This document shows positions 1-64,000 of a stretch of 64,000 bases of DNA, in pieces. Source of the DNA: Candidatus Aminicenantaceae bacterium (GTDB lineage: Bacteria; Acidobacteriota; Aminicenantia; Aminicenantales; Aminicenantaceae); NCBI GenBank assembly GCA_041862375.1, contig JBGVTE010000091.1:18975-82974 (forward strand). The letters are read 5' to 3'. The translations under genes and the position numbers were made by a program. Below the pieces are notes generated by a model, which was not told the DNA's origin, did not search any database, and saw nothing but the letters and a program-made list of their open reading frames with translations. Numbering within the stretch: the first letter of the stretch is position 1; each line of letters begins with the position of its first letter.

Positions 1-415
1 TCTGATTCCCTTACCTCGAATCCTTTACTTTTCTAATATTTTCATTTTCAATCGGAAATCGCGGAAAATTGAGAGGGATTTGTGGCAAGCACAAAAAGGA
101 ATTTTTCATCCATAAATAAAATGATGATTGAGATCAGGCTGCTTAGTTTTCCATTAAAGGATCAATTGTTTTCTCTGGTGCAAGAAATTCAATTTCAAAC
201 CCATATTCAGAAGTATATGTTTCATCCTCGGCTGAAAGCCTGTCTATAAAGGCTCAGCGAGCCAAAACAAAGGCATAGAATCGATAACTCCGCCATCTTC
301 GATTCACTCCCCCCTTCTTTTAATCTTACCTTTTTTTTATAAGCCGTTAAGGAATCCAGAGTGCAGATATCTGCTCGAACTCTATTTCTCTAAAATATGT
401 CTATAGATCCTCATC

Positions 416-1111
416 CTATCGAACACCGATTGATTTTCCATACTCCTTCCAATGCTTCTTTATCTCTGGATAAACAAGCTTCAATGGAACAGCTTGACCT
501 GACTTAACCAGCTCTGGATTCTTAGCTTTCCACTCCTCAACATGCTCTTTCGAGCAGAAGAAGTTTATTTTAGGACAACACGTTTCTGCATCCGGAAGCG
601 AATCTTGACTTCCTGCTCTCCAGATCATGATGCCAGGGTGAGATTTCGACACGATATCTTCATTTCTTATCTCTACAGTTATATTGTGTTTGCACTTTCC
701 ACATCGGGATCCAATCCTGACATCTCTCTTAAACATAGCCGGCATCCCTAGAGCATCAACTGCGCACATGGCAAATAGCCTCTTCCCTTTCTCAAGAAAT
801 AATTGATGCGGCGTCGCTTCTAATGAGAATGGATAAATGCTTACAATCTCCTGAGTTCCCTTTCTCCTTAAAAGAAGATCTTTGCCTTCCAGTTCATCCA
901 GAGTGCGAATGATATCTTTACTGGGTCTTTTTAGTGTATCGCCTATTCTCTTTGGAGTTGGAGCTTTCCCAGACTTTAGAACAAAATTTAAGATAAACCT
1001 CAAGACTTCTTTTTCAGAGCGGCGGAGGTTACTGTAGGGTTGTTCGTTTGATACCGGTTTTTTCGCACACGTATTTTCGTTACACATTTTTCGCTCCAAT
1101 GAGTAATTCAA
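416..1111 (-). CDS. merB: Organomercurial (alkylmercury) lyase MerB-family protein with N-terminal HTH-like region
   Basis: The block KRLFAMCAVDALGMPAMFKRDVRIGSRCGKCKHNITVEI aligns by eye to the MerB core [39 protein letters not shown]. The block TCCPKINFFCSKEHVEEWKAKN matches MerB [22 protein letters not shown]. The catalytic Cys-x2-Asp and downstream Cys are conserved. Sequence recalled from memory, not searched. Confidence 0.6.
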   Translation of the reverse strand: MNYSLERKMCNENTCAKKPVSNEQPYSNLRRSEKEVLRFILNFVLKSGKAPTPKRIGDTLKRPSKDIIRTLDELEGKDLLLRRKGTQEIVSIYPFSLEATPHQLFLEKGKRLFAMCAVDALGMPAMFKRDVRIGSRCGKCKHNITVEIRNEDIVSKSHPGIMIWRAGSQDSLPDAETCCPKINFFCSKEHVEEWKAKNPELVKSGQAVPLKLVYPEIKKHWKEYGKSIGVR

Positions 1112-1117
1112 ACCATC

Positions 1118-2086
1118 CTATGCAGAATGCTCCAAAATCAATTTGATGGCCTGCTGACTGCAGTTAAAGGCACAGAGACCGCAGCCAAAACATTTACCTT
1201 GATCAATTTTAATATGTTCATTTTCATAAGAGATTGCCTCGAATATGCATTTTTCAATGCAGATTCCGCATTGATCGCACTTCTTTGAATCCTTTGAGGC
1301 AACGAATCCAGATTTTCCGATAGATGTGAAAATGCCATGCTTTTTTAAGCCCTGAACAAAGACACAACAGCATTCACAGCAATTGCAGAGAAAATTGGGA
1401 TCTTTTCTATTGTCGACGGAATGAACAAGGCCATTCTCTTCTGAAATCCGAAGGATTTCTAATCCTCTTCGTGTGTCTACTTCTTCTCCTATGCCTCTTT
1501 CGATGAAAAATTTTGCCTGCTCTCCCAGAGCTAAACAGACTCTCCGCGGTTTGCCGCATCTATTGAAGGTTGTTCTGCAGATGCAGTCTATAACGGAAAG
1601 AACAGTTGCCTTCTGAAGGTAGTAAATCGCCTGAAATTGGGGGATTAGTTGCCTCTTATCCTGAATAACCTGACCGATAGGAATGACCCGGTATACGGGT
1701 TTATGGCTTCCCCTCATTCTCTCCAGATACAACTCTGCAACATAATCTTGAAATAGAATTTTTTCTTTATCATTAAGCTTTAAATATTTCTGATCGTGAT
1801 TGACGAATCTTTTTATAATCTGATCAAAGGTGTTGCTCTCATAATACTGCTCTGATTCTTTCATTCGCCTGAGAAGATATCCTTTCCTGAAAAGAGACTT
1901 CAGAGTGGAAGATTTCACTCCGGGAAATCCTGCCGTTATGCTGGAGATTCTTTCTTCTCTCTCAGAAAGAAGATTCAATATGATAATCTCGTCTTCGCTA
2001 AAAATTTTAATTATATATTTTCTCAACTTTTGGGGTACTTTAAATCTTTTAGTGAAATTCTTCAGAATGTCATTCATCTCGAGCAT
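1118..2086 (-). CDS. HTH-domain protein with Cys-rich segment (CNCCECCC) and C-terminal 2x[4Fe-4S] ferredoxin-type domain
   Basis: Two CxxCxxCxxxC motifs (CDQCGICIEKC and CFGCGLCAFNC) are present. An additional vicinal-cysteine cluster lies upstream of them. The gene is 6 bp downstream of, and co-oriented with, the merB-like gene. Confidence 0.5.
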   Translation of the reverse strand: MLEMNDILKNFTKRFKVPQKLRKYIIKIFSEDEIIILNLLSEREERISSITAGFPGVKSSTLKSLFRKGYLLRRMKESEQYYESNTFDQIIKRFVNHDQKYLKLNDKEKILFQDYVAELYLERMRGSHKPVYRVIPIGQVIQDKRQLIPQFQAIYYLQKATVLSVIDCICRTTFNRCGKPRRVCLALGEQAKFFIERGIGEEVDTRRGLEILRISEENGLVHSVDNRKDPNFLCNCCECCCVFVQGLKKHGIFTSIGKSGFVASKDSKKCDQCGICIEKCIFEAISYENEHIKIDQGKCFGCGLCAFNCSQQAIKLILEHSA

Positions 2087-2119
2087 TCACCTTAAATCCT
2101 CCTAAAAAGAAGGATTTCA

Positions 2120-3628
2120 TTAAAGAATAGGAACCATCTCCAATTCTTTATCTTCTTTCCTTTTTTTTCTGAGTGATGTGTCAATGATTTCCCCCAAGAT
2201 TTTTATTCCCTCCTCAATCTTTTCCGGTGGAACGGCTGCAAAGCAGAGTCTCATCTCATTTTTCCCGCAGGATGAATTGTAAAAAAGATTTCCTAAACTG
2301 AAGCTGATGCCGCGTTTCATACTTTCTTCATACACCGGTCTCAGATCGACATCCTCAGGAAATTTAACCCAAATAAAGAGTCCGCCTTCAGGCTTTAGTA
2401 CTTCAACGGTTTTTGGAAAATATTCATGGATACATCTTATTATCGTATCCCTTCTCTCCCTGTATATTTTTCTTATTCTTCGGAGGTGAGTTTTCAGATA
2501 ACCTCTGGAATAGAATTTATAAAGGATGGCTTGGGAAATGGTGTTCGTAGCCAAATCTTCAACCTGCTTGAGAGCTATGAATTTGTCTCTTATGGACTCA
2601 TTCAGAACAGCCCATCCGACTCTGAACCCAGGTATCAATTCTTTTGATAAGGAATTTATGTAGATAACCTGATCTGTTCTATCCAAGGCTTTTAAAGGAG
2701 GCAATTCTTCACCTTCAAACCGTAAATCTCCGCTCACATCATCCTCGAGAATGGGAACATTGTATCTTTCGGCAAGAAAGATTACTTTTTTCCTCTTGCT
2801 CATACTCATTGTAACACCGGTGGGATTCTGAAAATTGGGTATCGTAAAAAGAAATTTTGGTTCGTATTTTCTTAACACCTCTTCAAGAGTGTCAGTATTC
2901 AGACCATCTCTTTCCATAGGTATTCCGATAATTTTAGCTTTGAGTGTATTAAGAATGCTCAATATCCCCGTGTATGTGGGCTCTTCAGTGACAACATAAT
3001 CTCCTGCCTCGATAAGAATTCTCGAGGTAATCTCAAGTGCTTGCTGGGATCCACTCGTGATGAATATGTTTTCGACAGTCGTTTCTACTCCCATATTTCT
3101 CATCTTCTTCTCCAAAGATTCCCTTAAAGGCAAGAATCCTTCAACCGGCCCGTAGCGAAAAATTTCGCTCTTTTCTTCCTTCAACACTGAGCTAAAACAT
3201 CTTTTAACTAAATCAACGGGATAGAGCTCATCATCAGGATGAGCGCCTCCAAACGAGATTTTCATCTTTGATATGCATGTTCTGTACAATTGGACTAGAG
3301 AAAATAAGGCATTATCATCCAACTCAGAGGAAAGGAAATTAGACCAATTGAACTTTCTATGGAACGATTTTCCAGTTCTGTCAACATGCACATTCATATC
3401 TGATACAAAGGTTCCCTTACCTACATGAGAATAGACCAATCCGTCTGCCTCAAGTTCTTCATAAGCTGTTAGGACTGTATTCCTGTTAATTTTCAGATTT
3501 TCAGCGAGATTTCTCGATGGAGGAAGCTTTGTATCCGGTCTGAAAACACCTGATATAATCAATTTTTTAATTTGATTTCTCAATTGGATATAATAAGGAA
3601 CATTTGATTCTCTATCGATGGTTATCAT
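2120..3628 (-). CDS. MocR/GntR-family transcriptional regulator fused to PLP-dependent aminotransferase-like domain
   Basis: N-terminal GntR winged-HTH (VPYYIQLRNQIKKLIISG...LPPSRNLAENLKINRNTVLTAYEEL) is followed by an aminotransferase class I/II fold. Transcribed divergently from the PAD-like gene. Confidence 0.8.
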   Translation of the reverse strand: MITIDRESNVPYYIQLRNQIKKLIISGVFRPDTKLPPSRNLAENLKINRNTVLTAYEELEADGLVYSHVGKGTFVSDMNVHVDRTGKSFHRKFNWSNFLSSELDDNALFSLVQLYRTCISKMKISFGGAHPDDELYPVDLVKRCFSSVLKEEKSEIFRYGPVEGFLPLRESLEKKMRNMGVETTVENIFITSGSQQALEITSRILIEAGDYVVTEEPTYTGILSILNTLKAKIIGIPMERDGLNTDTLEEVLRKYEPKFLFTIPNFQNPTGVTMSMSKRKKVIFLAERYNVPILEDDVSGDLRFEGEELPPLKALDRTDQVIYINSLSKELIPGFRVGWAVLNESIRDKFIALKQVEDLATNTISQAILYKFYSRGYLKTHLRRIRKIYRERRDTIIRCIHEYFPKTVEVLKPEGGLFIWVKFPEDVDLRPVYEESMKRGISFSLGNLFYNSSCGKNEMRLCFAAVPPEKIEEGIKILGEIIDTSLRKKRKEDKELEMVPIL

Positions 3629-4019
3629 CTTAAACCTCCAATTGACATAATAATATTATCAATAATATAAAAAAAATAAAGAGCCAATTATAACAATTTT
3701 ATATAAGCCAATTCTAGAAACTTGAATTTAACTTTCTCTTCTTGGTCAGTAAAATATATATTTCATATTTTCTATAGTCATCATCAATTCACTTCTGCTG
3801 AAAATAGCCGGTGCATAAGTGTGCCCAAACCTTACAGTCTCTTCCCCCTATTTCTCTGTGTTTGACCACAAGGTTTCTCTATGATATAGGTTGTAAGGGA
3901 TGTCAGAGAACGGAAATCGAACGAAAATGTGAGTAAAACACGGCTCTCAAGAAATTATTATCGTCTTTTCTTGAAGAGACAAGCTCTGCTGAAGAACAAA
4001 CTTAAGTACGACAAAAAGA

Positions 4020-5774
4020 ATGAAATACTTCCGAAAGGATAATGTAATGATCCGTACATTACGTTCAAAAAATCAATCGAATAGCCGGCTTTTTCTTGTT
4101 TTTATGGTCGGATTGGCGATTTTTTTGTCTCAGGTCTTGGTCTGCAAAAAATCTGAGCCAAGCAAGGTTCAGATCACTACTGATGTTAACAGGGATGGAA
4201 AGGTTGAATTCAGAACGGATAAGCAGGGGAAAAACGAATGGACTCCTGAGCGAGGAGCTATTTTCCTTAATAACAATGACAGTGACCAGGACACAAATGA
4301 GCCCGACTATGCTGATGATGTTATTAATGGACAGGAAGACATTAAAGATCTTTCAGTCATCAAGATCAGACAAATCCATGATCTGCCGGAGGATTCTCAA
4401 GTTGATATTTCTGTCGACGAAGCATCCATGTCCCGGGTTCGCTTATTCGTGAAGACAGCAAAAAATGAGTATAAAAACCTAACTTTATCAGCTAAATCCA
4501 ATATAAATCCTGCACAGTTGAGAAATGGTGACCTGGAACTGAGAATAGAAGCAAATTCCTATGCGGACAGCACCTGGACCGGTGAAACGACTGTTACACT
4601 CACTGTGAACCGTCCCGATGGAGAAACAGAATCCGACGCAATCATGCTCAAAGTCGCCCCGTTCATTCTACTGTCCAACCTCAATAAGGGAAGTGCTCTT
4701 TATGTGAGAGAATTCCCTGGGAGGAATGACTCTTTCCTGGAGAGTCTGAGGGAGCTTTTACCCGCTGCCGGTGCTGAGTTGGTTGTGGTCCCTGCGGGAG
4801 ATCCCTATCCTCCCCATCAAATATGGCTCCAGGACGCTCTGGAGATTGGCTACTCGGAGATCCCGGGTCATAAGATGAATGTGGTTTTAAAAGCCAACCG
4901 CGGCAGGCCTCTCGATGATTATGCAAAGCAAGAGCTCATGGGGCCTGATTTCGGCTGGATCCAAGTCGGAACATTCCGAAAAGACTACGGTGGGGGAAGG
5001 CGCAGCAACGGCTGGCTGGACTGGTATGGAAACCTGGAAGTCACCCCGCCATTACCCGGATATCCATTCGGCCGGTTTTACTGCGGATACAATCCGGATG
5101 GACCTGAAGAGGCATCTTTGAATCCAGAGATCATTAGTATGCTCGAAGCTCAAAAAATCCAGGGCCCTGCATTACGTCTCGATACAGGATGGCTGCTGAT
5201 AAAACACGTAGACGAAGTTATATCCTTCCTGCCCAGCGGTAATCCTGAACGTCCTTACAAAGTCCTTGTTGTTGATACAGGGTCCATGATTGCCCTACTT
5301 GAAAAATGGATGGAAGAAGGACATGGCGAAACACAGATGCTTGGTCTCTCTTCCAAAAAAATGACCATAAAAGCCCTCTATGAAAATAAAGAGCTCATGG
5401 AACTGAATAAATCTCTTCAAAAGGCACGAATCGAACCGAATATCGATCTTCTCAAAAGTGAGCTGCGCCTGGTGGAGGAGGATTTTATCAGAGTACCTAT
5501 CCTCATTGATAAGTATGGAACCGCTGTCGTTCCCAACATGGTCAATTCCACAATTCTGAATGGACATATCCTGATTGTTGCTCCCAACGGCCCTGAGATA
5601 GATGGAAAAGACCAACTAGAAGAGGAGATGCGCAGGCTCCTTTCTGGCCTGCCATTAAAACTGCACTTTCTAGATGCAATCCTCTATCACAATTGGGGAG
5701 GTGAAGTCCACTGCGCTACAAATGTGAGACGCGATGGATTTCAAACTCCGTGGTGGACCATAAAACACCCATAG
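4020..5774 (+). CDS. Secreted/membrane-anchored protein-arginine deiminase (PAD) family homologue
   Basis: The C-terminus GGEVHCATNVRRDGFQTPWW matches the catalytic-Cys region of vertebrate PADs (GEVHCGTNVRR..F..WW). The blocks WLQDALEIGY and MGPDFGW resemble PAD WMQDEMEIGY / MGPDFGY. N-terminal hydrophobic signal/anchor (LFLVFMVGLAIFLSQVLVC). An alternative start is at 4047. Confidence 0.6.
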   Translation: MKYFRKDNVMIRTLRSKNQSNSRLFLVFMVGLAIFLSQVLVCKKSEPSKVQITTDVNRDGKVEFRTDKQGKNEWTPERGAIFLNNNDSDQDTNEPDYADDVINGQEDIKDLSVIKIRQIHDLPEDSQVDISVDEASMSRVRLFVKTAKNEYKNLTLSAKSNINPAQLRNGDLELRIEANSYADSTWTGETTVTLTVNRPDGETESDAIMLKVAPFILLSNLNKGSALYVREFPGRNDSFLESLRELLPAAGAELVVVPAGDPYPPHQIWLQDALEIGYSEIPGHKMNVVLKANRGRPLDDYAKQELMGPDFGWIQVGTFRKDYGGGRRSNGWLDWYGNLEVTPPLPGYPFGRFYCGYNPDGPEEASLNPEIISMLEAQKIQGPALRLDTGWLLIKHVDEVISFLPSGNPERPYKVLVVDTGSMIALLEKWMEEGHGETQMLGLSSKKMTIKALYENKELMELNKSLQKARIEPNIDLLKSELRLVEEDFIRVPILIDKYGTAVVPNMVNSTILNGHILIVAPNGPEIDGKDQLEEEMRRLLSGLPLKLHFLDAILYHNWGGEVHCATNVRRDGFQTPWWTIKHP

Positions 5775-5824
5775 ATCCTTGTTAGCTCGGCGGCATGCAC
5801 TCTCACCTGATCCAACCGTAGAAG

Positions 5825-6133
5825 GTGTTGGGTATCTGGTATTTAGAGAGGGAGCTGAAAAGAGTATTGGGAGAGGAGAAAAGGGAAACAGTCGAAAAGC
5901 TCAAATCTCTGGCTTTGGAAGGCAATGCCGAAGAAATAGTGAAACGATTGATGAAAGAAGTCTCAACTGATTTAGAGAAATCAGCGAAGATCTTCCAGGT
6001 GGCCGAATATGTGATGAACAATGCCGAATGGATCGGAAACATCCCCAAGGCCAAGGGATATGGATCCGGTCCTGTTGAAAAAACAGTATATATAACAGTA
6101 TCGAGAAGGTTTAAGAGAAGAGGGATGAGTTAG
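5825..6133 (+). CDS. Hypothetical charged small protein
   Basis: ORF only. No recognisable motif. Confidence 0.2.
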   Translation: MLGIWYLERELKRVLGEEKRETVEKLKSLALEGNAEEIVKRLMKEVSTDLEKSAKIFQVAEYVMNNAEWIGNIPKAKGYGSGPVEKTVYITVSRRFKRRGMS

Positions 6134-6247
6134 TATCGGCATGGAGTGAATCCTCTTCTTCAGATGAGGTTGTTGAAACTAAATGGAGACTGGGATGCTT
6201 ATTGGGATGAAAGAAAAGAGGAGGTAGCTCGATATGCAGCTTAAATG

Positions 6248-6271
6248 CCATCACGGAAAAAAAGATGCTTC
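6248..6271. repeat. Solo copy of the CATCACGGAAAAAAAGATGCTTCC repeat
   Basis: catcacggaaaaaaagatgcttcc. Same 24-mer family as 51213-51234 and the ends of the 54828-55117 element. Confidence 0.45.
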
Positions 6272-6464
6272 CAATTCACAGCAACTGAATATGAAAATTT
6301 ATCTTTTTTTACTAATACACATTTATAAATCTAATAAAACTACCTCCTAAAAATGGATTATTTTTATAAAACAAACATTCAATTCTTGAACTAAGGGCTA
6401 ATTTATAATTTTTAATTCATAGAAAACAAAAATGTTCAAAGAAAGGCATTATCACTTTAATCGT

Positions 6465-6493
6465 TTGACTCTCTAAATCTCAAGTGTTATAAG
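6465..6493 (+). promoter_or_regulatory. Sigma-70-like promoter (TTGACT-17-TATAAG) upstream of treT-like gene
   Basis: TTGACT at 6465-6470, a 17-nt spacer, then TATAAG at 6488-6493, ~60 bp upstream of the ATG at 6554. Confidence 0.45.
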
Positions 6494-6553
6494 AAAATGC
6501 CTAAGCACATAAAAAGCTGTAGCTGATAAAACTTAAGAGGAGAAATTTCTTAG

Positions 6554-7768
6554 ATGAAAAGTATGGATGATTACCTTCCGATTGTAGGAGAAAAGATCAT
6601 AGGGAATATTTATCAGCGGGCCCACAGGCTAATTAACAAGCATATCGTCCATATAAATTCAACTGCTCATGGTGGGGGAGTAGCTGAAATTCTGAATAAT
6701 TTAATTGTTCTCCTCAACGATATAGGAATTGATGTGGGCTGGAGAGTCTTGATTGGACCAACAGATTTTTTCAGTGTAACAAAAAAATTCCATAATGGCC
6801 TTCAAGGAGATTCTATCAACTTATCAGGCAATAAAAAGAAACTCTATTTAGATACTAATGAGAGATTTTCCAAGTTTACTCACTTGGGTCATGATTGTGT
6901 CATCATTCACGACCCTCAACCGCTCCCTTTGATTAAATTCAGTAAAAAGAAACAACCATGGATTTGGCGATGCCACATTGACATCACAAATCCAAACGAG
7001 GATGTCTGGAACTTCATCAAATCTTTTATCCTCCGCTATGATCTAATGGTGATTTCAAGTAAACGATTTAAAAAAAAGGATATCCCTCTTGAACAGAGAA
7101 TTATCCATCCATCTATTGATCCCTTATCTATGAAAAATATTTATCTATCCGACGAGGTTATTTCGAAAATATTGACGAAATTTTCTATTCCGACAGACAA
7201 ACCATTAATAACTCAAGTTTCACGTTTCGATCCCTGGAAAGATCCGGAAGGTGTTTTGAAAGTTTTTGAAATTGTTAAAGAGAAAATAGGCTGCCGTCTT
7301 GTTTACTGCTATAACATGGCTCCGGATGATCCTGAGGGAATCATCATCTATAACAAGATGAGAAAGAAGGCTAATAAATATTTAGAAAAGGGAGATGTCC
7401 TTTTTGTTCTTGGAGATAATCAGGTTTTGGTCAACGTATTGCAGAGAATATCTTCAGTCATTCTTCAGAAATCAACGAGGGAAGGATTTGGTCTAACTGT
7501 CGCTGAATCTCAATGGAAAGGAACACCTGTTGTGGCTTCCAATATTGGAGGAATTCCAGAGCAAATTATTGATAACGAAACAGGATTCCTTGTTGATCCC
7601 TATGATATCCCAGGATGTGCTGACAGAGTTATTACCCTGCTTAAAGATAAAAAATTAGCTAAAGATATGGGAAGAAAAGGAAAAGAATTCATTAAAAAAA
7701 ATTTTCTCATCACCCGCCATATTACCGATTATCTGAATCTTATGATAGATGTTCTGAACAATTATTAA
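6554..7768 (+). CDS. treT: Trehalose glycosyltransferring synthase TreT-like (GT4 glycosyltransferase)
   Basis: The blocks VHINSTAHGGGVAEIL, WRCHIDI, ITQVSRFDPWKDP, APDDPEG, REGFGLTVAE and NFLITRH match archaeal/Thermotoga TreT as recalled from memory. Adjacent to otsA-otsB. Confidence 0.65.
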   Translation: MKSMDDYLPIVGEKIIGNIYQRAHRLINKHIVHINSTAHGGGVAEILNNLIVLLNDIGIDVGWRVLIGPTDFFSVTKKFHNGLQGDSINLSGNKKKLYLDTNERFSKFTHLGHDCVIIHDPQPLPLIKFSKKKQPWIWRCHIDITNPNEDVWNFIKSFILRYDLMVISSKRFKKKDIPLEQRIIHPSIDPLSMKNIYLSDEVISKILTKFSIPTDKPLITQVSRFDPWKDPEGVLKVFEIVKEKIGCRLVYCYNMAPDDPEGIIIYNKMRKKANKYLEKGDVLFVLGDNQVLVNVLQRISSVILQKSTREGFGLTVAESQWKGTPVVASNIGGIPEQIIDNETGFLVDPYDIPGCADRVITLLKDKKLAKDMGRKGKEFIKKNFLITRHITDYLNLMIDVLNNY

Positions 7769-7891
7769 CATTTTCCTATTAATTCTTTCAGATCGCTCCT
7801 TCTCTTTTATTACACCACGTTTGAGTCAATTCCGTCTGGGCTGATTTGAAATTATTGGCGTAAATCTATAAAATGAAAGAAAGTCTAATTT

Positions 7892-10102
7892 ATGCAACAA
7901 AGCAAATCTTCAAAAGATAAACTTTTCATAATCGCCAACAGACTCCCAGTAGGTGTAAGAAGAAAAAAAGACAAACTCTACATTCAACAGAGTCCGGGCG
8001 GATTGGCTACTGCGCTTCGTACTCTACAGGAAACAGAAAAACCTGTTTTCATAGGTTGGCCTGGCATCTTGCCTAATACAGAAAAAGAAAGAAAGTATAT
8101 TAAAAACATCCTTAAAGATAAACACCACAGCTATCCTGTCTTTCTTTCGCCTATTGAGCTTGAAAAATACTATCATGGTTTCGCCAACAAAACGATCTGG
8201 CCCCTCTTCCATTATTTTTCGAGTTACAGCGCGTATGAAGAATCAGAATGGGAGGCATACAAGAGAGTTAATCAAAAATTTTTTAAGAAAGTTTCCAAAT
8301 TGGCAGGACCTAGAGACATTTTCTGGATTCACGATTACCACCTCATGCTTCTTCCTTCTCTGCTTAGAAAAAATTTTCCGAATAGCTCAATCGGATTTTT
8401 CCTCCACATCCCTTTTCCTTCCTCTGAGATATTCCGGTTATTGCCATGGCGAAAAGAAATCCTTGAAGGACTGCTCGGTGCTGACCTGATTGGTTTTCAC
8501 ACTTACGAGTATGCACGTCATTTTTTAAGTTGCGTATTGCGGCTACTGGGATACGACCATGATCTGGGTTCGATTATTGTGAATAATCGAATAGTAAAAG
8601 TGGAGAATTTCCCTCTGGGGATCGATTTTCAGAACTTTGAAAACTTATTAGAGGAATCTTCTATGCAGAAGGAAATTATAAAGCTGAAGGAACTCACAGA
8701 TGCTCAAAACAGAAAGATCATCCTTTCCGTTGATCGTCTGGACTATACCAAGGGCATCCCTCAAAGATTAAAAGGAATCGAGTTTTTTTTAGAGAAGAAT
8801 CCAAAGTGGCATGGTCGATTTTCTTATATTGTGCTGAGTGTTCCTTCCCGGACTAAAGTTAGTTACTATGCAATGCTAAAGCAGGAAGTGGATAGAATGA
8901 TTGGGCAGATTAATGGCCGATTCGGAAGGCCAGGTTGGATTCCTATCCATTACATGTATCGTTCGCTTCCATTCAATAAACTCCTTCCTCTCTATGTTGT
9001 AGCCGATGTTGCTCTAATCACTCCCTTACGAGATGGAATGAATTTAGTGGCTAAAGAATATGTTGCTGCCAAGAAAGACAACAAAGGCGTTCTGGTTCTC
9101 AGCGAAACAGCTGGGGCTTCCTCCGAGTTGGGAGAGGCTCTGCTAGTAAATGTCAACAATAAAGAGGATATTGCCGAAGCTCTTCTACAAGCTCTCGAAA
9201 TGAGCGACGAAGAACAAGAATCGAGGATTAAACTTATGCGGAAACGCCTCTTTGAGTATGATATATACAAGTGGACAGAGAGTTTTCTCAAAGGCATTGA
9301 AGAGGTTAAAACAATACAGAACCAACATACTCAGCAGGTACTGAGCGAGGAATGGCAAGTAAAACTCGTATCCGACTTTAAAAAAAGCAAAAACCATCTT
9401 TTACTTCTTGATTATGATGGTACTCTTATCTCGTTTGCCCTGAAACCTGAGAAAGCAAAACCTGACACTGAACTTTTAAGCCTGCTTCTTGCCCTTGCAA
9501 AAAGTCCTCAAAATAAATTGGTAATTATCAGCGGTCGAGATACCATAACTTTGGAGCGCTGGCTCGGAAAGATCCCTTGTATCCTTGTTGCTGAACATGG
9601 TGCGTGGATCAAAAGCAGTCCTCACCATGAATGGGAAAAGCAAGGTTATTTTTCGACGGAATGGAAAGATGAGATAAAGCCTGTCCTCAAAACCTATGAA
9701 GTTCAAGTACCCGGTTCTTTCGTGGAAGAAAAAGAATATGGTGTAGCCTGGCACTATCGGAAAGCCAATCCAGAATTGGGTAAATTGAAATCGAATGAGT
9801 TATACGATCATCTAAATGAATTCTTGGCAAGCATAGACCTTCAAGTTATGCATGGCAACAAAGTAATCGAAGTCAGATGTGGAGGAATAAACAAGGGAGA
9901 GGCTGCCAAATACTTTCTGAGCGAAAAAGATTGGGGTCTTGTGCTGGCAATGGGCGATGATTGGACCGACGAAGATATGTTTAAAGTCTTACCTCTCTCC
10001 GCTTATTCTATCAATGTCGGCTACAGATCTAGTTCAGCTAGGTTCTATCTGGAATCTCCGGAGGCCTCTCGGAATCTCCTCCGCAAATTGGCGAAAATCT
10101 AA
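7892..10102 (+). CDS. otsAB: Bifunctional trehalose-6-phosphate synthase / trehalose-6-phosphate phosphatase (OtsA-OtsB fusion, TPSP)
   Basis: N-terminal GT20 OtsA signature (LFIIANRLPV...GGLATAL...WPG) spans ~470 aa. C-terminal HAD phosphatase has a DxD motif (LLLDYDGTL) and a GDD motif (AMGDDWTDEDMF). Confidence 0.85.
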   Translation: MQQSKSSKDKLFIIANRLPVGVRRKKDKLYIQQSPGGLATALRTLQETEKPVFIGWPGILPNTEKERKYIKNILKDKHHSYPVFLSPIELEKYYHGFANKTIWPLFHYFSSYSAYEESEWEAYKRVNQKFFKKVSKLAGPRDIFWIHDYHLMLLPSLLRKNFPNSSIGFFLHIPFPSSEIFRLLPWRKEILEGLLGADLIGFHTYEYARHFLSCVLRLLGYDHDLGSIIVNNRIVKVENFPLGIDFQNFENLLEESSMQKEIIKLKELTDAQNRKIILSVDRLDYTKGIPQRLKGIEFFLEKNPKWHGRFSYIVLSVPSRTKVSYYAMLKQEVDRMIGQINGRFGRPGWIPIHYMYRSLPFNKLLPLYVVADVALITPLRDGMNLVAKEYVAAKKDNKGVLVLSETAGASSELGEALLVNVNNKEDIAEALLQALEMSDEEQESRIKLMRKRLFEYDIYKWTESFLKGIEEVKTIQNQHTQQVLSEEWQVKLVSDFKKSKNHLLLLDYDGTLISFALKPEKAKPDTELLSLLLALAKSPQNKLVIISGRDTITLERWLGKIPCILVAEHGAWIKSSPHHEWEKQGYFSTEWKDEIKPVLKTYEVQVPGSFVEEKEYGVAWHYRKANPELGKLKSNELYDHLNEFLASIDLQVMHGNKVIEVRCGGINKGEAAKYFLSEKDWGLVLAMGDDWTDEDMFKVLPLSAYSINVGYRSSSARFYLESPEASRNLLRKLAKI

Positions 10103-10420
10103 AGGCGTAATCCACTGAGTCTTTAAGGAATAAGAAATTCTTTTTCGCGAGCGATGTCTGATTGTGAGTTCTTGCCTCGATTTTCCCATCCAACCATCGT
10201 TAGGAAGTATAAATCACGGCTCGAAGAGATGTTAAGGTTAATTGGGAGCCGGGGATGTGTCACTGAAGCCGTTCTGGGCGCCAAAAAAGGCCATAAATCA
10301 GCCAGAACTATCCTACCAGGCAAAGAGAGGATTACGAAAAATATTCACCGCTGACCTTGGCGGCCATCAAAAGCTCTTAATAAGCAATCCGCGGCGGCGA
10401 AGGTTTGTTTGTCACAAAGG

Positions 10421-10705
10421 TCAGTTTGAGGTGGTTGATGATTCTGTCCACACAGGTTCAATTTTGTTCTCATTTTTATCATAGGCCACAACTGCAAAAT
10501 CGTTCTCTACCTGTGAACTAAATTTTATATATGCTGGCCCCCTTCCTATGTATTCAACCAAAACTTCATCACTTTCTTGAGGCCAGCCTTCTATAATAAC
10601 ATTAAAACTTGGATGCTCCATTGTAATCTCGTGTTTTATATTGGAGGCAAGAAAATTTAATGCTTTTAAAACCTTTGATTGATTGGGGAAGAATTTATTT
10701 ATCAA
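10421..10705 (-). CDS. Hypothetical protein
   Basis: ORF only. Lies between the GC-rich patch and tRNA-Leu. Confidence 0.2.
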   Translation of the reverse strand: MINKFFPNQSKVLKALNFLASNIKHEITMEHPSFNVIIEGWPQESDEVLVEYIGRGPAYIKFSSQVENDFAVVAYDKNENKIEPVWTESSTTSN

Positions 10706-11083
10706 CCAAGCAAATCGAAAAGCTTTCTAAAAAAACTAACCTATGATTGCTAATATCAATCCAACTAAGAAAAGTGAAAAAAATAAATGGCCCATATTGA
10801 TTATTCTTGAAGTTTGCATAGCATAGAGAAAATTCGTTGTCAAAATATGCTATAATAATTTTGACTCTCTTTGGCCGGCTGGAGAGAGTTCTCACCAAAG
10901 ATGGTCTCCCATCAACCCCCTTTTGCTGACATCAGCCGGCTTTTTGTAATTATAATTCTAGGGACCAAATAGGGACTGTAACATGCCAAAACAGACCAAA
11001 TTTGTCTGTTTTCGTCTGTTTTGGCTTAGTTTGTTTTAGTTGTGGTAACTAGCTGATTACAGGGGCGTTAGGTACAAAATAAG

Positions 11084-11169
11084 TGCCGAGGGCCGGACTC
11101 GAACCGGCACGTTGGATAACCAACGAGGGATTTTAAGTCCCTTGCGTCTACCAATTCCGCCACCCCGGC
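11084..11169 (-). tRNA. tRNA-Leu (anticodon TAA), type II with long variable arm, no encoded CCA
   Basis: Folded by hand on the reverse complement, GCCGGGGTGGCGGAATTGGTAGACGCAAGGGACTTAAAATCCCTCGTTGGTTATCCAACGTGCCGGTTCGAGTCCGGCCCTCGGCA. Acceptor is GCCGGGG/CCTCGGC. Anticodon stem is AGGGA/TCCCT with loop CTTAAAA. T-arm is CCGG-TTCGAGT-CCGG. Confidence 0.85.
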
Positions 11170-11333
11170 AGTAATTCTTTGAGAGCAACTATATATTGTT
11201 TCCTTTATCCATCACAAAATATAGATGATTTCCCCTTTTTTTTCAATCCTCTTCTCTCGTCAACTTCAAAATAAAATATACATTTTCTCAGGGATTTATT
11301 TCAATCTTAAAAGCTTCCCTTTAGCTTGATTTT

Positions 11334-11362
11334 TTGACTGTCTTCTTTTATCGTGCTATAAG
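11334..11362 (+). promoter_or_regulatory. Sigma-70-like promoter TTGACT-17-TATAAG
   Basis: TTGACT at 11334-11339, a 17-nt spacer, then TATAAG at 11357-11362, upstream of the lipoprotein gene at 11427. Confidence 0.45.
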
Positions 11363-11426
11363 TTTTCTTAAGTTTGTGCTCTGAGATCTATTTTAAGATA
11401 GAAAACAAGAAAAAAGGCAGACTAGA

Positions 11427-12221
11427 TTGCAGAAGAAAAGGCGGATCAGGCAGCTTGGAAGGAAATTATGCTTTATCCAATTTCTTCTCTTATTGCTCCT
11501 TCTTATTGGAGGATGCAAAAGCCAGTTGCAAGTCACTTCCCTTCCTGAACCAAGGCCGATTAAGAAAGAACTTGATCGGATGGGCTACGCCATTCAGGTT
11601 GGTGCTTTTTCGAATGTTGATAACGCTATCCGACTAACAGAATCCTTAAATAAACAAGGATTAAACGCATATTATTTTCTACATGAATCCGGATTATACA
11701 AGGTACGCTTCGGCGATTTTTCCTTAAAAAAAGATGCACACCAACAAGCAAAAAACCTTGCTTCTTCAAAAATCATAAAAGAGTTCTACATAGTTAATCC
11801 CGAGAGTTATGCAGTAGCAAGGAAGGAATCATACGGAGAACAATATCTTAGAGAGGAACTCATAGCTACTGCCGAAAGTTTTATTGGCCTCCCCTATTCA
11901 TGGAGCAGTTCATCGCCGGCCGATGGATTTGATTGCAGTGGATTAGCTATGGCCGTCTACCAGCTGAATGGTTTGATTCTTCCCCGCACCTCAAAAGAGC
12001 AGTATGAAGCTGGAATTCCTGTCAGCTGGAATCAACTGAGGAGGGGCGACTTAGTATTCTTCACCACCTCTCAAGGGAAAGACGTTTCGCATGTTGGAAT
12101 TTATGCTGGAAATAACACATTTATACACGCACCAGGAAAGGACAAAAAAATTCGGACAGAATCCCTTACTTCCAGATATTTTAAAAACCGATACGTTGGA
12201 GCTAGGACTTATATAAAATAA
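11427..12221 (+). CDS. Lipoprotein with SPOR domain and C-terminal NlpC/P60 cell-wall peptidase domain
   Basis: Lipobox-like signal (LLLLLLLIGGCKS). SPOR-like repeat (GYAIQVGAFSNVDNAIRL...YKVRFGDF). NlpC/P60 catalytic Cys/His context (DCSGLAMAVYQLNG...DLVFF...SHVGIYAGNNTFIHAP). Confidence 0.75.
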   Translation: MQKKRRIRQLGRKLCFIQFLLLLLLLIGGCKSQLQVTSLPEPRPIKKELDRMGYAIQVGAFSNVDNAIRLTESLNKQGLNAYYFLHESGLYKVRFGDFSLKKDAHQQAKNLASSKIIKEFYIVNPESYAVARKESYGEQYLREELIATAESFIGLPYSWSSSSPADGFDCSGLAMAVYQLNGLILPRTSKEQYEAGIPVSWNQLRRGDLVFFTTSQGKDVSHVGIYAGNNTFIHAPGKDKKIRTESLTSRYFKNRYVGARTYIK

Positions 12222-12470
12222 AATACAAACTTCAATCTAGAATCTATTTATATTAAGCACACTAAAATTTTGCTTTATTTTACCTTTTTTTCTCCCATTA
12301 ATTTTCATGAGATTTTAAGTTTCTTTTCTACTTTATTAAGCAATGTATAATTTTATTTAAATCACTACTCTGCAAGTCCCATTTGTGTTCAAATTACATC
12401 CCCCTAGCCCTATGTTCACTGATCATTTCTAGGCGCACTTCTTTTTGATTTTATTTTTTTCTGATTTCTG

Positions 12471-12512
12471 AATTTATAAAAGTTATGAAAGTTATGAAAG
12501 CCTGACCCCAAT
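12471..12512. repeat. Solo arm of the GGGGTCAGGCTTT-terminated MITE-like repeat, with internal TTATGAAAG duplication
   Basis: The sequence aatttataaaagttatgaaagttatgaaagcctgaccccaat matches the arms of the 42268-42389 palindrome. It ends 1 bp before the -35 at 12514. Confidence 0.5.
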
Positions 12513-12513
12513 G

Positions 12514-12541
12514 TTGACTTGGCGGTTAAGAGTGATACAAT
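12514..12541 (+). promoter_or_regulatory. Sigma-70-like promoter TTGACT-16-TACAAT
   Basis: TTGACT at 12514-12519, a 16-nt spacer, then TACAAT at 12536-12541. The arsA-like ATG is at 12557. Confidence 0.45.
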
Positions 12542-12556
12542 AATTTTAAAGGCCCG

Positions 12557-13717
12557 ATGCGTATCATACTATTTACTGGAAAAGGTGGAGTCGGCAAAAC
12601 AACTCTGGCTGCGGCGACAGCTCTTCTCTCTGCAAAAAAAGGATATAAAACCCTGATTATTTCCACAGATGCAGCTCACAGTTTATCTGACTCATTTGAA
12701 ATCCAGCTCTCCAATACTCCTAAAAAAATCTTCACAAACCTGTACGGCCAAGAGATTAGTGCTCTAGAAGAAATGGAAAAAAAATGGGGGAAAATCCAAA
12801 ACTACCTTACTGAACTTTTTGCCTCTCAAGGAATAAGCTCAATAGAGGCTGAAGAGATGAGTGTTTTCCCCGGTATGGAAGAACTCTTTAGTCTTATGGA
12901 AATTCGCAATTTCAACAGTACTTCAGAATTCGATGTCATCATTGTTGACTGTGCTCCAACCGGTGATACGTTAAGGCTCTTGAGCGCTCCTGAAATAACC
13001 AATTGGTATCTCAAGCACATATTTCCTATCCAAAGGACAGCTGCGAAGGCAGTAAGACCTGTTGCAAGCCGATTGCTCCCGTTTCCTTTCCCTGAAGATC
13101 AGATATTCGAGGAGATGAAAAAATTGTCCACTCAACTGGCAGAAATGAAGGAAATTCTTGAAGATAAAAAGAAATCTTCGATTCGTCTTGTTGTAAATCC
13201 CGAAAAAATGGTCATTAAAGAAGCTCAAAGAGCATTTACCTTTTTTAACCTTTTTGGCTATGCAGTTGATCTAATCATCGTCAACCGCATTATTCCCCAT
13301 GGAGTTAAAGATAGTTATTTCAGCCAGTGGAAGACAATCCAGAAAAATTATCTGCTAATGATCCAAGAAATATTCTCGCCTCTCCCCATATTCTCTTCAA
13401 ATCTCTTTGACCGAGAGGTAATCGGCAGCAATCTACTCCAAAAAATGGCTGAAAATGTCTACGGAAACAAAGACCCGACTCAACTATTCTTCTCACAAAA
13501 ACCTATAACCATAGAAAAAGAAAACAGTGGATTTGTATTATCCTTGAATTTGCCTTTTGTTGAAAAAAAAGACCTGGATTTATATCAAAAGGGAGAAGAG
13601 TTGCTCATCAAAGTGGGAAATTTTAAAAGGAACATCCTTTTGCCGAGAACTCTTCTTCACTATTCTATAAAAGGAGCCAAATTTGAGAATATGAAACTTA
13701 GAATACATTTCAGCTAA
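12557..13717 (+). CDS. ArsA/GET3-family anion-transporting ATPase with C-terminal HSP20-like (ArsA_HSP20) domain
   Basis: P-loop GKGGVGKTT. ArsA-type DCAPTGDT switch motif. The last ~80 aa (ITIEKENSGFVLSLNLPF...KRNILLPR) look like an alpha-crystallin/HSP20-like beta-sandwich. Confidence 0.75.
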   Translation: MRIILFTGKGGVGKTTLAAATALLSAKKGYKTLIISTDAAHSLSDSFEIQLSNTPKKIFTNLYGQEISALEEMEKKWGKIQNYLTELFASQGISSIEAEEMSVFPGMEELFSLMEIRNFNSTSEFDVIIVDCAPTGDTLRLLSAPEITNWYLKHIFPIQRTAAKAVRPVASRLLPFPFPEDQIFEEMKKLSTQLAEMKEILEDKKKSSIRLVVNPEKMVIKEAQRAFTFFNLFGYAVDLIIVNRIIPHGVKDSYFSQWKTIQKNYLLMIQEIFSPLPIFSSNLFDREVIGSNLLQKMAENVYGNKDPTQLFFSQKPITIEKENSGFVLSLNLPFVEKKDLDLYQKGEELLIKVGNFKRNILLPRTLLHYSIKGAKFENMKLRIHFS

Positions 13718-13753
13718 TAAAAAGCATGTTTTAGAAAGAAAGGAGGGGAAAAA

Positions 13754-13963
13754 ATGGCAGCAGAAAAGACAAGAGAGATAAGAATATGCATTCCTGAGGA
13801 TCTCTTTACTCTCGTTATTCCAGAAAAATCACTAGACCACTTATTAAAGGCAAGAAAGGAAATCCTTCTTGCCTTTCGCTCTTTAATCGACGCAAAAATC
13901 GAATCTCTTGAAAAAAAAGAAGTAAAAAAAGCAGAAAAAAAGAAAAAGATTAAAATTGAGTAG
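13754..13963 (+). CDS. Small lysine-rich hypothetical protein
   Basis: Strong SD (AAGGAGG) 7 nt upstream of the ATG. 69 aa with a KKAEKKKKIKIE tail. No known motif. Confidence 0.4.
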   Translation: MAAEKTREIRICIPEDLFTLVIPEKSLDHLLKARKEILLAFRSLIDAKIESLEKKEVKKAEKKKKIKIE

Positions 13964-14042
13964 GTAAGAACGGCTAACTTAGTGATTAACAACAGAATAT
14001 AATCTCAGGTTGACTTGAATTTTTATAAATATTAGATTATGT

Positions 14043-14714
14043 TTGCTTTTTATAAAAAAGGTTAATCAAAAGAATCAGATGAAAATTCAAGGTCAGCACA
14101 CCTTCCGACTTTTTCCAAAAAAGCTTCTAACAGCACCTCTCCAAATGCTTAATCCCGTTGCAAAATTCTTGGTCCACATCAAAGTTAGTCCTAATTCAAT
14201 AAGCATTATTGCATTAATTGCAGGATTAGGCGCAGGTGTTCTCTTTTATTTTGAAAAACTTTTTCTGGCTGGAATCCTAATCATCGTTTGCGGTATTTTC
14301 GATATAATTGATGGGAAGGTTGCTGTTCAGGCGAACAAAAAGAGTCTGTATGGGGCCATTTTTGACTCATCTTTAGACAGGTACTCTGAGTTTTTTATTT
14401 ACCTAGGAATTGCCGTCTATTTCAGAAGTCACTGGGCGCTCTGGTTGACTTTCCTCGCAATTATCGGCTCAACGATGGTGAGCTACACAAGAGCAAGGGC
14501 AGAAGGTCTAGGAATTGAATGCAAAGTGGGTTTTATGCAGAGGGCTGAAAGGATGGCATTCCTTTCATCAGGCACCATCATTGGCTCGCTTTTTCAAATT
14601 TTCGATTATACAATGATAATTGTCCTGAGCTTTATTGCTTTAGTCTCAAACATAACAGCAATCCAAAGAATTCTTTATGTAAGAGAAGTAGAAAAGACGA
14701 CAAAATTAAGATAA
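14043..14714 (+). CDS. CDP-alcohol phosphatidyltransferase family protein (true start possibly 14145)
   Basis: Dx2DGx2Ax8Gx3Dx3D motif (DIIDGKVAVQANKKSLYGAIFDSSLD). Multiple TM helices. Confidence 0.7.
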   Translation: MLFIKKVNQKNQMKIQGQHTFRLFPKKLLTAPLQMLNPVAKFLVHIKVSPNSISIIALIAGLGAGVLFYFEKLFLAGILIIVCGIFDIIDGKVAVQANKKSLYGAIFDSSLDRYSEFFIYLGIAVYFRSHWALWLTFLAIIGSTMVSYTRARAEGLGIECKVGFMQRAERMAFLSSGTIIGSLFQIFDYTMIIVLSFIALVSNITAIQRILYVREVEKTTKLR

Positions 14715-14842
14715 TCTTCCCATCCCGTCTAGCTGTTTTGTTTCGTTTTTTCAGTTTATCTCATAAAAGAGAGCTAATAAAGTTTAGTTCTTATCCTGAA
14801 TACAAACCGAAAGAAGCAAAAATTCTTCAAGAGGGAAAAGAC

Positions 14843-17668
14843 ATGATAAAGCAAAAAATAATCCTTTTATTTTTTGGGCTTTTTTTCCTCTACTCCATGC
14901 AATCTTTAGCTATTGAAACTGGGGAAATCCAAGGAAAAGTTCATGATGAAAAAGGAATTGGATTGCCGGGAGTTGAAATCACAGCCGTAAGCAGCAGCCT
15001 CCAGGGAGTGCGAACTGCAATTTCCTCAAAAACTGGTGAATTTCACTTTCCTCTGCTCCCCGTGGGGAATTATAACCTAGTTTTTAAGCTCGAAGGATTT
15101 AATCCTCTTGTCCAGAAAAACGTGATTGTCCGCTTGGGAATGGCGACAAGTCTAAAAGTAAAAATGGAGATATCCGAAATTCAGGAAGAAATTGTCGTCA
15201 CGGCAGAAAGGCCCCTGATTGATAAGACTTCGATTGATACCAGCTACCGACTGAGCAGTGAAGATCTTGAAAAAATACCTGCCCAGAATCGTACAGTTGT
15301 CGATGTAGTTAAATTCACACCTGGAGTGAGCGGAGTCAGAGCCAATACCCGCAGAGGGCAAGCTATAGAGGGCCAGCCAAGTTTCCGCGGAGAAGGAGAA
15401 GAAGGAAACAACTGGATTGTTGATGGCCTCTCAATCAGCGGTGTAAGGCTGAAAAATTCAGGCATGAAACTGAATCTTGACTCGATTGAGGAAATACAGA
15501 TCATCTCTGATCCCTTCAGTCCAGAATTTGGCTCTGCCTATGGAGGCATAATTAACATGGTCACAAAGAGCGGAAGTAATGATTTTCAGGGAGAACTTTC
15601 CCTTGTCTTTATGAATAAACATCTCCAATCCGCTCGCCAGGAACAGCTCTCAATCGTGACTGAACCTGAGTATTTTTCAAACTACAACTGGTATTTTAAC
15701 CTGGGCGGCCCCTTGATTAAGGATAAGCTGTGGTTTTTTATTTCCAATAACCTCTATTGGGACACTGAAGAGACAAGGGACAGCTCATTGGATTACTTTT
15801 TTATTGAAGGAGGCAAAAAAACTATACGAAATAATAATCTCTTTGCAAAACTAAGCTATTCTCTAAACAGCAACCATAACCTTTCGTTAACTGGTGTATT
15901 ACATAAATCACTCAGACAGAAAGGGGGAACAGGGATTCCTGATGTATACGAAGAAAAACACTTTACTGATACAATTCTCCGGGTCAATTACAAAGGAATT
16001 CTGAATGCTTCAACTTTTATTGAGGCAGGCTTAGGTCAGGCAAAAAGAGATTCTCTCATAGAACCAACGGATGGAGACTTAGGCCCTGCCATGTATTTTA
16101 TCGAAGACATCGCTCAAAACATTCACAACTCATACGGTAATATTACTGACAACCATAAGAGGTTTGATTTCAGCTTCAAGCTTACTAAACATCTGGAGAC
16201 TGATACTTTCGGCAACCACGAACTAAGCTTTGGGTTTGAATACTATAATTTTTCTTCTGAATTCTGGGTTGATTTTACCGGCAAAGAAGAAGATCCCTTT
16301 CCCCAGAATGGCTTTGACAGCGGAACAAAATATTCCTTTGAGACATGGAAAGGCGGAAGAGGGACTCCTACCTTTCTCTATGAGTATGGTGAATTCAGCT
16401 TTTTAAATTCTGCTCTCGGAATTGGGCTTTTCTTCAAGGATAAAGTTTCCTGGAACAGGTTTACCTTAATGGCAGGTTTTCGCACCCAAACCCAGCTCTG
16501 CCGCGATGAACAAGGAAATAAGCTATGGTCCTGGAATTTACAGGATTTCCTTTCTCCCCGCTTTTCACTTGCAGTAGATTTGACAGGAGACGGCTCGAAC
16601 GTGATTAAACTCGGTTGGGGAAGATTTTCAGATGTAATTACCACCATGCCCTTAGGATTATTCAGCTCAGGAGCAGGTCTAACATTCAGCAGATACAAAT
16701 GGAATAGTCACCAGAATCCCTCTCCTATTGAATTGCATCAAGGTTCAAACTGGGAATTCATCGACGAGCAAAAAAGCCAGTCCTTTGAAATCTCCCCTGG
16801 AATGACTCCCAATTTTGCCACCCGTTACCTCATCGAATATGACCGTAAGTTAGGTGCTAACTGGGCGCTTAAGACTCGCTACGTCCGCTTGAAAGCAGAA
16901 TATCTCCTTGAGGTGCTTGCTGTACTCGACCTCGAAACCGAGAATAATTACAAATTTCTCTATGATAATTTCGAACATAAAAGAAGGAATTATTCAGGCG
17001 TTGAAGTTGAACTCAACGGAAGAATCGGGCAAAATTTCTTCCTCAATTCCTCTTACAGCTATTCTTCCTCCAAGGGAACTAATCCTGGACAGAGTGAGTC
17101 TGGCTCCTGGAGCCAGGAAGAAGGAAGCACCACCTATATCGGTCTCTTCGGAAATCATCTGTACGTGCCTGATATTCCTGAATTAAAAAAAATGAAAGAG
17201 TTCATAGACTGGGCTCTTGGTGGATTAGGCGGAAGGGGAATCGGAGACGAAGGCTGGTATGGAAAGCTGCCCTATGCGCTTGACCACAATATCAAAATCA
17301 ACCTCGTCTATCTTTTCCCTTTTGGGGTGAGTTTATCTACTTCCTTTGAATGGTTGTCGGGTTACTACTGGGAAAAATTGGGTCTTGTTCCTTTATTTGG
17401 TTACTACGCCCTTCCAGAAGGAAGGGGCACACGAAAAACACCTGCCCATGCCTACCTTGATGTCGGCCTGGAGAAAGAATTTCAGCTCAAAAACTCTGGA
17501 AAAGGCTTTCCGCATGGATTAAAACTAGCTCTAAGACTTGACATGTTCAACCTTCTTAACAGTCAGGAGCCTATTTCATACGTTAAAGAAGACACTGCTA
17601 TTTTTGGTGCTGTTTGGGGGAGGCAGCAACCCCGCCAGGCTCGGATGATGATTAAGCTTAAGTGGTAG
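14843..17668 (+). CDS. Oar-like TonB-dependent outer-membrane receptor (CarboxypepD_reg domain + plug + beta-barrel)
   Basis: Signal peptide (MIKQKIILLFFGLFFLYSMQSLA) after a GAGGG RBS. N-terminal carboxypeptidase-regulatory-like domain. Plug motifs (VVTAERP..., VVKFTPGVS). C-terminal aromatic residue (W). The ORF-track start at 14738 lacks a signal peptide, so the internal ATG at 14843 is preferred. Confidence 0.7.
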   Translation: MIKQKIILLFFGLFFLYSMQSLAIETGEIQGKVHDEKGIGLPGVEITAVSSSLQGVRTAISSKTGEFHFPLLPVGNYNLVFKLEGFNPLVQKNVIVRLGMATSLKVKMEISEIQEEIVVTAERPLIDKTSIDTSYRLSSEDLEKIPAQNRTVVDVVKFTPGVSGVRANTRRGQAIEGQPSFRGEGEEGNNWIVDGLSISGVRLKNSGMKLNLDSIEEIQIISDPFSPEFGSAYGGIINMVTKSGSNDFQGELSLVFMNKHLQSARQEQLSIVTEPEYFSNYNWYFNLGGPLIKDKLWFFISNNLYWDTEETRDSSLDYFFIEGGKKTIRNNNLFAKLSYSLNSNHNLSLTGVLHKSLRQKGGTGIPDVYEEKHFTDTILRVNYKGILNASTFIEAGLGQAKRDSLIEPTDGDLGPAMYFIEDIAQNIHNSYGNITDNHKRFDFSFKLTKHLETDTFGNHELSFGFEYYNFSSEFWVDFTGKEEDPFPQNGFDSGTKYSFETWKGGRGTPTFLYEYGEFSFLNSALGIGLFFKDKVSWNRFTLMAGFRTQTQLCRDEQGNKLWSWNLQDFLSPRFSLAVDLTGDGSNVIKLGWGRFSDVITTMPLGLFSSGAGLTFSRYKWNSHQNPSPIELHQGSNWEFIDEQKSQSFEISPGMTPNFATRYLIEYDRKLGANWALKTRYVRLKAEYLLEVLAVLDLETENNYKFLYDNFEHKRRNYSGVEVELNGRIGQNFFLNSSYSYSSSKGTNPGQSESGSWSQEEGSTTYIGLFGNHLYVPDIPELKKMKEFIDWALGGLGGRGIGDEGWYGKLPYALDHNIKINLVYLFPFGVSLSTSFEWLSGYYWEKLGLVPLFGYYALPEGRGTRKTPAHAYLDVGLEKEFQLKNSGKGFPHGLKLALRLDMFNLLNSQEPISYVKEDTAIFGAVWGRQQPRQARMMIKLKW

Positions 17669-17768
17669 GGATTGAAAAGCACTATCCTTAGTTGAAGGGA
17701 ATGATTCTATTTCCCTATAGAGGAAAACAATTAACACTTATCACGAAGGAGAAAAATAGAATCGTCCC

Positions 17769-19598
17769 CTATTCCACTGTGACGCTTTTTGCCAGATTAC
17801 GGGGTTGGTCTACATCAGCTCCCCGTTTAGTGGCAACATAATAGGCAAAAAGCTGTAGGGGAAGTACAGTTAAAAGAGGAGAAAAAAGAGGGTGTACCGG
17901 AGGAATGGGGATAACCCTGTCGACTTTCCCTTTTATCTCTTCATCGTCTTCAAAAGCCACCGCTATGACATATCCATCGCGAGTTTTAACTTCAGAGATA
18001 TTGCTCATCATCTTTTCATAAACTCTATCCTTGGGAACTATTGCCATAGTCGGCATTTTGTCATCAATAAGGGCAATTGGTCCGTGCTTCATTTCTCCTC
18101 CCGGATAGGCTTCTGCATGAATGTAGGAAATTTCCTTCAGTTTAAGGGCTCCCTCCAAGGCAGCAGGAAAATTAACCCAGCGTCCCAGATATAGAAAGTG
18201 GAAAAGAGATATAAAATTGTGAGCAATTTCCTCGATCGACTTTGCCTGACTGAGAATTTTCTCCATTTTATTAGGTAGACGCTGCAATTCCTGAATGATG
18301 GAAAGAGATGATTTTTTATCAATCTTCCTCTTCAACTGGGCTAAATACAGAGCCAAGAGTGCTAAAGCTATCATCTGGGCAGAGAAGGTCTTCGTTGCTG
18401 CAACCCCAATTTCAGGCCCTGCATGGGTGTAAAGAACCCCTTCTGCTTTCCTTGCTATGGAAGAGTTTACAACATTCGAGATGGCAAGAGTGGTGGAGTT
18501 CTTTTCTTTGAGAGCCTGCAAGGCGGCCAAGGTGTCAGCTGTCTCTCCTGATTGCGAAATAACAACAGCAAAATCACTATTGTCGAGGAGAAAATCTCGA
18601 TAGCGGTATTCAGAAGAATACTCAACATCAACAGGAATCTGGGCTAAACTTTCAAGCATATATTTTCCAACCAATCCAGCATGATAGGATGTACCACAGG
18701 CAATAATAACTACTCTCTGTATATTCTTTAAGAATTGGGAAGATATCCCTATCTCATTTAACAAGACTTTGCCTGAATCAAGGGATATTCTTCCGTGAAG
18801 AGTATCTCTCACGACTTGAGGCTGTTCAAATATCTCTTTGAGCATAAAATGTTTAAAACCTCTCTTCTCAATCATCAGAGGGCTCCATAATATCTCATCC
18901 GCTTTTTTGTTAAGTTCTTTTCCATTAAAATCCCTAAACTTTACACCATCAGGTTTAACAACAGCCATTTCCCTGTCCTCAAGAAATACAACTTTCTTCG
19001 TATGGGGAAGAATAGGATTGATATCAGAAGAGACGAAGTATTCTCCCTCACCTAAACCAATCGCAGCAGGAGGTCCCAGCTTTGCTGCAACAATTTTCTT
19101 GGGATCCCGTGTGGAAATAACAGCTATGGCATAAGCTCCCTCAAGCTCATTTAGAGCTTTAAGGATGGCTTCTTCAAGGTTGCCCTTAAAATATTTCTCT
19201 ATAAGATGGGCGATAATTTCTGTATCAGTCTCTGTGACGAATGAATGGCCCTCTTCTTTTAATATATTTTTTAAATAGAGATAGTTTTCGATAATGCCAT
19301 TATGAACCACAACTAATGACTCGGTACAGTCCCGGTGAGGATGAGCATTTTCTTCCGAAGGAGAGCCATGGGTTGCCCATCTGGTATGACCTATTCCATA
19401 GTCTCCTTCAAGAGGAAAAGATTTCAGGCTCTCTTCGAGAAGAGGAATTTTTCCCTTAACACGCCTGATATTCAGCTTCCCATTGCTTACGACAGCAATA
19501 CCCGCTGAATCATATCCTCTGTACTCAAGCCTTTTTAGTCCATCCAGTAAGACCGAAACAATATTTTTAGAGCCTATATAGCCGATAATCCCGCACAT
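17769..19598 (-). CDS. glmS: Glutamine--fructose-6-phosphate aminotransferase
   Basis: N-terminal MCGIIGYIG Ntn-amidotransferase start. Two SIS domains. C-terminal ...VTVE. Confidence 0.95.
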   Translation of the reverse strand: MCGIIGYIGSKNIVSVLLDGLKRLEYRGYDSAGIAVVSNGKLNIRRVKGKIPLLEESLKSFPLEGDYGIGHTRWATHGSPSEENAHPHRDCTESLVVVHNGIIENYLYLKNILKEEGHSFVTETDTEIIAHLIEKYFKGNLEEAILKALNELEGAYAIAVISTRDPKKIVAAKLGPPAAIGLGEGEYFVSSDINPILPHTKKVVFLEDREMAVVKPDGVKFRDFNGKELNKKADEILWSPLMIEKRGFKHFMLKEIFEQPQVVRDTLHGRISLDSGKVLLNEIGISSQFLKNIQRVVIIACGTSYHAGLVGKYMLESLAQIPVDVEYSSEYRYRDFLLDNSDFAVVISQSGETADTLAALQALKEKNSTTLAISNVVNSSIARKAEGVLYTHAGPEIGVAATKTFSAQMIALALLALYLAQLKRKIDKKSSLSIIQELQRLPNKMEKILSQAKSIEEIAHNFISLFHFLYLGRWVNFPAALEGALKLKEISYIHAEAYPGGEMKHGPIALIDDKMPTMAIVPKDRVYEKMMSNISEVKTRDGYVIAVAFEDDEEIKGKVDRVIPIPPVHPLFSPLLTVLPLQLFAYYVATKRGADVDQPRNLAKSVTVE

Positions 19599-20977
19599 TA
19601 CTTTTTCTTCTTCCGTTTAGTCCATCCGGGCTTTTCAACTTGCGTGGCGCGTTCAACAGCTAAAGCTTCAGCCTTTACATCTTTTGTTATGGTAGAGCCA
19701 GCTCCTATGTAAGCTTTTTTGCCAATCCTGAGAGGCGCCACCAATTCTGTTCCTGAGCCAATAAATGCTCCTGCCTCAATGTAGGTCTTATACTTTTTAA
19801 AGCCATCATAATTACAGGAAATCGTACCCGCTCCTATATTAACATCTTGCTCCACCTCACAATCTCCCAGGTAGGTGAGGTGTCCTGCTTTTGACCTCGG
19901 ACCAAAAGTTGTGTTTTTCATCTCAACAAAATTTCCAACTTTGGCGCCTGAACGAATGACTGTCTTTGGCCTTAAATGGGCAAAAGGCCCTACTTTGGCA
20001 TCGTCCTCTATAATGCTCTCCTCTATGAAAGTAGAACTAAAAATCTTGACACGATTTCCCACCCTGGAGTTTATAAGATGGACAAAAGGGAATAGCTGGC
20101 AACTGTTTCCAATCCTCGTATTTCCCTCAACAATAACAGAAGAATATATGATAGTATCCATGCCTATTCGAACATCCAAGTCTATCCAGGTATTTTTGGG
20201 ATCATAGATCGTAACTCCATCATCGGTAAGTGCTTTGATTTTTCGATCTCTCAGCAGCTCAGCTGCCTTGGCCATTTCTAACCGCGTGTTGATTCCCAGA
20301 ACTTCTTCAGGTCGAGAAGTTTTATAAACACCGGTCTTTTTATCCTGTAGAGATATAACTTCGACAACATCTGTCAGATAGTACTCTCCCTTTTTATTTT
20401 GATTTGAAATCTTCGGCAGCGCCTGGAGGAGGTCTTCAATTCTGCAAACATATACTCCAACGTTTATCCTTTTTATCTTCTTCTGAGCAGGAGTTGCATC
20501 TTTCTCTTCAATGATCCTTATTACATTATTTTCACAGCGAATAAGACGTCCAAATCCTTCAGGATTATCCAGCTCAGCACTCATGAAAGTCATGCAATTT
20601 CCCTCGCGGCGATGAAAGGTCAACAGAGACTTCAAAGTTTCCGGTGCGATCACGGGTAAATCGCCATTGATAATGAGTACATCTTTTTCTTTTTCTGTTT
20701 TTAAAAATTTTCTAGATGCCAGAACAGCATGAGCTGTCCCCAGTTGGTGTTGCTGGAAAATAAAATTCACATAAGGAGAAGATATTTCTCTTATCACTTC
20801 ATTTTTTTGATAGCCAACAACTATATAAATTTTTTCAGGTTTTAATTTCTGAACACAGTCCACTACTAACTGAAGCATTGATTTTCCCATGATCTTATGG
20901 AGGACTTTAATTCTTTCTGATTTAAACCTGGTTCCCTGTCCAGCGGCAAGGACAAGGGCGACAATCCCTTGTTTCAT
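19598..20977 (-). CDS. glmU: Bifunctional UDP-N-acetylglucosamine pyrophosphorylase / glucosamine-1-phosphate N-acetyltransferase
   Basis: N-terminal LVLAAGQGTRFKS nucleotidyltransferase motif. C-terminal left-handed beta-helix hexapeptide repeats. Stop overlaps the glmS start. Confidence 0.9.
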   Translation of the reverse strand: MKQGIVALVLAAGQGTRFKSERIKVLHKIMGKSMLQLVVDCVQKLKPEKIYIVVGYQKNEVIREISSPYVNFIFQQHQLGTAHAVLASRKFLKTEKEKDVLIINGDLPVIAPETLKSLLTFHRREGNCMTFMSAELDNPEGFGRLIRCENNVIRIIEEKDATPAQKKIKRINVGVYVCRIEDLLQALPKISNQNKKGEYYLTDVVEVISLQDKKTGVYKTSRPEEVLGINTRLEMAKAAELLRDRKIKALTDDGVTIYDPKNTWIDLDVRIGMDTIIYSSVIVEGNTRIGNSCQLFPFVHLINSRVGNRVKIFSSTFIEESIIEDDAKVGPFAHLRPKTVIRSGAKVGNFVEMKNTTFGPRSKAGHLTYLGDCEVEQDVNIGAGTISCNYDGFKKYKTYIEAGAFIGSGTELVAPLRIGKKAYIGAGSTITKDVKAEALAVERATQVEKPGWTKRKKKK

Positions 20978-21480
20978 TTCATCCTGGTGATGAGTAAGAA
21001 TTTTTTATCTTCTCGGAGGGATTCAAAATCTCTCTCATTCTGTGCTAATATCTTGAAATTTTTATCAATTTGAATGGCTTTTCTTAAATGTTCTAGACAG
21101 TTATCCGTGTCTCCCATCAAACAGTAGACATCTGCCAATAAATAGAAAATTTTTCCTTCTTGGGGATTTAATTCCTGAGCTTTTTTGAGTAATTTCAGAG
21201 CTTCCTCATATTCTCCGCTGTTAATCTTATAAATGCTGTATTGATAATAGTCGTTAAAGGTCTTTAGTTTAATCGATGTTTCCTCCAGCCGTTCGTTACA
21301 GATTGACAAATAAATATGTGCCCGATCAACAAGCTCCTTTTCAGTGCAATATTTTTCCAAAAATGTCTTGAGCAATTCTACAGCCTTTTGAAATTCCCCT
21401 TTGTGGAAGGCCTTCATGGCAGTACTGTAAGCTAAGAGCACTTTATCATAATCGCTCTTTTTTGCTGCCTGTTTAGTCAC
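20974..21480 (-). CDS. TPR-repeat protein
   Basis: Repeated A..A...Y...G.Y..A TPR-like 34-aa units. Overlaps the glmU start by 4 nt. Confidence 0.6.
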   Translation of the reverse strand: MTKQAAKKSDYDKVLLAYSTAMKAFHKGEFQKAVELLKTFLEKYCTEKELVDRAHIYLSICNERLEETSIKLKTFNDYYQYSIYKINSGEYEEALKLLKKAQELNPQEGKIFYLLADVYCLMGDTDNCLEHLRKAIQIDKNFKILAQNERDFESLREDKKFLLITRMK

Positions 21481-21734
21481 TTTTCTATCCTGAGAGAAAA
21501 CATGGATTTTAATTTCCCTAATTCTATATCAGAATGCTGGCTTTGACAAGAAAAAAATAACTGTAATCATCTATTTTTCCGTGATTAGAGATGAAGCAGT
21601 CATCAGCAAGGAGGTATGCGGCTTCCCTGATTGTCAATTATGAATACATTTCATCATTAATAGCAATTAAATATTCTTTTAACGAAAAATCCCATAGACA
21701 GGAAGACAAGTGAGACGAAATAGACTGTTTCATT

Positions 21735-22571
21735 TCAGACAAAAGTCCAAAATTCAGGATTATCTGTAATAAAATTAACAGTTTTTACATGGAGACTGTG
21801 GCCTGCTTTATGTGCCTTGAAATGGCCAAGGACTGGGTAGCCAAGGAGGAACAAGTCGCCGATCAAATCTAAAATTTTATGCCGGACAAACTCATCTGGA
21901 TAGCGGAGAGGACCGTTTATGACTTCCTTTTCATCAAGAACAATAGCATTCTCCAAAGAACCACCTAGGGCCAATCCTTCTTCGAGAAGATAAGGAACAT
22001 CCTTTAAAAATCCGAAAGTTCGGGCTGGAGCAATCTCTTCAACAAAATTATGTTGATTAACAGTAAAATTTAATTCCTGACTTTTTATAGCTGGATGGTC
22101 GTACTCAATAGAGCAGGTGATCCTAAAAAGAGAATCGGGATAAAAGGAAACATAAGAATCATTCTCTTGAATTTTATGATGTTTTTTAATTTTTATATGA
22201 TTTCTCTTCTGGGGAAGTGATTTTATTCCCACCTTTTGAATGGCTCGAACAAAGGGATATGCACTCCCATCCATGATGGGAATCTCGCATCCCTTGAGTT
22301 CGATAACCAGGCTACTTACATTGAATACATAAAGTACAGCTAACAAATGTTCAATAGTCTGAATACTGCACTCTTCTTCAGTAAGAGAAGTAGAGCTTTT
22401 AGTCTCAATTCTTTTTGGATCGAGACTAAACTCTAAACTGTTTAAATCAGATCTACGAAAAAGTATCTTCCCCGAAGAGGATGGCCTTAAGAGAAGCTTA
22501 ACCTTCTTTCCGGAATGTATTCCGACTCCCTCTAAGCACACCTCTTTTTTAACTGTCTTTTTATCAACCAT
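21735..22571 (-). CDS. lpxC: UDP-3-O-acyl-N-acetylglucosamine deacetylase
   Basis: TIEHLLAVLYVFNVSSLVIELKGCEIPIMDGSAYPFV and the HKAGHSLH zinc-site context are typical of LpxC. Confidence 0.85.
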   Translation of the reverse strand: MVDKKTVKKEVCLEGVGIHSGKKVKLLLRPSSSGKILFRRSDLNSLEFSLDPKRIETKSSTSLTEEECSIQTIEHLLAVLYVFNVSSLVIELKGCEIPIMDGSAYPFVRAIQKVGIKSLPQKRNHIKIKKHHKIQENDSYVSFYPDSLFRITCSIEYDHPAIKSQELNFTVNQHNFVEEIAPARTFGFLKDVPYLLEEGLALGGSLENAIVLDEKEVINGPLRYPDEFVRHKILDLIGDLFLLGYPVLGHFKAHKAGHSLHVKTVNFITDNPEFWTFV

Positions 22572-22743
22572 TATCAGCTCACAAAAATCCTTTTCAAAAG
22601 CAGGATTCTCTCATTATTTATTCAGCCTTGCCAATATGTATTACAAGTATAGATTAGAAAGACAATCATATCAATCATATCAATATAGAATTTGGACTTA
22701 TAAAGTCTTTACGCTCTTCAGTCTATCTGGTAGAATCTTTCTG

Positions 22744-23487
22744 ATGAAATCGAAACTCGAAGAAATTCTAAACGAGGTTCACAAAGGGAAATTATCCCCT
22801 AAGGATGCACTGCAAGTTTTGAAAGATTATCCTTACCAGGATTTGAGCTTTGCAAAAATTGACCACCATCGGGAGGTAATAAAGGGCCTCCCAGAGATAG
22901 TTTTTGGCCTGGGAAAGACAGACAAACAAATCATAACTATTTCCTTAGAGATACTTAAGAAAGGTAGCAACCTCCTCATCACAAAAGTAGAAAAATCCCT
23001 TTTTGAAAAAATTAAGAAAAAAATACCTCAAGTTGCATACAATCCTCAGGCAAAAGCCATCTATCTCAAACAGAAAGAACCTCCTCCGGGAAAGGGAAAA
23101 ATAATTATTATGACTGCCGGGACTTCAGATATTCCTGTGGCTGAGGAAGCGTATGTAACAGCTGATATCTTGGGAAATAAAACAGAGAAGATATACGATG
23201 TTGGAGTGGCTGGACTCCACAGGTTGCTCGGGGAATATGAAAAAATTAGACAAGCAAGGGTAATTATAGTTGTTGCTGGCATGGAAGGTGCTCTGCCAAG
23301 TGTAGTGGCTGGGCTGACAAAAATCCCCATTATAGCTGTTCCTACTAGCGTCGGCTACGGAGCAAGCTTTAAGGGATTAGCAGCCCTTTTAGCGATGCTC
23401 AATTCTTGCCCAGGGGGAGTTGCTGTTGTAAATATCGACAATGGATTTGGTGCCGCATACTTAGCAAGCTCGATAAACCACCTCTAA
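22744..23487 (+). CDS. LarB-like / PurE-related AIR-carboxylase family protein (possible nickel-pincer cofactor biosynthesis LarB)
   Basis: C-terminal PurE fold (GKIIIMTAGTSDIPVAEEA...VIIVVAGMEGALPSVVAGLT..PIIAVPTS.GYG) preceded by a ~100-aa N-domain, as in LarB. The internal ATG at 22744 is preferred over 22636. Confidence 0.55.
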   Translation: MKSKLEEILNEVHKGKLSPKDALQVLKDYPYQDLSFAKIDHHREVIKGLPEIVFGLGKTDKQIITISLEILKKGSNLLITKVEKSLFEKIKKKIPQVAYNPQAKAIYLKQKEPPPGKGKIIIMTAGTSDIPVAEEAYVTADILGNKTEKIYDVGVAGLHRLLGEYEKIRQARVIIVVAGMEGALPSVVAGLTKIPIIAVPTSVGYGASFKGLAALLAMLNSCPGGVAVVNIDNGFGAAYLASSINHL

Positions 23488-23756
23488 TACAAGCGCTCAG
23501 GGCTGACTTAATACAGACATTTCCAAAACCTTAATGAAGTAAAGCTATTCATATAAGACGCATTGGGGTATGGAAGAAAGGACCTTAGAAGAACCTGCCT
23601 CAGATAAGAGCAAAGAGGGAATAAAGTCATTGAGCTTTTTGTACTCATTGAAGGCTGAAAGAGGTGTTAATTAAAGTTTTTAAACAGCAGGGCAGCAAGG
23701 CTGTGAAAATAGGCTCAAAATATTTATAACTTACTAATTTTTAGATACTTAGGCGC

Positions 23757-23785
23757 TTGACAATTGAGCCGTTCCTTCCTATATT
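23757..23785 (+). promoter_or_regulatory. Sigma-70-like promoter TTGACA-17-TATATT upstream of dnaG
   Basis: TTGACA at 23757-23762, a 17-nt spacer, then TATATT at 23780-23785. It lies inside the ORF-track version of dnaG (23764 start), arguing for the 23824 ATG. Confidence 0.5.
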
Positions 23786-23823
23786 TAATAGTAGTCTATA
23801 TTTCATCCTTTTTTTTGTTCACC

Positions 23824-25608
23824 ATGGAAATTGTTGACCAAATAAGGCAAATTGCAGGTATAGTTGATATTGCTTCACAGTACACTACTCTGAAAAAAAG
23901 GGGGAAAAAACACATCGGCCTCTGTCCTTTCCACTCTGAAAAAGACCCTTCTTTCACTGTTGACGATGAAAAACAGCTTTTTCATTGCTTCGGCTGCGGA
24001 GTTGGAGGAGATGTCTTTTCCCTTGTCATGGAAAAAGAAAACCTCAGTTTTCCTGAAGCTATAAGATATCTTGCCCAAAAATACAACATTCCACTTCCCA
24101 CAAAAAGAGAATTATCCCCACAATTCATCAAATTAGAAGAAAAATTACTCAAAATTAACGAAAGTGCTCTCGCCTTCTTTAAGAAGAACCTCTATAACAC
24201 CACAGAAGGTCGACAGGCACTTGAATATCTTAAAAAAAGAAATATTTCTGAAAAGACAATCCAGCAGCTGAAAATTGGCTATGCCTTGAATACCTGGACT
24301 TCTCTTCTTGATTTCTTCCAAGGAAAAGGAATTAAAGCAGATCTCCTGGAAAAAGCTGGATTAGCTCTTCCACGCCAAAAGAAAGAGGGCTACTACGACC
24401 GCTTCAGAGGTAGAATTATATTTCCAATATTTAATCTTACAGGAAAGGTGGTTGGTTTTGGTGGAAGGTCGGTTTCTAATGGAGATCCGAAATACCTCAA
24501 TTCTCCCGATACTCCTATCTATACAAAGGGAAACATACTCTACGGCTTTAATTTCAGCAAAGACTCTGTACGAGAAGCTGGTACCGTGATAATTGTTGAA
24601 GGCTACACAGATTTTGCTGCACTCTACCAAGCTGGGATTACGAATATTGCAGCCTCTTTGGGAACTAGTTTGACCTCCCGGCAAGTATCCCTTGCCTTTC
24701 GTTTTGCTCCGAAGATCATTGTCAATTACGATAGCGATTCAGCAGGTAAAGCAGCAGCTCAGAGGGCAATTTCCCTTTGTTTTGAAAAGGGAGTTCAGAT
24801 AAGGGTTTTACTCCTCCCTGACGGGCTTGACCCTGACAGTTTCCTCAGTAAACACGACGCTGAGCAGTATCAGATGCTCTTGGATAAGAGCGCTCCTGGA
24901 CTCAAGTTTATGATTGACTCTTTCCTTCAAGAAGGAAAAATGGATATTCCCGAAGAGAAAGCTTTTGTTGTAAAAAATGTTGTCAAGGAAATTGAAAAAA
25001 TACCTGATGCAATTGTTCGAAGTGAATACCTAAAACAAACAAGCGAACTCCTCTCTGTAGATGAAGAAGTGCTGAGGAGTATCATTCAACAAAAACTAGC
25101 AGAGAAATCAACTGAAGAAAGAGATCCTTTTTTGCCTGCTGAAAAAAGGCTCCTTCAAATTCTCATCGAAAACGACTCAATCGCTCCTCATGTTTTTGCC
25201 GAAATGAAAGAAGATGATTTTCACAGCTTAAAAGGGGAGCCAATATTCAAATTTTTCTTCAATTCTTTCAAGAAAAAGAATCCCATAACTTTTCACGAAT
25301 TGAATCAGGTAATAGAGCCAAAGCTTCTGAGTTCTTTATCTAAAGCTCTCCTGGAAAAGGGAAGCAATCCCACTGTGAATGAAGCTCTGGATTGTCTCTA
25401 CACGTTAAGACAACTCTATCTGGAAAATCGTTCAAAAGAACTCAAGGAGGAAATCATGAGGTCAGAAAGAAAGGGAGAAAAGGAAAAAATTACATCCCTT
25501 CTTAATCAAAGACAAGATATAGCTAAAAAATTATCGTTATTATCGAAACGAAATTATAAAAGCCTTAGTTATGATAAAAGGGATAGTCTACAAAAAGAGA
25601 GGTACTAA
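23824..25608 (+). CDS. dnaG: DNA primase
   Basis: CHC2 zinc finger ([13 protein letters not shown]...[13 protein letters not shown]). TOPRIM domain (IIVEGYTDF..., NYDSDSAG). Confidence 0.9.
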
Positions 25609-25610
25609 AA

Positions 25611-27236
25611 TTGTCCACTGAAAACAAATACAACAAAGACGAAATTCATGAGCTCATTTCAAAGGGAAAGAAGCAGGGTTATCTTCTATTTGAGGAAATC
25701 GATAAAACTTTTCAAAGCGATATTGGATCTAACGAAAGCTTCGACGACTTTCTCAGTTCTATGGATGATTATGGGATTAAAATCCTCGATACAAAACAAA
25801 AGGAGATTGTGCCTAAGAAAAAAAAGAGAAGTAGTCTTGTTTCACTTCACGGTTTAGAGCGAACTACTGATCCTGTGAAGCTCTATTTAAGAGAAATGGG
25901 CAATATTTCCCTGTTAACTCGAGAGGGAGAAATCGCAATCGCCAAAGAAATAGAAAGAGGTGAAAAAGCAATAATCAATGCTCTCTCAAAGACACGACTT
26001 GTCTTGAATGAAATTCTTTTGTTCCAAGATAAGATAAGAGATGATCCAATAATTCTTCAGGAAATGTTTGAGTTCATTGAAGACGACATCACTGAAGAAA
26101 AGCTCGAAGAGAAAAAGGACGAAATTTTAGAAAAAATTAAAAGAATCAAAAATTTAAGTGGAAAATTAGATAAAATTCCTCTGAAAAAAAAGAATCTATT
26201 CAGTCGAGGCCGGATAATTGTCAACATGAGCAAGATCATAAGGGAGCTTAATTTCCGCCCCAGCCATAGAGAAAAAATTATCAGCAACCTTCGAAAAAAG
26301 CTTCAGATAATAAACGAATTAGAAGATATTAAAGAAGAATTCAATGTAGCTTTGAGCCAGACTAAGCGTAAAAGAGAAACAGAATCTTTAAAATCAAAAA
26401 TCAAAGAAGTCAATAAACAGTTAAGATTTCATAATAAAGAAATAGGCCTCAACTCTCAAGGCTTAAGGAAAATAGTCCGCTCCATCACTACTGGAAAAAA
26501 GGTAAGCGATCAGGCGAAAAAAGAATTAGTTGCCGCTAATCTCAGGCTGGTCGTTTCTATTGCTAAAAAATACAGCAACCGGGGACTTCAGTTTCTCGAC
26601 TTGATACAAGAAGGAAACATGGGTTTAATGAAGGCAGTAGGGAAATTCGAGTACAGGCGAGGATATAAATTCTCAACATACGCAACGTGGTGGATCAGGC
26701 AGGCTATTACTCGAGCTATTGCCGACCAGGCTCGGACTATTAGAATACCAGTCCACATGATAGAGACTATAAATAAATTAATTAGAGTATCAAGAAGTCT
26801 TGTTCAAGAAATAGGAAGAGAGCCGACGTGCGAGGAAATTGCAAAAAAGATGGATATGCCGGTTAACAAAGTGAGAAAAATTATAAAAATTGCCCAGGAA
26901 CCGATTTCTCTCGAAACTCCAATAGGAGAAGAAGAAGACAGTCACCTGGGAGATTTCATAGAAGACAAAGTATTGCCTTCACCCCCCGATACAGTTATCC
27001 ATATCAATCTGAAAGAACAGATTGAAGAAGCTTTAAAAACTCTAACTGAAAGAGAAAGTAAAGTTTTAAAAATGAGGTTCGGATTAGGAGATGGAAATGA
27101 ACATACTCTAGAGGAAGTGGGGCAGCAATTTAAGGTTACTCGTGAGAGAATAAGGCAAATTGAAGCAAAAGCTTTGAGAAAATTAAAGCATCCAAGCCGG
27201 AGTCGTAGACTCAAATCTTTTACTGACGATTCTTAA
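25611..27236 (+). CDS. rpoD: RNA polymerase sigma-70 factor
   Basis: Region 1.2 ([11 protein letters not shown]). Region 2 ([54 protein letters not shown]). Region 4 ([15 protein letters not shown]...[28 protein letters not shown]). Confidence 0.95.
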
Positions 27237-27436
27237 TCCAGTACTTCCCTAAATCTCTAATTCAGCAAACCTAGTCTTCCTTTCCCTGACAACTTGTAGA
27301 TTGAGGTGATCCCAATATCGAATATATCATTTACTTACAGAACTAATTTTCCTTTTATCTATCATTTAGCCTACAGGCATACCCCTCATCTCCATATTGG
27401 TCGCTATCCCAAATAGCTTATAATTTTTATCTTTCA

Positions 27437-27478
27437 TTTTTTATTATAAGACAACAGCGAGGTCTTTTTATTTTTTTG
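27437..27478. repeat. Left copy of ~40-bp direct repeat (TTTATTATAAGACAACAGCGAGGTCTTTTTATTTTTTTG) bounding the island
   Basis: Near-identical copy at 34431-34475, 38/41 identical by eye. Confidence 0.55.
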
Positions 27479-27509
27479 ACGGTGTATCAGGGTCAAAATC
27501 TTGTTCCAG

Positions 27510-27545
27510 AAAATCCTTCGCTGGCAGCACAGCGGTCAAAAGATA
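27510..27545 (+). mobile_element. Short remnant of transposase-like gene (KILRWQHSG... segment)
   Basis: aaaatccttcgctggcagcacagcgg matches 34237-34262 and is paralogous to 30335-30360. Confidence 0.35.
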
Positions 27546-27667
27546 ATTTTTAAGTATGAATACTCCCCTGATTTTGTCGAAATTTACCTAAATTAAAACA
27601 CTCTCATAAGATAATTACGATTCAGCTTCCAGGTCTGTTTATAAAAGGAGGGTATAATTGTCCTTAC

Positions 27668-30007
27668 TTACTCGTAGCGGATGGAGTCGACCGGGTCGGC
27701 CAGGGCGGTCTTGATGACCTGATAGCTTATTGTGATCAACGCCACAACAAAGGTAAAAGCAACCGTCGCCACAACCACTCCCGCATCCAACTGTGTCCGG
27801 GATACAAACATGTTCAGGAACTTCCTGGCAGTAAAGTAGGCAACGGGAACAGCGATCAGATTGGCCGCCATAATGACCTTAAAGAACTTCCACGATAACA
27901 GGAACACAACTCCAGGCACGGAGGCTCCCAGGACTTTACGGATGCCTATCTCTTTTCTCCTCTGTTCCAAAAGGAGCGAGGCTAGACCAAATAATCCCAG
28001 ACAGGAGATAAACACAGCTAAGAAAGCAAAGCTGTTAAAGATTGTATTCATAATCTTCAAAGGAACATAGAGCATCTCAAACCAATCATCGAGGAATTGG
28101 TACCAGAACGGGAATCCCGGTGATACATCCTTGAAGACCTTCTCAATATAGGTCAGGCTCCCGGGAATATCTTCAGGGCTGATTTTAATAAGAAGGTCGT
28201 AAAACCAGCTGGGCCGAATACCCATAACCATTGGAGAAATATCAAAGATAAGCGGCTTATGGTTGAAATCCTTGACTACACCAATGATTCTTCCTTCTCT
28301 GCCGGCCAGAGCTACCCGCTTCCCGATCGGATTCGTCATTCCCATAAAACGAACTGCCGATTCATTTACCACATAAGCCTCTGAAGCGTCTGTCGTGTAT
28401 TCCTCTGAAAAATCCCGCCCCTGCACGATCTCCAGGCCAAATGTTTCTGCGTAATCATGGTCGACATACAGAAAATTCAATTCCACTTCCTTATCTGTTT
28501 CCATGCCCTCCCACTCGAAATCATTGACATTGAACAAGAAGTGGGGGGGAGCCGAGGCAAAAGTAACATTAAGGATACGCGGGTCTTGCAGCAGCTTGTC
28601 TTTAAAGGTTTTATGGGAGTCTCTTAACTCATCGTTCATCAGAATATGTACGATCTGCTCACGCGAGAAACCGAACTCGGTGTTTCGGATGTATTGCATT
28701 TGTTTATAGGCGACTACAGTCATGATGATCAGCAGCACAGATACAGAAAATTGGCTGACAACCAGAACAGTCCGTAGAGCGGCCCCCTTGCGGCCTCTGC
28801 TGGTATCCCTCTTTAAAACCCTGACAGGCTGAAAAGAGGAGAGAAATAATGCCGGATAACTCCCTGCAACAAAGCCAGTGACAACAGCCGCCACAACAAG
28901 CGAAAGGAAAATGAACATATTTCCAGAACCTAGAAGGGACATCTCTTTGCCTTGAATCCTGTTGAACACCGGAAGGAAAAGATCAACGAGAAAAACTGCC
29001 AGACAGAATGATATCAATGAGAGAAGCACAGATTCTCCCAGGAACTGCTTGATGATATCCGACCTTCTGGCACCGACCACTTTTCGTATCCCTACTTCCA
29101 GAGCACGGATACCGGAGTGGGCCGTTGTGATATTCATAAAGTTGACGCAGGCGATAGCCAGGATCATGACCGCGATCACGGCAAAAATAATAACAAATCT
29201 CTTATCACTACGGCCTCCCTGCATGATGTTCAAGTGGGCCTCTTTTATGGGCTGAAGAGTGACGGTATAGTCATCTTCTGGATGGTATTTCTGGATTGTG
29301 CCGGCGATCTTGCGGTTGATCTCCTCAACAGAAACCCTTTCCTGAAGCTGAACGTAAGCATCGGCCTCGCGCCACCAGGAAGAAAGCCGTTCGCTGTTAA
29401 AAACCTGGAGTGAGGCCATGAAGTCAAACTGAAGGTGCGAATTGTAGGGGACTTTTTCTATGACGCCGGTTACCTCGAGATCTTGTGTGTTGTTCCAGCG
29501 GAGGATTTTTCCCATGGGATCTTCTTCACCAAAATATCTTTGAGCCGCCTCTTTTGTGACTACCACAGAATTCTGATTATTTAAGGCTGTCTTCGGATTC
29601 CCTGTGACAAAATCATAAGAGAACATTGAGAAAAAAGAAGGATCGGTAAAAAAGAACCGCTGTTCATAGAAAGTGATATCGCCGTGCTTGACAGCACTGG
29701 GATAGGCACGGGTCCTGACTCGGGTTACCTCAGCAATTTCAGGATATTCTTCCTTGAGGATTTTAGGCAGAATATAGGGAGTACTGGGCATTCCCAGATC
29801 ACCCGGATCGTCGGCTTTCTTGAGAATGATGCGAAATAGCCGGTTGCTGTTGGTGTGGAACGTATCATAGTTCAGTTCGTCATAAACCCAGAGGAAGATG
29901 AGGATAAAGCAAGCCATCGCCACAGTCAGGCCAGCTATATTGATGAGGGAATAAACTTTGTATCTCCTGATGTTCCTGAAAGCGATCTTGAGGTAGTTTT
30001 TAAACAT
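27668..30007 (-). CDS. FtsX/MacB-type ABC transporter permease (two FtsX domains, no ATPase domain)
   Basis: N-terminal MFKNYLKIAFRNIRRYKVYSLINIAGLTVAMACFILIF TM1. Large periplasmic domains. C-terminal ...DSIRYE. Markedly GC-richer codon usage than flanking genes. Confidence 0.8.
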   Translation of the reverse strand: MFKNYLKIAFRNIRRYKVYSLINIAGLTVAMACFILIFLWVYDELNYDTFHTNSNRLFRIILKKADDPGDLGMPSTPYILPKILKEEYPEIAEVTRVRTRAYPSAVKHGDITFYEQRFFFTDPSFFSMFSYDFVTGNPKTALNNQNSVVVTKEAAQRYFGEEDPMGKILRWNNTQDLEVTGVIEKVPYNSHLQFDFMASLQVFNSERLSSWWREADAYVQLQERVSVEEINRKIAGTIQKYHPEDDYTVTLQPIKEAHLNIMQGGRSDKRFVIIFAVIAVMILAIACVNFMNITTAHSGIRALEVGIRKVVGARRSDIIKQFLGESVLLSLISFCLAVFLVDLFLPVFNRIQGKEMSLLGSGNMFIFLSLVVAAVVTGFVAGSYPALFLSSFQPVRVLKRDTSRGRKGAALRTVLVVSQFSVSVLLIIMTVVAYKQMQYIRNTEFGFSREQIVHILMNDELRDSHKTFKDKLLQDPRILNVTFASAPPHFLFNVNDFEWEGMETDKEVELNFLYVDHDYAETFGLEIVQGRDFSEEYTTDASEAYVVNESAVRFMGMTNPIGKRVALAGREGRIIGVVKDFNHKPLIFDISPMVMGIRPSWFYDLLIKISPEDIPGSLTYIEKVFKDVSPGFPFWYQFLDDWFEMLYVPLKIMNTIFNSFAFLAVFISCLGLFGLASLLLEQRRKEIGIRKVLGASVPGVVFLLSWKFFKVIMAANLIAVPVAYFTARKFLNMFVSRTQLDAGVVVATVAFTFVVALITISYQVIKTALADPVDSIRYE

Positions 30008-30271
30008 GCTGGCTCCTGTTTCCGAGAGTCCTAAAGGATAACATGATTTTCTGTCTATAAATAAGCAAAATTCATGCCATATTAAAATACTGATAAGAAA
30101 GCCTTATAATAAGGAAAAAATGAGATTTCAATGTCCGAAATAGGGCACAAAGCGTTCATTCTCGAACAGACACAGAAATTTAAGAGCTCATATGATGTCT
30201 CGATCTGTGAAAAGGCCAGTTCCATAAATTATCCTTCTTTGATTAGAGCCTGCAAGCAAAGTTTTTCTCGC

Positions 30272-30452
30272 GGGAGGTTTTTTCCATGTCGATGCACGAA
30301 GGACTCATCAACCTGGAAATCGTGCAAAAGATCTTGAGCTGGCGACACACAGGTTTCAATGTTCACACTAAAGTCAGGACTACAACTAAGAGAGAAGCAG
30401 AGAGAGTCGGCAACAAGCGCAAAAACCAAATTCTTATCCCTAAATAAATTGG
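30272..30452 (+). mobile_element. Internal fragment of transposase-like gene (paralogue of 33914-34313; IS91/HUH family by inference from that copy)
   Basis: Translation REVFSMSMHEGLINLEIVQKILSWRHTGFNVHTK... parallels the C-terminus of the 33914 fragment and the remnant at 27510. Lies in the divergent intergenic region between the two permeases. Confidence 0.4.
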
Positions 30453-30619
30453 AAAATAGTCAAATCAAGTCGTGCTTCTGATTGTTCGCATCTGGACACC
30501 GCATGTTTCGTAAGCGAACACAACCTCATGTTAAATCCTTGTAATTCGCGAATCGTTCCCTGATGAGGAGAAATGGTACATATCTTGCAAATGATTGGAG
30601 CTGGAGGCGATGAGATGAA

Positions 30620-33022
30620 ATGTTTAAAAATTATTTAAAGATCGCTTTACGAAACCTGTCCAAACAAAAGATCTTTTCAGCTATCAACATACTGGGTTTG
30701 GCTGTGGGCCTGGCCGGAGCCATTCTGACCTTCCTTTTCGTCCAGAATGAACTGTCTTACGACCGGTTTCATGAAAACGAGGAGAACCTGTACCGCCTTC
30801 ACACCTTATGGCACAAGGAAGATGGGAGCATTGAAAGGGCCTGGAAAAGCGTCACTATGCCCATGGGGCCAGTTGTGGAAGAGTATTTTCCAGAAGTCAC
30901 GTACTCCATCCGTGTCTCAAATGATTATGCCACTATTAAGACAGGAGGAAATCTCTATAACGAAAGAATCACTCAAGTGGATAAGCCTTTCTTCAAGGCT
31001 TTTTCATTTCCTCTGATAATGGGCGATCCTTCTTCCGTGTTCTCGCAGGATTACTCCATGGTCCTCACAGAAGACCACGCCCGGAAATATTTCGGAGACG
31101 CCAATCCTATCGGTAAAACCTTAATCCTGATCCACGGACAGGAACAGAGCGAATTTGTGGTGACCGGAGTGGCCGAACAACCTCCTTCAAACTCATCCAT
31201 CTCCTTCGACATCTTGATCGATATAGAAAGCGCGAACAGGCTGAACATAAACGTCAGGTGGCTTGATAACTGGGGCGGCTTCGCATGGCAGACTTATGTG
31301 CTGGTTCAGAGCAGAAGCTCCGTGGACAGCTTGCTGCAGAGATTTCCTGGCTTTATTGACCAGTATTATGCTTCCTTCATCGAGAATTACCGGACGCGGA
31401 GAAATTGGAAAAGTGAAGTATCGCCGGTCTCATTCGGACTCCAGCCCATAACGCGTGTTCACCTTGACCCCCAGGTCAAGGGATCTCTCAATCTGAGCGC
31501 CATATTCATTCTCAGCGGAATAGCCTTCATTGTTCTGTTTATCGCCTGCGTCAATTTTATGAACCTGTCCATTGGCCTGGCTTCAACACGGTCATTAGAG
31601 GTCGGTATGCGCAAGGTCCTGGGCGCAGAGCGCCGGCAGCTCATCCGCCAGTTCTGGGGAGAATTTTTAGTCACAACCGGGATCGCCATGATGGCGGGTC
31701 TCGCCCTGGCTGAGATCATGCTGCCGATATTCAACCGCCTGTCCGGCAAGAGCCTGAGTCTGAGAGAAATATTTCAGCCTGCCAATTTCTTGATCCTGCT
31801 GGCCCTGTTCATCATCGCGGGAATCGCCTCAGGAAGTTACCCGGCTTTGGTCATGTCCAGGTTCCAGCCGGTGGAAATCCTCAGAGGAAAGCTGAGAATC
31901 GGAGGGAAAAATCCCATAACCAGAGTCCTGCTCGTCGTCCAGTTTGCTCTTTCCGTTTTCCTCATCATCGCCACGATCATCATGGGGCGCCAGATCCATT
32001 TCATGCTCACTGCAGATCCCGGCTTCAACAAGGAAGGTATCGTGGCTGTCCAAACCCAGGAGCCGGAGGCCGAGGCCAGCAATGTAGCCCTTAAACTCTT
32101 TAGAGATCGTCTGAGTCAGCAGCCGAATATCGTTTCCATTTCAGGGACAACTGTTCGCTTCGGCGATGTGGCCGCCTATCCCATTGAGAAAGACGGCCGT
32201 GAAATCAATGTCTACCAGAACCGCGTGGATTATGATTTTTTCAAGACCATGGGTATCGAAGTGGTTCAAGGACGCACCTTCTCTCCTGAATTGGCCACTG
32301 ATGTTGATGGTGTGGTCGTAAACGAGAAACTAATCAAAGAGCTGGGGATAGAAGATCCCATAGGCAAACCGCTCAGGGGGTATTACATACCCCTGACGAT
32401 CATCGGTGTGGTCAGGGATTACATCACTGCGGATTTCCGGAACGATATCCTCCCGGCCCTGCTTCACATCAAGCCCGACTGGAGGATTAGAACCATACTG
32501 GTGCGGATATCCCCTCAGAACATCTCCGAAACCATATCGCTGCTAGAAAGAACCTGGGAGGAAATCCAGCCGAATAAATCCTTCCTCTACTCCTTCCTGG
32601 ATGAGTGGATGGAAGCCATGTACAGCGAGGAGAAAAGGTGGGGAGCGATCGTTGGGTATTCCACTGGGCTGGCAGTACTTATCGCCTGTATGGGCATCTT
32701 CGGCCTGACATCCATCACGGTGAACCAAAGGACTAAAGAGATTGGCATCCGAAAAGTCCTGGGCGCGAATGTCCCTCAGATCATCTATACATTAATCAAG
32801 GAATTCATCTTGTTGGTGGGTATCGCCAACATAATCGGCTGGCCTTTAGCCTATCTCGCTATGAGGACTCTGCTCAACAATTATTACTTCCGCATTTCCT
32901 TAGGACCCCAGTATTTCCTCTTGGCTGGAGTCCTATCCTTTTCTGTCGCAGTACTCACAACAGCCTTCCTGGCTGTCCGGGCGGCTGTGGCCAATCCTGT
33001 GGACTCACTCAGGTATGAATGA
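30620..33022 (+). CDS. FtsX/MacB-type ABC transporter permease, paralogue of 27668-30007
   Basis: N-terminal MFKNYLKIALRNLSKQKIFSAINILGLAVG. C-terminal ...DSLRYE. GC-rich like its paralogue. Divergently oriented. Confidence 0.8.
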   Translation: MFKNYLKIALRNLSKQKIFSAINILGLAVGLAGAILTFLFVQNELSYDRFHENEENLYRLHTLWHKEDGSIERAWKSVTMPMGPVVEEYFPEVTYSIRVSNDYATIKTGGNLYNERITQVDKPFFKAFSFPLIMGDPSSVFSQDYSMVLTEDHARKYFGDANPIGKTLILIHGQEQSEFVVTGVAEQPPSNSSISFDILIDIESANRLNINVRWLDNWGGFAWQTYVLVQSRSSVDSLLQRFPGFIDQYYASFIENYRTRRNWKSEVSPVSFGLQPITRVHLDPQVKGSLNLSAIFILSGIAFIVLFIACVNFMNLSIGLASTRSLEVGMRKVLGAERRQLIRQFWGEFLVTTGIAMMAGLALAEIMLPIFNRLSGKSLSLREIFQPANFLILLALFIIAGIASGSYPALVMSRFQPVEILRGKLRIGGKNPITRVLLVVQFALSVFLIIATIIMGRQIHFMLTADPGFNKEGIVAVQTQEPEAEASNVALKLFRDRLSQQPNIVSISGTTVRFGDVAAYPIEKDGREINVYQNRVDYDFFKTMGIEVVQGRTFSPELATDVDGVVVNEKLIKELGIEDPIGKPLRGYYIPLTIIGVVRDYITADFRNDILPALLHIKPDWRIRTILVRISPQNISETISLLERTWEEIQPNKSFLYSFLDEWMEAMYSEEKRWGAIVGYSTGLAVLIACMGIFGLTSITVNQRTKEIGIRKVLGANVPQIIYTLIKEFILLVGIANIIGWPLAYLAMRTLLNNYYFRISLGPQYFLLAGVLSFSVAVLTTAFLAVRAAVANPVDSLRYE

Positions 33023-33185
33023 TTGGAATGCAGTCACTCAACCCAGCCAGCCTCTTCCTGGCATCTTCAACCTCAGGAAGTTCTGGTCAGCATTTTTCCA
33101 GAAGTCGAGGAATTTCTGGTAATGTTCTATAGCTTTAAGTGTCAATTAAACAATTCATCCGATAAACCTTTAAAAGCATATATTC

Positions 33186-33734
33186 TTGAACATGCCGTAT
33201 GACTGTGATATAAAAAGCTTAAAAGTGGAAAAAACACTCAAAGTCATAAATGAATTAAAGAATAAGAAAGCTATTTCTGATTATGCTATTGGCGGAGGGA
33301 TTGCTGTTTTGTATTATGTCGAACCTTTGCTGACCTATGATTTAGACATTTTTTTTATTCCCATTGAAGCAAGCCTTAATGTTCTTGCTCCAATTTATAA
33401 ATATATGAGAGGAAGAGGTTATAAAATCCAAAGGGAACATATCTTAATCGAGGGAGTCCCGACACAGTTCATCCCTGTATATAATGAGCTCATAAAAGAG
33501 GCTGTTCAAAATTCGACTGAAGTAGAATATGGAAAAACAAAAACAAAAGTCTTGAGCCTAGAGTACCTTGTTGCTGTAATGCTTCAGACATATCGAGCTA
33601 AAGATAGGGAGAGAATCATAAAAATATTTGAAGAGGTGAAAGTTAATCTGAATTTCTTGAGAAAGTTATTAAAGAAACACAACCTAGATGAAAAATACGC
33701 TAAATTCAGAGGATTGTACTTTGAGGGAAAATGA
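33186..33734 (+). CDS. Nucleotidyltransferase-fold protein (minimal NTase motif GGG-x13-DLD)
   Basis: AIGGGIAVLYYVEPLLTYDLDIFF fits the hG[GS]...DhD pol-beta-type NTase signature. AT-rich gene inside the island. Confidence 0.4.
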   Translation: MNMPYDCDIKSLKVEKTLKVINELKNKKAISDYAIGGGIAVLYYVEPLLTYDLDIFFIPIEASLNVLAPIYKYMRGRGYKIQREHILIEGVPTQFIPVYNELIKEAVQNSTEVEYGKTKTKVLSLEYLVAVMLQTYRAKDRERIIKIFEEVKVNLNFLRKLLKKHNLDEKYAKFRGLYFEGK

Positions 33735-33894
33735 TATCTTGAGAAATATCTTCAGGGAAAAAAACCTGAGAAGGAAAGAGCTTTCAAAGCTACCCTTTGA
33801 GAGAAAGATTGAAATACTTCTACAGCTTCAAAAAATGGCAAAAGGAGTAAAAAAGCCGAAGGGAAAGAAAAACAGAATTATCTGGGATATCTGA
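33688..33894 (+). CDS. Small basic hypothetical ORF overlapping the NTase gene 3' end in another frame
   Basis: ORF only (68 aa, KKPKGKKNRIIWDI tail). Could be a partner or antitoxin-like gene, or spurious. Confidence 0.2.
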   Translation: MKNTLNSEDCTLRENDILRNIFREKNLRRKELSKLPFERKIEILLQLQKMAKGVKKPKGKKNRIIWDI

Positions 33895-33913
33895 TTAGTT
33901 ATACATAGTACCT

Positions 33914-34313
33914 TTGGAGGGGCGGGCGACAGAATTCTTTGAGGGTATAAGCTCTAATCTCTGTCTCTGCGGAAAAGGTGCAATTCTGAAATACTTCAGC
34001 GCTGTAACAAGCAAGGAGATTGCTCCCGGGACTATTGCCTTCATGCAGTCTTTCTGGTCAAAAATCAATTTTCATCCCCACCCACACTTTCTCCTCACTG
34101 AGAGAGGAGAAGATCAAGATGGACATTTCCATAAAATCTCAAGCTTCGATGAGAGCCTGATAGCTGAATTCTTCTCCAGAGAGGTTTTTTCCATGTTACT
34201 GCACAAAGAGCTCGTCAATCTTGAGCTTGTATAAAATCCTTCGCTGGCAGCGCACAGGTCTCAACGTGCACAGCAAAGTCAGAGCAAAAACCAAATTCCT
34301 ATCCCTCAAGAGA
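33914..34313 (+). mobile_element. Decayed IS91/HUH-family (rolling-circle) transposase gene fragment
   Basis: The 106-aa ORF contains INFHPHPHFLLTERGEDQDG, resembling the HUH His-hydrophobic-His block of IS91-family transposases. Its 3' part continues past a stop with homology to 30272-30452 and 27510-27545. Confidence 0.4.
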
Positions 34314-34395
34314 CGTTATCCCTCTATCCTTTTTGTCTTCTTCATACTTGAATGGGAGTGTTCTTTGTGACATGCTTTATTCACCTCGCTGGTTT

Positions 34396-34423
34396 TCTTC
34401 ACCCATTGGGTGAAGGTTTTTTA
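34396..34423 (+). terminator. Rho-independent terminator-like hairpin
   Basis: cttcacccattgggtgaag is a perfect palindromic stem, followed by gttttttat. Confidence 0.45.
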
Positions 34424-34430
34424 TGTTGCT

Positions 34431-34475
34431 TTCTTTTATTATTATAAGACAACAACGAGGTCTTTTTATTTTTTT
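34431..34475. repeat. Right copy of ~40-bp direct repeat bounding the island, 66 bp upstream of tRNA-CAT
   Basis: tcttttattattataagacaacaacgaggtctttttatttttttg versus the 27437-27478 copy. Confidence 0.55.
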
Positions 34476-34541
34476 GCCAGTGGATGAGGGACAAGCCTGT
34501 GTAATTGACTTGGAATGTGATATCTGCTATAAAAAATCTAG

Positions 34542-34613
34542 GGGCCTATAGCTCAGCGGTAGAGCCACCGGCTCATAACCGGCAGGTCCCAGGTTCGAAT
34601 CCTGGTAGGCCCA
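34542..34613 (+). tRNA. tRNA with CAT anticodon (elongator tRNA-Met or lysidine tRNA-Ile2)
   Basis: GGGCCTATAGCTCAGCGGTAGAGCCACCGGCTCATAACCGGCAGGTCCCAGGTTCGAATCCTGGTAGGCCCA. Acceptor GGGCCTA/TAGGCCC with G1-C72 paired, so not initiator. Anticodon loop CTCATAA. T-arm CCAGG-TTCGAAT-CCTGG. Confidence 0.85.
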
Positions 34614-34634
34614 TTTTCCATTTGAGGCAAAGAT

Positions 34635-35348
34635 GTGGAAATTGAGTTTGAGAATCTAATCGACCTTCAAGAACTTGATAAAAAAATACTCAACATCTCT
34701 GCTATTCTTGAAAATACACCTCCCCAAATAACAGAAATAGACAAAAAAATTGATGCCAGTGCTAAAATGGTTGCTGATGCCAAGGAAAAACTTGCTCAAA
34801 ACCAGAAAAAGAGAAGGGATTTAGAGAGTAAAGCTAAAGATCTAAAAGCGCAGATTTCAAGGTACAAAACTCAGCTTAATGAAGTAAAAACAAACAGAGA
34901 ATACAGTTCTCTTCTAAAAGAGATCGATGAAGCTCAAAAGCAGATTGATAAGATTGAAGACGAAATTATCAGTGAAATGCTCAATGCAGATGATATTGAG
35001 GAAGAAATAAAGGCAGTAACTCAAAAATACAACAAAGAGCAAAATAAATTACAGAAAGAAAAGGAAGCCATCTCTCAAAAGAAAAAAGAGTTAGAAATCC
35101 GAAGTAAAGAATTAGCTCAAGAAAGAGAAAAACTCATACATAAAATCCCTCCACCTCAGACCAAAATCTATTTCGAGATTTTTAAAAAATTAAACGGAGT
35201 TGCCCTTTCTCCAGTAAAGGATGAGCACTGTTCAATGTGCAATGTGCGAGTCAGGCCTCAAGTTCTCAATGAATTGAGAGACAGGGTAGATATTATATTA
35301 TGTGAAAATTGTGGCCGTGTACTCTATTTGTCTAAAAAATCAGGTTAA
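34635..35348 (+). CDS. COG1579-like coiled-coil protein with C-terminal C4 zinc ribbon
   Basis: Long heptad-rich N-terminus. C-terminal CSMCNVRV...CENCGRVLY. GTG start. Confidence 0.55.
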   Translation: MEIEFENLIDLQELDKKILNISAILENTPPQITEIDKKIDASAKMVADAKEKLAQNQKKRRDLESKAKDLKAQISRYKTQLNEVKTNREYSSLLKEIDEAQKQIDKIEDEIISEMLNADDIEEEIKAVTQKYNKEQNKLQKEKEAISQKKKELEIRSKELAQEREKLIHKIPPPQTKIYFEIFKKLNGVALSPVKDEHCSMCNVRVRPQVLNELRDRVDIILCENCGRVLYLSKKSG

Positions 35349-35375
35349 GTAACGGCTTAAAGTAAAATTTCCCGT

Positions 35376-37154
35376 TTATTCTCTGTAAAGTGAATCGATT
35401 ACATCTCTGTACTTATCTTCGATTATATTTCTTTTCACTTTTAAAGTGGGAGTGATTTCTCCTTTCTCTATCTCAAAATCTCTTTCAAGAAGTGCAATTT
35501 TTTTTACCTTCTCATAGGAGGCCAGGCTTGGAGTACTTCTATCAATTTCTGCAAGCATAAAGTTCAGGATTTCATCTTTTTTAATTAAATCACTCTGGTT
35601 CTCGAAGGGAATATTATTAAATTTTGCATATTCATCTAGCTTATCGAAGTTTGGCACTACGAGAGCAGATATAAATCTTCTCTTGTCTCCCAATACCACA
35701 GCATTAGAAACATAGGGATTTGTCTTTAAGAGGTTCTCAATCGGCTGAGGAGCAACATTTTTTCCTCCTGCTGTAACAATAAGGTCTTTTTTCCTGTCTG
35801 TAATAACAAGAAATCCATCATCATCCAGATGTCCTATATCGCCGGTATGGAACCATCCTCCCTCCATTGCTTCTTCTGTTTCATCCTCTTTTTTGTAGTA
35901 ACCTTTCATTACATGAGGTCCTTTAGTCAATATTTCTCCATCCTTAGCAATGTTTACTTCTATCCCTGGGATAGGCTTCCCAACAGTTCCAAATCTAATA
36001 TTTTCAAGCGTATTGACAGAAATTACAGGAGAAGTCTCTGTTAAACCGTAGCCTTCAAGAACTACAAGACCCATAGCATAGAAAAACTCAGCGATATCTT
36101 TAGATAAGGGGGCACCTCCAGAAACAAAAAACCTTACTCTACCGCCTGTTTTTTCAATAATTTTGGAAAAAACAAGCTTGTGAGCTAAATTTTTCTTGAA
36201 CTGAAGACCTCTAGGAATAGATTGATTGAGCAGTTTCTTTCTTCCGTACTCTCTTCCTACCTTCAAAGCCCAGAAGAAAATTTTTCTCTTCAAGGATGAA
36301 CTTGTAAGAACGTTATCCATAACTTTAGAATAAATCTTTTCAAAAACCCGTGGTACACTCACCATGATGTGAGGTCTCACTTCGGGTAAGTTTTCTGCCA
36401 CAGTTTCTAAGCTTTCTGCATAACCGATTGTACATCCCTTATAGAGATACGTAAAAGTGACCATTCTTTCTAAAACATGGGATAGAGGCAAAAAGGAAAG
36501 GACTGTATCCTGTTCTGAAAATTCAATGATTGTCGATACTGTTTTGAGGTTGCTTATGAAATTGCTGTGAGAAAGCATGACTCCTTTGGGAACTCCTGTT
36601 GTCCCCGAGGTATAGATAATCGATGCCACATCATCAGGTTTCACGCTCAAAGCTAACTTTTCAAAAGCCTCTGGATCTTGCTGCGCCCTGCTCTTTCCTC
36701 TCTCAATGATTTCGGCTAAAGTTATTACTCCTGCTGGGGCCTCATCAGCAAAGGTGATGTAATGCCCTACGTTTGCGAGTTCATTGCGAATTAACTCTAT
36801 TTTCTGCCACTGTTCTTGATCAGAAAATATGACTATCTTGGCATCAGAGTCATTGATTATGAATTTTACTTGTTCTGGAACCAAAGAAGTATAAATTGGT
36901 ACAGTTATTCCTCTTATACACAAGCTGCCTAAGTCAGCCATTACCCACTCAGGTCTGTTCTCAGAGAGAATAACCAGCTTTTCGCCTGCTTCGAATCCTA
37001 AATCTTTCAATCCAAGGCCGATGTATTTAACCTGATTGCCAAATTCCTCAGTAGAGATAGGAACGTAATTCCCCTCTTTTTTACGAAGAATCAAATCATC
37101 TTTTGGGTATGATTTGATTGTATTAAGGAAAAGCTGACCGAAGGTTTCAACCAT
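35376..37154 (-). CDS. Long-chain-fatty-acid--CoA ligase (AMP-dependent synthetase)
   Basis: AMP-binding motif IYTSGTTGVPKGVMLSH. TGD motif (WFHTGDIG). ~590 aa. Confidence 0.85.
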   Translation of the reverse strand: MVETFGQLFLNTIKSYPKDDLILRKKEGNYVPISTEEFGNQVKYIGLGLKDLGFEAGEKLVILSENRPEWVMADLGSLCIRGITVPIYTSLVPEQVKFIINDSDAKIVIFSDQEQWQKIELIRNELANVGHYITFADEAPAGVITLAEIIERGKSRAQQDPEAFEKLALSVKPDDVASIIYTSGTTGVPKGVMLSHSNFISNLKTVSTIIEFSEQDTVLSFLPLSHVLERMVTFTYLYKGCTIGYAESLETVAENLPEVRPHIMVSVPRVFEKIYSKVMDNVLTSSSLKRKIFFWALKVGREYGRKKLLNQSIPRGLQFKKNLAHKLVFSKIIEKTGGRVRFFVSGGAPLSKDIAEFFYAMGLVVLEGYGLTETSPVISVNTLENIRFGTVGKPIPGIEVNIAKDGEILTKGPHVMKGYYKKEDETEEAMEGGWFHTGDIGHLDDDGFLVITDRKKDLIVTAGGKNVAPQPIENLLKTNPYVSNAVVLGDKRRFISALVVPNFDKLDEYAKFNNIPFENQSDLIKKDEILNFMLAEIDRSTPSLASYEKVKKIALLERDFEIEKGEITPTLKVKRNIIEDKYRDVIDSLYRE

Positions 37155-37246
37155 TGTTCCCTCCTTTGAATGGATTGTGTCAATTGTAAAGAAGCAGAGA
37201 ATTGCATGTCAAGTAATTTCTGCCCATGGAAATCAGAGGTTTTTGT

Positions 37247-39667
37247 TTAACTTACGCTTACTTTTGCAATTGAAACTAATTTATCTTTTTTTTCTAGGTT
37301 AATTATTTTAACTCCTTGAGTTGCTCTTCCTTGAGCCCTGATCTTCTTTGTCTTTATCCTGATTACCTTTCCAAATTCAGTTATTAAAAGTAATTCTTCC
37401 TCAGATATTCCCACCATCCCTACAGCATTCCCGATTTTCTTGTCTACCTTTAAGTTTATCACACCTTTTCCACCTCTCCGGTGTCTGGGATAATTGCTGA
37501 TTTCAGTCTTTTTCCCGGAGCCTTGCTCACTCGCTGTAAAGGTGTATTTATCATTCTCATCAACAACAATCATGCTGATCATCTTATCCTTGCGCTCAAG
37601 AGATATCGCTTTAACACCGGACGCCTGCCTTCCCATCGACCTTATTTCACTTTCTTTAAACCGTATAGCCTTCCCCAATTTAGTTCCGATTATAATATCC
37701 TTTTGGCCGTTTGTTAGTTTTGCTGAAAGGAGTTCACAGTTTGGATTAAGTGTGATGGCAATAATACCAGTTTTGCGGATATTACGGAAATCACTCAATT
37801 TCGTCTTTTTTATTAAACCATTAGAGCTCAACATGACTACGTAGAGCTTCTCAGAGAAGTCTTTCACTGATACTACTGACTGTACATTTTCTTCAGGAGT
37901 GAACTGGATTAAATTTTTTATCGCTTTTCCTCTGCCTGAAATCCCAACATCTGGAATTTCTAAAGCCTTTAGCCAGTAAAGATGGCCTTTATTGGTGAAA
38001 AAAAGAAGATAGCTGTGGGATGAGGCTATAAAAAGGTTCTGAACTACATCCTCTGCTCTCATGCTGATTCCCCGCTTCCCCTTTCCACCCCGGCTCTGAA
38101 AATGGTAGTAGCTGAGAGAAGTACGCTTGACATAACCTGAAGCTGTATAAGTTATCACAATATCCTCTTCTTTTATTAAATCTTCTGGCTTTATTTCTGT
38201 TATTTCCTCTTTCAATATTTCCGTACGCCTCTCATCCTGGTACACCTCTTTCAACTGTTTCAGTTCATCAACAATAATATTGAGAATAAGTTTTTCACTA
38301 CCTAATATCTTTTTCAGTGTCCTTATTGTTTTTTTCAATTCTTCATGTTCCTTATGAATCTTTTCCCTCTCCAATCGTGTCAGTTTCTGGAGCTGCAAAT
38401 CCAAGATCGCTTGAGCCTGGACTTTTGTGAGGTGAAAGTTGGTGATTAATCCTTTCCTCGCTTGATCAACTGTCCGCGATGAACGGATGAGCTTTATGAT
38501 TCGATCCAGATTGTCCAGAGCAATATTTAAGCCTTCAAGAATATGAGCCCTCAATTCTGCTTTTTTAAGTTCGTAGCGCGTGCGACGTCGGACTATATCC
38601 TGACGATGTGAAACAAAGCTTCTCATCATCTCAATCAAGTTGAACAATTTTGGCTGCTTATCGCAGATCGCTAAGAGTATGATTCCGTAAGAAGTTTGAA
38701 GGGCAGTACGCAGGTAAAGGTTGTTTAAAACAATTTCTGGAAGCTCTCCCTTCCTTATTTCTATGACTACACGCATTCCTTCTCTATCCGATTCATCTCT
38801 TATGTCAGCAATGCTTTCTATTTTCTTTTCATTAACGAGAGATGCGATAGTTTCTAGGAGCTTTGCCTTGTTAACCTGATAGGGAATTTCAGTGATTACG
38901 ATTCTATCTCTCTCTTTCTTTCTTCCTCTCTCTATTATTGCTCTTGCTCTTAAATGAATAATGCCTTTTCCCGTTTCATAAGCTTCTCTTATTCCTTTTT
39001 TGCCAAATATATATCCCCCCGTTGGAAAATCTGGCCCAGGAACAAATCCCATAATTTCTTTTAGAGTTGCATCTGGCTTTCTAATAAGATGACTAATTCC
39101 ATCAACGATTTCACCCAGATTGTGAGGAGGGATGTTCGTAGCCATTCCTACAGCAATCCCTGATCCCCCGTTAACAAGAACGTTAGGTACTTTTGAAGGA
39201 AGCACTTCGGGCATGGTCAGGCTTTCGTCATAGTTTGGAATAAAGTTTACGGTATCCTTTTCAATATCAGCCATAAGTTCATGCGCAATTTTTTTCATGC
39301 GGACTTCCGTGTATCTCATGGCTGCTGGGGGGTCTCCGTCAATGGAACCAAAATTTCCTTGGCCGTCAACCAACAAATAGCGAAGACTGAAATGTTGTGC
39401 CATTCGAACGAGAGCATCATACACAGCGGTCTCGCCGTGGGGATGGAACTTTCCGATGACATCGCCTACGATGCGAGCAGATTTCTTGTATGGTTTATTC
39501 CACGCATTGCCGCTTTCATACATTGCATACAGAGTGCGTCGATGAACAGGTTTAAGTCCATCTTTTATATCGGGAATAGCCCGTCCAATGATTACACTCA
39601 TTGCATAATCAAGGTAGGAACGCTTCATTTCTTTTTCAAGGCTTACCACAGTTGTATCACTACTCAT
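37247..39667 (-). CDS. gyrA: DNA gyrase subunit A
   Basis: [44 protein letters not shown] includes the active-site Tyr region. C-terminal beta-pinwheel repeats. Confidence 0.95.
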
Positions 39668-39747
39668 AGGTGCTCCTTCTTAAAACAATGGGGACAGTTC
39701 CTTTTTTTCGGTCCCCATCTCCGAAAAAAGAGAACCGCCCCCATTTC

Positions 39748-42162
<2,415 letters not shown>

Positions 42163-42267
42163 TTATGTGTGCGGGAATTTTACATAACCCGTTGGGCATA
42201 ATATCCGGTGTCATTATACCTTAAGAACAAATCTTAGTAAAGTAAAATCATTGCTTTTTTTAGTACT

Positions 42268-42389
42268 TTGGGGTCAGGCTTTCATAAGTTTTATAAATTG
42301 AATTTTTTCTAATCTTTCATTGTAACCCTAGCTTTTATTTCTTCCTGGTAAACAATAAATTATAAAAGTTATGAAAGCCTGACCCCAAT
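42268..42389. repeat. ~122-bp palindromic MITE-like element with ~31-bp terminal inverted repeats ending in GGGGTCAGGCTTT / AAAGCCTGACCCC
   Basis: The arm ttggggtcaggctttcataagttttataaatt at 42268-42299 is inverted at 42357-42389 with 1-2 mismatches. Located in the gyrB / DRG-GTPase divergent intergenic region. Its right end is 5 bp from the -35 at 42395. Confidence 0.55.
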
Positions 42390-42394
42390 TACCT

Positions 42395-42423
42395 TTGAAA
42401 ACCAGTCTATGTTCAGCTATAAT
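42395..42423 (+). promoter_or_regulatory. Sigma-70-like promoter TTGAAA-17-TATAAT
   Basis: TTGAAA at 42395-42400, a 17-nt spacer, then TATAAT at 42418-42423. It lies inside the ORF-track start (42409), so the true start is likely the ATG at 42442. Confidence 0.45.
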
Positions 42424-42441
42424 TTTTACCAAGAGATAAAA

Positions 42442-43434
42442 ATGCCAGCAAATTTGCCACCTCAGTACTTTGAGACAGAGAAAAAATTAAAAGTAGCAAA
42501 AACCCCGCAGGAAAAGATTAGAATTCTAGAAGAACTACTCTCCATAGTTCCCAAACACAAAGGCACAGAAAAGCTACAAGCCTTGCTAAAAACGAAAATT
42601 GCAAAACTTAAATCTACAGCTCAAAAAAAACCCTCTATAGCCAGGCACAGTTCTCTACACCGTGTGGAGAGATCTGGAGCAGGTCAAATAATCTTAATTG
42701 GGCCACCGAATAGTGGCAAATCCATGTTGGTTAAATCCCTGACAAATGCAACCCCTGAAATCGGTGAATATCCCTTCACAACTCGCTTGCCATATCCTGC
42801 CATGATGGAGTATGAAAACATCAAGATTCAACTCGTCGATACTCCCCCTGTTACGCCAGAATACATGGAGAGCTGGCTTCTAGAGATGATAAAAGAATCC
42901 GATGGAATCTTGATTCTTCTGGATTTGTCTGATTCCAGCCCTATAAACACTTTAAAAGTCCTTCTTTCTGGGCTTAAAGAAAAGAAAATAGAACTAATCT
43001 CAGAAAAAGAAAAAACTATAGAGACAGAAGTAAGATTTTTTCCAAAAAGAGCGCTGGTTGTCGCTAATAAAAAAGATGTGCTTCTTAATGATAATGACTT
43101 TACAACCCTGAAAGGATTCTGCAAAGGAAAATTCAACCTCATCTCTCTATCTGCCCTTCATAGAGATGGTCTTGATGAACTTAGAAAGCATATTTTTCTC
43201 ATGCTTGATGTCATTCGCGTGTATAGTAAAATCCCGGGGAAAAAAGCAGACCTGAATGCTCCTTATACCCTGAAGAGAGGAAGCTCAGTACTCGATATGG
43301 CTAGAGAAGTCCACAAGGATTTTACCCAAAAACTAAAATACGCAAGGATCTGGAGTAAGAATAAATACCAAGGCCAGATGGTCAACCGAGACCACATCCT
43401 CGAAGACGAAGATATTCTCGAACTTCATATATAA
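42442..43434 (+). CDS. DRG/Rbg-type (archaeal/eukaryotic-like) GTPase with C-terminal TGS domain
   Basis: N-terminal LQALLKTKIAKLKS resembles the DRG helix YHLGLLKAKLAKLR. G1 is GPPNSGKSMLVKSLTNA. The block EIGEYPFTTRLPYPAMMEYENIKIQLVDTPP matches DRG [31 protein letters not shown]. C-terminal TGS-like IRVYSKIPG...ARIWSKNKYQGQMVNRDHILEDEDILEL. Confidence 0.55.
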   Translation: MPANLPPQYFETEKKLKVAKTPQEKIRILEELLSIVPKHKGTEKLQALLKTKIAKLKSTAQKKPSIARHSSLHRVERSGAGQIILIGPPNSGKSMLVKSLTNATPEIGEYPFTTRLPYPAMMEYENIKIQLVDTPPVTPEYMESWLLEMIKESDGILILLDLSDSSPINTLKVLLSGLKEKKIELISEKEKTIETEVRFFPKRALVVANKKDVLLNDNDFTTLKGFCKGKFNLISLSALHRDGLDELRKHIFLMLDVIRVYSKIPGKKADLNAPYTLKRGSSVLDMAREVHKDFTQKLKYARIWSKNKYQGQMVNRDHILEDEDILELHI

Positions 43435-43570
43435 AAAGCTTTTATCCTTTATCGCGTTTTCTCCCTGCCATGATGTTTGTCCAGAATACATAATAATTTT
43501 GTTTCCATCCTTCCGGGATAAACGAGAGGGATAAAATATTTTTCCCCGATTGAGCTTGTATAACTTCTTG

Positions 43571-44743
43571 CTAATGTTTACTGTTTTTTTCTATCCTGTG
43601 GCTTACCACGACCCCTCGCTCTTGAAGCGCGTTGACGATAGGTTGATACAATTCACCGTGAAAAACATTTTCAGGGAAAAGTACTCCCCTTTGAGTTATC
43701 TTATCAGAAGCAATCATTTGAGCAGCAATAGATGCTGGAAAGCTTGTCGTTTTAGCCATTGAAGTATACTTCATTTTTGGATCATAGAAATCAATTATTT
43801 CAAAAATGTGCGTCGTGGGCTCACCTGATTTCTTTCCTGAAACAACTACTCTCATTAAAGTCACATCACCCTCTTTTCCCAATTTCCACTTAGTCTCTAA
43901 AATAGCTTTAAGGAATTCTCTCGGAATGACTTTCTTGTTAAATAGAGAAAGAGGTTCCCTAGAGAAAAAACCAAATTCTTTTATCATTTTAATTGCCTGA
44001 GCATGCCCAGGATAGCGAACAGTTTTTTCAGCCAACTTATCTCTAATTCTGCCTTGTAATGTATAGATGAGAGAAGAAAGTCCATCTGTATAAAAGCACT
44101 CCATTCTTGAAAAAGGAGGAGGAAATTCAACAGGTTCAATACCCGATAAGGCTTCTACTTCTTTTATCTTACCTTTTTCGAGGATAATAGCCTTTCTCTC
44201 ATAAAAATCTAAAAGGCTTTCAGCAGCATATACAATACTGTACTTTAATGGAGGCTGAGGATGGAGCGGGTTTCCTCCGACATAAATCATTGCTTTCTCT
44301 GTATCATCAAGAAGATATACTCCTCTCCCGACACAGATATTATCAATTCCAGGAGCCAAGCCGCAGCCTGGTATAATAGTTACACCCTTCCTCTTTGCCT
44401 CTTCATCGTAAGAGAGCCGTTCTAATGGGCCCTCTCCCACAACATCCACCAGGTTGACTCCATGGAGAATCGATGCCTCCATAGCTAAAAAGCTGTGTTT
44501 GTGGAGAAGGGCAGATATAGCAACATCTTGGCCTTTAAAAAGGTCTTCCCTCTGGTTTTTATCCTCAACATCTCTCTGAAGAGTGATGAGCCTGTCGCTT
44601 GGTATGAAATTTCGAGCCTTCTTAAGTCTCTCGAAACTGATGTCAGCCAGAGTTACTATGTTCTGTTCATTGCTCAAAATAAGGTCTTTAGCTAAGACGA
44701 CTCCCATCTTTCCTGCTCCAAGCACCAGGAACTTCGGCATCAT
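43571..44743 (-). CDS. Saccharopine dehydrogenase-family NAD(P)-binding oxidoreductase
   Basis: Rossmann GAGKMG N-terminus, Sacchrp_dh-like length and C-domain. The specific substrate (lysine or carboxynorspermidine type) is not determinable. Confidence 0.55.
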   Translation of the reverse strand: MMPKFLVLGAGKMGVVLAKDLILSNEQNIVTLADISFERLKKARNFIPSDRLITLQRDVEDKNQREDLFKGQDVAISALLHKHSFLAMEASILHGVNLVDVVGEGPLERLSYDEEAKRKGVTIIPGCGLAPGIDNICVGRGVYLLDDTEKAMIYVGGNPLHPQPPLKYSIVYAAESLLDFYERKAIILEKGKIKEVEALSGIEPVEFPPPFSRMECFYTDGLSSLIYTLQGRIRDKLAEKTVRYPGHAQAIKMIKEFGFFSREPLSLFNKKVIPREFLKAILETKWKLGKEGDVTLMRVVVSGKKSGEPTTHIFEIIDFYDPKMKYTSMAKTTSFPASIAAQMIASDKITQRGVLFPENVFHGELYQPIVNALQERGVVVSHRIEKNSKH

Positions 44744-44749
44744 TTTCTC

Positions 44750-45001
44750 CTAAATAACTATTCCCATAAGGGTATATAAAACAAATGTTACTCCCACTAC
44801 TGCCAGAGAATAGGGAATCTGAGTCCTGACATGGTCCATATGATCGCAAGCACTTCCCAACGAGGAGAGGACAGTAGTATCAGAGAGAGGTGAACAGTGA
44901 TCACCGAAAACACCCCCTCCGGCTACAGCTGCTATAGCGGCAAAGACCAGGAGCGAGGGCTCTCCTCTGAAAAATCCAGAAATTGTATTACAAGAATTCA
45001 A
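44750..45001 (-). pseudogene. C-terminal remnant (83 aa) of an NhaC-family Na+/H+ antiporter
   Basis: GDHCSPLSDTTVLSSLGSACDHMDHVRTQIPYSLAV is the conserved NhaC C-terminal block. There is no upstream coding continuation, only ~118 bp before the next gene. Confidence 0.55.
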
Positions 45002-45119
45002 GATTTATTATCTTATATGCTCTTTGTAAAAAGTAAAGAAGAAAAAAGCAGGCAGCTTCAGCAGTTCAGGACAAAAAAAGGCATATATTCCTCTCTAAGT
45101 GATGTTACCTGGATAATAA

Positions 45120-46253
45120 TTATTGGTTTAAGGCCTGAACAAGAATCTCCCTATAATCCTCTGATTGTGCTTCACGAGGATTGTAAGGATTAGAATTATT
45201 CTGGAAAGCATTTCGGGCAATGACAGAAAATTGGCTTTCATTAAGGCCAAGGTCCTTAAGGGAGGGAATTAGTAAAGAATGTGAGAGGATTTTTATTTTT
45301 TCTATAAGCTCTTGTGCTGCAATTCTCTTATTTTTTGTACTGATTCCTGTAAGCTTTGCTATTTCTGCATATCGGTCTTCTACGACAGGAAGATTGAATT
45401 CCATAACAAGGGGGAGAAAAATCGAATTTAAAACTCCATGAGGCAAATCACAAAGGCCGCCTATGGCTTCAGCAAGACAGTGGACAGCACCCACATCACT
45501 ATTGCCAAATGCTATACCAGCCAGCATACTTCCGAGCATCATTTTTTCCCTGGCCTCTATATTGCCTTTTACATCTTTAAACGCTCTCTCAATCGATGAA
45601 AAAATAAGGGTACAGGATTCTTTTGCGAAAATATCAGTTGTAAAAGTGGCTACCTTTGCTGTGTATGCTTCGACAGCGTGAGTAAGGGCATCCATCCCAG
45701 TCGAAGCAATTAAATGAGGAGGAAGAGAAATTAATAAATCAGGATCAACCAGAGCTACCGCAGGATACATACGGGACCCCTTGATACTCATCTTGAACCG
45801 ACGTTTAGTATCAGTTATCACTGACACCCATGTAACTTCACTCCCTGTACCACAGGTTGTAGGAATAGCTAGTACAGGAAGCGGGAAGGTTTTATACTTC
45901 TCTCTGCCCTCATAGTCTTCGATTGCTCCTCTGTTTGTGGAAAGTAAAGCAATAGCTTTGGCTGCATCCAAAGAGCTTCCTCCTCCAAGGCCTACAACAA
46001 GATCAGGATTTATTTCCTGGGCAAGTTCCCCTCCCTTATTGATTGTTTCGGATTTAGGATTAGACTCAACCTCATCAAACACGTGAGCGCTTTTTAGTCT
46101 AGATAGAACTCTATCACCGATCCCGGAATTCATAATCCCTTTATCAGTCACAAGTAGTATCTTAGAAACATGAAACTCTTGCTCAACTACTTCTTCTAGC
46201 TCAGAGAAAACTTCGCGTCCGAAGATAATTTTTGTGGGAAGGTGAAATTTCAT
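45120..46253 (-). CDS. Iron-containing (group III) alcohol dehydrogenase
   Basis: GGGSSLDAAKAIA glycine-rich NAD motif. His-rich metal site (HAVEAY..., AVHCLAEAIG). Confidence 0.85.
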   Translation of the reverse strand: MKFHLPTKIIFGREVFSELEEVVEQEFHVSKILLVTDKGIMNSGIGDRVLSRLKSAHVFDEVESNPKSETINKGGELAQEINPDLVVGLGGGSSLDAAKAIALLSTNRGAIEDYEGREKYKTFPLPVLAIPTTCGTGSEVTWVSVITDTKRRFKMSIKGSRMYPAVALVDPDLLISLPPHLIASTGMDALTHAVEAYTAKVATFTTDIFAKESCTLIFSSIERAFKDVKGNIEAREKMMLGSMLAGIAFGNSDVGAVHCLAEAIGGLCDLPHGVLNSIFLPLVMEFNLPVVEDRYAEIAKLTGISTKNKRIAAQELIEKIKILSHSLLIPSLKDLGLNESQFSVIARNAFQNNSNPYNPREAQSEDYREILVQALNQ

Positions 46254-46255
46254 CC

Positions 46256-47788
46256 CTACGGCTTCTCATGCCTGAAATTAAGAGAATCCTCATCTGCCAT
46301 ATCCAGGACAGCTACAAAGACAAGCTGAGCTAAATCTTCTAGAATTTCAGGAGTTATAGTATCAATGTCATCCTTGGTAATATGGTAGTAGGAAGGAGCT
46401 CCTCTTGCGCTTATAGAAACAGTCGGAATTCCCTTCCACATGAAGCGGGCTGCATCCAATCTCGGGCGCGCAATGTTGGAAAAATAGCGAGGTCGGACTA
46501 TACGATGGATGTATTTTTTATTTGCCTTTTCTATAAATTTCCAGAAGGAGGGATAATTCTCTGCAGCCAGGACACTCAGCTTATCTCCACAGCCAACTCC
46601 ATCCATGTTGAAGAAGGCAACAGTTTTTTCTAAAGGAAACAAAGGATGCTCAAGGTAGTATTTTGATCCCACAACTCCCTGTTCCTCAGCTCCAAAACAG
46701 ATGAAAACCACTGAACGCCGAGGCTTCAAGGGACATTTAGCCAGGACCTCAGCCACTCCCAAAATAACAGCCACAGCTGAAGCATTATCATTGGCACCCG
46801 GCATTATTTCATAACAACGGCCAAGATGGTCAAGATGCCCTCCAACGATGATCACTTCATTCTTGTATTCGGGATCAGAGCCCTCTATCATACCGATAAC
46901 GTTAGAGCCAATTCCCTCAAGATAGTGATTAGTTATGTTTTTTAATGTGAAGGTCTTTCCGGTTGAAAAAGACTGGGGCTTTAAAGTCTCTTTAATTTTC
47001 TCCACAGTCTCTTCGTGGGTTCGCCCAGTACCTGTAAAAATATCAGCAACAACAGTATCACCAACATGACTGTATATAAAATTTTCATCGTAAGAATTAT
47101 TGGGATTTGCAATGGGTCCATAGTTATAGATCATGCCTCTCGCATCATGACTCACAGCGTTCTCTAGTTTATACTGATGGAAAGAATAAGGTCGCCATTT
47201 TTTAAAAAGCTCTGGATCTTCATTAGGAGAGACAGGCACCTCCCTCTCCATCAAAACTATCTTCCCTTTAACATCGACTCCATCGTACTCATCAAAGTTC
47301 AGCTCTGGAGCTGTGATGCCGTACCCAACATAAACAACCTCGGCACTCACTTTTCCTGAACCAGATGTGGATCCTGGAATGAACTCATCTTCGTAGCGGT
47401 AGTGCTTCTTTATAAAAGATCCTTTGTAAGGGATGTCAAGATAAGCCTCACACCCTTTAAAAACTAATGTGTAGGGAATCGGAAATTCCTGAAAGTACGT
47501 CCCTTTTTCTCCTGCTGGTAAAACTCCCCACTCTTTAAAAAGAGACGCTACCCATTCAGCGCAAGCCTTGTATTCAGGTGTTCCTGTAAGCCGGCCAGCA
47601 TACTTATCTGATGTTAATTCCTTGACATAATCAAAAAGCCTTTGGCTGTAAATAGAGTGTAGGCTCTGAAGCAGCAGCTCCTCATCTGTTGCTTTTTCTG
47701 TCGAAGTCTGAGCAACAGAGGTAAAACAAGCTATAAAATAACTGAAAACAAAGAAAACAAAGAAAGAAAATACCTTCCTACTTTTCAA
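46256..47788 (-). CDS. Secreted M28-family aminopeptidase with PA-like insert
   Basis: Signal peptide. Metal ligands in GGHLDHLG, GANDNASAVAVILGVAE, GAEEQGVVGSKYY and NMDGVG. Confidence 0.75.
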   Translation of the reverse strand: MKSRKVFSFFVFFVFSYFIACFTSVAQTSTEKATDEELLLQSLHSIYSQRLFDYVKELTSDKYAGRLTGTPEYKACAEWVASLFKEWGVLPAGEKGTYFQEFPIPYTLVFKGCEAYLDIPYKGSFIKKHYRYEDEFIPGSTSGSGKVSAEVVYVGYGITAPELNFDEYDGVDVKGKIVLMEREVPVSPNEDPELFKKWRPYSFHQYKLENAVSHDARGMIYNYGPIANPNNSYDENFIYSHVGDTVVADIFTGTGRTHEETVEKIKETLKPQSFSTGKTFTLKNITNHYLEGIGSNVIGMIEGSDPEYKNEVIIVGGHLDHLGRCYEIMPGANDNASAVAVILGVAEVLAKCPLKPRRSVVFICFGAEEQGVVGSKYYLEHPLFPLEKTVAFFNMDGVGCGDKLSVLAAENYPSFWKFIEKANKKYIHRIVRPRYFSNIARPRLDAARFMWKGIPTVSISARGAPSYYHITKDDIDTITPEILEDLAQLVFVAVLDMADEDSLNFRHEKP

Positions 47789-47852
47789 TTAATCCTCCTC
47801 GTTATTTTTATATTTATATGTTAAGATAAACCAGGTAAAAGTAAAGAAAAAC

Positions 47853-49073
47853 TTGAACGGTCCCTTGAAAAAAATCGCTATTTTTTCTCTATTTTTACTT
47901 ACTATTCCTTACATTTCAAACGGATTCATCTGTTTAAGCCAAAAGAAAGCCCCTTCTTCAATAAAAAATATATCTTCTATTGAAAATGATCTTTTCGAGC
48001 TGGTTAACAAGGAAAGAGAAAAGAAAGGGCTTTTTTCACTTGTACTTTCTAAGAAATTGAGCCTTCTTGCTCGAAAGCACAGCCAGGATATGTCAGCTTC
48101 ACAGAACCTTTCTCATCTCTCCTCTTCACAAAAATCTTATGTCAATCGCCTTGTGGAAGCGGGGTTCTACTTCATTTCTTCAGGGGAAAATATCGCTTTC
48201 AGTGAAACATTTATGGCTGAATTCATCAATCACTCCTTCATGGAAAGTCCAGAACACAGGGAAAACATCCTAGAATCCTCTTTTAACCATGTAGGAATAG
48301 GAATCGCTCTTGGGAAACAAAAAGGTTATTACATCACTATGGATTTTCTCCAACTTTTTGACCCAAAAACAGAAAAAGAGGTAAAAGAAGAGATTAGAGA
48401 AAGGATAAACAATCTGAGACGTGAGAATTCACTATCTCCTCTTCAATTCGCTGAAACAGCAGATGAATTTGCCCGTGCATTCTCCTTCAGAAAAGCTGAA
48501 AGAAGGCTCCCACCCCAGATGCCATCTTATTTTGGTGAAAACCACATTATCTATACTGCGTCGCCTTCCCTACATAAAGCTTACTCTGAATACAAAGATA
48601 TCGTAGTGAATTCCACTTATAAAAAAGCAGGAGTAGGCGTTGTTTTCAGCCGAAATTTAGAATACCGAGGCGGAGCTTACTTTATTACAATTATCCTTTT
48701 TCCTGATAGCAAACAGAAATCCTGGAGTAAAAAAGATCTTAGGCAAATGGTCTTCCAGACCGTAAATAAGCTCAGAAAAAATAATAGCCTATGCCAATTC
48801 AAAATGGACAAATCCCTTGTTACTCTAGCAGAAAAGATAGTAAAAGAAATGCTCACCGAGAGAAGAACTATAAGAATAAGCCCTAAACGTCGTAAGAATA
48901 TCGCAGTTCTTTCTTATGTAACAGAAGATCCAACTTTGCTTTCCCCAAATACAGAAGAAAAACTACGAAATAATCTTATTTTTCACAAAAAAATTGGCAT
49001 AGGAATTCAATTTGGCAAAAATAAAATATCTCCGCAAGGAGCTTTCTGGATAACCATCCTTCTAGAGGAGTAA
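47853..49073 (+). CDS. Secreted protein with two CAP/SCP (PR-1-like, YkwD-type) domains
   Basis: Signal peptide. SGENIAFS and SPEHRENIL...NHVGIGI CAP motifs in the first half. A weaker second copy in the second half. Confidence 0.5.
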   Translation: MNGPLKKIAIFSLFLLTIPYISNGFICLSQKKAPSSIKNISSIENDLFELVNKEREKKGLFSLVLSKKLSLLARKHSQDMSASQNLSHLSSSQKSYVNRLVEAGFYFISSGENIAFSETFMAEFINHSFMESPEHRENILESSFNHVGIGIALGKQKGYYITMDFLQLFDPKTEKEVKEEIRERINNLRRENSLSPLQFAETADEFARAFSFRKAERRLPPQMPSYFGENHIIYTASPSLHKAYSEYKDIVVNSTYKKAGVGVVFSRNLEYRGGAYFITIILFPDSKQKSWSKKDLRQMVFQTVNKLRKNNSLCQFKMDKSLVTLAEKIVKEMLTERRTIRISPKRRKNIAVLSYVTEDPTLLSPNTEEKLRNNLIFHKKIGIGIQFGKNKISPQGAFWITILLEE

Positions 49074-49077
49074 AAAA

Positions 49078-50298
49078 ATGATTACAATTTCAAGAAGAAG
49101 TTTCCTGATGATCTCAAGCTTGAATTCAGCATCGCTGCTCTCACTATTTAGGGTAAAGAAACACTTACTTTCAAGTTCAATCGAGAAATCTTCACTTCCC
49201 CAGAGTCACGATCCCTGGATAGAATTAAACCTCGAAAACATGGATTGGAATCTAAACCAGATAAGAAAGTTAGTAAAAGTACATATCATGGCTGTGATAA
49301 AAGCAAACGGGTATGGTCACGGGTTAGTTGAGGTAGGTCAGTATCTCGAGAAAAAAGGCATTGATTATTTAATGGTGGGAAAACTCCAGGAAGCCATTCT
49401 TTTGAGGGAAGCGGGAGTCACAACTCCCATACTCAACTTTGGTTATTTCCCTCCAAATGAAGCCGCCGAGATCATCCGCCATGACATATCTCAATCCGTG
49501 TTTGCTGAGACAGTCACAAGCCTTAATCGAGCCTCTCTCAAGCAGGGAAAAAAGGCTAAAATTCATATCCACATAGATACAGGGATGGGAAGAATGGGAA
49601 TTTTCTACCATAAAGCTCTCCCCTATATTGAGAGGGTGGCTTCAATGAAAGGTCTTATTATTGAGGGAATTTCGACAACTCTTACCGAGGATGATGATTT
49701 TGATCGAGAACAACTTCACCGCTTTAACCGTCTTTGTCAAAAAGCTGAATCCCAGGGTATTTCCTTGGGTCTCAAACACGCGGCCAGTTCAGATGGGATA
49801 CTGGATTTGCCGGAAGCTGCGCTTGATATGGTAAGGCCCGGCATTACTCTCTACGGGTATTATCCATCGGAAAAAACTCAAAAGGCGGACAGACTCCATT
49901 TAAAACCTGTCCTTCAACTAAAGACCCGTGTGGTTGCGGTTAAAACACTCCGGCCAGGGGATTCTCTTTCCTATCACCGAAAATACACAGTTCAAAAAAA
50001 AGAAAAAATTGCAATAATTCCTGTCGGATATTCAGACGGTTATCCATCGGATGCAGTCAACAAAGCCTCAGTTTTAATCAAGGGAAAAAGATTCCCACTG
50101 GTGGCTTCGATTACTGCCAACCATTGCATAGCTCTTTTGAAGGATGGCTATCACGTTATTCCTGGAGATGAAGTCGTCCTTATCGGCTCCCAAGGAAAGG
50201 AAAAAATTACAGCTGATGATATTGCCATTTGGGGAGGTGTTTCGACCTACAAAATATTAATCGGACTAAATCCCCTTCTTCCCAGGATAATTGTTTAG
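49078..50298 (+). CDS. alr: Alanine racemase-family PLP enzyme with N-terminal twin-arginine-like signal (SRRSFLMISSLNSASLL)
   Basis: PLP-lysine motif AVIKANGYGHG. C-terminal beta-domain. ~45-aa N-terminal extension containing an RRxFL motif. Confidence 0.75.
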   Translation: MITISRRSFLMISSLNSASLLSLFRVKKHLLSSSIEKSSLPQSHDPWIELNLENMDWNLNQIRKLVKVHIMAVIKANGYGHGLVEVGQYLEKKGIDYLMVGKLQEAILLREAGVTTPILNFGYFPPNEAAEIIRHDISQSVFAETVTSLNRASLKQGKKAKIHIHIDTGMGRMGIFYHKALPYIERVASMKGLIIEGISTTLTEDDDFDREQLHRFNRLCQKAESQGISLGLKHAASSDGILDLPEAALDMVRPGITLYGYYPSEKTQKADRLHLKPVLQLKTRVVAVKTLRPGDSLSYHRKYTVQKKEKIAIIPVGYSDGYPSDAVNKASVLIKGKRFPLVASITANHCIALLKDGYHVIPGDEVVLIGSQGKEKITADDIAIWGGVSTYKILIGLNPLLPRIIV

Positions 50299-50313
50299 AG
50301 AGGAGAAAAAGCA

Positions 50314-50796
50314 ATGATCAAAGAAAGAATTTCGAGAAGAAATTTTATGGGAAGTCTCGTAGCTTCGGCAGTGGTTGTTCACTTAAGTGGTTATTCTTGG
50401 CTTAACCTTTCATATTCAAATCCTGTCTTCAAGAGGAAGTATGATGGGGGATACCCTGAGGGAGCGTGCCTCCTAAATTCTAACTAAAATCCTCTGGGGC
50501 CCGCACCCAAGGCTCTAAAAGCTATGGAAAAAGCCCTTTCCCAGGCTCACCGTTACACGTCTGGTGACCAGCTGCTTGAAGAACTAGCCTCGTTTCACAA
50601 CGTTTCCAAGGATATGATGATTGCAGGCTGCGGTTCTACAGAATTCTTAAGGATAGCTCCTTGGGCTTTCCTCCGTCAGGGAGAAGAATTAATTACTGCA
50701 CTCCAAACTTACAAGACATTAGGCAGGGAAGCAGAAAAAATTGGAGCTAAAGTCACCTGGATTCCTCTTAAAAAGAATTTTTCTTTTGACCTTTAA
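50314..50796 (+). pseudogene. Frameshifted/truncated class I/II (HisC-like) aminotransferase with Tat-type signal (ISRRNFMGSLVASAVV)
   Basis: RBS aggag precedes the ATG at 50314. Frame 1 stops after 57 aa. A second frame continues NPLGPAPKALKAMEKALSQAHRYTSGDQLLEELA...GCGSTEF...GEEL, matching the N-terminal third of HisC-like aminotransferases. It then ends, with no remainder of the ~350-aa fold. Confidence 0.45.
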
Positions 50797-50813
50797 AATA
50801 AAACGGATTAAAT

Positions 50814-51077
50814 CTATAAACGGAAGGGTATTCCCCCTCTGATCAGAAATCCATCCCAAATTCCAGCATCAATCAATAAGTATAAATTGTCGTAAATTGG
50901 TCCTTTTATCCCAAAATTTATTTGAAAAAAAGGCAGGAATCCAGGGATAAACAAATTCTTCCCGACAAGTTCCAGCTCATCCTTAAGCTGCTTTAAAGTC
51001 ATCTTACCTGTATCCTCATAGTACTCCGAGGCAATATCTTCAATGTCCATAACACAGAGATCATACGATGTCAACAT
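50814..51077 (-). CDS. Hypothetical protein
   Basis: ORF only. Confidence 0.2.
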   Translation of the reverse strand: MLTSYDLCVMDIEDIASEYYEDTGKMTLKQLKDELELVGKNLFIPGFLPFFQINFGIKGPIYDNLYLLIDAGIWDGFLIRGGIPFRL

Positions 51078-51212
51078 TCTTCATGATCTGTCAAATTGTT
51101 GAAAATTTTACTTTTTTACTAAAGGGAGCATCCCGATTTCAGTAATTGCCAACGTTTATTCACCTCACTTGAAAGTCTTTGGATACGGTTGAAGAGAAAA
51201 AGGCGTAATTTT

Positions 51213-51234
51213 CATCACGGAAAAAAAGATGCTT
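51213..51234. repeat. Solo copy of the CATCACGGAAAAAAAGATGCTT repeat with an adjacent partial element (51150-51212)
   Basis: catcacggaaaaaaagatgctt. The upstream ggatacggttgaagagaaaaaggcg resembles 54884-54910 inside the composite element. Confidence 0.45.
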
Positions 51235-51601
51235 ACTTATTATTTTTGCAATTTTTTTATAAATCAATACAATAGAGTTTATTTCAGTTCAAGCTAAAAT
51301 ATTTTTTTATCAGTCAAATTTATCTCGAAAAAGGAGGAAGAAGTAAAAACACCACTTCATTAAAAGAAAAAACGCCGCTCTTGCCTATAGGTGGGATATG
51401 CTTTACCACAGATAGAAATCTAGACGAGTAAAAAAGTGACTCATTGATTTGATTTCGTAATTTTGATACCTTGTTTTTGACTTGAATATCCCTGGGATAA
51501 GGATTTATCATGAAAAAATGCCAAGGAGTAACATTGAAGCCCTCAACTAATATGGATAGAAAAGCTTGATTCCAATAATATTGATTTACAAAGGAGGTGC
51601 A

Positions 51602-52186
51602 ATGTCAAAAATAATTTTTGCTTGCTTAATTCTCATCTCTTTCTTCGCCTTTCCCTACTTGGTTTCAACAGCCGAATCAAACCCAAAGGTTGTTATGAAT
51701 ACCAACAAAGGCAAGATAGTTATCGAGCTTTTTGCAGATAAGGCACCCGTAACTGTAAAAAATTTCTTATCCTATGTTGATGAGGGCTTCTACGACGGGA
51801 CAATTTTTCACCGGGTAATAAAGGGATTCATGATTCAAGGAGGAGGGCTGACCGCAGATTTTTATGAGAAACCCACTGGAGCTCCCATAAAAAACGAAGC
51901 TGCAAACAAGTCGAAAAACAAAAGAGGTACTATCGCCATGGCCCGAACAAACGAAATACACAGTGCAACAAGCCAGTTTTTCATCAATCACGCAGACAAT
52001 CCTTTCTTAGACTATAAGAATAGCACTCCAGAAGGTTACGGATACGCTGTGTTTGGGAAGGTCATTGAAGGAATAGAAGTCGTAGACAGTATAGCAAATG
52101 TCAAAACAATGAAAAAGGGCGAATTCGAAGACGTTCCAAGGGAGACTATAAAAATCATTTCTATCCGTCGGCTTGAAAATAATTAA
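51602..52186 (+). CDS. ppiA: Secreted cyclophilin-type peptidyl-prolyl cis-trans isomerase
   Basis: RBS aaaggagg. Signal peptide [17 protein letters not shown]. Cyclophilin motifs [14 protein letters not shown] and SQFFIN. Confidence 0.85.
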
Positions 52187-52235
52187 CTTTTTATAGAATT
52201 TATGCCTCGGAGAACATTACTCAATAACGATTTCA

Positions 52236-52430
52236 ATGTCTGACTGGATATTCGCCTTCTTCCATCTTTTCCTTCTCATCGGTATTCTATGCTATGCAAC
52301 TTACTCTCTTTTCCAAGGAAATATTCTGAGATTTGCTATCATAATCATCCTTCTTATCGGTTATTACTTCCTCATACTTCATAAAGGAGTAAAACTAGAA
52401 ATAGAAAGAAAGAAGAAAAAGAGATTGTGA
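52236..52430 (+). CDS. Small two-TM membrane protein, hypothetical
   Basis: ORF with two hydrophobic helices and a KKKKR tail. Confidence 0.25.
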   Translation: MSDWIFAFFHLFLLIGILCYATYSLFQGNILRFAIIIILLIGYYFLILHKGVKLEIERKKKKRL

Positions 52431-52448
52431 AGGGAGGATTTAGCCTCG

Positions 52449-53336
52449 GTGCCTGTCTTTTTTGCTTTTTCGGATGAATCAGGAAAATATAAAAAAGAAC
52501 GAAATGATAAATTCATCTCAAAAAATCCTTTTTATTGCCGATCAGCAGTTTTAATCGAAGCTCAAGATTGGCTAAAACTCCATAATGAATTTTTTACACT
52601 CAAAAAAGAACACCTGAATGTCGAATATAACCAAGAAATAAAATGGTCCTATGTTTGGTCTCTCTACAAACATCGCCAGAAAAAAGAAAAAATCCCACAG
52701 CTCAAGCCCTATTTTCCCTTCCGCAATCATTCATTGGATCTGCTGGTTGAATTTATCCGGAAAACCTTCATGCTCCTCAACAAATGTGAAAATTGTCAAA
52801 TTATACTTACTCTCACTTTTAACGACAGGGAAAAGACAAAACCTGTTGAAACAAAAAAAATTGTAAAGCTCCATCTGAATCATATGTTAGACGCAGTCGA
52901 AACTGAAATGAAGTATATTCCTGAAAGTGTCTGTGTAGTCTTTCTAAATCCTGAAGAGCCCCTTCTGGAGAAACAAACAAAAGAAGCTTTCTCTGAAATT
53001 TATGGTAATCAGGCACAGCTAAAATACCCTCATATAAAGGACAGCGTTAACTTTGAATATTTTTCTCAAAGCTTCGGCAGTCAACTGGCAGACTACACTG
53101 CAGGCGTCTTCAACGGCTGCTGCCGTTTGTACCCTCAAAGTATAGACCTTTTTCGCCATCAAATCTGGCCAAAAATAGTAACAAAAGAAAACAAAACGAT
53201 CGGATACGGAATAACAGAAATACCTAAAAATTTAAAAAACAGAATCTATCTTGAACAAATCTTAGAAAAAGTATTCATGGCCAAAGCAGAGGATATTCAG
53301 ATAAGCCTGGAAGAAAGATTAAAATCAAAAAATTAA
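52449..53336 (+). CDS. DUF3800-family protein
   Basis: N-terminal FAFSDESGKY (the DESG motif). C-terminal SQLADYTAGV block. GTG start. Confidence 0.4.
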   Translation: MPVFFAFSDESGKYKKERNDKFISKNPFYCRSAVLIEAQDWLKLHNEFFTLKKEHLNVEYNQEIKWSYVWSLYKHRQKKEKIPQLKPYFPFRNHSLDLLVEFIRKTFMLLNKCENCQIILTLTFNDREKTKPVETKKIVKLHLNHMLDAVETEMKYIPESVCVVFLNPEEPLLEKQTKEAFSEIYGNQAQLKYPHIKDSVNFEYFSQSFGSQLADYTAGVFNGCCRLYPQSIDLFRHQIWPKIVTKENKTIGYGITEIPKNLKNRIYLEQILEKVFMAKAEDIQISLEERLKSKN

Positions 53337-53400
53337 CATGACAGGATCATCAACTTGTAGGAATGCATACGATATATTTAGAAAATAGTAATGCTGAGAA

Positions 53401-54792
53401 ATGGATTTTTTTGATCGATCAATCCGCTTCTTGGGTTCCTTAGTCTGGGGCCCTCAGACAGTCATTCTCCTCTTGGGTGTTGGGCTGTATCTGACTTTTC
53501 GCCTGCGCTTTGTCCAGTTGAAACGCCTCGGACTTTCATTTCGTTTTCTTATCAGTCAGAGAGATTACGGAGAAAGTAGGAAAGAACGAACAGGAGACAT
53601 TTCACCTTTCCAGGCATTAACCACATCATTGGCATGTACTGTCGGAAATGGAAATATCGCCGGGGTTTGCACAGCTATTGCCATGGGTGGGCCTGGAGCA
53701 GTGTTCTGGATGTGGCTTTCTGCTTTTTTCGGTATGGCGACAAAGCTGGTAGAAGCTGTCTTGGGTCAGAAATTTAGGAAAGTTGCCCCTGACGGGACCA
53801 TAGCTGGAGGTCCCATGTTTTACATAAGTAAAGGGCTGAATCTCCCCTGGCTAGCTGGTCTCTTTGCTTTCTTTATGGGCTGTAAACCTCTATTTTCTAC
53901 CACTACCATCCAGTCTAACTCTATTGCTCTGGCACTGAAGACCCAGTTGGGACTAGAGCCCTGGATCTCCGGACTCGGGTTGGCTATCCTAACCTGGTTG
54001 GTCATCATCGGTGGAATTAAATCTATAGCCAAAGTAACAGAATTTTTAAGCCCATTCATGGTACTTTTGTACATATTTGGTGCTCTGTTTGTCATCATTG
54101 TTTTTGCATCCCGCCTTCCTCACGCTTTTTACCTCATCTTTGTAGGAGCTTTCAAACCTTCAGCTATAGCTGGAGGAGTGGCAGGCATGACAGTACTCAG
54201 GGCCATGCGTTATGGGCTTGCCCGCGGAGCTTATTCGAATGAAGCGGGGACAGGAACAGCAGCTGTCTTCCATGCAACGGCCAGAACGAGTGAGCCTGTT
54301 CGACAAGGCCTGATTGCCTCATTAGATGTATTTATAGACACTATTGTGATATGCAGTCTCACTGCACTTGCAGTGCTTGTGAGCGGAGCATGGACAGAGG
54401 GAACAAGCACCGGAATGACAGCCGCTGCTTTTAACGCTGGTCTTCCCAGGATTGGTGGTTTGGTTGTCGCGGCAAGTTCTTTTCTCTTTGGCTATTCGAG
54501 CCTCATCGCTGTTCCTTATTACGGAGAAATATCCTTCAGCTATCTACTTGGAATCTGGATAAAACGACCTTTCCGATGGATTTTTTGCCTTGTGATTTTC
54601 ATCGGTGCAGTGCTCGAAGTTGAAGTAGCCTGGTCTATCGGAGATGTCTTCAACGGTATGATGGCCTTTACTAATTTAATTGGTATAGTTGGATTATCCA
54701 GTCTGGCTATTGTCTATGTAAAAAAATATTTACTAGAAATAGACAGGAAAAGAAAATCACATAATTCCTCAAACAAATTGTTCAAAGATTAG
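53401..54792 (+). CDS. Alanine/glycine:cation symporter (AGCS family)
   Basis: The N-terminus FDRSIRFLGSLVWGPQTVILLLGVGLYLTFRLRFVQLK is typical of AGCS transporters. ~11 TM helices. Confidence 0.85.
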   Translation: MDFFDRSIRFLGSLVWGPQTVILLLGVGLYLTFRLRFVQLKRLGLSFRFLISQRDYGESRKERTGDISPFQALTTSLACTVGNGNIAGVCTAIAMGGPGAVFWMWLSAFFGMATKLVEAVLGQKFRKVAPDGTIAGGPMFYISKGLNLPWLAGLFAFFMGCKPLFSTTTIQSNSIALALKTQLGLEPWISGLGLAILTWLVIIGGIKSIAKVTEFLSPFMVLLYIFGALFVIIVFASRLPHAFYLIFVGAFKPSAIAGGVAGMTVLRAMRYGLARGAYSNEAGTGTAAVFHATARTSEPVRQGLIASLDVFIDTIVICSLTALAVLVSGAWTEGTSTGMTAAAFNAGLPRIGGLVVAASSFLFGYSSLIAVPYYGEISFSYLLGIWIKRPFRWIFCLVIFIGAVLEVEVAWSIGDVFNGMMAFTNLIGIVGLSSLAIVYVKKYLLEIDRKRKSHNSSNKLFKD

Positions 54793-54827
54793 CAATACTC
54801 ACGCAACATTCATAGAGAATAAGAAAT

Positions 54828-55117
54828 GGAAGCATCTTTTTTCCCATGATGAAAATTAAAATAGTCATTAAGCGATGGGCATACGGCTTGAAGGCACGCT
54901 CGCTTTGCCCCAGCAAGTCAAAGCGGCTCGATTCAAGCTTCGCTCTTCTCTCGGGGTCAGGCTTTGTCATTATGGTGAGCATTGGAATATTTTTATGCTT
55001 TGGGCATCTTTTCGTAATAAAGCCTGACCCCAGAACCATGCCCGCTCAGCCTTCATACGACCTTCTTCACCGTATGCCCACGCTTGTCTTTCCTTATCAC
55101 GGAAAAAAGATGCGGAC
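54828..55117. repeat. ~290-bp composite repeat element with outer inverted repeats and a nested GGGGTCAGGCTTT...AAAGCCTGACCCC palindrome
   Basis: Left end is ggaagcatcttttttcccatgatg (54828-54851) and right end is atcacggaaaaaagatgcggac (55096-55117). Inner inverted repeat at 54962-54974 / 55028-55040. Confidence 0.5.
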
Positions 55118-55200
55118 GCAAGAAATATAATGTTGATTTTTTTTAAAAACCTATATATTGTAGGCGTATCAAAATTGACGAGGGATTCAGGAAAAAACTC

Positions 55201-55842
55201 ATGAGAATTGCAAAAGAAGGATTACCTTTCATGGCACCTTTTTTTGTTTTAGCTATTATTTCAATCATAATCGGCTACTGGCACATTTCTATAATCTTCT
55301 TAATCATAGCTTTCTGCTTTATCTATTTTTTTCGTGATCCTCAACGCAAAATTCCCCAAAATAAAAACCTGCTGACATCTCCTGCTGATGGAAAAATAGT
55401 GAAAATTCAAACGGTTGAATCACATCCTTCTTTTCCTTCTTCTGTGACAATAGTAAGCATTTTCTTATCCCTTTTTGATGTCCATATAACACGATCTCCC
55501 CTTTTCGGAATTGTCAAAGAAATGGAGAATAAGCCTGGCCAATTCTTTCCAGCATACAAGGATGAAGCTAGTTCAAGAAATAAATCCAATTCACTATTCA
55601 TAGACGGCAATGAAGTAAACATTCTTATCAAGCAGATTGCAGGTGTATTAGCACGCAGAATAAAATGTTTTGTCGAGAAAAACAGGAGAATTAAGCAAGG
55701 AGAAAAAATAGGCTTGATCTATTTTGGTTCCAGGGTCGAGGTATTTCTTCCCCAGGGATTAGACATAAAAATTAATGTTGGCCAAAAAGTCAAAGCAGGA
55801 GAAACAGTAATTGCTGAGATAACAAAGAGAGAAGGATATTGA
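55201..55842 (+). CDS. psd: Phosphatidylserine decarboxylase proenzyme (short archaeal-type form)
   Basis: FRDPQRK...SPADGKIV...LSLFDVHITRSP...GEKIGLIYFGSRVEVFLP, with the GS self-cleavage site near the C-terminus. Overlaps pssA by 4 nt. Confidence 0.8.
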   Translation: MRIAKEGLPFMAPFFVLAIISIIIGYWHISIIFLIIAFCFIYFFRDPQRKIPQNKNLLTSPADGKIVKIQTVESHPSFPSSVTIVSIFLSLFDVHITRSPLFGIVKEMENKPGQFFPAYKDEASSRNKSNSLFIDGNEVNILIKQIAGVLARRIKCFVEKNRRIKQGEKIGLIYFGSRVEVFLPQGLDIKINVGQKVKAGETVIAEITKREGY

Positions 55843-56588
55843 AACTTCGAAGGATTTATTTTTTACCCAATTTATTGACTATAATTAATATCTTCCTCGG
55901 CTTTCTCAGCCTCTTAGCTACTTACAGAGGAAATTACTCATTAGCAGCTTTCTGGATAATTATCGCTGCAGTAATGGATGCTATAGACGGAATTATCGCA
56001 CGTGCAACCAAGACTCAATCTGATTTTGGTATTCAGCTTGATTCTCTTGCTGATGCTTTCTCCTTTGGTGCAGCACCGGCATTTCTCCTCTATTTCTGGG
56101 GATTTATGCATGTCGGCCCCTCGAGTGCTGGAATCTTCTTCAGCTTCATATTTCTTGCAGCAGGAATTCTCCGTTTAGCCCGCTACAACACGCTCCAGAA
56201 GACTACAACAGACAGGAAATTATATACAGGATTGACTGTCCCATCAGCCTCACTGCTCATAGTAGCCATTGTTTTCTACCATCCACAACCAATCACTGTG
56301 AAATTGCACACGCTTCTACTAGCATTACTAGCCTCAACTCTTGCTTTTTTCATGATCAGCTCAATACCATACAAGAATTTTCTTAATTTTAATTTCCGCC
56401 AGATAATCGACCTCAAAACTTCTCTGATTATTACCATCATCTTCACCAGTCTAATCATCTTTCCAAAGATTCTCCTTCTTATTGTCTTCTCAATTAACGT
56501 TCTATCCGGCCCAGCAACATACATCTTCAATTATTTAAAAAAGAAAGTGCAGAAAAAAGAAAAGCAGAAAGAGGCCAAACTTCCATAG
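55839..56588 (+). CDS. pssA: CDP-diacylglycerol--serine O-phosphatidyltransferase
   Basis: CDP-alcohol phosphatidyltransferase motif DAIDGIIARATKTQSDFGIQLDSLADAFSFG. Multi-TM. Confidence 0.8.
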   Translation: MKLRRIYFLPNLLTIINIFLGFLSLLATYRGNYSLAAFWIIIAAVMDAIDGIIARATKTQSDFGIQLDSLADAFSFGAAPAFLLYFWGFMHVGPSSAGIFFSFIFLAAGILRLARYNTLQKTTTDRKLYTGLTVPSASLLIVAIVFYHPQPITVKLHTLLLALLASTLAFFMISSIPYKNFLNFNFRQIIDLKTSLIITIIFTSLIIFPKILLLIVFSINVLSGPATYIFNYLKKKVQKKEKQKEAKLP

Positions 56589-56683
56589 AGAATAAAAGGA
56601 ATAAAGTTAAGTTTCGAACTAGTACAATCGTTTAGGTTTTTTCGACCTGTATTTTGCAGATAACCGCTCAGATGCCTTTTCTA

Positions 56684-58843
56684 TCAATTTTCACTATTTC
56701 CGCTTTTTTTGTATAAACTCCGGTAGAATTCAGTCAGACGTTTATCCCAAATCCGATCATTGAGGATTGTCCAATCGGTTAGTGTAGTTAATGTCTGAAT
56801 ACGTGATAAAATATTTTCTCTTTCCTTCAGAGGCACATTTATCTTCTTGCCGTCTTCTCTTCTGAAAACTTGGTGAAATTTCCCTTTCTCGACATAGCAG
56901 TCTACCACAATATGTTCATCTATGTAAAAAGCCTTAGGATCTCCTCGTCCATGGTAAGCCAAGTAGTAAGGAAGGTTTCTTTCTCTCAAAAGGCTTTGTC
57001 CTACAAAATGATTTGCAATCTCTATACCCAAAAGGTCTAACACAGTAGGGGCGATATCCACCTGGGCAGCGATTTCTTCGACAACCTTACCTTCCTCTAC
57101 GAGTGGATCATAAATGAAGAGAGGAATATGATAGACGTTAGAAAAATAACTGGGCGTTGAAGGTTCTTCATCCTCTTTCCTCCGATTGATCCCTGTATCA
57201 GCAAATATGAAAAAAAGTGTGTCCCTGAAGTATTTCCTTGTCCGGAGCAGCTTAAATAAATATCCTAGAGCATAGTCAGTATAATAAAACGTATTTAAAA
57301 ATTTTCCATAAAGACCTGTTTCCAACCCGAGTTTGAACTTTTCTCTTGGCACTTCATAAGGAAGATGATTTGTGCTTGTTATGATTATAGTAAAAAAGGG
57401 CTTAATAGTCTTATCCATGATATCAACAGCTTTTCTCATCAATTCCTCATCAGAATAAGCCCAGCCTGCCATCTCACTATTAACCGGAAACGAATATTTA
57501 TCCACAATATGAACATCTCCATGCCGATGGAAAAAAAGCCTTGTGTTATCAAAATCTGCAGACCAGGTATTGATCCAATAGCTGCTGTAGCCAAAGAGAC
57601 GCAATACTTCAGGAAGGGAAAAGAGCTCAACCTGAGAATGGTCTCTCATTAAGTTGACACCTTTAAAGATATCGTAGAAAGAAGCAATGGAAGCAAGCTG
57701 AGCTCCTGCAGTTAAATCAGCATGTCCATAGAAATTTTTATACAGAATACTTTTAGAGGCTAGCTTATTAAAATTAGGAGTTATGGAGTAAGGTCCTCCG
57801 AAAATATCAATTTCTCTTGTTCTGAATCCTTCAAGAATTAAAAAGACGACATTGCGCCTTGTTACTGGCTTTTCTTTTCTCGCTTCTTGCTCACTGCCTT
57901 CCTTCTTTGGTAAAAGTCCCATGAGAACAGCATCTCTTCTTGGAATCTTGACGAAAGGATAACTCTCATCATACCAAATATATCCTTCCGGCAGGGGGAA
58001 GGGGCGCTCTTTTATGTATAAAGTTTTGCTGTTGAGATCCTTTGGTTCTAAAGGTTTTACTTCCAATGTACCCAATAATGACCTTTTATCTTGAAAGGTC
58101 ACCTCCACTTTCTTAAGCTCTTTTGTAGTTCGGAAATATCTGTGAAGCCATGGAATATCCCTTATCATCCAGACGAAATAATTGCTCTGATGAAAAGCCC
58201 TTCTATCTCCTTTATTTTGGAGTCGATAGCCAATGTAGAAAAAATTAGCCGCAAAGAAAAGCAGTATAAACTGGAAAATCAAAGCATTCTTTAAAAGTAC
58301 TTTCTTTTTTCTTAATCTGATGATGAAAACAAGTTGTCCCACAAGAATTAATATGGGAAGAATGAGAAATAAAAACTCCCCTGGATGAAGCCATAAATCA
58401 GAGATCGTAGACTTCCACGTGCCTCCAATATTCCTGAGGTATTCAAAATCAAATAGCCTGAGATTTTCTCTGAAAAAATTTACGTACTGAAGATTAGAGT
58501 AGCTGGTGATGATAACAATGAGATTTAAGGGGAAAATTAGTATAAAATACACCACCTTGCTTAAAGCTAGAGCTATGTAGGTAAAGCAGGTCAGAAGAGA
58601 AGCCAAAAAAGCATCCTCACAGAAACCTGCAAAGGCTTCAGAAAACGGAAAATTTCCTTCGATATTTTCTGAATAGAGAATATAAATCCTCAATGAAACA
58701 AAAAAAACAAGGAAAAAAAAGAAGCTAAAAAGAACAATACCGAGTATATTTTTTTCCTTGACCATAAAATGTACCTTAAACAAAAATTCCTCCAAGGTCA
58801 ATATCAAATTAAGAACTAAGGAGAGATTGACAATGTATGTCAA
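56684..58843 (-). CDS. LtaS/sulfatase-like membrane protein (N-terminal polytopic domain + extracytoplasmic alkaline-phosphatase-superfamily domain)
   Basis: ~5 N-terminal TM helices, then a sulfatase-fold domain (VVFLILEGFRTREIDIFGG..., NHLPY). Architecture resembles LTA synthase / phosphoglycerol transferase. Confidence 0.55.
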   Translation of the reverse strand: MTYIVNLSLVLNLILTLEEFLFKVHFMVKEKNILGIVLFSFFFFLVFFVSLRIYILYSENIEGNFPFSEAFAGFCEDAFLASLLTCFTYIALALSKVVYFILIFPLNLIVIITSYSNLQYVNFFRENLRLFDFEYLRNIGGTWKSTISDLWLHPGEFLFLILPILILVGQLVFIIRLRKKKVLLKNALIFQFILLFFAANFFYIGYRLQNKGDRRAFHQSNYFVWMIRDIPWLHRYFRTTKELKKVEVTFQDKRSLLGTLEVKPLEPKDLNSKTLYIKERPFPLPEGYIWYDESYPFVKIPRRDAVLMGLLPKKEGSEQEARKEKPVTRRNVVFLILEGFRTREIDIFGGPYSITPNFNKLASKSILYKNFYGHADLTAGAQLASIASFYDIFKGVNLMRDHSQVELFSLPEVLRLFGYSSYWINTWSADFDNTRLFFHRHGDVHIVDKYSFPVNSEMAGWAYSDEELMRKAVDIMDKTIKPFFTIIITSTNHLPYEVPREKFKLGLETGLYGKFLNTFYYTDYALGYLFKLLRTRKYFRDTLFFIFADTGINRRKEDEEPSTPSYFSNVYHIPLFIYDPLVEEGKVVEEIAAQVDIAPTVLDLLGIEIANHFVGQSLLRERNLPYYLAYHGRGDPKAFYIDEHIVVDCYVEKGKFHQVFRREDGKKINVPLKERENILSRIQTLTTLTDWTILNDRIWDKRLTEFYRSLYKKSGNSEN

Positions 58844-58879
58844 ATAGTCTATTTTTTGCCCTTGTCCTCTTAGAAATTT

Positions 58880-60160
58880 ATGAAATACAAAATACGCATA
58901 AAAAAGAAAAGGAGACGAAGACGCCTTTATCTTTTTTTCATTCTGGTCCTGATTCTTCTTTTTCTTATAATCCTAATCATATTTCCTAAGAAAGAACCTT
59001 CAGCTAAAGAAGAGACGCCCAATCCCCTTATACCCCCTCCTGCTCCTTCCCTTAAAGAAGATAAGTATATTATTCAAAAAGGCTGGACCTTGACTGACAT
59101 CCTGACTAAACATAGCTTTTCCTCTCCTGAAATACTTGAACTGAGAAAGGAAACAAAACCGATCTATGACTTAGCGAAAATTAAAGCGGGTCATGAGATT
59201 CGAATTCTTTCTGATCAAGATGGAAAGGTTAAGCTGGTAGAATACGACATTGATGAGGCAAATTATCTATTGCTTAAGAAAGATGAAGGCATATTTAAAG
59301 CAGAAATCAAAGGATTCCCCTACGAGATCAAAGTGTCGATGCTTTTTGGTACGATTGAAGATAATCTTATCTCCGCTGTCAATCAACAGAATGAAGAAGA
59401 TTATCTAGCTCTTTCTTTAGCTGAGCTCTTCGCCTGGGACATTGATTTTTATACTGACCTTCGAAGGGGGGACAATTTTAAAATAATCTATGAAAAAAAA
59501 TATCTTAATAACAAGTTTGCTGGCTACCGAAATATTATCGCGGCTGAGTTCACTAACCAAGGAAATCCATTTCAAGCTTTTCGCTATACGTATTCTGATA
59601 CAAAAGAAGTGGACTATTTTTCTCCAGACGGCAACTCATTGAGAAAAGAATTCCTGAAGTCCCCTATAAAGTTTGGAAGAATCACATCTCGCTTTAGCTT
59701 GAACCGTCTCCATCCTATCCGAAAAGTCTACAGACCTCACTACGGCGTTGACTACGCCGCCATACCAGGTACTCCGGTTCAAGCCACAGCTGACGGAAAA
59801 GTCACCTTTGTTGGCTGGAATGGTGCTTCAGGCCGCATGGTTAGAATCCGCCATAAAAATACCTATGAAACAATGTACCTCCATCTCAGAAGGTTCGCAA
59901 AGGGAATAAGGAAGGGAGCTAAAGTCAAAGGAGGACAGATCATAGGCTTTGTCGGCTCATCAGGCGAGTCAACTGGTCCCCATCTGGATTACAGGATAAA
60001 ATACAAGGGAAAATACATAAATCCCTTTGCTTGGAGGTTTAAGCCTGTTTCTCCCCTAAGGCCTGAATTTCTCGAAGATTTTAAAAAGAATATCAAAAAA
60101 TACTGCCTTGCCTTTGAAACTCTTCAGGTAATATTCTCAAAAACTTCCTCTTTTATTTAA
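58880..60160 (+). CDS. M23-family metallo-endopeptidase (murein DD-endopeptidase-like), membrane anchored
   Basis: HYGVDYAA...TPVQATADGKV...MYLHL...GSSGESTGPHLDY, with M23 HxxxD and HxH zinc ligands. N-terminal basic segment plus TM. Confidence 0.8.
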   Translation: MKYKIRIKKKRRRRRLYLFFILVLILLFLIILIIFPKKEPSAKEETPNPLIPPPAPSLKEDKYIIQKGWTLTDILTKHSFSSPEILELRKETKPIYDLAKIKAGHEIRILSDQDGKVKLVEYDIDEANYLLLKKDEGIFKAEIKGFPYEIKVSMLFGTIEDNLISAVNQQNEEDYLALSLAELFAWDIDFYTDLRRGDNFKIIYEKKYLNNKFAGYRNIIAAEFTNQGNPFQAFRYTYSDTKEVDYFSPDGNSLRKEFLKSPIKFGRITSRFSLNRLHPIRKVYRPHYGVDYAAIPGTPVQATADGKVTFVGWNGASGRMVRIRHKNTYETMYLHLRRFAKGIRKGAKVKGGQIIGFVGSSGESTGPHLDYRIKYKGKYINPFAWRFKPVSPLRPEFLEDFKKNIKKYCLAFETLQVIFSKTSSFI

Positions 60161-60426
60161 CTCTACCTCCGCCTCCAGAGCTGGAGTAGGAGTGCCCTCC
60201 TGAATGTCTACCGCTGTCTTGTGCAAGACATTTAGCCCATTGAATATGGTTGCAGAAACACTAATTTTTCCGCAATAACAGAAAGCACTTCACATCACTA
60301 AAATTAAAAAGGTCTGCCACTTGTCACCGAAATGGAGATGCTTTCATGAATTGTTTTTTATTGACAATCAAGAACCAAAAAAATTAGAATTGATACTCCC
60401 TCAAATCCAATGTTAAGGAGGCCTCA

Positions 60427-61527
60427 ATGAAAATAACGCTTAGTGTCCTTAAAGCAGACATAGGAAGTATTGGAGGTCATATCACTCCAAGCCAAGCTCT
60501 CTTGAACGAGGTAAAAAAATTCGTCAAGGAGAACGGAAAAGATCTATTAATTGATTACTACATCAGTTCAACAGGGGATGATATAGCGATTTTATGTACT
60601 CATGAGAGAGGTTTATTAGACGAGAAAATTCATAAGATGGCCTGGGATGCTTTTATAGCTGGAACAGCTGTAGCCAAAAAACAAGGGCTCTACGGAGCAG
60701 GTCAGGATTTACTGAAAGATGCTTTCAGTGGAAACATAAAAGGCATGGGCCCGGCTGTGGCAGAGATAGAATTCGAAGAACGACCTAACGAACCTTTTAT
60801 CTTTTTTGCCGCGGATAAAACTGATCCGGGAGCTTACAACCTTCCTTTCTACCTCAGTTTCGCTGACCCTATGTATTGTGCTGGACTGATCTTAAGTCCC
60901 AAAATGAGCAGCGGGTTCACCTTTCGCATCATCGATGTTGAACATACAGAAAAAGATAAAACTATTGATCTCAACGCTCCGGAAGAGCTTTATGACATAG
61001 CAGCCTTACTACGAGATAATGAACGTTATGTTATAGAGAGCATTTATTCCCGGGCTACAGGCAATCAGGCTGTTGCAATCTCGACAACCCGGCTACACAA
61101 CATAGCTGGAAAATATACCGGAAAGGACGATCCAGTTGCTCTAGCTCGAGTTCAAGGAGAATTTCCTGCCACAGGAGAGGTTCTAGCTCCGTTTCAGATA
61201 GGTCATTACGTAGCCGGCTTCATGAGAGGAAGTCACACAGGACCTTTGATGCCTTGTAAACTGGGCTCAATTATCTCCTTTTTCGACGGACCTCCAATAG
61301 TTACAGGAGCAGCATTTAGTGTAAAAGAAGGAAAGCTTACAGAACCTGCCGATGTTTTTGATCATCCTTACTGGGATCACATAAGAGCTCAAATATCAGA
61401 AAAAGCAACAGCCATAAGGAGGCAGGGATTTTCTGGAGCAGCAATGCTTCCTTACAGCGAGCTGGAATACGGAGGAATTGTCGAGAAGCTCGAAAAGCTG
61501 GATAAGAAATTCAAGCTGCGTGATTGA
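60427..61527 (+). CDS. fbp: Bifunctional fructose-1,6-bisphosphate aldolase/phosphatase (class V, archaeal-type FBPase)
   Basis: The N-terminus MKITLSVLKADIGSIGGH matches the hallmark start of FBP aldolase/phosphatase (MK.T.SVIKADIGS..GH). ~366 aa. Confidence 0.7.
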   Translation: MKITLSVLKADIGSIGGHITPSQALLNEVKKFVKENGKDLLIDYYISSTGDDIAILCTHERGLLDEKIHKMAWDAFIAGTAVAKKQGLYGAGQDLLKDAFSGNIKGMGPAVAEIEFEERPNEPFIFFAADKTDPGAYNLPFYLSFADPMYCAGLILSPKMSSGFTFRIIDVEHTEKDKTIDLNAPEELYDIAALLRDNERYVIESIYSRATGNQAVAISTTRLHNIAGKYTGKDDPVALARVQGEFPATGEVLAPFQIGHYVAGFMRGSHTGPLMPCKLGSIISFFDGPPIVTGAAFSVKEGKLTEPADVFDHPYWDHIRAQISEKATAIRRQGFSGAAMLPYSELEYGGIVEKLEKLDKKFKLRD

Positions 61528-61582
61528 TAAACAACAGATAGATAATTACTTTTCCGACTTTTATCTTTAATTCATTGTATCA

Positions 61583-62029
61583 ATGGAAAAAGACAGGAAT
61601 CCTGTTCCAACTGTTGACATTATCATCGAAATAAATAGAGAGGATGGTTCTCAAGGCATTGTCCTTATAAAGAGGAAAAACCCTCCTTATGGATGGGCTC
61701 TGCCGGGAGGATTTGTAGATTTAGGTGAATCCTTGGAAAAAGCGGCTGTTAGAGAAGCTAAAGAAGAGACATCCCTGGAAATCGAGCTTAAAGCTCAATT
61801 TCATACCTATTCTGATCCTAAACGCGATCCACGCCAACACACCATTTCAACAGTCTATGTAGCTGAAGCAAAAGGAAAGCCAAAAGCTCAAGATGATGCC
61901 CAAGATATCGGAATATTTACCCGGGAAGAAATCTCTTTTCCTCTCGCTTTTGATCATTCGAAAATCCTTGCTGACTACTTTGAGCTAAAGAATAAGGATA
62001 ATATTCAGGTAAAAGATGAAGGCATTTAA
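61583..62029 (+). CDS. NUDIX hydrolase
   Basis: Nudix box [25 protein letters not shown]. Confidence 0.85.
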
Positions 62030-62282
62030 AATGGAAAATGATGAGGATAAAAATAAAATCAGAGATATGAGATTGAAAGAGGTCCATAAAGTTTGGGGCC
62101 AAGCTGAAGCAGATGTCATCAAAAGCTTTTTTGAAAGCCACGGGATTTTCTGTGTTCTAAGAGGAAAAGTTGCTCACTCAGTACATCCATTCACTGCAGA
62201 TGGCTTGGGTGAAATAAAAATCTTTGTCTCTGAAAAAGACTACAAACTCGCTAAAAAGCTCCTTAACCTAGATGCTCTATAG
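62016..62282 (+). CDS. DUF2007-like small protein (putative signal-transducing)
   Basis: ~88 aa. [13 protein letters not shown]...[18 protein letters not shown] resembles the DUF2007 fold. Overlaps the Nudix gene by 14 nt. Confidence 0.35.
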
Positions 62283-62627
62283 TTTTATAACCTCGATCAG
62301 GAATCCCACTTCTATTTCTCATCTTGAAATGGGGCTGATGATTGCTCACTCAGTTAGTCGAGATTTTCAGTCTATCCGAACCTTCGATAAATACTTTTTT
62401 AGAGCGAAATTCTCTACATAGATCAATTACCACAAAAAGTAGGGCATAAATAAAAACAAAAATCCTGCCAGATTAAAAATATTATAAAATTTTTACATCC
62501 TTGAACTACTGACACACTTATTTCTGAATAACCACTAAAATTTAGATCCCCTATATTGTAGCTATTTTTCATTGTCTACAATATGTAGAAAATAAAAAAA
62601 ATAACTTGTTTTTTTTGTTTTTTTTCC

Positions 62628-62656
62628 TTGACATTTAGCTATTTCTCTCTTATATT
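62628..62656 (+). promoter_or_regulatory. Sigma-70-like promoter TTGACA-17-TATATT (Pmra) upstream of mraZ
   Basis: TTGACA at 62628-62633, a 17-nt spacer, then TATATT at 62651-62656. Confidence 0.5.
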
Positions 62657-62665
62657 GACTCGTAG

Positions 62666-62696
62666 AAAATGGGACAAAATGGGATAAAGTGGGAAA
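62666..62696 (+). promoter_or_regulatory. Putative MraZ operator: three direct TGGGA repeats with exact 10-bp phasing
   Basis: aaaaTGGGAcaaaaTGGGAtaaagTGGGAaaa, with TGGGA at 62670, 62680 and 62690. Resembles the three GTGGG-type MraZ boxes downstream of Pmra in other bacteria. Confidence 0.55.
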
Positions 62697-63156
62697 ATTG
62701 TTAATCGGAAGCTACGCAGCAAAACTTGACAAGAGCGGTCGGATCAAAATACCAGAAAAATTCCGGGCTGTTATAGAAGAAGAATACGGAAAAGAATTAT
62801 TCATCACTTCCTTAACTGAGGATTCTTGCCAGATATATCCTCTTTCAGTATGGCAAAAATTAACCGGTATCGCCTCAGAGGGCGCCGTGCATCTGAAGCC
62901 TCTTGTTAGAAACTTCATGATCCGTGTCAACAGGCTAGGCAACAAATATGAAATCGACTCTAAAGGCCGTGTGTTAATAAGCCAAGCTATAAGGGATAAA
63001 GCCCAACTGGAAGAAGAAGTTGAAGTTATAGGGCTTTCTAATCATCTTGAAGTCTGGAATAAGAAAAGTCTCGACGACAAGCTTAAAGAAAAACCCCTGA
63101 CTGATGAAGATTTTGAAATTATCTCTGAACTTGAAGTAAAAGGGAACCCTAAATGA
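62689..63156 (+). CDS. mraZ: Transcriptional regulator MraZ (true start may be the in-frame TTG at 62698)
   Basis: Two SpoVT/AbrB-like halves. LDKSGRIKIPEKFR and IDSKGRVLISQAIR match MraZ (D.KGR..IP..R). Confidence 0.85.
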   Translation: MGKLLIGSYAAKLDKSGRIKIPEKFRAVIEEEYGKELFITSLTEDSCQIYPLSVWQKLTGIASEGAVHLKPLVRNFMIRVNRLGNKYEIDSKGRVLISQAIRDKAQLEEEVEVIGLSNHLEVWNKKSLDDKLKEKPLTDEDFEIISELEVKGNPK

Positions 63157-64000
63157 ATGGAAGTGGGCATACTCCAGCCCTCCTGGAGGAATTATTAAAC
63201 TATCTAGATATTAACAGAAAGGGAGTCTATATAGACTGCACATTAGGGTTGGGAGGCCATGCCCTCGAAATTCTTAAAAGAAATCCTAAGGCTACACTCA
63301 TTGGCTTTGATATTGACGAAAAGTCGCTGATAAAAGCTAAAGAGAAACTTCAGCTATACTCGAACAGGGTAATACTCTATCATTCCGATTTCAGGTATCT
63401 GCCTGACCTTAAAATCGACTTCCCCAGAGTAAAAGGAATTTTCCTGGATTTTGGTCTTTCCTCCTTCCAGCTTGATTCTCCAGAGAGAGGATTCAGCTAT
63501 AGCCTTGAAGGACCTCTTGATATGAGGATGGACTTCAGGAACAAAATAACTGCTTGTAAAGTGGTCAACAAATACTCAGAGCACAGGCTGACTCAAATTT
63601 TTCGGGAATTCGGGGAGCTTAGGCAAGCCCATAGACTTGCCAGAGAGATCGTCTCCAGGAGAAAAATTAAAAAAATTGAGACTACCACTGAGCTATGCAA
63701 CATAGTTGAAGAAATATATCACTGGAAACCTCAAAGAGGTAAAATTCATCCAGCCGCAAAGGCTTTTCAAGCAATTAGAATCGAAGTCAACCAGGAATTA
63801 AAAAGCCTCTCAGGTTTCTTAGAGAGGATTGCTCAAAAAATTCCCTTGGAGTCGCGCATTGCGGCTATATCTTTTCATTCCCTAGAAGACAGAATAATAA
63901 AACATACTTTTGTAGATCTAGCCACTCCAAATCATCGTTATCCACTTCTGAAAATTTTGACCAAAAAGCCTGTCACTCCCTCCCAAGATGAAATTACTCT
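63153..64000 (+). CDS. rsmH: 16S rRNA (cytosine1402-N4)-methyltransferase RsmH/MraW (3' partial, continues beyond window)
   Basis: MNGSGHTPALLEELLNYLDINRKGVYIDCTLGLGGHA matches the RsmH N-terminus and SAM-binding GxGGH. ATG overlaps the mraZ stop. Confidence 0.85.
   Translation, partial: MNGSGHTPALLEELLNYLDINRKGVYIDCTLGLGGHALEILKRNPKATLIGFDIDEKSLIKAKEKLQLYSNRVILYHSDFRYLPDLKIDFPRVKGIFLDFGLSSFQLDSPERGFSYSLEGPLDMRMDFRNKITACKVVNKYSEHRLTQIFREFGELRQAHRLAREIVSRRKIKKIETTTELCNIVEEIYHWKPQRGKIHPAAKAFQAIRIEVNQELKSLSGFLERIAQKIPLESRIAAISFHSLEDRIIKHTFVDLATPNHRYPLLKILTKKPVTPSQDEIT

Follow-up and report, generated by a model that had tools for sequence, protein, structure and literature searches.

The Acidobacterial duplicated orphan permease (ADOP) family, as described in NCBIfam/TIGRFAM (TIGR03434), was defined for three species of Acidobacteria. 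Insertion sequences of the IS91 family insert without target-site duplication, and when termination at terIS fails they co-mobilize adjacent DNA (PMC13181058). The ISCR elements, which belong to the same family, likewise make no target-site duplication, and 3'-CS duplications flank the integrons linked to ISCR1 (PMC3575428). Here we describe a block that combines features of both systems in a 64,000-nucleotide stretch (the window) of an uncultured Candidatus Aminicenantaceae genome. The block of about 7 kb is a lineage-specific insertion into the normally short spacer between rpoD and tRNA-Met. It is a patchwork of accessory modules circulating among Aminicenantes, and we consider it likely, with a probability of roughly 60%, that IS91-family elements moved and assembled it. 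The insertion is real, although of an unremarkable, previously described type. The features of the region are as follows (L numbers designate loci fetched for comparison).

25611-27236, plus strand: rpoD (541-aa ORF), left chromosomal flank
27237-27423, no strand: S1, unique spacer 3' of rpoD
27424-27496 (core 27431-27496), plus strand: left repeat copy (repeat search 66 nt, 88% identical; extended to 77 nt by BLAST)
27493-27537, plus strand: IS91 remnant A, internal piece only, of the remnant C subtype (aa 225-236 of a 431-aa transposase; 25/28 identical to 34233-34260)
27538-27667, no strand: 130 bp 3' of permease 1, matching no fetched locus
27668-30007, minus strand: permease 1, intact, 779 aa, ADOP-like, MacB_PCD+FtsX twice (Pfam E=3e-36 and 1e-17; TIGR03434 294 bits over the full model length)
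30008-30179, minus strand: permease 1 upstream (promoter) region, conserved with bin112 (within the homology 27668-30179 = L062 6135-8647, 84%)
30210-30437, plus strand: remnant B, internal piece 30210-30413 (aa 189-255) fused to right (oriIS) terminus 30414-30437; 88-90% nucleotide identity to the L066, L103, L131 and L068 copies
30452-30619, plus strand: permease 2 upstream region, conserved with orthologous loci (homology starts at 30452 for L063, at 30480-30483 for L062/L064)
30620-33022, plus strand: permease 2, intact, 800 aa, ADOP-like, MacB_PCD+FtsX twice (Pfam and NCBIfam matches)
33040-33140, minus strand: stump of a Ser/Thr-kinase-TPR gene, last ~35 codons, frameshifted (translation KAIEHYQKFLDFWKNADQ / PELPEVEDARKRLAGLS = C-terminus of the L147 kinase)
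33225-33734, plus strand: predicted nucleotidyltransferase (NT169), 169 aa, low GC of 0.335 (weak Pfam DUF2204 match, E=1.6e-4)
33688-33894, plus strand: small overlapping ORF 3' of NT169, its partner (68 aa; 57 aa in L146, which has the same two-gene arrangement)
33952-34302, plus strand: remnant C, internal piece 33952-34283 (aa 134-248, one frameshift) fused to right (oriIS) terminus 34284-34302 (NCBIfam IS91 E=3e-6, Pfam Y2_Tnp E=9e-4)
34303-34417, plus strand: 115-bp gap between the terminus of remnant C and the right repeat, with a terminator-like hairpin (34396-34416 plus T-run) stronger than any other in the region
34418-34494 (core 34429-34494), plus strand: right repeat copy (same repeat search and BLAST)
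34500-34613, plus strand: conserved tRNA promoter (AATTGACTTG...TATAA) and tRNA-Met(CAT) at 34542-34613, right chromosomal flank (ARAGORN and Rfam, 70 bits)

The comparison with relatives revealed the empty site. In the window, 7305 bp separate the end of rpoD (27236) from the start of tRNA-Met(CAT) (34542), whereas in 43 related Aminicenantes species the tRNA follows rpoD directly after a spacer of 41-604 bp. RpoD of the window is 74-81% identical to its counterparts in 60 Aminicenantes loci, the closest relative compared being only ~81% identical; the order rpoD, zinc-ribbon gene, acyl-CoA synthetase gene, gyrA was found in about 45 related loci. Homology to some 40 relatives resumes at 34503, in the tRNA promoter. 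The inserted block spans 27497-34494 when the right repeat copy is included, and less than 300 bp of it lacks an assigned module. Spacer S1 has no match in the spacers of relatives, in IS91 loci or on the right side of the island, and the 115-bp gap matched nothing elsewhere, including IS91 loci and the spacers of relatives.

The initial annotation had recognized two divergent FtsX-type paralogues of about 800 residues with GC-rich codon usage, and this description holds. The permeases share 35% identity, their GC content is 0.47 and 0.50 (window, ~0.39), and GC3 of permease 1 (0.549, z=5.2) and permease 2 (0.618, z=7.2) is significantly higher than that of 37 other ORFs (mean 0.370, sd 0.034). 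The absence of a nearby ATPase or adaptor was also borne out: no ORF of the 64-kb window combines Walker A with an LSGGQ-type signature, and none of ten neighboring ORFs has ABC or MFP domains. Lack of an ATPase partner is not, however, peculiar to the island, as had been implied, but is what characterizes ADOP-like duplicated permeases as a family. Like ADOP proteins, both permeases are about 800 residues long, consist of two MacB_PCD+FtsX units, have no adjacent ABC ATPase and align end to end with TIGR03434 (E ~1e-87); in related genomes (L062, L064) such genes form large clusters of paralogues, frequently accompanied by a PadR gene. Because they score 292-294 bits, far under the curated cut-off of 622, they are a sister group of ADOP rather than members by the NCBI definition, and their Aminicenantes host lies outside the defining species. 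They share the periplasmic core, the FtsX transmembrane domains and, presumably, the mechanotransmission principle with MacB/LolCDE type VII ABC transporters, but have no fused or adjacent nucleotide-binding domain or adaptor and join two half-permeases in a single chain. Presumably, they are the membrane components of a type VII (MacB/LolCE-like) system with an ATPase encoded elsewhere.

Both permease ORFs are intact and full length, and their dN/dS of 0.16-0.19 shows purifying selection. The same divergent pair, with equally high GC3, is present in the Aminicenantes genome bin112 (L062) at 83/81% amino acid identity. Synonymous divergence from bin112 is 0.57 and 0.59 (permease 1 against L062 6135-8474: 83% identity, dS 0.57, dN/dS 0.16), and that of permease 2 from L062, L063 and L064 is 0.59-0.89; dnaG, rpoD, gyrA and the acyl-CoA synthetase gene are saturated between the two genomes (pS 0.73-0.84). 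The non-coding upstream regions align with those of orthologous loci at 82-84% identity. Permease 2 has about 70 homologues of roughly 800 residues (almost all exactly 800; 67-84% identity), and those bearing a name come from Aminicenantes/Acidobacteriota MAGs. Since bin112 has the same pair, the donor pool is Aminicenantes itself: as proposed, the cargo is alien to its present location, but not to the lineage or phylum.

Three homologous transposase-like pieces had been noted around the permeases; they are present, with coordinates refined to those listed above. All lie on the plus strand and are mutually similar (BLAST E 1e-4 to 1e-20 within the window). Their assignment to the IS91/HUH family is confirmed by the profile match of remnant C, which is ~80% identical in nucleotides to the L066, L131 and L103 copies and has homologues with PF04986 and PF14319, and by the intact relatives of remnant B (422-431 aa), which score 209-211 bits on the NCBIfam IS91 model NF033538 (cut-off 125). 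The HPHPH motif seen in one copy is the HUH motif of remnant C (34073-34087). Remnant A, only 45 bp long, matches the L066 transposase by blastx (E=3e-5). A right terminus of the form ...AAAAC(C/G)AAATTC(C/T)TAT, 195-225 bp 3' of tnpA, is conserved in 38 of 53 copies, and in the window it ends at 30437 in remnant B (gcgcaaaaaccAAATTCTTAT) and at 34302 in remnant C (gagcaaaaaccAAATTCCTAT); as in IS91/ISCR elements, the two ends are dissimilar, the relatives having palindromes at the left end. The Zn domain, the catalytic tyrosine region and terIS are absent from all three pieces, which, unlike described IS91/ISCR copies, are all dead and derive from an IS91-family (HUH/Y2) element of Aminicenantes, two subtypes of which are represented. 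On the ISCR clade Ia model (cut-off 925), their relatives score no more than 148-152 bits, which places them in the IS91 family but not in that clade. In metagenomic loci, IS91 copies form direct arrays, and deletion derivatives as well as right ends on their own also occur. An ADOP-like permease lies beside or between IS91 copies in 10 of 80 loci (~7 independent; e.g. L091, L070, L080), an adjacency that may be due to chance, ADOP-like genes being so abundant in these genomes; no IS91 copy was found within 10 kb of the permease orthologues in loci from three other genomes.

The remaining modules have relatives of their own. The ~100 bp of the kinase stump recur in L079, L109, L128, L142, L146 and L147. 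The segment 33042-33952 corresponds to L146 3809-4721 at 90.7% nucleotide identity, with dS of 0.20 for NT169, which has 569 homologues, mostly of 169 residues; its partner ORF had neither Pfam nor PADLOC matches. Positions 30180-30209 and remnant B stand where bin112 has a 1.2-kb hydrolase gene. Rather than a single captured segment, the block is a mosaic: at least five modules, which differ in their relatives, make it up, and its modules (the permease pair, NT169 and the small ORF by the kinase stump, the IS91 remnants) circulate among Aminicenantes genomes.

The bracketing direct repeat, first given as ~40 bp, is longer: the cores are identical at 58 of 66 positions, and the extended copies are 84% identical (E=1e-18, BLAST). 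The right copy ends 47 bp, not 66, before tRNA-Met(CAT), near which the block does end as stated. The repeat was not found in the spacers of relatives, 80 IS91 loci or IMG/VR. With only 84-88% identity between the copies, either the event dates far back or the two derive from different sources. The IS91 family makes no target-site duplication (PMC13181058, PMC3575428), so the 66-77 bp bracket was ruled out as an IS91 insertion scar; it needs another explanation and points to integration by a further step or by a different one. It resembles the 3'-CS copies around ISCR1 (PMC3575428) in flanking the block with a duplicated segment, but is only 66-77 bp long and diverged.

In the preferred reading, the block was probably moved by the elements of which three co-oriented remnants are left. 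B and C retain the oriIS terminus, the starting point of rolling-circle transposition, and the cargo lies on the upstream (terIS) side of the remnants, the side co-carried in one-ended transposition upon failed termination; cargo upstream of same-strand copies is also the IS91/ISCR arrangement, although here it consists of permeases and a nucleotidyltransferase module instead of the resistance genes of ISCR1-linked class 1 integrons, and the host is an uncultured Aminicenantes bacterium. Given the lack of an IS91 target duplication, the repeat suggests that an intermediate with the same 66-77 bp segment, either circular or duplicated, recombined during final integration or in a later rearrangement. 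Later internal deletions would have ruined every transposase copy and fixed the block. One-ended rolling-circle mobilization, the origin first proposed, fits the geometry and remnant orientation; as the window contains no terIS end, intact transposase or circular junction, such capture is not demonstrable from its sequence. Overall, the observations of the initial annotation are confirmed and its interpretation is partly supported: empty sites exist, the fragments belong to the IS91 family and the GC3 excess is significant, with four corrections concerning lineage, ATPase, target duplication and mosaic structure.

It is possible, although we consider it unlikely, that the IS91 pieces are bystanders, at most portable homology and not transposition machinery, and that homologous or illegitimate recombination with DNA from other Aminicenantes brought in the block, whole or module by module, or that it was shuffled in from a plastic permease cluster of the same genome. 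Remnants A and C, of the same subtype and in direct orientation at the two ends, are what recombination between IS copies would leave after excising and re-integrating a circle, and a flanking repeat of this kind is what a single crossover leaves, whereas IS91 transposition does not (PMC13181058). Gene ends coincide with the module boundaries or lie within a few bases of them (27668; 33026, which is four bases beyond the permease 2 stop; 33042; 33952), the closest relatives differ for each module, and a close relative (L147) has kinase, NT169, hydrolase, permease and IS91 modules jumbled in a different order. However, this scenario does not require co-orientation of three remnants, two kept oriIS termini or cargo on the terIS side, and the repeat, whose uninterrupted identity extends over just 16 and 21 bp, is marginal for RecA-type recombination.

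Quite improbable is a degenerate integrase-type island at the tRNA-Met site, with the repeats as attL/attR and the integrase gene lost. Like tRNA islands of tyrosine recombinases, the block is compositionally deviant, adjoins a tRNA gene, is flanked by direct repeats that match imperfectly outside exact cores of 16 and 21 nt, and corresponds to an empty site in relatives; contigs of four related MAGs also break in tRNA-Met (L007, L053, L060) or immediately beyond it (L020), a hint of repeats there. Yet the repeat is no part of the tRNA, both the repeat and the insertion being upstream of the tRNA promoter, no ORF of the block has an integrase domain (Pfam), the unassigned sequence leaves no room for an integrase remnant, and the repeat core is absent from IMG/VR. 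An ancestral arrangement deleted in relatives, or a chimeric MAG assembly, is hardly credible even with the closest available relative so distant, given the short spacer across the 43 species, the deviant GC3 of the cargo, its dS to other genomes far below that of flanking genes, and the divergence of the block repeats (<=90% identical), which is too great for them to have confused an assembler.

The hairpin preceding the right repeat copy has a 9-bp stem with 5 GC pairs and the tail TTTTTTATGT. Within the left copy there is a weak hairpin (AAGAC...GTCTT) with a T-run after it.

In this Candidatus Aminicenantaceae MAG, the block of about 7 kb that separates rpoD (plus strand, ending at 27236) from tRNA-Met(CAT) is a fossil, IS91-associated accessory islet. 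Every feature named in the initial annotation was recovered, and its interpretation is supported in part. The block's features and right-hand neighbours are as follows.

27493-27537, plus strand: remnant A of an IS91-type transposase, aa 225-236 of the intact 431-aa transposase at the comparison locus L066
27668-30007, minus strand: permease 1, 779 aa, MacB_PCD+FtsX twice
30210-30437, plus strand: remnant B, aa 189-255 of the L066 transposase
30620-33022, plus strand: permease 2, 800 aa, MacB_PCD+FtsX twice
33040-33140, minus strand: stump of a kinase gene, with ~35 frameshifted codons from the 3' end of a Ser/Thr-kinase-TPR gene
33952-34302, plus strand: remnant C, aa 134-248 of the L066 transposase
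34542-34613: tRNA-Met(CAT)
34635-35348: zinc-ribbon gene, right of the block

That the block is an insertion was shown by a survey of 60 Aminicenantes loci, one genome per species, collected by a search with RpoD's variable N-terminal portion. In about 45 of these loci rpoD is directly followed by the zinc-ribbon, acyl-CoA synthetase and gyrA genes, the order also found to the right of the block in the window, and none of these loci has permease or IS91 sequence after rpoD. In 43 species, 41-604 bp separate the rpoD stop codon from tRNA-Met, compared with 7305 bp here; those species show the empty site that the initial annotation had proposed to look for. Similarity to relatives starts again at 34503, in the conserved tRNA promoter (AATTGACTTG-N17-TATAA). 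Three loci with another gene order (L035, L037 and L055) were left out as uninformative on the empty site; the idea that the spacer is a general insertion hot spot was rejected, these three merely having a different conserved gene order, and nothing recognisable was found in other short contigs. The tRNA-Met promoter (34500-34541 in the window) is conserved in about 40 related loci, and the rest of the spacer is not alignable across Aminicenantes species. The contigs of L007, L053 and L060 end inside tRNA-Met downstream of rpoD, and that of L020 a few bases past it, a hint that in other species the sequence around the 3' half of this tRNA is repeated or variable. An Rfam search over the block returned the tRNA only; a sub-threshold Plastid-ycf2 match antisense to it (34542-34614, minus strand; 42.7 bits, gathering score 65.7) can almost certainly be put down to the tRNA itself as an artefact.

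The three partial, mutually homologous transposase-like copies reported initially do belong to the IS91 family. With its frameshift mended, remnant C matches the NCBIfam IS91 model (NF033538) at 26.5 bits (E=3e-6) and Pfam Y2_Tnp at 19.8 bits (E=9e-4), both below the curated cut-offs (125 and 20.9 bits) because the fragment is a third of a gene; intact relatives score 209-211 and 88-94 bits, above them. The intact proteins (431 aa in L066, 422 aa in L067) contain both Pfam domains. Database homologues of C share 46-83% identity with it in the aligned region, mostly match PF04986 and in some cases PF14319 too, and, where the source is named, come from Aminicenantes/Acidobacteriota MAGs. A metagenome scan for the element yielded 80 loci with many full-length copies. 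The HPHPH motif noticed earlier, an HUH (His-hydrophobic-His) motif, lies in C at 34073-34087, and its counterpart in the intact L066 protein is HPHLH at aa 174; this position is outside the coverage of A and B, and the motif is seen in C only. The C-terminal catalytic tyrosine motif RYYGLY (aa 313) and the N-terminal Zn-binding domain PF14319 (aa 29-118) are absent from all three copies, which are remnants and not active members. Nucleotide identity to the copies in L066, L103 and L131 is 88-90% for B and about 80% for C, whereas B and C are 72% identical to each other; therefore two subtypes are present, and A is of the C subtype.

The right end of the element can be defined. In 38 of 53 related copies the motif ...AAAAC(C/G)AAATTC(C/T)TAT is found 195-225 bp past the end of the transposase match, and similarity between copies ends after it; in the L066 element, which has a 431-aa TnpA and left palindromes, this terminus reads AAATTCCTAT. 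Remnants B and C end in the same motif (at 30437 and 34302, respectively) and are therefore internally deleted elements that kept the right terminus. Their common tail was also considered as a shared 41-bp internal deletion and rejected, the tail being the right terminus itself. Bases past the terminus are enriched for CTTT, CCTT and CTTG in relatives and are CCCT at both termini in the window. In the IS91 family, the end on this side of tnpA is oriIS; members have two dissimilar ends with subterminal palindromes, lack terminal inverted repeats and use a tetranucleotide target adjoining oriIS. The two ends of such elements are named oriIS and terIS (PMC13181058). The left ends of relatives show GTAAAC-N4-GTTTAC palindromes (putative terIS); no such end was detected in the window, and an nhmmer profile built from 52 of these left ends had no match in the island.

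The cargo includes the two permeases, which are divergent paralogues, as initially described; their mutual identity is 35%. Their GC-rich codon usage was borne out: GC3 is 0.549 for permease 1 (z=5.2) and 0.618 for permease 2 (z=7.2), relative to 37 other ORFs of at least 150 aa in the window (mean 0.370, sd 0.034). A 584-aa ORF at 4020-5774 (plus strand; GC 0.46, GC3 0.465, z=2.8) is a second, milder composition outlier of the window. The reported lack of an ABC ATPase or adaptor nearby also holds: Walker A and an ABC signature do not occur together in any ORF of the 64 kb, and ten neighbouring ORFs have unrelated domains and no ABC or MFP domains. Both permeases align end to end with the ADOP (Acidobacterial duplicated orphan permease) model TIGR03434 (positions 5-803 of 803, E about 1e-87), and they are best called ADOP-like because their scores (294 and 292 bits) are under the curated subfamily cut-off of 622.3 bits. 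They share the ADOP traits of two tandem MacB_PCD+FtsX units per ~800-aa chain and no adjoining ABC ATPase gene; a third trait, the large paralogous family, is documented for relatives' genomes rather than for the present genome in full. Permease homologues account for 7869 database matches with E<1e-30; no exact match to permease 2 turned up in the contig index. Four paralogues lie within 22 kb of the chromosome of Aminicenantes bin112 and at least seven within 22 kb of L064, another locus with a permease orthologue. Such clusters include PadR genes. The missing neighbour ATPase is the family norm, and the permeases are of the ordinary ADOP-like kind. The L064 cluster (1-22403) also contains a PadR gene and has at its edge a stand-alone 229-aa ABC ATPase with a membrane-fusion protein, the former a candidate shared energiser for orphan permeases. 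By domain homology, the permeases may be MacB/LolCE-like components energised in trans.

The complete chromosome of bin112 (CP070825; locus L062) encodes orthologues of permease 1 (83% aa identity) and permease 2 (81%), likewise as a divergent pair. Nucleotide homology covers 27668-30179 (L062 6135-8647, 84%) and 30483-33026 (L062 9867-12407, 82%); it begins at the permease 1 stop codon, reaches four bases beyond that of permease 2 and takes in both promoter regions; the interval between the genes is 1.2 kb with a hydrolase gene in bin112 versus 303 bp with remnant B in the window. Comparison of the same two genomes shows synonymous saturation in dnaG, rpoD, gyrA and the acyl-CoA synthetase gene (pS 0.73-0.84), while the permeases have dS of 0.57 and 0.59; therefore, the pair was shared between the lineages long after the genomes diverged. 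With dN/dS of 0.16-0.19, it is under purifying selection. Permease 2 shows the same contrast against L064 and a further orthologue locus, L063 (dS 0.64-0.89), and so does a low-GC nucleotidyltransferase gene of the block (dS 0.20 against L146 and 0.53 against L147, two loci sharing this gene), so the contrast is no codon-bias artefact. The initial description of the pair as foreign stands as far as lateral origin is concerned, which dS and GC3 have shown. GC-richness as proof of a distant donor was rejected, because permease orthologues in other Aminicenantes, in hosts of about 41-44% GC, have the same GC3 level (0.54-0.66). The cargo is a mosaic drawn from the Aminicenantes gene pool.

Another part of this mosaic, segment 33042-33952, is 90.7% identical at the nucleotide level to the JGI contig L146. 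Apart from the kinase-gene stump it contains a small ORF that overlaps the gene of a predicted 169-aa nucleotidyltransferase, a protein of a large family; for these two, PADLOC and Pfam gave nothing past a weak DUF2204 match. Copies of the 3' end of the Ser/Thr-kinase-TPR gene lie on both sides of the nucleotidyltransferase module (L146 3809-3900 and 4817-4866; L147 643-692 and 4995-5085; window 33040-33140). Perhaps the module moves or duplicates as a small unit located at the ends of kinase genes of this type.

The whole block, and not an IS copy, is flanked by a direct repeat (27431-27496 and 34429-34494, 58 of 66 positions identical) that can be extended to 27424-27496 and 34418-34494 (84%, E=1e-18). 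A bracketing repeat had been described as ~40 bp; it is present but measures 66-77 bp. The right copy ends 47 bp upstream of the tRNA, and a strong terminator-like hairpin (34396-34416) lies just 5' of it. The copies differ by 12-16%, resembling the divergence between A and C (11%); therefore either the event is old or the copies come from different sources. Insertion of IS91-family elements leaves the target unduplicated (PMC13181058, PMC3575428), and the repeat is therefore not an IS91 scar. Its superficial likeness to the left-end palindrome region of L066 was dismissed, with no nhmmer match in the island to the 52 left ends and no BLAST match in the 80 IS91 loci. Other origins found no support either: the repeat is not present in the spacers of the 43 relatives, as a conserved chromosomal sequence would be; its presence before insertion would be favoured by internal direct repeats in relatives' spacers, and the 20 spacers that measure 150 bp or more have none; and its core, considered as an att site of a phage or island, is found neither in IMG/VR nor in any of the 147 fetched loci. 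ISCR1 regions are bordered by duplicated 3'-CS segments (PMC3575428), and the block likewise has a duplicated flanking segment.

All three remnants have the same orientation, two right (putative oriIS) termini are kept, and the cargo is placed upstream of both, the side on which DNA is co-mobilised when IS91 termination fails (PMC13181058). The suggested one-ended mobilisation by IS91 thus agrees with orientation, termini and cargo side; the flanking repeat is the part that does not fit. The most economical reading would be integration or rearrangement via a circular or duplicated intermediate sharing the repeat segment. Related metagenomic loci contain copies in direct arrays as well as deletion derivatives and solitary right ends, and ADOP-like permeases lie beside or between IS91 copies in 10 of the 80 loci (about 7 independent, e.g. 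L091). We make no claim of enrichment from these 10 loci (587 kb in all 80) versus none in 868 kb of rpoD loci, because syntenic housekeeping DNA is not a fair control.

IS91 might instead have been a mere bystander or portable homology, which would account well for the flanking repeat but leaves the orientation of the remnants and their kept ends unexplained; we regard this as possible, if rather unlikely. An integrase-type, tRNA-linked genomic island would agree with the short spacers of the 43 species, yet the block, all but about 300 bp of which is assigned to known segments, has no recombinase domain, and the repeat includes no part of the tRNA and sits upstream of its promoter, making such an island quite improbable. 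Ancestral presence or an assembly chimera is hardly credible given the 43 empty sites, the dS and GC3 contrast of the cargo and the low identity of the repeats.

The empty-site control in 43 species and the dS contrast together document accessory-gene exchange among uncultured Aminicenantes, accompanied by an abundant, previously uncharacterised IS91-family element whose right terminus and left-end palindromes are definable. This provides a concrete element for the study of rolling-circle gene capture in an uncultured phylum and a hint on how orphan FtsX-type permease families spread; for annotation, an "ATPase-less permease island" is ordinary in this lineage. A broader and speculative view, which we consider doubtful, is that Aminicenantes IS91 elements perform ISCR-like gene capture outside clinical Proteobacteria, shuttling ADOP-like permease gene-plus-promoter cassettes within and between genomes and driving paralogue expansions in Acidobacteriota-related phyla, the window being a fossil of one transfer. 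It would rest on the shared orientation, the kept oriIS ends, the low cargo dS between genomes and the about 7 independent IS91-permease adjacencies.

Among the related loci, L110 (5095-10007) carries four directly oriented IS91 right termini in a 5-kb stretch. One and the same insert of ~2.3 kb, whose 394-aa ORF has no Pfam match, splits an IS91 copy in L105 (5568-8828), in L107 (2238-5501) and in L110; the split falls between aa 49 and 96.

Follow-up and report, generated by a model that had tools for sequence, protein, structure and literature searches.

The palindrome that lies between gyrB and a GTPase gene in the 64,000-nucleotide stretch of Candidatus Aminicenantaceae DNA analyzed here (hereafter the window) is probably a non-autonomous doublet of terminal inverted repeats (TIRs) of the TIRYT or "TIRtron" class, spanning positions 42268-42388. 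Because the terminal sequence GGGGTCAG fits the GGGGWSAS consensus, the window element is assigned to the TIRYT-type TIR family; it thus represents a known kind of repeat in dimeric form, with a host lineage and a copy number unreported in PMC3733652 and PMC6006769. Di Nocera, De Gregorio & Rocco (2013) described RAYT-like genes flanked by TIRs and not by REPs, named the enzymes TIRYT and the units TIRtrons, and reported that many TIRs fit GGGGWSAS and that some make up "moderately abundant" families of repeats, present as singles, dimers, or groups (PMC3733652). Quentin et al. (2018) placed TIRYT in TnpA_REP subclass 2.1, with a Bac_DnaA_C/HTH C-terminus, and remarked that GGGGWSAS is unlike a DnaA box (PMC6006769). 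A TIRtron is a unit of approximately 1 kb that comprises a Y1 (HUH) transposase gene with a C-terminal DnaA-domain-IV-like HTH and GGGGWSAS inverted repeats; PMC3733652 and PMC6006769 report no experiments on TIRYT.

A gene-free doublet of inverted arms between gyrB and the GTPase gene

The region contains the following features:

39748-42135, minus strand: gyrB
42213-42241, minus strand: gyrB promoter-like site (TTTACT-17-TATAAT), 26 nt from the left arm and outside the element
42268-42299, plus strand: left arm (terminal inverted repeat), which aligns with the 5' ends of 11 TIRYT units; its parts are GGGGTCAGG (42270-42278), the 9-mer CTTTCATAA (42279-42287), and a second 9-mer, GTTTTATAA (42288-42296)
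42300-42356, no strand: doublet interior of 57 nt, unique sequence without ORF or promoter-like site
42357-42388, minus strand: right arm, an inverted copy of the left arm with 2 mismatches in 32 nt
42395-42423, plus strand: GTPase promoter-like site (TTGAAA-17-TATAAT, 11 of 12 matches), 6 nt past the arm and outside the element
42442-43434, plus strand: DRG/TGS-type GTPase gene

Since the first in-frame ATG of the GTPase gene falls within the promoter spacer, the second one is its real start. An earlier note on this DNA had described an element of about 122 bp with inverted arms of about 31 bp between gyrB and the DRG-GTPase gene, and both its location and its architecture were confirmed: it is a non-coding palindrome of 121 bp whose 2 arms (32 nt each, 42268-42299 and 42357-42388) are inverted and 94% complementary, with 57 nt between them. 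Exactly 3 matches to the 27-nt arm pattern GGGGTCAGGCTTTCATAASTTTYATAA occur in the window, at 12483-12509 (minus strand), 42270-42296 (plus strand), and 42360-42386 (minus strand), where no match is expected by chance, and the 13-mer GGGGTCAGGCTTT occurs exactly 5 times. All 3 long arms and both short arms in the window start with GGGGTCAG. The interior (42297-42359) has no significant match to other interiors or to the rest of the window, and a literature search for the 13-mer GGGGTCAGGCTTT found nothing.

The hairpin anticipated by the earlier note was recovered when positions 42264-42392 were folded as single-stranded DNA: the free energy was -31.4 kcal/mol, compared with -8.5 ± 2.5 for shuffled sequences (z = -9.1), and none of the 200 shuffles folded equally well. 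Such a strong predicted fold, together with the location of many family members 2-23 nt after stop codons, would also be in keeping with a role as an RNA hairpin (terminator, stabiliser, or small RNA). We consider that this role has almost no chance of being correct, because the element lies between 2 divergent -35 boxes, so that neither promoter transcribes it, has no T-run and no terminator-like site, and has no Rfam match (at gathering thresholds, the whole window gave 2 tRNAs only).

A solo arm and a related hairpin occur elsewhere in the window

Two other loci of the window carry related sequences:

12471-12513, minus strand: solo arm that belongs to the family of the doublet, situated upstream of the gene for an ArsA-family ATPase (12557-13717); it is made up of tandem 9-mers at 12474-12482, 12483-12491, and 12492-12500, followed by CCTGACCCC as the terminus (12501-12509) and by the flanking AATG
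12514-12541, plus strand: ArsA-family promoter-like site (TTGACT-16-TACAAT, with TG upstream of the -10), 4 nt past the CCCC of the solo arm
54953-55031, no strand: related but distinct 79-nt hairpin module with shared 13-nt termini, GGGGTCAGGCTTT and AAAGCCTGACCCC

The solo copy had been noticed before, near 12471-12512, as an arm with a 9-bp duplication, and this description is correct: positions 12474-12509 hold one extra 9-mer, in the order TTATAAAAG, TTATGAAAG, TTATGAAAG, and then CCTGACCCC, which makes 3 tandem 9-mers versus 2 in each arm at 42268-42388. At the corresponding arsA site of 2 relatives (82% identity) we found AAAAGTTAAA(A)G.TATAGACCTGACC, which overlaps their -35. This sequence may tentatively be seen as a decayed arm; 5-11 of 500 shuffles score equally high. 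In a more distant relative (76% identity) nothing was found at the arsA site, and no arm occurs in 21 kb.

The hairpin at 54953-55031 had been reported as a further occurrence of the arm sequence, as the inner inverted repeat of a composite element at 54962-55040. Those coordinates are approximately 9 nt off, and the resemblance to the long arms is confined to the 13-nt terminus (54953-54965 and 55019-55031), the subterminal sequence being different (GTCATTATGG... and ...CGTAAT). This module folds with -18.1 kcal/mol (z = -5.9), sits within a larger nested palindrome that has a Na:alanine symporter gene on one side and psd on the other, and is homologous to the inner module of 2 sets of loci from our scans (L079/L014 and L048).

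The arms form a high-copy intergenic family in other Aminicenantes

A scan of 185,579 species genomes for the 18-mer GGGGTCAGGCTTTCATAA matched at least 88 stretches. Among the matches listed are 30 chunks of 8 kb distributed along the 4.43-Mb chromosome CP070825.1 (Ca. Aminicenantes) and 41 contigs from the MAG CAZSPM01; many of these contigs terminate at the repeat. CAZSPM01 is labelled "uncultured Eubacteriales", but its genes are syntenic with those of CP070825.1 and 82-94% identical to them in protein; it is therefore another Aminicenantes. The repeat accounts for assembly breaks in Aminicenantes MAGs.

These 2 other Aminicenantes genomes contain at least 118 arm copies (at least 51 and at least 67 core motifs), and core 13-mers number at least 123 when the window is included. 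The arm consensus derived from 104 arms of the 2 genomes is CAWT/GGGGTCAGG-CTTTCATAA-STTTYATAA-CTT, that is, CAWT/GGGGTCAGGCTTTCATAA(G/C)TTT(C/T)ATAACTT, where the slash marks the CAWT/GGGG junction. Conservation ends approximately 30-34 nt into the arm, and 77 of 120 arms agree with the 30-nt consensus at 28 or more positions. Nearly all copies are intergenic (49/51 and 62/67 in the 2 genomes). When neighbouring arms lie at most 400 nt apart, 42 pairs have GGGG facing outward, none has the opposite orientation, and 5 are in tandem, next to many single arms; because of this 42 versus 0 bias, the arms behave as the 2 ends of one unit. The units are 54-292 nt long. Their interiors are mostly unrelated among copies, and one 93-nt subfamily alone shares its interior. 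Unrelated interiors in most copies are unusual for copies of one master element, and this counts against the reading as a TIRYT doublet.

No target-site duplication was detected in 43 pairs (offsets 0-8, lengths 2-8; the counts equalled those of random re-pairing), which is as expected for Y1 enzymes; the flanks instead prolong the palindrome (CAWT...AWTG). Some elements occupy the same site in 2 species whose flanking proteins differ by 6-18%, and their arms are intact; the sample was ascertained on the arm and is thus uninformative on how often species share sites. Intact arms at sites shared by 2 species could reflect constraint rather than selfish spread. In some orthologues an arm has decayed (the right arm of L014, the left arm of L030).

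One comparison bears on whether the arms could be recombination sites between which an invertase flips the interior (an inverton). The 93-nt elements L016 and L030, from 2 related genomes, have interiors that are reverse-complemented relative to each other at apparently the same site, as judged by the shared downstream gene, and the general layout of conserved inverted repeats around short variable segments upstream of genes would suit such a switch. However, the flanks of L016 and L030 differ too, so that this is not a clean inversion. Moreover, a promoter scan of the interior at 42300-42356 was empty, solo arms are common, and the arms are homologous to the ends of transposase units (see below). 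We therefore regard an inverton as extremely unlikely.

The same ends bracket genes for a Y1 transposase with a DnaA-like domain

The 18-mer also occurs, in inverted orientation, at both ends of a unit of approximately 1 kb in a Desulfocapsa MAG (L004, 1414-2423). This unit encodes a 314-amino-acid protein that contains a Y1_Tnp (IS200-like HUH transposase) and a Bac_DnaA_C domain (Pfam E = 4e-16 and 6e-8, respectively); the NCBIfam model REP_Tyr_transpos matches the transposase with E = 3e-17, at a score under the family cut-off. The units bearing the 18-mer come from MAGs labelled as other phyla, not from the genome of the window, and are distributed as follows:

Both ends around a TIRYT gene: L004, L062 (Desulfocapsaceae MAG), L086 (Zetaproteobacteria MAG), and L094
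5' end only: L067 (Clostridia MAG), L095, and L096 (L094-L096 are metagenome contigs)
Decayed, partly deleted copy of the unit: L076

Matches of the 18-mer labelled as other phyla comprise 17 loci, and approximately 17 chance matches were estimated in 596 Gb. Chance as the general explanation was rejected because approximately 8 of the 17 loci have an adjacent TIRYT gene or extended arm similarity; some of the single matches may be chance.

A sample independent of the DNA motif was obtained by picking 4 homologues by protein similarity alone (L099, L100, L102, and L103; 54-56% identity), 3 of them labelled Nitrospirae, Moraxellaceae, and Competibacteraceae. In all 4, the (GGGG)TCAGGC terminus precedes the ATG by 54 nt, 3 having the exact GGGGTCAGGC and L099 having CCCGTCAGGC. 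A clear inverted copy overlaps the 3' end of the gene in 3 of the 4, the copy of L102 being degenerate. Positions 11-20 vary between units, and the 2 ends of one and the same unit agree in 3 of the 4 (L099, L100, and L103). When the 5' ends of 11 units were aligned with the 3 arms of the window, GTCAGGC was invariant and the -35 of the transposase gene fell at positions 21-26.

Judged from this alignment, the Aminicenantes arm is the canonical unit end, GGGGTCAGG-CTTTCATAA-CTTGA..., with a tandemly duplicated 9-mer. It consists of 3 parts: the terminus GGGGTCAGG(C), which is common to 11/11 sampled units of this transposase group; a lineage-specific subterminal 9-mer, CTTTCATAA, which is tandemly duplicated in Aminicenantes; and a probable remnant of the inward-facing -35 of the transposase itself. 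The inward-facing TTGAAT at 42298-42303 we read as a vestige of this -35.

Searches for the cognate gene extended well beyond the window. No TIRYT gene was found in the 64-kb window, in 5 kb past its left end, or in approximately 430 kb of 2 related genomes, and a tblastn search with 8 TIRYT proteins against the window and approximately 430 kb of related Aminicenantes DNA gave no match. Neither a further arm nor a TIRYT appeared when Logan contigs of the same organism were used to extend the window. Scanning metagenomes for an Aminicenantes-type arm followed within 20-50 nt by ATGGCNMG returned nothing, and a looser scan returned 3 more TIRYT units only; viral contigs gave nothing, and plasmids only distant TIRYT relatives (30-38% identity). 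The lack of a cognate gene in the Aminicenantes DNA covered counts against the TIRYT reading.

We propose that a TIRYT whose gene lies elsewhere in the genome moves, or once moved, the doublet in trans. In this model, recognition of the subterminal boxes (the lineage-specific segment) as double-stranded DNA would fall to the HTH domain, and cleavage of single-stranded DNA at the CAWT/GGGG junction to the HUH/Tyr domain. By analogy with IS200/IS605 TnpA and RAYT, the doublet would fold into a long hairpin when the DNA is single-stranded, and such a single-stranded Y1 route would leave no target-site duplication. As a DnaA box for the HTH domain, the 9-mer (reverse complement, TTATGAAAG) was downgraded, because it agrees with the DnaA box TTATNCACA at only 5 of the 8 positions specified there and because positions 11-20 differ between TIRYT lineages.

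The identity of this enzyme bears on 2 other readings of the element. The first is a strict REPIN, i.e., 2 inverted REP palindromes moved by a RAYT. An extragenic, high-copy inverted doublet that forms a long hairpin (-31.4 kcal/mol, z = -9.1) and whose partner enzyme is a RAYT relative by the REP_Tyr_transpos match (E = 3e-17, under the cut-off) agrees with a REPIN, but single arms are not self-complementary, which contradicts it: they fold no better than shuffles (z = 0.28, -0.53, and 0.53). In addition, neither a GTAG nor a CGTC tag is present at the arm ends, the partner enzyme is built like a TIRYT, with an HTH at its C-terminus, and TIR repeats are kept apart from REPs in PMC3733652 and PMC6006769. 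Altogether, a strict REPIN is highly improbable.

The second is a MITE of the classical type, which would derive by deletion from an insertion sequence with a DDE transposase and move by cut-and-paste with target-site duplication. Terminal inverted repeats, small size, lack of coding capacity, multiple intergenic copies, and the breaking of assemblies all agree with it. We nevertheless judge it very unlikely, because target-site duplications are absent at every offset and length in the 43 pairs, interiors are not conserved, and the sole coding unit found with these ends among the units examined encodes a Y1/HUH enzyme. Hence, of the earlier proposal of a MITE-like transposon, the small, non-autonomous, multi-copy, and dispersed character stands, as do the presence/absence pattern and the match of the ends to a transposase unit, whereas the presumed kind of partner does not, this being Y1/HUH and not DDE.

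The element lies between 2 promoters that relatives without it also have

The earlier note had pointed out that arms end close to -35 hexamers, and this is the case at both long-arm loci: TTGAAA lies 6 nt past the arm next to the GTPase gene and TTGACT 4 nt past the CCCC of the solo arm. Its suggestion that the repeat donates an UP element or promoter context is contradicted by the closest relatives available (L089, L092, and L093; GTPase identity 73-78%). In these 3 genomes the gyrA-gyrB/GTPase synteny is conserved, and their intergenic regions contain no arm, even when 3 mismatches are allowed, so that the element shows the presence/absence difference between orthologous regions that a mobile repeat had led the earlier note to look for. 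The gyrB -35 block (TTTAGTAAAG) is invariant in 3/3 relatives without the element, and the GTPase -10 (GCTATAAT), i.e., TATAAT, is kept in 3/3; the complete TTGAAA-17-TATAAT is kept in L089 and L092, and L093 has a weaker -35-like sequence (TTTAAA/TTTTTA). Because both promoters are present in relatives without the element, the element did not supply a promoter. The 22 nt at -59 to -38 of the GTPase promoter (ATGAAAGCCTGACCCCAATTAC, 42371-42392) have a G+C content of 45%, unlike an UP element. The gene-free doublet thus occupies the gyrB/GTPase promoter spacer of this lineage only, compared with L089, L092, and L093, and the comparison points to a lineage-specific insertion into the spacer between 2 pre-existing promoters.

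In L092 the same spacer is occupied by a different small hairpin repeat, which is related to another repeat of the window; the gyrB/GTPase spacer is therefore a recurrent landing place.

Closeness to promoters is a property of the whole family. Among 53 arms facing a gene start, 23 have a promoter-like site in their flank, and in 19 of these 23 the -35 starts 1-19 nt from the end of the arm; arms facing a gene end lie 2-23 nt from the stop codon. On CP070825.1, 34 of 47 arms face gene starts (34:13), near the share of base pairs that divergent and tandem spacers make up (approximately 63%). Promoter targeting as the cause of this bias was rejected because 34:13 is close to the prediction from spacer base pairs. 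The closeness to -35 boxes is best explained, in its simplest reading, by the survival of insertions only in the few dispensable bases before the next -35, i.e., those between it and the preceding stop codon or divergent promoter. A target preference of the enzyme may contribute and is not separable from selection. The idea of the earlier note that the repeat targets promoter-proximal DNA is thus upheld as a family-wide adjacency (19/23), whereas a specific preference is not separable from selection, stop codons being equally close.

This adjacency raises the question of whether the arms have been co-opted as cis-regulatory sites, to which a DnaA-like HTH protein (TIRYT or a derivative) would bind through the 9-mers and tune the expression of gyrB, the GTPase gene, arsA, and dozens more. 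With the -35 at 1-19 nt in 19/23 arms, the 9-mers would be placed an estimated 50-70 nt or so upstream of the start site, where many activators bind; arms are intact at sites common to 2 species; and the transposase holds a domain that in DnaA binds 9-bp boxes (PMC6006769). However, relatives without the element have kept the gyrB and GTPase promoters, arms are equally near stop codons (2-23 nt), and arms have decayed in orthologues (L014 right, L030 left). Furthermore, more than 100 copies that are nearly identical over 30 nt are what copying typically produces, in contrast to operators selected independently, and the 9-mer is lineage-specific and not general at TIRYT ends. We consider co-option unlikely. 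The related proposal that the TIRYT ends of Aminicenantes have been domesticated as dispersed operator-like sites, with the TIRYT HTH binding the tandem 9-mers upstream of core promoters, seems to us similarly improbable. If it were true, the expression of dozens of genes, including gyrB and that of a ribosome-associated GTPase, would be coupled to one transposase-derived regulator, and duplication of the 9-mer would be an adaptation that raises occupancy.

For annotation, the consequence is that the palindrome beside the gyrB and GTPase promoters should not be called a regulatory site: the element is a TIR doublet, not a new regulatory device. TIRYT were named in 2013, and Aminicenantes adds a lineage in which their ends have multiplied to high copy number. 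The 3-part anatomy of the end (the terminus GGGGTCAGGC, lineage-specific positions 11-20, and the transposase -35) makes the question of what the DnaA-like domain recognizes addressable as a binding test with defined oligonucleotides.

Comparison with known systems

REPIN-RAYT systems, reportedly described by Bertels & Rainey in 2011, resemble the Aminicenantes family in that inverted hairpin doublets are intergenic, high-copy, and without target-site duplication, in that some persist at orthologous sites, and in that the repeat lies on either side of the gene for a partner enzyme of the Y1/HUH type. They differ in that the REP itself is palindromic and has a GTAG tag, whereas the arms described here are non-palindromic and contain direct 9-mers, and their partner enzyme carries an additional HTH at the C-terminus. 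Classical bacterial MITEs, such as the Correia, RUP, and Nezha elements, share the terminal inverted repeats, the length of approximately 100-300 bp, the non-coding character, and the dispersal in intergenic DNA; unlike them, the present family lacks target-site duplications, a conserved interior, and a parent element with a DDE transposase. With IS200/IS605 elements (TnpA Y1; PMC6006769) the family shares the Y1_Tnp fold, the absence of target-site duplication, and presumably a single-stranded DNA chemistry, but the ends of IS200/IS605 are subterminal hairpins without terminal inverted repeats, while true inverted repeats and an added HTH are found here.

The closest likeness is to the TIRYT/TIRtron class itself. 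The terminus agrees with GGGGWSAS, Y1_Tnp + Bac_DnaA_C genes lie between identical 18-mer ends, the arms are not self-complementary, and the extragenic copies are single, paired, or grouped. The present family differs in that no cognate TIRYT gene was found in the window, 5 kb past it, or approximately 430 kb of relatives, in the very variable interiors of the dimers, in the 2-3 tandem copies of the subterminal 9-mer, in the Aminicenantes host, and in a copy number that is high for the class (at least 51 and at least 67 core motifs).

A nested palindrome and short repeat families in the window

The Na:alanine symporter gene and psd are separated by 408 nt (54793-55200), and this spacer is a nested palindrome over its full length, built from three inverted repeats. 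A Logan assembly made independently for this organism is broken within the palindrome, at 55079.

Inverted repeats of the symporter-psd spacer
54830-54850 and 55097-55115: outer repeat, GCATCTTTTTTCCCATGAT and ATCACGGAAAAAAGATGC
54876-54886 and 55070-55080: middle repeat, TGGGCATACGG and CCGTATGCCCA
Inner repeat: the GGGGTCAGGCTTT hairpin

The window also holds 5 copies of another family of short repeats, (T)CATCACGGAAAAAAAGATGCTTCC, which resembles the subterminal part of the 79-nt hairpin module at 54953-55031 (ATTACGAAAAGATGCC). A hairpin related to this family was also found in the orthologous gyrB-GTPase spacer of L092, a relative that lacks the terminal inverted repeat (TIR) doublet (about 3420-3475 of that locus), where it occupies exactly the position that the TIR doublet has in the window.

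Copies of (T)CATCACGGAAAAAAAGATGCTTCC
6246-6272
21563-21586
51211-51236
54828-54852
55096-55117

Immediately after the GGGGTCAGGCTTT hairpin, at 55033-55055, lies a third repeat module, GAACCATGCCCGCTCAGCCTTCA(A/T)ACG. In each of the two other Aminicenantes genomes this module is again present beside TIR elements; outside the window it was located at L016 2970-2989 and L030 4135-4157 and in L069, L087 and L048.

The window also contains two pairs of longer direct repeats, and the downstream copies of both lie just upstream of the tRNA-Met gene (34542-34613). The tRNA-Met region gives the sole nucleotide match between the window and the Aminicenantes chromosome CP070825.1 (78% over 520 nt).

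Direct repeats
27431-27496 and 34429-34494: 66 nt, 88% identity
30214-30329 and 34121-34236: 116 nt, 72% identity

Elements at apparently shared sites in two Aminicenantes genomes

Two elements were compared between the other Aminicenantes genomes. The first, of 93 nt (L016 2867-2959 and L030 about 4340-4435), appears to occupy the same site in both, upstream of an orthologous gene, and its interior is reverse-complemented in one genome with respect to the other. The segment between the arms could have been inverted, or the element could have inserted independently; the outer flanks of the two copies differ as well. The second element, of 196 nt (L079 1859-2054 and L014 6225-6420), includes the inner hairpin module. 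By eye, its two copies appear in the alignment to be about 97% alike, compared with about 88% just upstream, and the right outer arm of the L014 copy is decayed.

End anatomy of TIRYT units

Eleven units encoding a TIRYT transposase, from several phyla, were compared at their ends (L099-L103, L004, L062, L086 and L094-L096). In all 11, the ATG lies at a fixed spacing of approximately 54 nt from the first G of GGGGTCAGGC, the transposase -35 is at positions 21-26, within the inverted repeat, and the transposase stop codon is within the opposite repeat (TTATGAAAGCC). Thus, with the -35 in one repeat and the stop codon in the other, the ends of these units overlap the expression signals of the gene. 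A metagenome-assembled genome (MAG) of the gammaproteobacterium Motiliproteus carries its own arm variant, GGGGTCAGGCTTTCATAACTGGAT (L001 6898 and L023 275), one copy of which is a tight hairpin closed by a loop of 8 nt. These sequences suggest that the Motiliproteus arms belong to a TIR family of their own that shares the 18-mer.

Taxonomy and element interiors of CAZSPM01

The arm-rich MAG CAZSPM01 was deposited as 'uncultured Eubacteriales bacterium binchicken_co275_105', which looks like a wrong taxonomic label. Its genes are syntenic with those of CP070825.1 at 82-94% protein identity (e.g., L016, L017, L065 and L079), and the G+C contents are 43% and 42%, respectively. Many element interiors of CAZSPM01 (L005, L026, L033, L035, L042, L049 and L088) contain a further repeat, GTCATTCCTGTG(A/T)AAGCAGGAATCCAG, which we take to be reminiscent of the dRS3-type repeats of Neisseria.

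Follow-up and report, generated by a model that had tools for sequence, protein, structure and literature searches.

Does this locus encode a GTPase of the DRG/Rbg type in a bacterial chromosome? Reviews and primary papers describe DRG proteins in archaea and eukaryotes "though not in bacteria" (PMC8629797, PMC4263083). Obg is treated as "the bacterial Drg ortholog" (10.1101/2024.04.20.590341, 10.64898/2026.05.13.724932). A first-pass annotation of 64,000 nucleotides of Candidatus Aminicenantaceae DNA, the whole stretch analysed here and called the window, had assigned one gene product to the DRG/Rbg type. The clade membership stands; the canonical architecture does not, because the S5D2L domain, the G3 glycine and the Gly-rich switch II are missing. 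By homology and fold, the protein belongs to the DRG/Rbg clade, in the Obg class of TRAFAC GTPases, but it is not a canonical DRG.

The gene and the elements upstream of it are as follows.

42442..43434, plus strand: gene for the 330-aa DRG-clade GTPase (bacterial S5D2L-less subfamily), stop codon included, defined by the ORF and its homologues
42395..42423, plus strand: predicted promoter-like site TTGAAA-17-TATAAT, from a consensus scan (11/12 positions), 19 nt 5' of the ATG
42268..42388, no strand assigned: inverted-repeat (hairpin, MITE-like) element of 121 bp between gyrB and the GTPase gene, outside the protein-coding feature

The ORF is intact from 42409 to 43434 on the plus strand. The ATG at 42442 is the true start and the gene span first annotated is correct; of the roughly 310 homologues that are 300-335 aa long, 289 start with MPANL. 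The alternative start at 42409 was rejected because the family begins with MPANL and because the -10 box falls within the extension of the longer ORF. A protein record (P0001) is 100% identical over 330 aa. It is entitled "MAG: GTPase [Ca. Aminicenantaceae bacterium]", NCBI naming it only "GTPase". The ATG is preceded, at 6 nt, by the purine-rich sequence AAGAGA. The TTGAAA-17-TATAAT sequence is the best sigma70-like site and overlaps the first codons of the longer ORF. The repeat said at first pass to abut the promoter is real, and it stops 7 nt short of the -35 hexamer. Its 32-nt arms (42268-42299 and 42357-42388) are 94% complementary, the element folds at -45.7 kcal/mol (z=-7.8) and a 20-mer of the arm occurs three times in the window, with none expected. 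Plant miRNA families from Rfam also matched the hairpin; all scored far under their gathering scores and were rejected as hairpin artefacts.

The protein has three domains: a helical HTH domain at the N-terminus, a G domain in the middle and a TGS domain at the C-terminus.

42442..42624, plus strand: N-terminal three-helix domain, residues 1-61, from the AF2 model and alignment to the Rbg1/2 N-terminus
42682..43206, plus strand: G domain, approximately residues 81-255 (PF01926, E=2e-16)
43210..43431, plus strand: C-terminal TGS domain, residues 257-330, with the family motif RVYxKxPG (PF02824)

The AF2 model was built from a 142-sequence alignment and has an overall pLDDT of 88.6. N-terminal helices span residues 7-18, 22-35 and 40-61 (pLDDT 74-89). 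The first, with MPANLxPxY, is specific to prokaryotes; the second and third are the counterpart of the DRG HTH and are joined by an invariant loop, P37-K-H39-K40-G-T42. Residues 21-80 align to the Rbg1/2 N-terminus with PKHKGT against QKNKAT, so that K40 lies opposite Rbg1 K22. In the same region "llktkiaklks" pairs with "llkgklaryrq" of the Rbg HTH. The DRG-specific N-terminal helix recognised in the first-pass annotation is therefore genuine. The K-x-K-[AG]-T loop, a feature of DRG/Rbg membership, is present in the alignment to Rbg1/2 residues 3-60, and N4, H39 and K40 are invariant in two of our alignments (A1 and A3). The C-terminal TGS domain, also proposed at first pass, was confirmed by PF02824 (E=3e-12, residues 258-328). 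Its counterparts in the alignments are the TGS domain of Rbg1/2 and the TGS structure of human DRG1 (2eki), and its pLDDT is 93-97. In the G domain the motifs are G87PPNSGKS94 (G1), Y110PFTT114 (G2), D133TPP136 in place of DxxG (G3), N209KKD212 (G4) and S237A (G5).

Database searches agree on the placement. Compared with PDB sequences as a single protein, the query matched Rbg2 (1.3e-25) and Rbg1 (4.6e-23), across the N-terminus with G1-G3 and the TGS domain; Obg was matched at ~1e-6. The family profile matched Rbg2 (3.6e-58) and Rbg1 (3.6e-55) from end to end. Outside this clade the profile matched only G domains. The best Obg type (MTG2/Obg) scored 8e-25, which puts its E-value some 33 orders of magnitude behind that of the Rbg match, Nog1 scored 8e-22 and YchF gave a local match at ~1e-11. 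Hence the profile searches by which the first-pass assignment could have been refuted favoured DRG (4e-58) over Obg and YchF. In a Foldseek search of the PDB, the top three matches were all Rbg1 (E=6e-20, TM 0.60) and the following ones were at ~1e-11. Outside bacteria the closest relatives are archaeal DRGs: full-length identity is 35-40%, and these proteins in turn match Rbg2 at 3.9e-65. No other Obg-class GTPase was found by phmmer within the 64-kb window.

The centre of the G domain departs from this pattern. DRG-like spacing had been claimed for it, incorrectly. G3 and G4 are 76 residues apart, and the bacterial family median is 75 (n=305), compared with 132/134 in Rbg1/Rbg2, 128-133 in archaeal DRGs and 70 in E. 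coli ObgE. The spacing is not DRG-like because the DRG-specific S5D2L insertion is missing. The S5D2L profile (PF16897) gave E=0.03 and 14.7 bits against a cutoff of 35.2, over its C-terminal half only; it is above cutoff in archaeal long forms and below it in short forms. About 50 residues are missing at query position 191, where the archaeal long forms have their insertion. A loop (residues 187-199), flanked by AF2 strands 183-186 and 200-209, stands in place of the domain.

G3 and switch II are also altered. The catalytic-site glycine of G3, as a rule invariant, was found in 0 of 355 bacterial-type proteins: 324 have DxxP, 17 DxxA, 8 DxxS and 3 ExxA, and the motif was not found in the other 3. 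Canonical DRGs have DxxG followed by an Obg-class switch II, GAxxGxGxG. The query has D133-T-P-P136, and a 5-residue deletion in the alignment shortens switch II and takes out the Gly-rich motif. G1 Asn (N90) is present in 354/356 members, G4 reads [N/T]KxD in ~84% of members by regular expression and G3 is followed by V, I or L. Both features of cation-dependent TEES/HAS GTPases, an Asn P-loop (GxxNxGKS) and a hydrophobic residue replacing the catalytic Gln, are therefore present. TEES/HAS is a mechanistic class and not a family; the P-loop Asn and hydrophobic post-G3 residue would imply K+ dependence. In summary, relative to archaeal DRGs the bacterial branch has lost S5D2L, changed DxxG to DxPP and lost the Gly-rich switch II. 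It has kept the TGS domain, the lysine of the HTH loop, the P-loop with Asn, the G2 Thr and [N/T]KxD, the motif for guanine specificity. For a TRAFAC GTPase it is unusual that an entire family has replaced the G3 glycine, because the remaining nucleotide pocket is kept.

Known DRGs share parts of this anatomy. Archaeal examples include the 387-388 aa "developmentally regulated GTP-binding protein / RBG1-like" proteins of Pyrococcus and Thermococcus and homologues in Desulfurococcales and Methanomethylicota. In common with the bacterial family they have the MPANL extension, the PKHKGT loop, G1 with Asn, G2, G4 and the TGS motif RVYTKxPG. Unlike the query, they have an S5D2L core of ~50-55 aa (PF16897 above cutoff) and the longer G3-G4 interval. 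Thermococcales DRGs further differ in keeping the G3 glycine and GAxxGKGxG. Some TACK-type archaeal DRGs resemble the query, with DTPP or ExPA at G3 and no Gly-rich switch II. No DFRP partner is established in archaea; a review calls the question open (PMC8629797).

Among solved structures, eukaryotic DRG1/Rbg1 and DRG2/Rbg2 (PDB 4a9a, 7rr5, 7nrc) are the best sequence and fold matches, with ~23% identity in the structural alignment. Their HTH, G and TGS domains are homologous to those of the query and their hydroxylated K22 is opposite K40. However, they have S5D2L, DLPG, GAxxGRGRG and Ser for Asn in G1. They also lack the first N-terminal helix and have an obligate DFRP partner (Tma46 or Gir2). 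An engineered Rbg1 without S5D2L folds, is active as a GTPase, associates with polysomes and complements at 30 C; the HTH and TGS domains of Rbg1 are essential (PMC3510508). This construct has the domain composition of the natural bacterial protein: HTH, G and TGS. Unlike the query, it is a laboratory product with canonical G3 and switch II, is Tma46-dependent and is temperature-sensitive.

Bacterial occurrences had been thought sporadic at first pass. On the contrary, the bacterial family comprises thousands of distinct sequences, with 524 representatives at 50% identity (E<=1e-30). Scanning species-representative genomes with the motif PKHKGT[ED][KH] gave at least 600 matches, which is not a bacterial count because archaeal DRGs also carry the motif. 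The best 80 of these at least 600 matches were inspected; 79 carry bacterial labels spanning more than 12 phyla, and all are MAGs. A search of cluster names for a cultured host likewise returned only MAGs. Although reviews deny a bacterial DRG, the family is large and spread over many bacterial phyla; it has been overlooked. A 2013 table has COG1163 present in all bacterial groups sampled (PMC3685469). Since the family is already in databases, the news is its recognition and anatomy, not the existence of the sequences. Some members are labelled "ribosome-interacting GTPase 1" by JGI.

Across 80 loci, a search for a conserved partner or operon found lineage-specific housekeeping synteny only. 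UvrC, at 17 loci of Dehalococcoidia, and GyrB/GyrA, at 8-9 loci of Aminicenantes, are the genes seen most often beside it. Among directly adjoining genes at 72 loci, no gene family, DFRP type included, is conserved beside the GTPase; any such partner would be encoded elsewhere in the genome. The examined loci also have no conserved translation-related neighbour, and this counts against a ribosomal role.

By analogy with yeast, the most likely function of the protein would be that of a guanine-nucleotide-dependent regulator that binds the ribosome factor site, with non-canonical GTP sensing or hydrolysis. In yeast Rbg-ribosome complexes, the large subunit is contacted at its sarcin-ricin loop and stalk base by the G and HTH domains and the small subunit at h5/h15 by TGS, while S5D2L touches A-site tRNA only (PMC8040806 for Rbg2; bioRxiv 10.1101/2020.07.06.190082 for Rbg1). 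Because these rRNA docking elements are universal, the bacterial protein would most probably bind the 70S translation-factor site as a monomer, in a guanine-nucleotide-dependent manner. Neither the S5D2L-tRNA contact nor a DFRP partner would take part in the binding. In the eukaryotic complexes from which we extrapolate, the DFRP partner contributes strongly to recruitment (PMC3510508). DRG1 K22, opposite K40 here, is close to A-site tRNA (PMC9001643).

The nucleotide cycle would also differ. In this GTPase class, backbone amides of the G3 Gly and G2 Thr align the attacking water (PMC3153494). Arguing from mechanism, a G3 proline would offer no backbone N-H for contacting the gamma-phosphate or aligning that water. 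GTP would hence be sensed through switch I only, and intrinsic hydrolysis would be slow or dependent on an external activator. An HflX mutant with a G3 Gly-to-Pro change (G235P) has been engineered (PDB 3kxk). The bacterial protein may be a slow regulator that stays bound for long to paused or idle ribosomes, not a fast-cycling factor. Taken whole, we consider it probable that a member of a bacterial DRG/Rbg branch serves as a slow regulator at the ribosome factor site.

Other explanations can be set against this one. It is scarcely credible that one of the classical bacterial GTPase families (Obg/CgtA, YchF, Era, EngA or HflX) includes the protein as a diverged member. Its G1 (GxPNxGKS) and its G3-G4 spacing (76, with 70 in ObgE) look bacterial, and NCBIfam G-domain matches reached E 1e-16 to 1e-7. 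However, these matches are far under cutoff and confined to the G domain, and none of the NCBIfam Obg, Era, EngA, YchF and HflX models came near its cutoff. The Obg model (TIGR02729), the best of them, gave 59 bits against 280, over profile positions 159-327 (the G domain) only, and the YchF model (TIGR00092) gave 17.4 bits against 279, with PF06071 at E=0.23. This supports the first-pass view that the protein lacks the architecture of Obg, Era, EngA or YchF. Obg/CgtA (ObgE) shares the Obg-class G domain, but has a glycine-rich Obg-fold N-terminal domain, no HTH, no TGS, an OCT domain at the C-terminus in some, and canonical DxPG with a Gly-rich switch II. YchF/OLA1 has an Obg-class G domain and then a C-terminal TGS-like domain, but differs in its coiled-coil insertion, ATP-preferring NxxE at G4 and want of an N-terminal HTH. 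Our protein has neither the Obg-fold N-terminal domain nor the YchF helical insertion; its N-terminal and TGS domains align specifically to DRG and the structure agrees. A pseudo-GTPase is another alternative. Loss of the G3 Gly and switch II is drastic enough that GTP hydrolysis might be absent, or the role different. The protein could then be a nucleotide-binding, catalytically dead scaffold or have a function unrelated to the ribosome, which we judge unlikely. Replacement of the G3 glycine in 355/355 members, with a remodelled switch II, fits this explanation, as do the implication of that glycine's amide in aligning the attacking water (PMC3153494) and the lack of a translation-linked neighbourhood. 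Conversely, conservation is still strong at G1 (with Asn), the G2 Thr and G4, an argument that the nucleotide state has kept its importance. Some of the positions most conserved in the family lie in the two ribosome-docking modules, the TGS domain and the HTH with its K40.

The remaining alternatives concern origin. The first-pass annotation raised lateral acquisition or deep ancestry in this lineage and called for a phylogeny with archaeal DRGs. In our neighbour-joining (NJ) tree the bacteria form one clade (bootstrap 52%) among the sampled archaeal sequences. It adjoins Desulfurococcales and Methanomethylicota DRGs, but the sister relation is weakly supported (28%), deep support is weak and the inside of the clade is star-like and unresolved. 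The tree is biased because the archaeal sample consisted of the sequences most similar to the bacterial family. Recent transfer of a canonical DRG from an archaeon to the Aminicenantes lineage would agree with archaeal DRGs being the nearest non-bacterial relatives, with the position of the bacterial clade in this tree and with the repeat adjoining the gene. Nevertheless, it is very improbable. The protein is not canonical (S5D2L absent, DxPP at G3), the short form also occurs in members labelled from more than 12 bacterial phyla, and the best archaeal identity is ~40%. Synteny with gyrB/gyrA is kept in 8-9 Aminicenantes loci whose relatives are 54-70% identical. Gene composition (GC 0.396, GC3 0.375) equals that of its neighbours (gyrB 0.393, 0.381), and the repeat was absent from the 81 related loci searched. 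A single ancient archaea-to-bacteria transfer stands an even chance of being correct. The donor gene would have been a TACK-type DRG already without the G3 glycine; S5D2L would have been lost later, followed by vertical descent and bacterium-to-bacterium spread. Consistent with this are the single bacterial clade (52%) beside Desulfurococcales and Methanomethylicota DRGs and the DTPP or ExPA of those archaeal proteins, which lack the Gly-rich switch II and still have S5D2L. The family is also unreported from model bacteria, and DRG is given as missing from bacteria in two reviews (PMC8629797, PMC4263083). The weak sister relation, the sampling by likeness and the star-like clade interior count against it, and descent from LUCA followed by many losses is an alternative. 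The ancient-transfer reading bears on origin alone and is compatible with the proposed ribosome mechanism. A further reading, possible though doubtful, is an ancient bacterial DRG lineage, perhaps predating the archaea/bacteria split and now mainly in uncultured phyla. Its members would be monomeric, DFRP-less factor-site binders without the S5D2L-tRNA contact and without a switch-II gamma-phosphate sensor.

The large bacterial family is clearly nearer to DRG than Obg is, and this changes the orthology argument. As a minimal DRG found in nature, made up of HTH, G domain and TGS without S5D2L and apparently without a DFRP partner, it lends itself to studying the conserved core on the ribosome. 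It also allows one to ask what share of switch II is indispensable to a GTPase associated with ribosomes. If the ancient-lineage reading is true, Obg would be a paralogue of DRG in bacteria and not its orthologue, and the family would consist of translational GTPases with a new kind of mechanism or of pseudo-GTPases locked in the GTP state.

The GTPase encoded at 42442–43434 belongs to a bacterial branch of the DRG clade that is widespread and uncharacterised; its homology to that clade is firmly established. Pfam identified MMR_HSR1 (residues 82–183) and TGS (residues 258–328) domains. The DRG-specific S5D2L domain (PF16897) reached only 14.7 bits, its cutoff being 35.2. No NCBIfam equivalog came near its cutoff; Obg scored 59 bits against 280 and YchF 17 against 279, with matches to the G domain only. 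Compared singly with PDB sequences, the protein matched yeast Rbg2 (1.3e-25) and Rbg1 (4.6e-23) via its N-terminal region and TGS domain, and Obg proteins at ~1e-6. A 71-sequence family profile aligned end to end with Rbg2 (3.6e-58) and Rbg1 (3.6e-55). Next best were MTG2/Obg (8e-25), Nog1 (8e-22) and YchF (~1e-11), in the G domain only. With a 142-sequence alignment as input, AlphaFold gave a confident model (pLDDT 88.6, pTM 0.73). The model's best three Foldseek matches in the PDB were Rbg1 (E=6e-20, TM 0.60); Nog1 and HflX followed at ~1e-11. The profile, PDB-sequence and fold searches rule out Obg/CgtA and YchF, placements named by the first-pass annotation as contradicting its call of a DRG-type protein in a bacterium. 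That call was correct.

We searched 1.84 billion cluster representatives exhaustively; 524 reached E<=1e-30, and the top 150 were almost all ~330 aa. Six longer matches (383–392 aa) were extended by ~50 residues at query position 191 and had PF16897 above cutoff. These are archaeal DRGs from Thermococcus and Pyrococcus (named, for instance, 'developmentally regulated GTP-binding protein' or 'RBG1-like'), Desulfurococcales and Methanomethylicota. The Thermococcus long form matched Rbg2 over its full length (3.9e-65). An N-terminal MPANL and a PKHKGT loop are common to the archaeal and bacterial proteins. Hence, the window protein is a non-canonical, archaeal-type DRG without S5D2L, as the spacing between motifs G3 and G4 shows directly.

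G3-to-G4 spacing in DRG-type proteins and ObgE
GTPase of the window: 76 residues
Bacterial family, median (n=305): 75 residues
Archaeal DRGs: 128–133 residues
Yeast Rbg1 / Rbg2: 132 / 134 residues
E. coli ObgE: 70 residues

The 'DRG-like spacing' initially ascribed to the G domain was therefore wrong (76 residues versus 128–134 in DRGs) and, with PF16897 below cutoff and no S5D2L, the architecture had been misjudged. Strands 183–186 and 200–209 are still present in the AlphaFold model, joined by a short loop. From the model, we infer that they are the counterpart of the small two-strand sheet tethering S5D2L in Rbg1 (PMC3510508). Four cluster representatives of 356–361 aa (P0137, P0172, P0210 and P0225) carry a 15–25-residue acidic/low-complexity insertion at query position 191, the same point as the archaeal S5D2L, with no match to PF16897. 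Such forms are a minority of the family's representatives in the metagenome library.

The G3 motif of the GTPase is D133-T-P-P136. Among 355 bacterial-type members, G3 was DxxP in 324, DxxA in 17, DxxS in 8 and ExxA in 3, with no motif in 3; none had the glycine. Alignment of the region revealed a graded series from ObgE through to the bacterial family.

G3 and switch II sequences
ObgE: DIPG-LIEGAAEGAGLG
Yeast Rbg1/2: DLPG-IIDGAKDGRGRG
Thermococcales DRG: EVPG-LVEGAALGKGMG
Other archaeal DRGs: E[VA]PA
Desulfurococcales DRG: DTPP, without Gly-rich motif, with S5D2L
Bacterial family: D[TLM]PP-xxxExxE, 5-residue deletion, then conserved Trp

Guanine-nucleotide binding is very probably retained, because the remainder of the pocket is preserved. 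G1 reads GxPNxGKS, its Asn occurring in 354/356 members, and the G2 threonine (T114) is invariant. G4, [N/T]KxD, was found in ~84% of members by regex; K210 and D212 are conserved at >=90% in alignments. Judged by sequence, the canonical contact between the G3 backbone amide and the gamma-phosphate cannot exist in this GTPase, since proline has no N-H. In related hydrophobic-substituted, cation-dependent GTPases, backbone amides of the G2 Thr and G3 Gly align the attacking water (PMC3153494). A G3 Gly-to-Pro variant of archaeal HflX has been made and crystallised (PDB 3kxk, seen among the Foldseek results). In some archaeal DRGs with S5D2L, the G3 glycine is likewise lost (DTPP, ExPA); the Gly-rich switch II is also missing from some. 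The archaeal set comprised P0238, P0520 and P0524 (Desulfurococcales), P0255 (Methanomethylicota), P0261 and P0496. In Thermococcales (EVPG), Glu replaces the G3 Asp. We found no mention of G3 variation within archaeal DRGs in the DRG literature examined. The bacterial branch is defined by S5D2L loss, a DxPP G3 and a truncated switch II.

An uninterrupted plus-strand ORF spans 42409–43434. The annotated start, ATG 42442, is correct; an MPANL N-terminus occurs in 289 of ~310 homologues of 300–335 aa. The 100% identical cluster representative P0001, named 'MAG: GTPase [Candidatus Aminicenantaceae bacterium]', is 330 aa in the NCBI model. The best predicted sigma70-like site of the region, TTGAAA-17-TATAAT (42395–42423), would fall inside the longer ORF that starts at 42409. 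The flanking genes are:

39748–42135, minus strand: gyrB, divergent from the GTPase gene
43571–44743, minus strand: saccharopine-dehydrogenase-family gene, convergent with the GTPase gene

Given this arrangement, the GTPase gene looks monocistronic. Its GC (0.396) and GC3 (0.375) are those of gyrB (0.393, 0.381) and, within Aminicenantes, its position beside gyrB/gyrA is kept at 54–70% protein identity. Hence, the gene is resident and not a recent import, contrary to an earlier suggestion of lateral acquisition if read as a recent event. No neighbour was conserved across 72 loci, so there was no sign of a DFRP-like partner or operon-level hint of function.

Between gyrB and the GTPase gene lies a 121 bp hairpin element (42268–42388), with 32-nt arms around a 57-nt spacer and an RNA fold of -45.7 kcal/mol (z=-7.8). 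It is absent from 81 related loci. Rfam 'miRNA' matches here were sub-threshold artefacts. The arm 20-mer TTGGGGTCAGGCTTTCATAA occurs exactly 3 times in the window versus 0 expected. A solo copy (12492–12511, region 12480–12514) is directly 5' of a promoter-like TTGACT...TACAAT and ORF 12557–13717, which has an N-terminal GKGGVGKT Walker A motif and is putatively ArsA/GET3-like. Since the arm adjoins the -35 hexamer at both genes, it may double as a MITE-like repeat and a binding site for a regulator. Elsewhere, the genes for Fe-ADH and saccharopine dehydrogenase flank an 83 aa ORF (44750–45001, minus strand). Its match to the Na+/H+ antiporter family PF03553 is confined to the final 60 profile positions (242–303 of 303, E=2.6e-16), and it looks like a remnant of a truncated antiporter gene. 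Divergent paralogous MacB_PCD/FtsX-type ABC permeases of 779 and 800 aa (27668–30007, minus; 30620–33022, plus) are the source of long-range inverted repeats I1 and I5. They occupy a higher-GC block (0.46 versus 0.40) flanked by direct repeats of 66 nt, 88% identical, at 27431 and 34429. A tRNA-Met is at 34542–34613.

All named clusters among the closest 120 (63–100% identity) are Aminicenantes. Profile searching added members at 42–57% identity labelled Acidobacteria/Terriglobia, KSB1, Tectomicrobia, Thermodesulfobacteriota, Armatimonadota and Zixibacteria. A family-motif scan of one genome per GTDB species gave at least 600 matches, which is not a count of bacteria because archaeal DRGs share the motif. 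Labels in the best 80 of these loci, all MAGs, also include Dehalococcoidia, Anaerolineae, several Desulfobacterota orders, Nitrospinae, Aerophobetes, Poribacteria, Latescibacterota, NC10/Methylomirabilota, Binatia and Planctomycetota, among others; some MAG labels are clearly unreliable. Locus L056 (JAGHAR010000032.1, 'Candidatus Iainarchaeum archaeon') encodes a bacterial short-form GTPase with UvrC and tyrosine-recombinase neighbours, as in 16 Dehalococcoidia loci. Loci L001, L002, L004 and L011 ('uncultured Eubacteriales') share gyrB/gyrA synteny and 54–70% identity with the Aminicenantes window. All five are probable taxonomic mislabels in public MAGs. Despite these caveats of MAG, label and motif, the many phyla represented make the description of bacterial occurrences as 'sporadic' untenable.

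We built a neighbour-joining tree (328 columns, Kimura distances, 200 bootstraps, ObgE outgroup) from 38 bacterial, 15 archaeal and 2 yeast sequences. Support was weak, and the archaeal sample, picked by similarity to the query family, was biased: bacterial sequences formed one clade (bootstrap 52%) beside a Desulfurococcales/Methanomethylicota group (28%), with the yeast proteins outside bacteria and archaea (76%). Loss of the G3 glycine and Gly-rich switch II, common to the bacterial family and TACK-type archaeal proteins, agrees with this tree. The bacterial branch probably arose once, in ancient times, either by transfer from archaea or by descent from a common ancestor with many subsequent losses.

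According to a DRG review, these proteins have archaeal homologues 'though not in bacteria' (PMC8629797), and Suwastika et al. describe Drg and Nog1 as 'not in eubacteria' (PMC4263083). Obg is presented as the bacterial Drg orthologue in two preprints (10.1101/2024.04.20.590341, 10.64898/2026.05.13.724932). Our literature searches on bacterial DRG turned up neither an account of a DRG-clade family in bacteria nor one of a DxxP G3 motif. Databases already contain the proteins, with the JGI name 'ribosome-interacting GTPase 1', and a 2013 table lists COG1163 in all bacterial groups sampled (PMC3685469).

Cryo-EM structures of Rbg2-Gir2 (PMC8040806) and Rbg1-Tma46 (10.1101/2020.07.06.190082) on 80S ribosomes place the G and HTH domains on the large subunit, at the base of its stalk (H43/H44), at the sarcin-ricin loop and at H89. 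TGS touches small-subunit h5/h15, and S5D2L contacts A-site tRNA only (PMC8040806; 10.1101/2020.07.06.190082). Deletion analysis of Rbg1 found HTH and TGS essential (PMC3510508). Rbg1 without S5D2L is stable, remains active as a GTPase and associated with polysomes, and can complement at 30 C, though not at 37 C (PMC3510508). Compared with Rbg1/2, the bacterial protein keeps every module docking on universally conserved rRNA elements but lacks the tRNA-contacting module. Its invariant K40 aligns with Rbg1 K22; in DRG1, K22 is the JMJD7-hydroxylated lysine, described as close to A-site tRNA (PMC9001643). Because Rbg1 works at 30 C without S5D2L, and the essential modules are kept, we interpret the bacterial protein as a natural version of the functional DRG core. 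On the basis of the retained rRNA-docking modules, the absent S5D2L and the K40 alignment, we propose that the GTPase would act as a monomer, binding 70S ribosomes at their factor site. Nucleotide state would be coupled via switch I only, and GTP hydrolysis would be slow or externally assisted.

Follow-up and report, generated by a model that had tools for sequence, protein, structure and literature searches.

The Correia elements of Neisseria, the RUP elements of Streptococcus pneumoniae and the ERIC elements are small, non-coding, intergenic MITEs that form hairpins and are often nested or decayed, and REP/REPIN elements are moved by RAYT transposases. Plant Mutator-like elements, including Pack-MULEs, generate 9-bp duplications, carry foreign cargo and favour the 5′ side of genes. 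The TnGBS, ISLre2 and ISKra4 transposons are also Mutator-like, with inverted repeats of 18–39 bp and duplications of 8–9 bp; for TnGBS, ISLre2 and part of ISKra4, insertion is reported 15–17 bases before the −35 box of a sigma-A promoter (Guerillot et al. 2014, PMC3942029), and non-autonomous plant Mutator-like elements, including Pack-MULEs, are mentioned in the same study. In the literature that we searched, there was no report of short non-autonomous derivatives of prokaryotic Mutator-like insertion sequences (ISs). Here we describe a 290-bp element in a 64-kb window (the whole stretch of DNA that was analysed) of a Candidatus Aminicenantaceae genome. The element is most probably a decayed, three-layer MITE with Mutator-like IS ends that was moved in trans and now lies upstream of the putative psd–pssA promoter. 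Our analysis indicates that short non-autonomous derivatives of prokaryotic Mutator-like ISs exist and retain their parents' targeting of sites upstream of promoters. The window copy is itself a decayed bystander, ordinary in kind.

The element (window 54828–55117) lies between the Na:alanine symporter gene (53401–54792) and psd (55201–55842), and contains three nested inverted repeats (Table 1). The initial annotation had described the outer ends as inverted copies of one sequence, which direct reading and the perfect 13-nt outermost pair bear out, and the repeat positions that it gave were all recovered as inverted-repeat pairs and by direct reading. It had also proposed that one element family was nested within another; the nesting holds, but there are three layers and not two. 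A 20-mer end motif, allowing up to 3 mismatches, has three matches in the window (at 6249, 51213 and 54832) compared with 0.06 expected, and the right end of the element at 55096 is a fourth copy that carries a one-base deletion. The sequence GGGGTCAGGCTTT, which borders the innermost layer, occurs 5 times in the window (0.06 expected). Whichever strand is folded, the 290 nt form a single long, imperfect hairpin, with z-scores of −4.4 (+) and −5.2 (−) as RNA and −6.9 as DNA. Inverted repeats at the borders, an intergenic position and hairpin formation are features shared with the Correia, RUP and ERIC elements. The window element differs from these in its parent transposase family, its 9-bp duplication, its location upstream of a promoter and its modular interior, in which one palindrome lies within another.

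Table 1. Features of the element, its surroundings and related sequences in the 64-kb window
Feature	Position	Strand	Details
Left target-site duplication, 9 bp	54819-54827	.	ATAAGAAAT
Left terminal inverted repeat	54828-54851	+	GGAAGCATCTTTTTTCCCATGATG; same motif ends the IS in L046 and L192-L198
Outermost inverted-repeat pair	54832-54844 / 55101-55113		13 nt, perfect
Middle inverted-repeat pair	54876-54886 / 55070-55080		11 nt, perfect
Palindromic core, left arm	54876-54952	+	Outer stem 54876-54886 plus P1 hairpin
P1 hairpin	54901-54925		CGCTTTG, 11-nt loop CCCCAGCAAGT, CAAAGCG
Apex piece, 79 nt	54953-55031	.	13-nt inverted repeat GGGGTCAGGCTTT / AAAGCCTGACCCC at its borders
Innermost inverted-repeat pair	54953-54965 / 55019-55031		13 nt, perfect; GGGGTCAGGCTTT / AAAGCCTGACCCC
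Palindromic core, right arm	55032-55080	+	Outer stem 55070-55080
Right terminal inverted repeat	55096-55117	-	ATCACGGAAAAAAGATGCGGAC; reverse complement GTCCGCATCTTTTTTCCGTGAT
Right target-site duplication, 9 bp	55118-55126	.	GCAAGAAAT
Putative sigma-70-type psd promoter	55133-55161	+	TTGATT (55133-55138), 17-nt spacer, TATTGT (55156-55161)
Internal ORF	54846-55130	+	94 aa
Internal ORF	54782-55039	-	
Decayed right end of same-family autonomous IS	5830-6272	+	Transposase pseudogene 5830-6245 and terminal repeat 6249-6272
Solo terminal repeat	51213-51236	-	Reverse complement GTAAGCATCTTTTTTTCCGTGATG; ~8 nt of adjoining linker

The element encodes no transposase. The two ORFs within it had been considered spurious at the outset, and our searches agree: neither has a match in Pfam, and the 94-aa ORF is an orphan that forms a singleton cluster among about 15 billion proteins. 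Among 1.84 billion representatives it has 8 short, patchy matches, each over another part of the query, which is what ORFs called on repeats would be expected to show. Furthermore, this ORF spans three layers of differing origin, and a comparison of the core copies showed no preference for any one open frame. Although NCBI lists the 94-aa ORF as a hypothetical protein (ACETWK_08305), it is therefore extremely improbable that the internal ORFs are real small genes, and we regard this entry as a spurious call on a repeat. Searches for structured RNA gave no match to Rfam at the element when the window was scanned at the gathering threshold, and only chance-level matches (E ≥ 0.1) when two well-preserved core copies were searched up to E = 10. 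ARAGORN identified only two unrelated tRNAs in the window.

The terminal inverted repeats that bound the element are those of an ISKra4/ISLre2-like IS (Pfam UPF0236, Mutator-like DDE). In L046, a locus from a Nitrospiraceae MAG, a 426-aa ORF stops 23 bp short of the end motif and matches UPF0236 (E = 2e-21) as well as the NCBIfam models of ISKra4 (189 bits) and ISLre2 (153 bits). The associated transposases match UPF0236 clearly and score 167–189 bits for ISKra4 (cut-off, 205) and 151–159 bits for ISLre2 (cut-off, 200); as both ranges are below the cut-offs, the lineage is placed in neither named family. Full-length ISs of ~1.39 kb (L192–L198), which were reached only by using L046 as the query, consist of GGAAGCATCCCCAAAACCGTGATGG, an 84-nt leader, a 423-aa gene and ...CACGGAAATAAGGATGCTTAC, in this order. 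P0221, a full-length transposase of this set, is 86% identical to the transposase remnant in the window; the homologues retrieved with the remnant itself were all fragments of ≤220 aa. A first scan of the genome collection with the end motif returned 109 loci, most of which are chance matches owing to the shortness of the motif. Informative were only the genomes with several matches, in which the sequence is unique outside the end motif and family-specific inside it.

Several features of the element are those of ISKra4, ISLre2 and TnGBS (p-MULT 3 and 4; PMC3942029). The terminal repeats of these transposons end in C; those of the element, at ~22–24 nt, are within the 18–39-bp range, and they begin with G (C on the complementary strand) at 54828 and finish with C at 55117. 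The likeness extends to the 9-bp duplication, to insertion 15–17 nt upstream of a −35 box and to the UPF0236 transposase of related autonomous copies. By contrast, the window element contains no transposase gene, and the sequence inside it bears no relationship to the IS.

The window contains one full copy of the element, one IS remnant and two solo ends. Two further copies of the end sequence had been noted as solo copies, a description that fits only the one at 51213. The other directly follows a transposase remnant and is thus the right end of a decayed IS. The pseudogene in this remnant retains the C-terminal 138 residues, is interrupted by an in-frame TAG (6131–6133) and is 60% identical (E = 6e-49) to the C terminus of the L046 transposase. 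The solo repeat is missing from the shorter orthologous spacer of L184. As there is no intact transposase in the window, we infer that the element was mobilized in trans by a transposase like that of the pseudogene. The window copy would now be immobile, given the absence of an intact transposase from the window and the mutated right tip of the element (GGAA/GTAA changed to GTCC).

Some neighbouring features of these IS-related sequences were also recorded. Outward of the solo repeat (51213–51272) comes a good sigma-70-like promoter (TTGCAA, 16 nt, TACAAT), which precedes the PPIase gene at 51566 and is offset from the tip by 9 nt and not 15–17. Another IS-end-like sequence, GTAATCATCTATTTTTCCGTGAT, is located at 21563–21585 (+) with no partner nearby. 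The IS remnant adjoins the 3′ end of a 584-aa ORF (4020–5774, +) with eukaryote-type protein-arginine deiminase domains (PAD, E = 2e-77; PAD_M, E = 4e-15).

Insertion of the element would have produced a 9-bp target duplication, of which 7 positions are identical today. Examination of the flanks for a target-site duplication revealed this imperfect 9-bp pair, ATAAGAAAT and GCAAGAAAT; we estimate that agreement at 7 of 9 positions has a chance probability of roughly 0.004 in AT-rich DNA. Perfect 9-bp duplications flank five related elements (L105 6397–6794, L105 about 6975–7139, L044, L186 and L134, the last read from the flanks displayed in an alignment), and the duplication in L012 matches at 8 of 9 positions. 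The imperfect duplication and the diverged right tip of the window copy count against the MITE reading, and so does the presence of a single full copy in the 64 kb. At the four readable insertion sites of full-length ISs (L192–L198) there is no clean 9-bp duplication, unlike at those of the short elements.

The window, L184 and L185 share the gene order PPIase, DUF3800, Na:Ala symporter, psd and pssA, and these relatives lack the element at the syntenic site, where the symporter–psd spacer is 141 bp in length compared with 408 bp in the window. The relatives are distant, as their psd genes are 68% identical to that of the window. The psd loci L181 and L186 also lack the element. The alignment of the window with L184 and L185 restarts at the right boundary of the element (AAGAAAT...ATGTTGATTTT in L184); L184, however, has at the same AAGAAAT boundary a small element of 96 bp that belongs to the GGGTCAGGCTTTCATAA family, so the shared boundary may partly reflect tolerance of insertion. 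An element-free junction at this site would read ...GAGAATAAGAAAT joined directly to ATAATGTTG. In a second assembly of the same species, the contig begins inside the element, which explains the contig break.

The initial annotation had suggested that the element belongs to a second, larger non-autonomous family. This is upheld by the IS-type ends, by the empty syntenic site and by elements of 216–219 bp at unrelated loci (L134, L147 and L156), which contain the palindromic core between the same kind of ends and are collinear with the window copy. The decayed IS of the same family elsewhere in the window raises the alternative that a full-length IS inserted upstream of psd and was then shrunk in place by internal deletion, without ever moving as a small unit. 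We consider this highly unlikely, because short elements at unrelated loci align with the window copy over its whole length (among the three compared, one has a perfect 9-bp duplication) and because no IS-derived sequence was seen to separate the ends from the core; neither the leader nor the transposase gene of the IS resembles the interior. The core, being absent from the IS leader, is cargo. The interior is not derived from the IS, and the core travels between ends of this type in many sediment genomes. Pack-MULEs similarly hold foreign cargo between the ends of a transposon of the same transposase superfamily, but they are eukaryotic and much larger, and their cargo consists of gene fragments, whereas that of the element is a palindromic module.

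Beyond the right end of the element, 15 nt lead to TTGATT, a conserved −35-like hexamer before psd–pssA; upstream of psd in L184 the sequence reads TTGATT, 17 nt, TATGTT. The psd promoter is a prediction from sequence and is under the threshold of the signal scan. Among 47 distinct ends, 13 have a TTG that begins 15–17 nt outside the tip, compared with 0.88 per position elsewhere (Poisson P of about 4e-6; promoters predicted), and the four full-length IS copies lie 16 nt from TTGACA, TTGACA, TTGACT and TTGCAC. The position of the element before the putative psd promoter matches the promoter-upstream targeting that has been published for this transposase group. The element folds strongly on both strands, and 83 bp separate it from the start codon of psd; it might instead serve psd–pssA specifically, as a cis-regulatory leader or as a gene for a small RNA. 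There is very little chance of this: the element is upstream, not downstream, of the putative promoter, is missing at psd in L181 and L186 as well as at the syntenic locus in L184 and L185, and has no Rfam match, and its relatives adjoin unrelated genes (for example, ftsEX in L119). As a decayed MITE, the element would have no function of its own and, at most, may shield psd from read-through from the symporter gene. The signal scan inside the element detected no terminator-like site, and promoter-like matches were weak.

The interior motif was found at 70 metagenome loci (from sediment metagenomes and Aminicenantes MAGs), which define a core of ~150 nt. An nhmmer profile of the core has 108 matches among the fetched loci; in the window, profile positions 13–86 correspond to 54881–54952 (E = 1e-13) and positions 99–144 to 55033–55078 (E = 1.9e-6). 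The core is also present within larger shells (L103 and L105) and within other cores, and many seemingly naked copies retain decayed end-like sequences, as judged by eye. No full-length element with the core's own TCAGGCTGGGTG-type ends was detected in the fetched loci. Spacers that contain the core are divergent in 31 cases and convergent in 6. As a multi-copy intergenic palindrome with compensatory stem changes, the core resembles REP/REPIN elements; it differs from them in that the aligned cores have no conserved GTAG-type head and in that the core is usually located between DDE-type terminal repeats.

The core stems covary: 96% of cells are paired, and in 14 pairs both partners have changed, a level that was reached in 0 of 500 shuffles; slid controls were far lower. 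The compensatory changes involve the outer stem and P1. The window copy keeps an outer stem of 11 bp that is entirely different in sequence, and its P1 shows a matched one-base shortening on both sides relative to the consensus (by eye). Folded as DNA, the consensus core has a z-score of −6.5. The loops are nearly invariant across 32 aligned copies, although this apparent conservation is inflated because the copies were gathered with an exact 25-nt motif. Such observations would be accounted for if the real unit were a functional structured core, acting as RNA or as a single-stranded DNA hairpin and spreading either with the IS-type ends or independently of them, of which the window copy is a long-apex variant. 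We think this unlikely. Matched ends are expected in any subfamily of inverted-repeat elements; the core corresponds to no Rfam family at E values up to 10; its motif is absent from the viral contigs; its orientation relative to co-directional neighbouring genes is unbiased (11 versus 11); and a strand test on stem mismatches (9 G–T, 22 A–C and 21 other, with one doubtful pair excluded) gave no strand signal.

The MITE reading nevertheless leaves the conservation and covariation of the core unexplained, which makes the core a candidate for follow-up. There is a slight chance that the core is more than passive cargo, as a previously undescribed structured module that Mutator-like MITEs, landing just upstream of promoters, have spread among Aminicenantes-type genomes. 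If functional, it might serve as an insulator or terminator hairpin, or transposition itself might need it.

The fetched loci provide further examples of variation around the core. Core-like sequences and IS-type ends are found in L052, L070 and L108, from MAGs labelled as uncultured Eubacteriales, which points to either a wider host range or doubtful taxonomic labels. A palindromic insert of ~110 nt splits the P1 hairpin in L201 (1434–1545), GC-rich sequence of roughly 120 nt (by eye) is inserted at GGCTTCGCT in L131, and whole cores are nested in inverted cores in L124, L174 and L179.

In most relatives there is a short apex hairpin at the place of the 79-nt GGGGTCAGGCTTT piece of the window copy, which lacks the twelve apex positions of the core profile (87–98) and has 54953–55032 in their stead. 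A homologous 79-nt piece is present at the same junction in L201 (1565–1643), with 60 of 80 aligned columns identical (75%). The junction in L201 reads CTCTC / GGGGTCAGACTTT ... AAAGTCTGACCCC / AGAACC, and the ends of the piece carry a compensating change. The similarity between the interiors of the two apex pieces was attained in 0 of 1,000 shuffles. Three spurious ORFs from other datasets (P0286, P0288 and P0289) translate the same junction of core and apex piece; P0290, a close relative, is without the apex piece. Because the same piece occupies the same position in L201, it is inherited within the subfamily, and its acquisition was probably a single event that preceded the spread of the subfamily. 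We also considered whether a small element had recently inserted at this locus and so given rise to the piece; the presence of the piece at the identical site in L201 rules this out. The initial annotation had recognized here the palindrome of a small MITE-like family. The 13-nt GGGGTCAGGCTTT ends are indeed those of this family and are all that the apex piece shares with the free small elements; neither similarity of the interior, which aligns with the 42270 copy and the L184 copy no better than shuffles do, nor insertion at this locus was borne out.

Free small elements with GGGGTCAGGCTTTCATAA ends are found at 42270–42386 and 12470–12509 in the window and at 3858–3953 in L184. In L184, the copy runs across the stop codon of the symporter gene and adjoins the same AAGAAAT as the window element. 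Viral contigs contain three matches to the end of the small element, one of which is a cluster. In L189 (about 5250–5460; IMG/VR UViG_3300010935_000274, classed as viral), 3–4 TATGAAAGCCTGACCCCA ends occur within ~200 nt.
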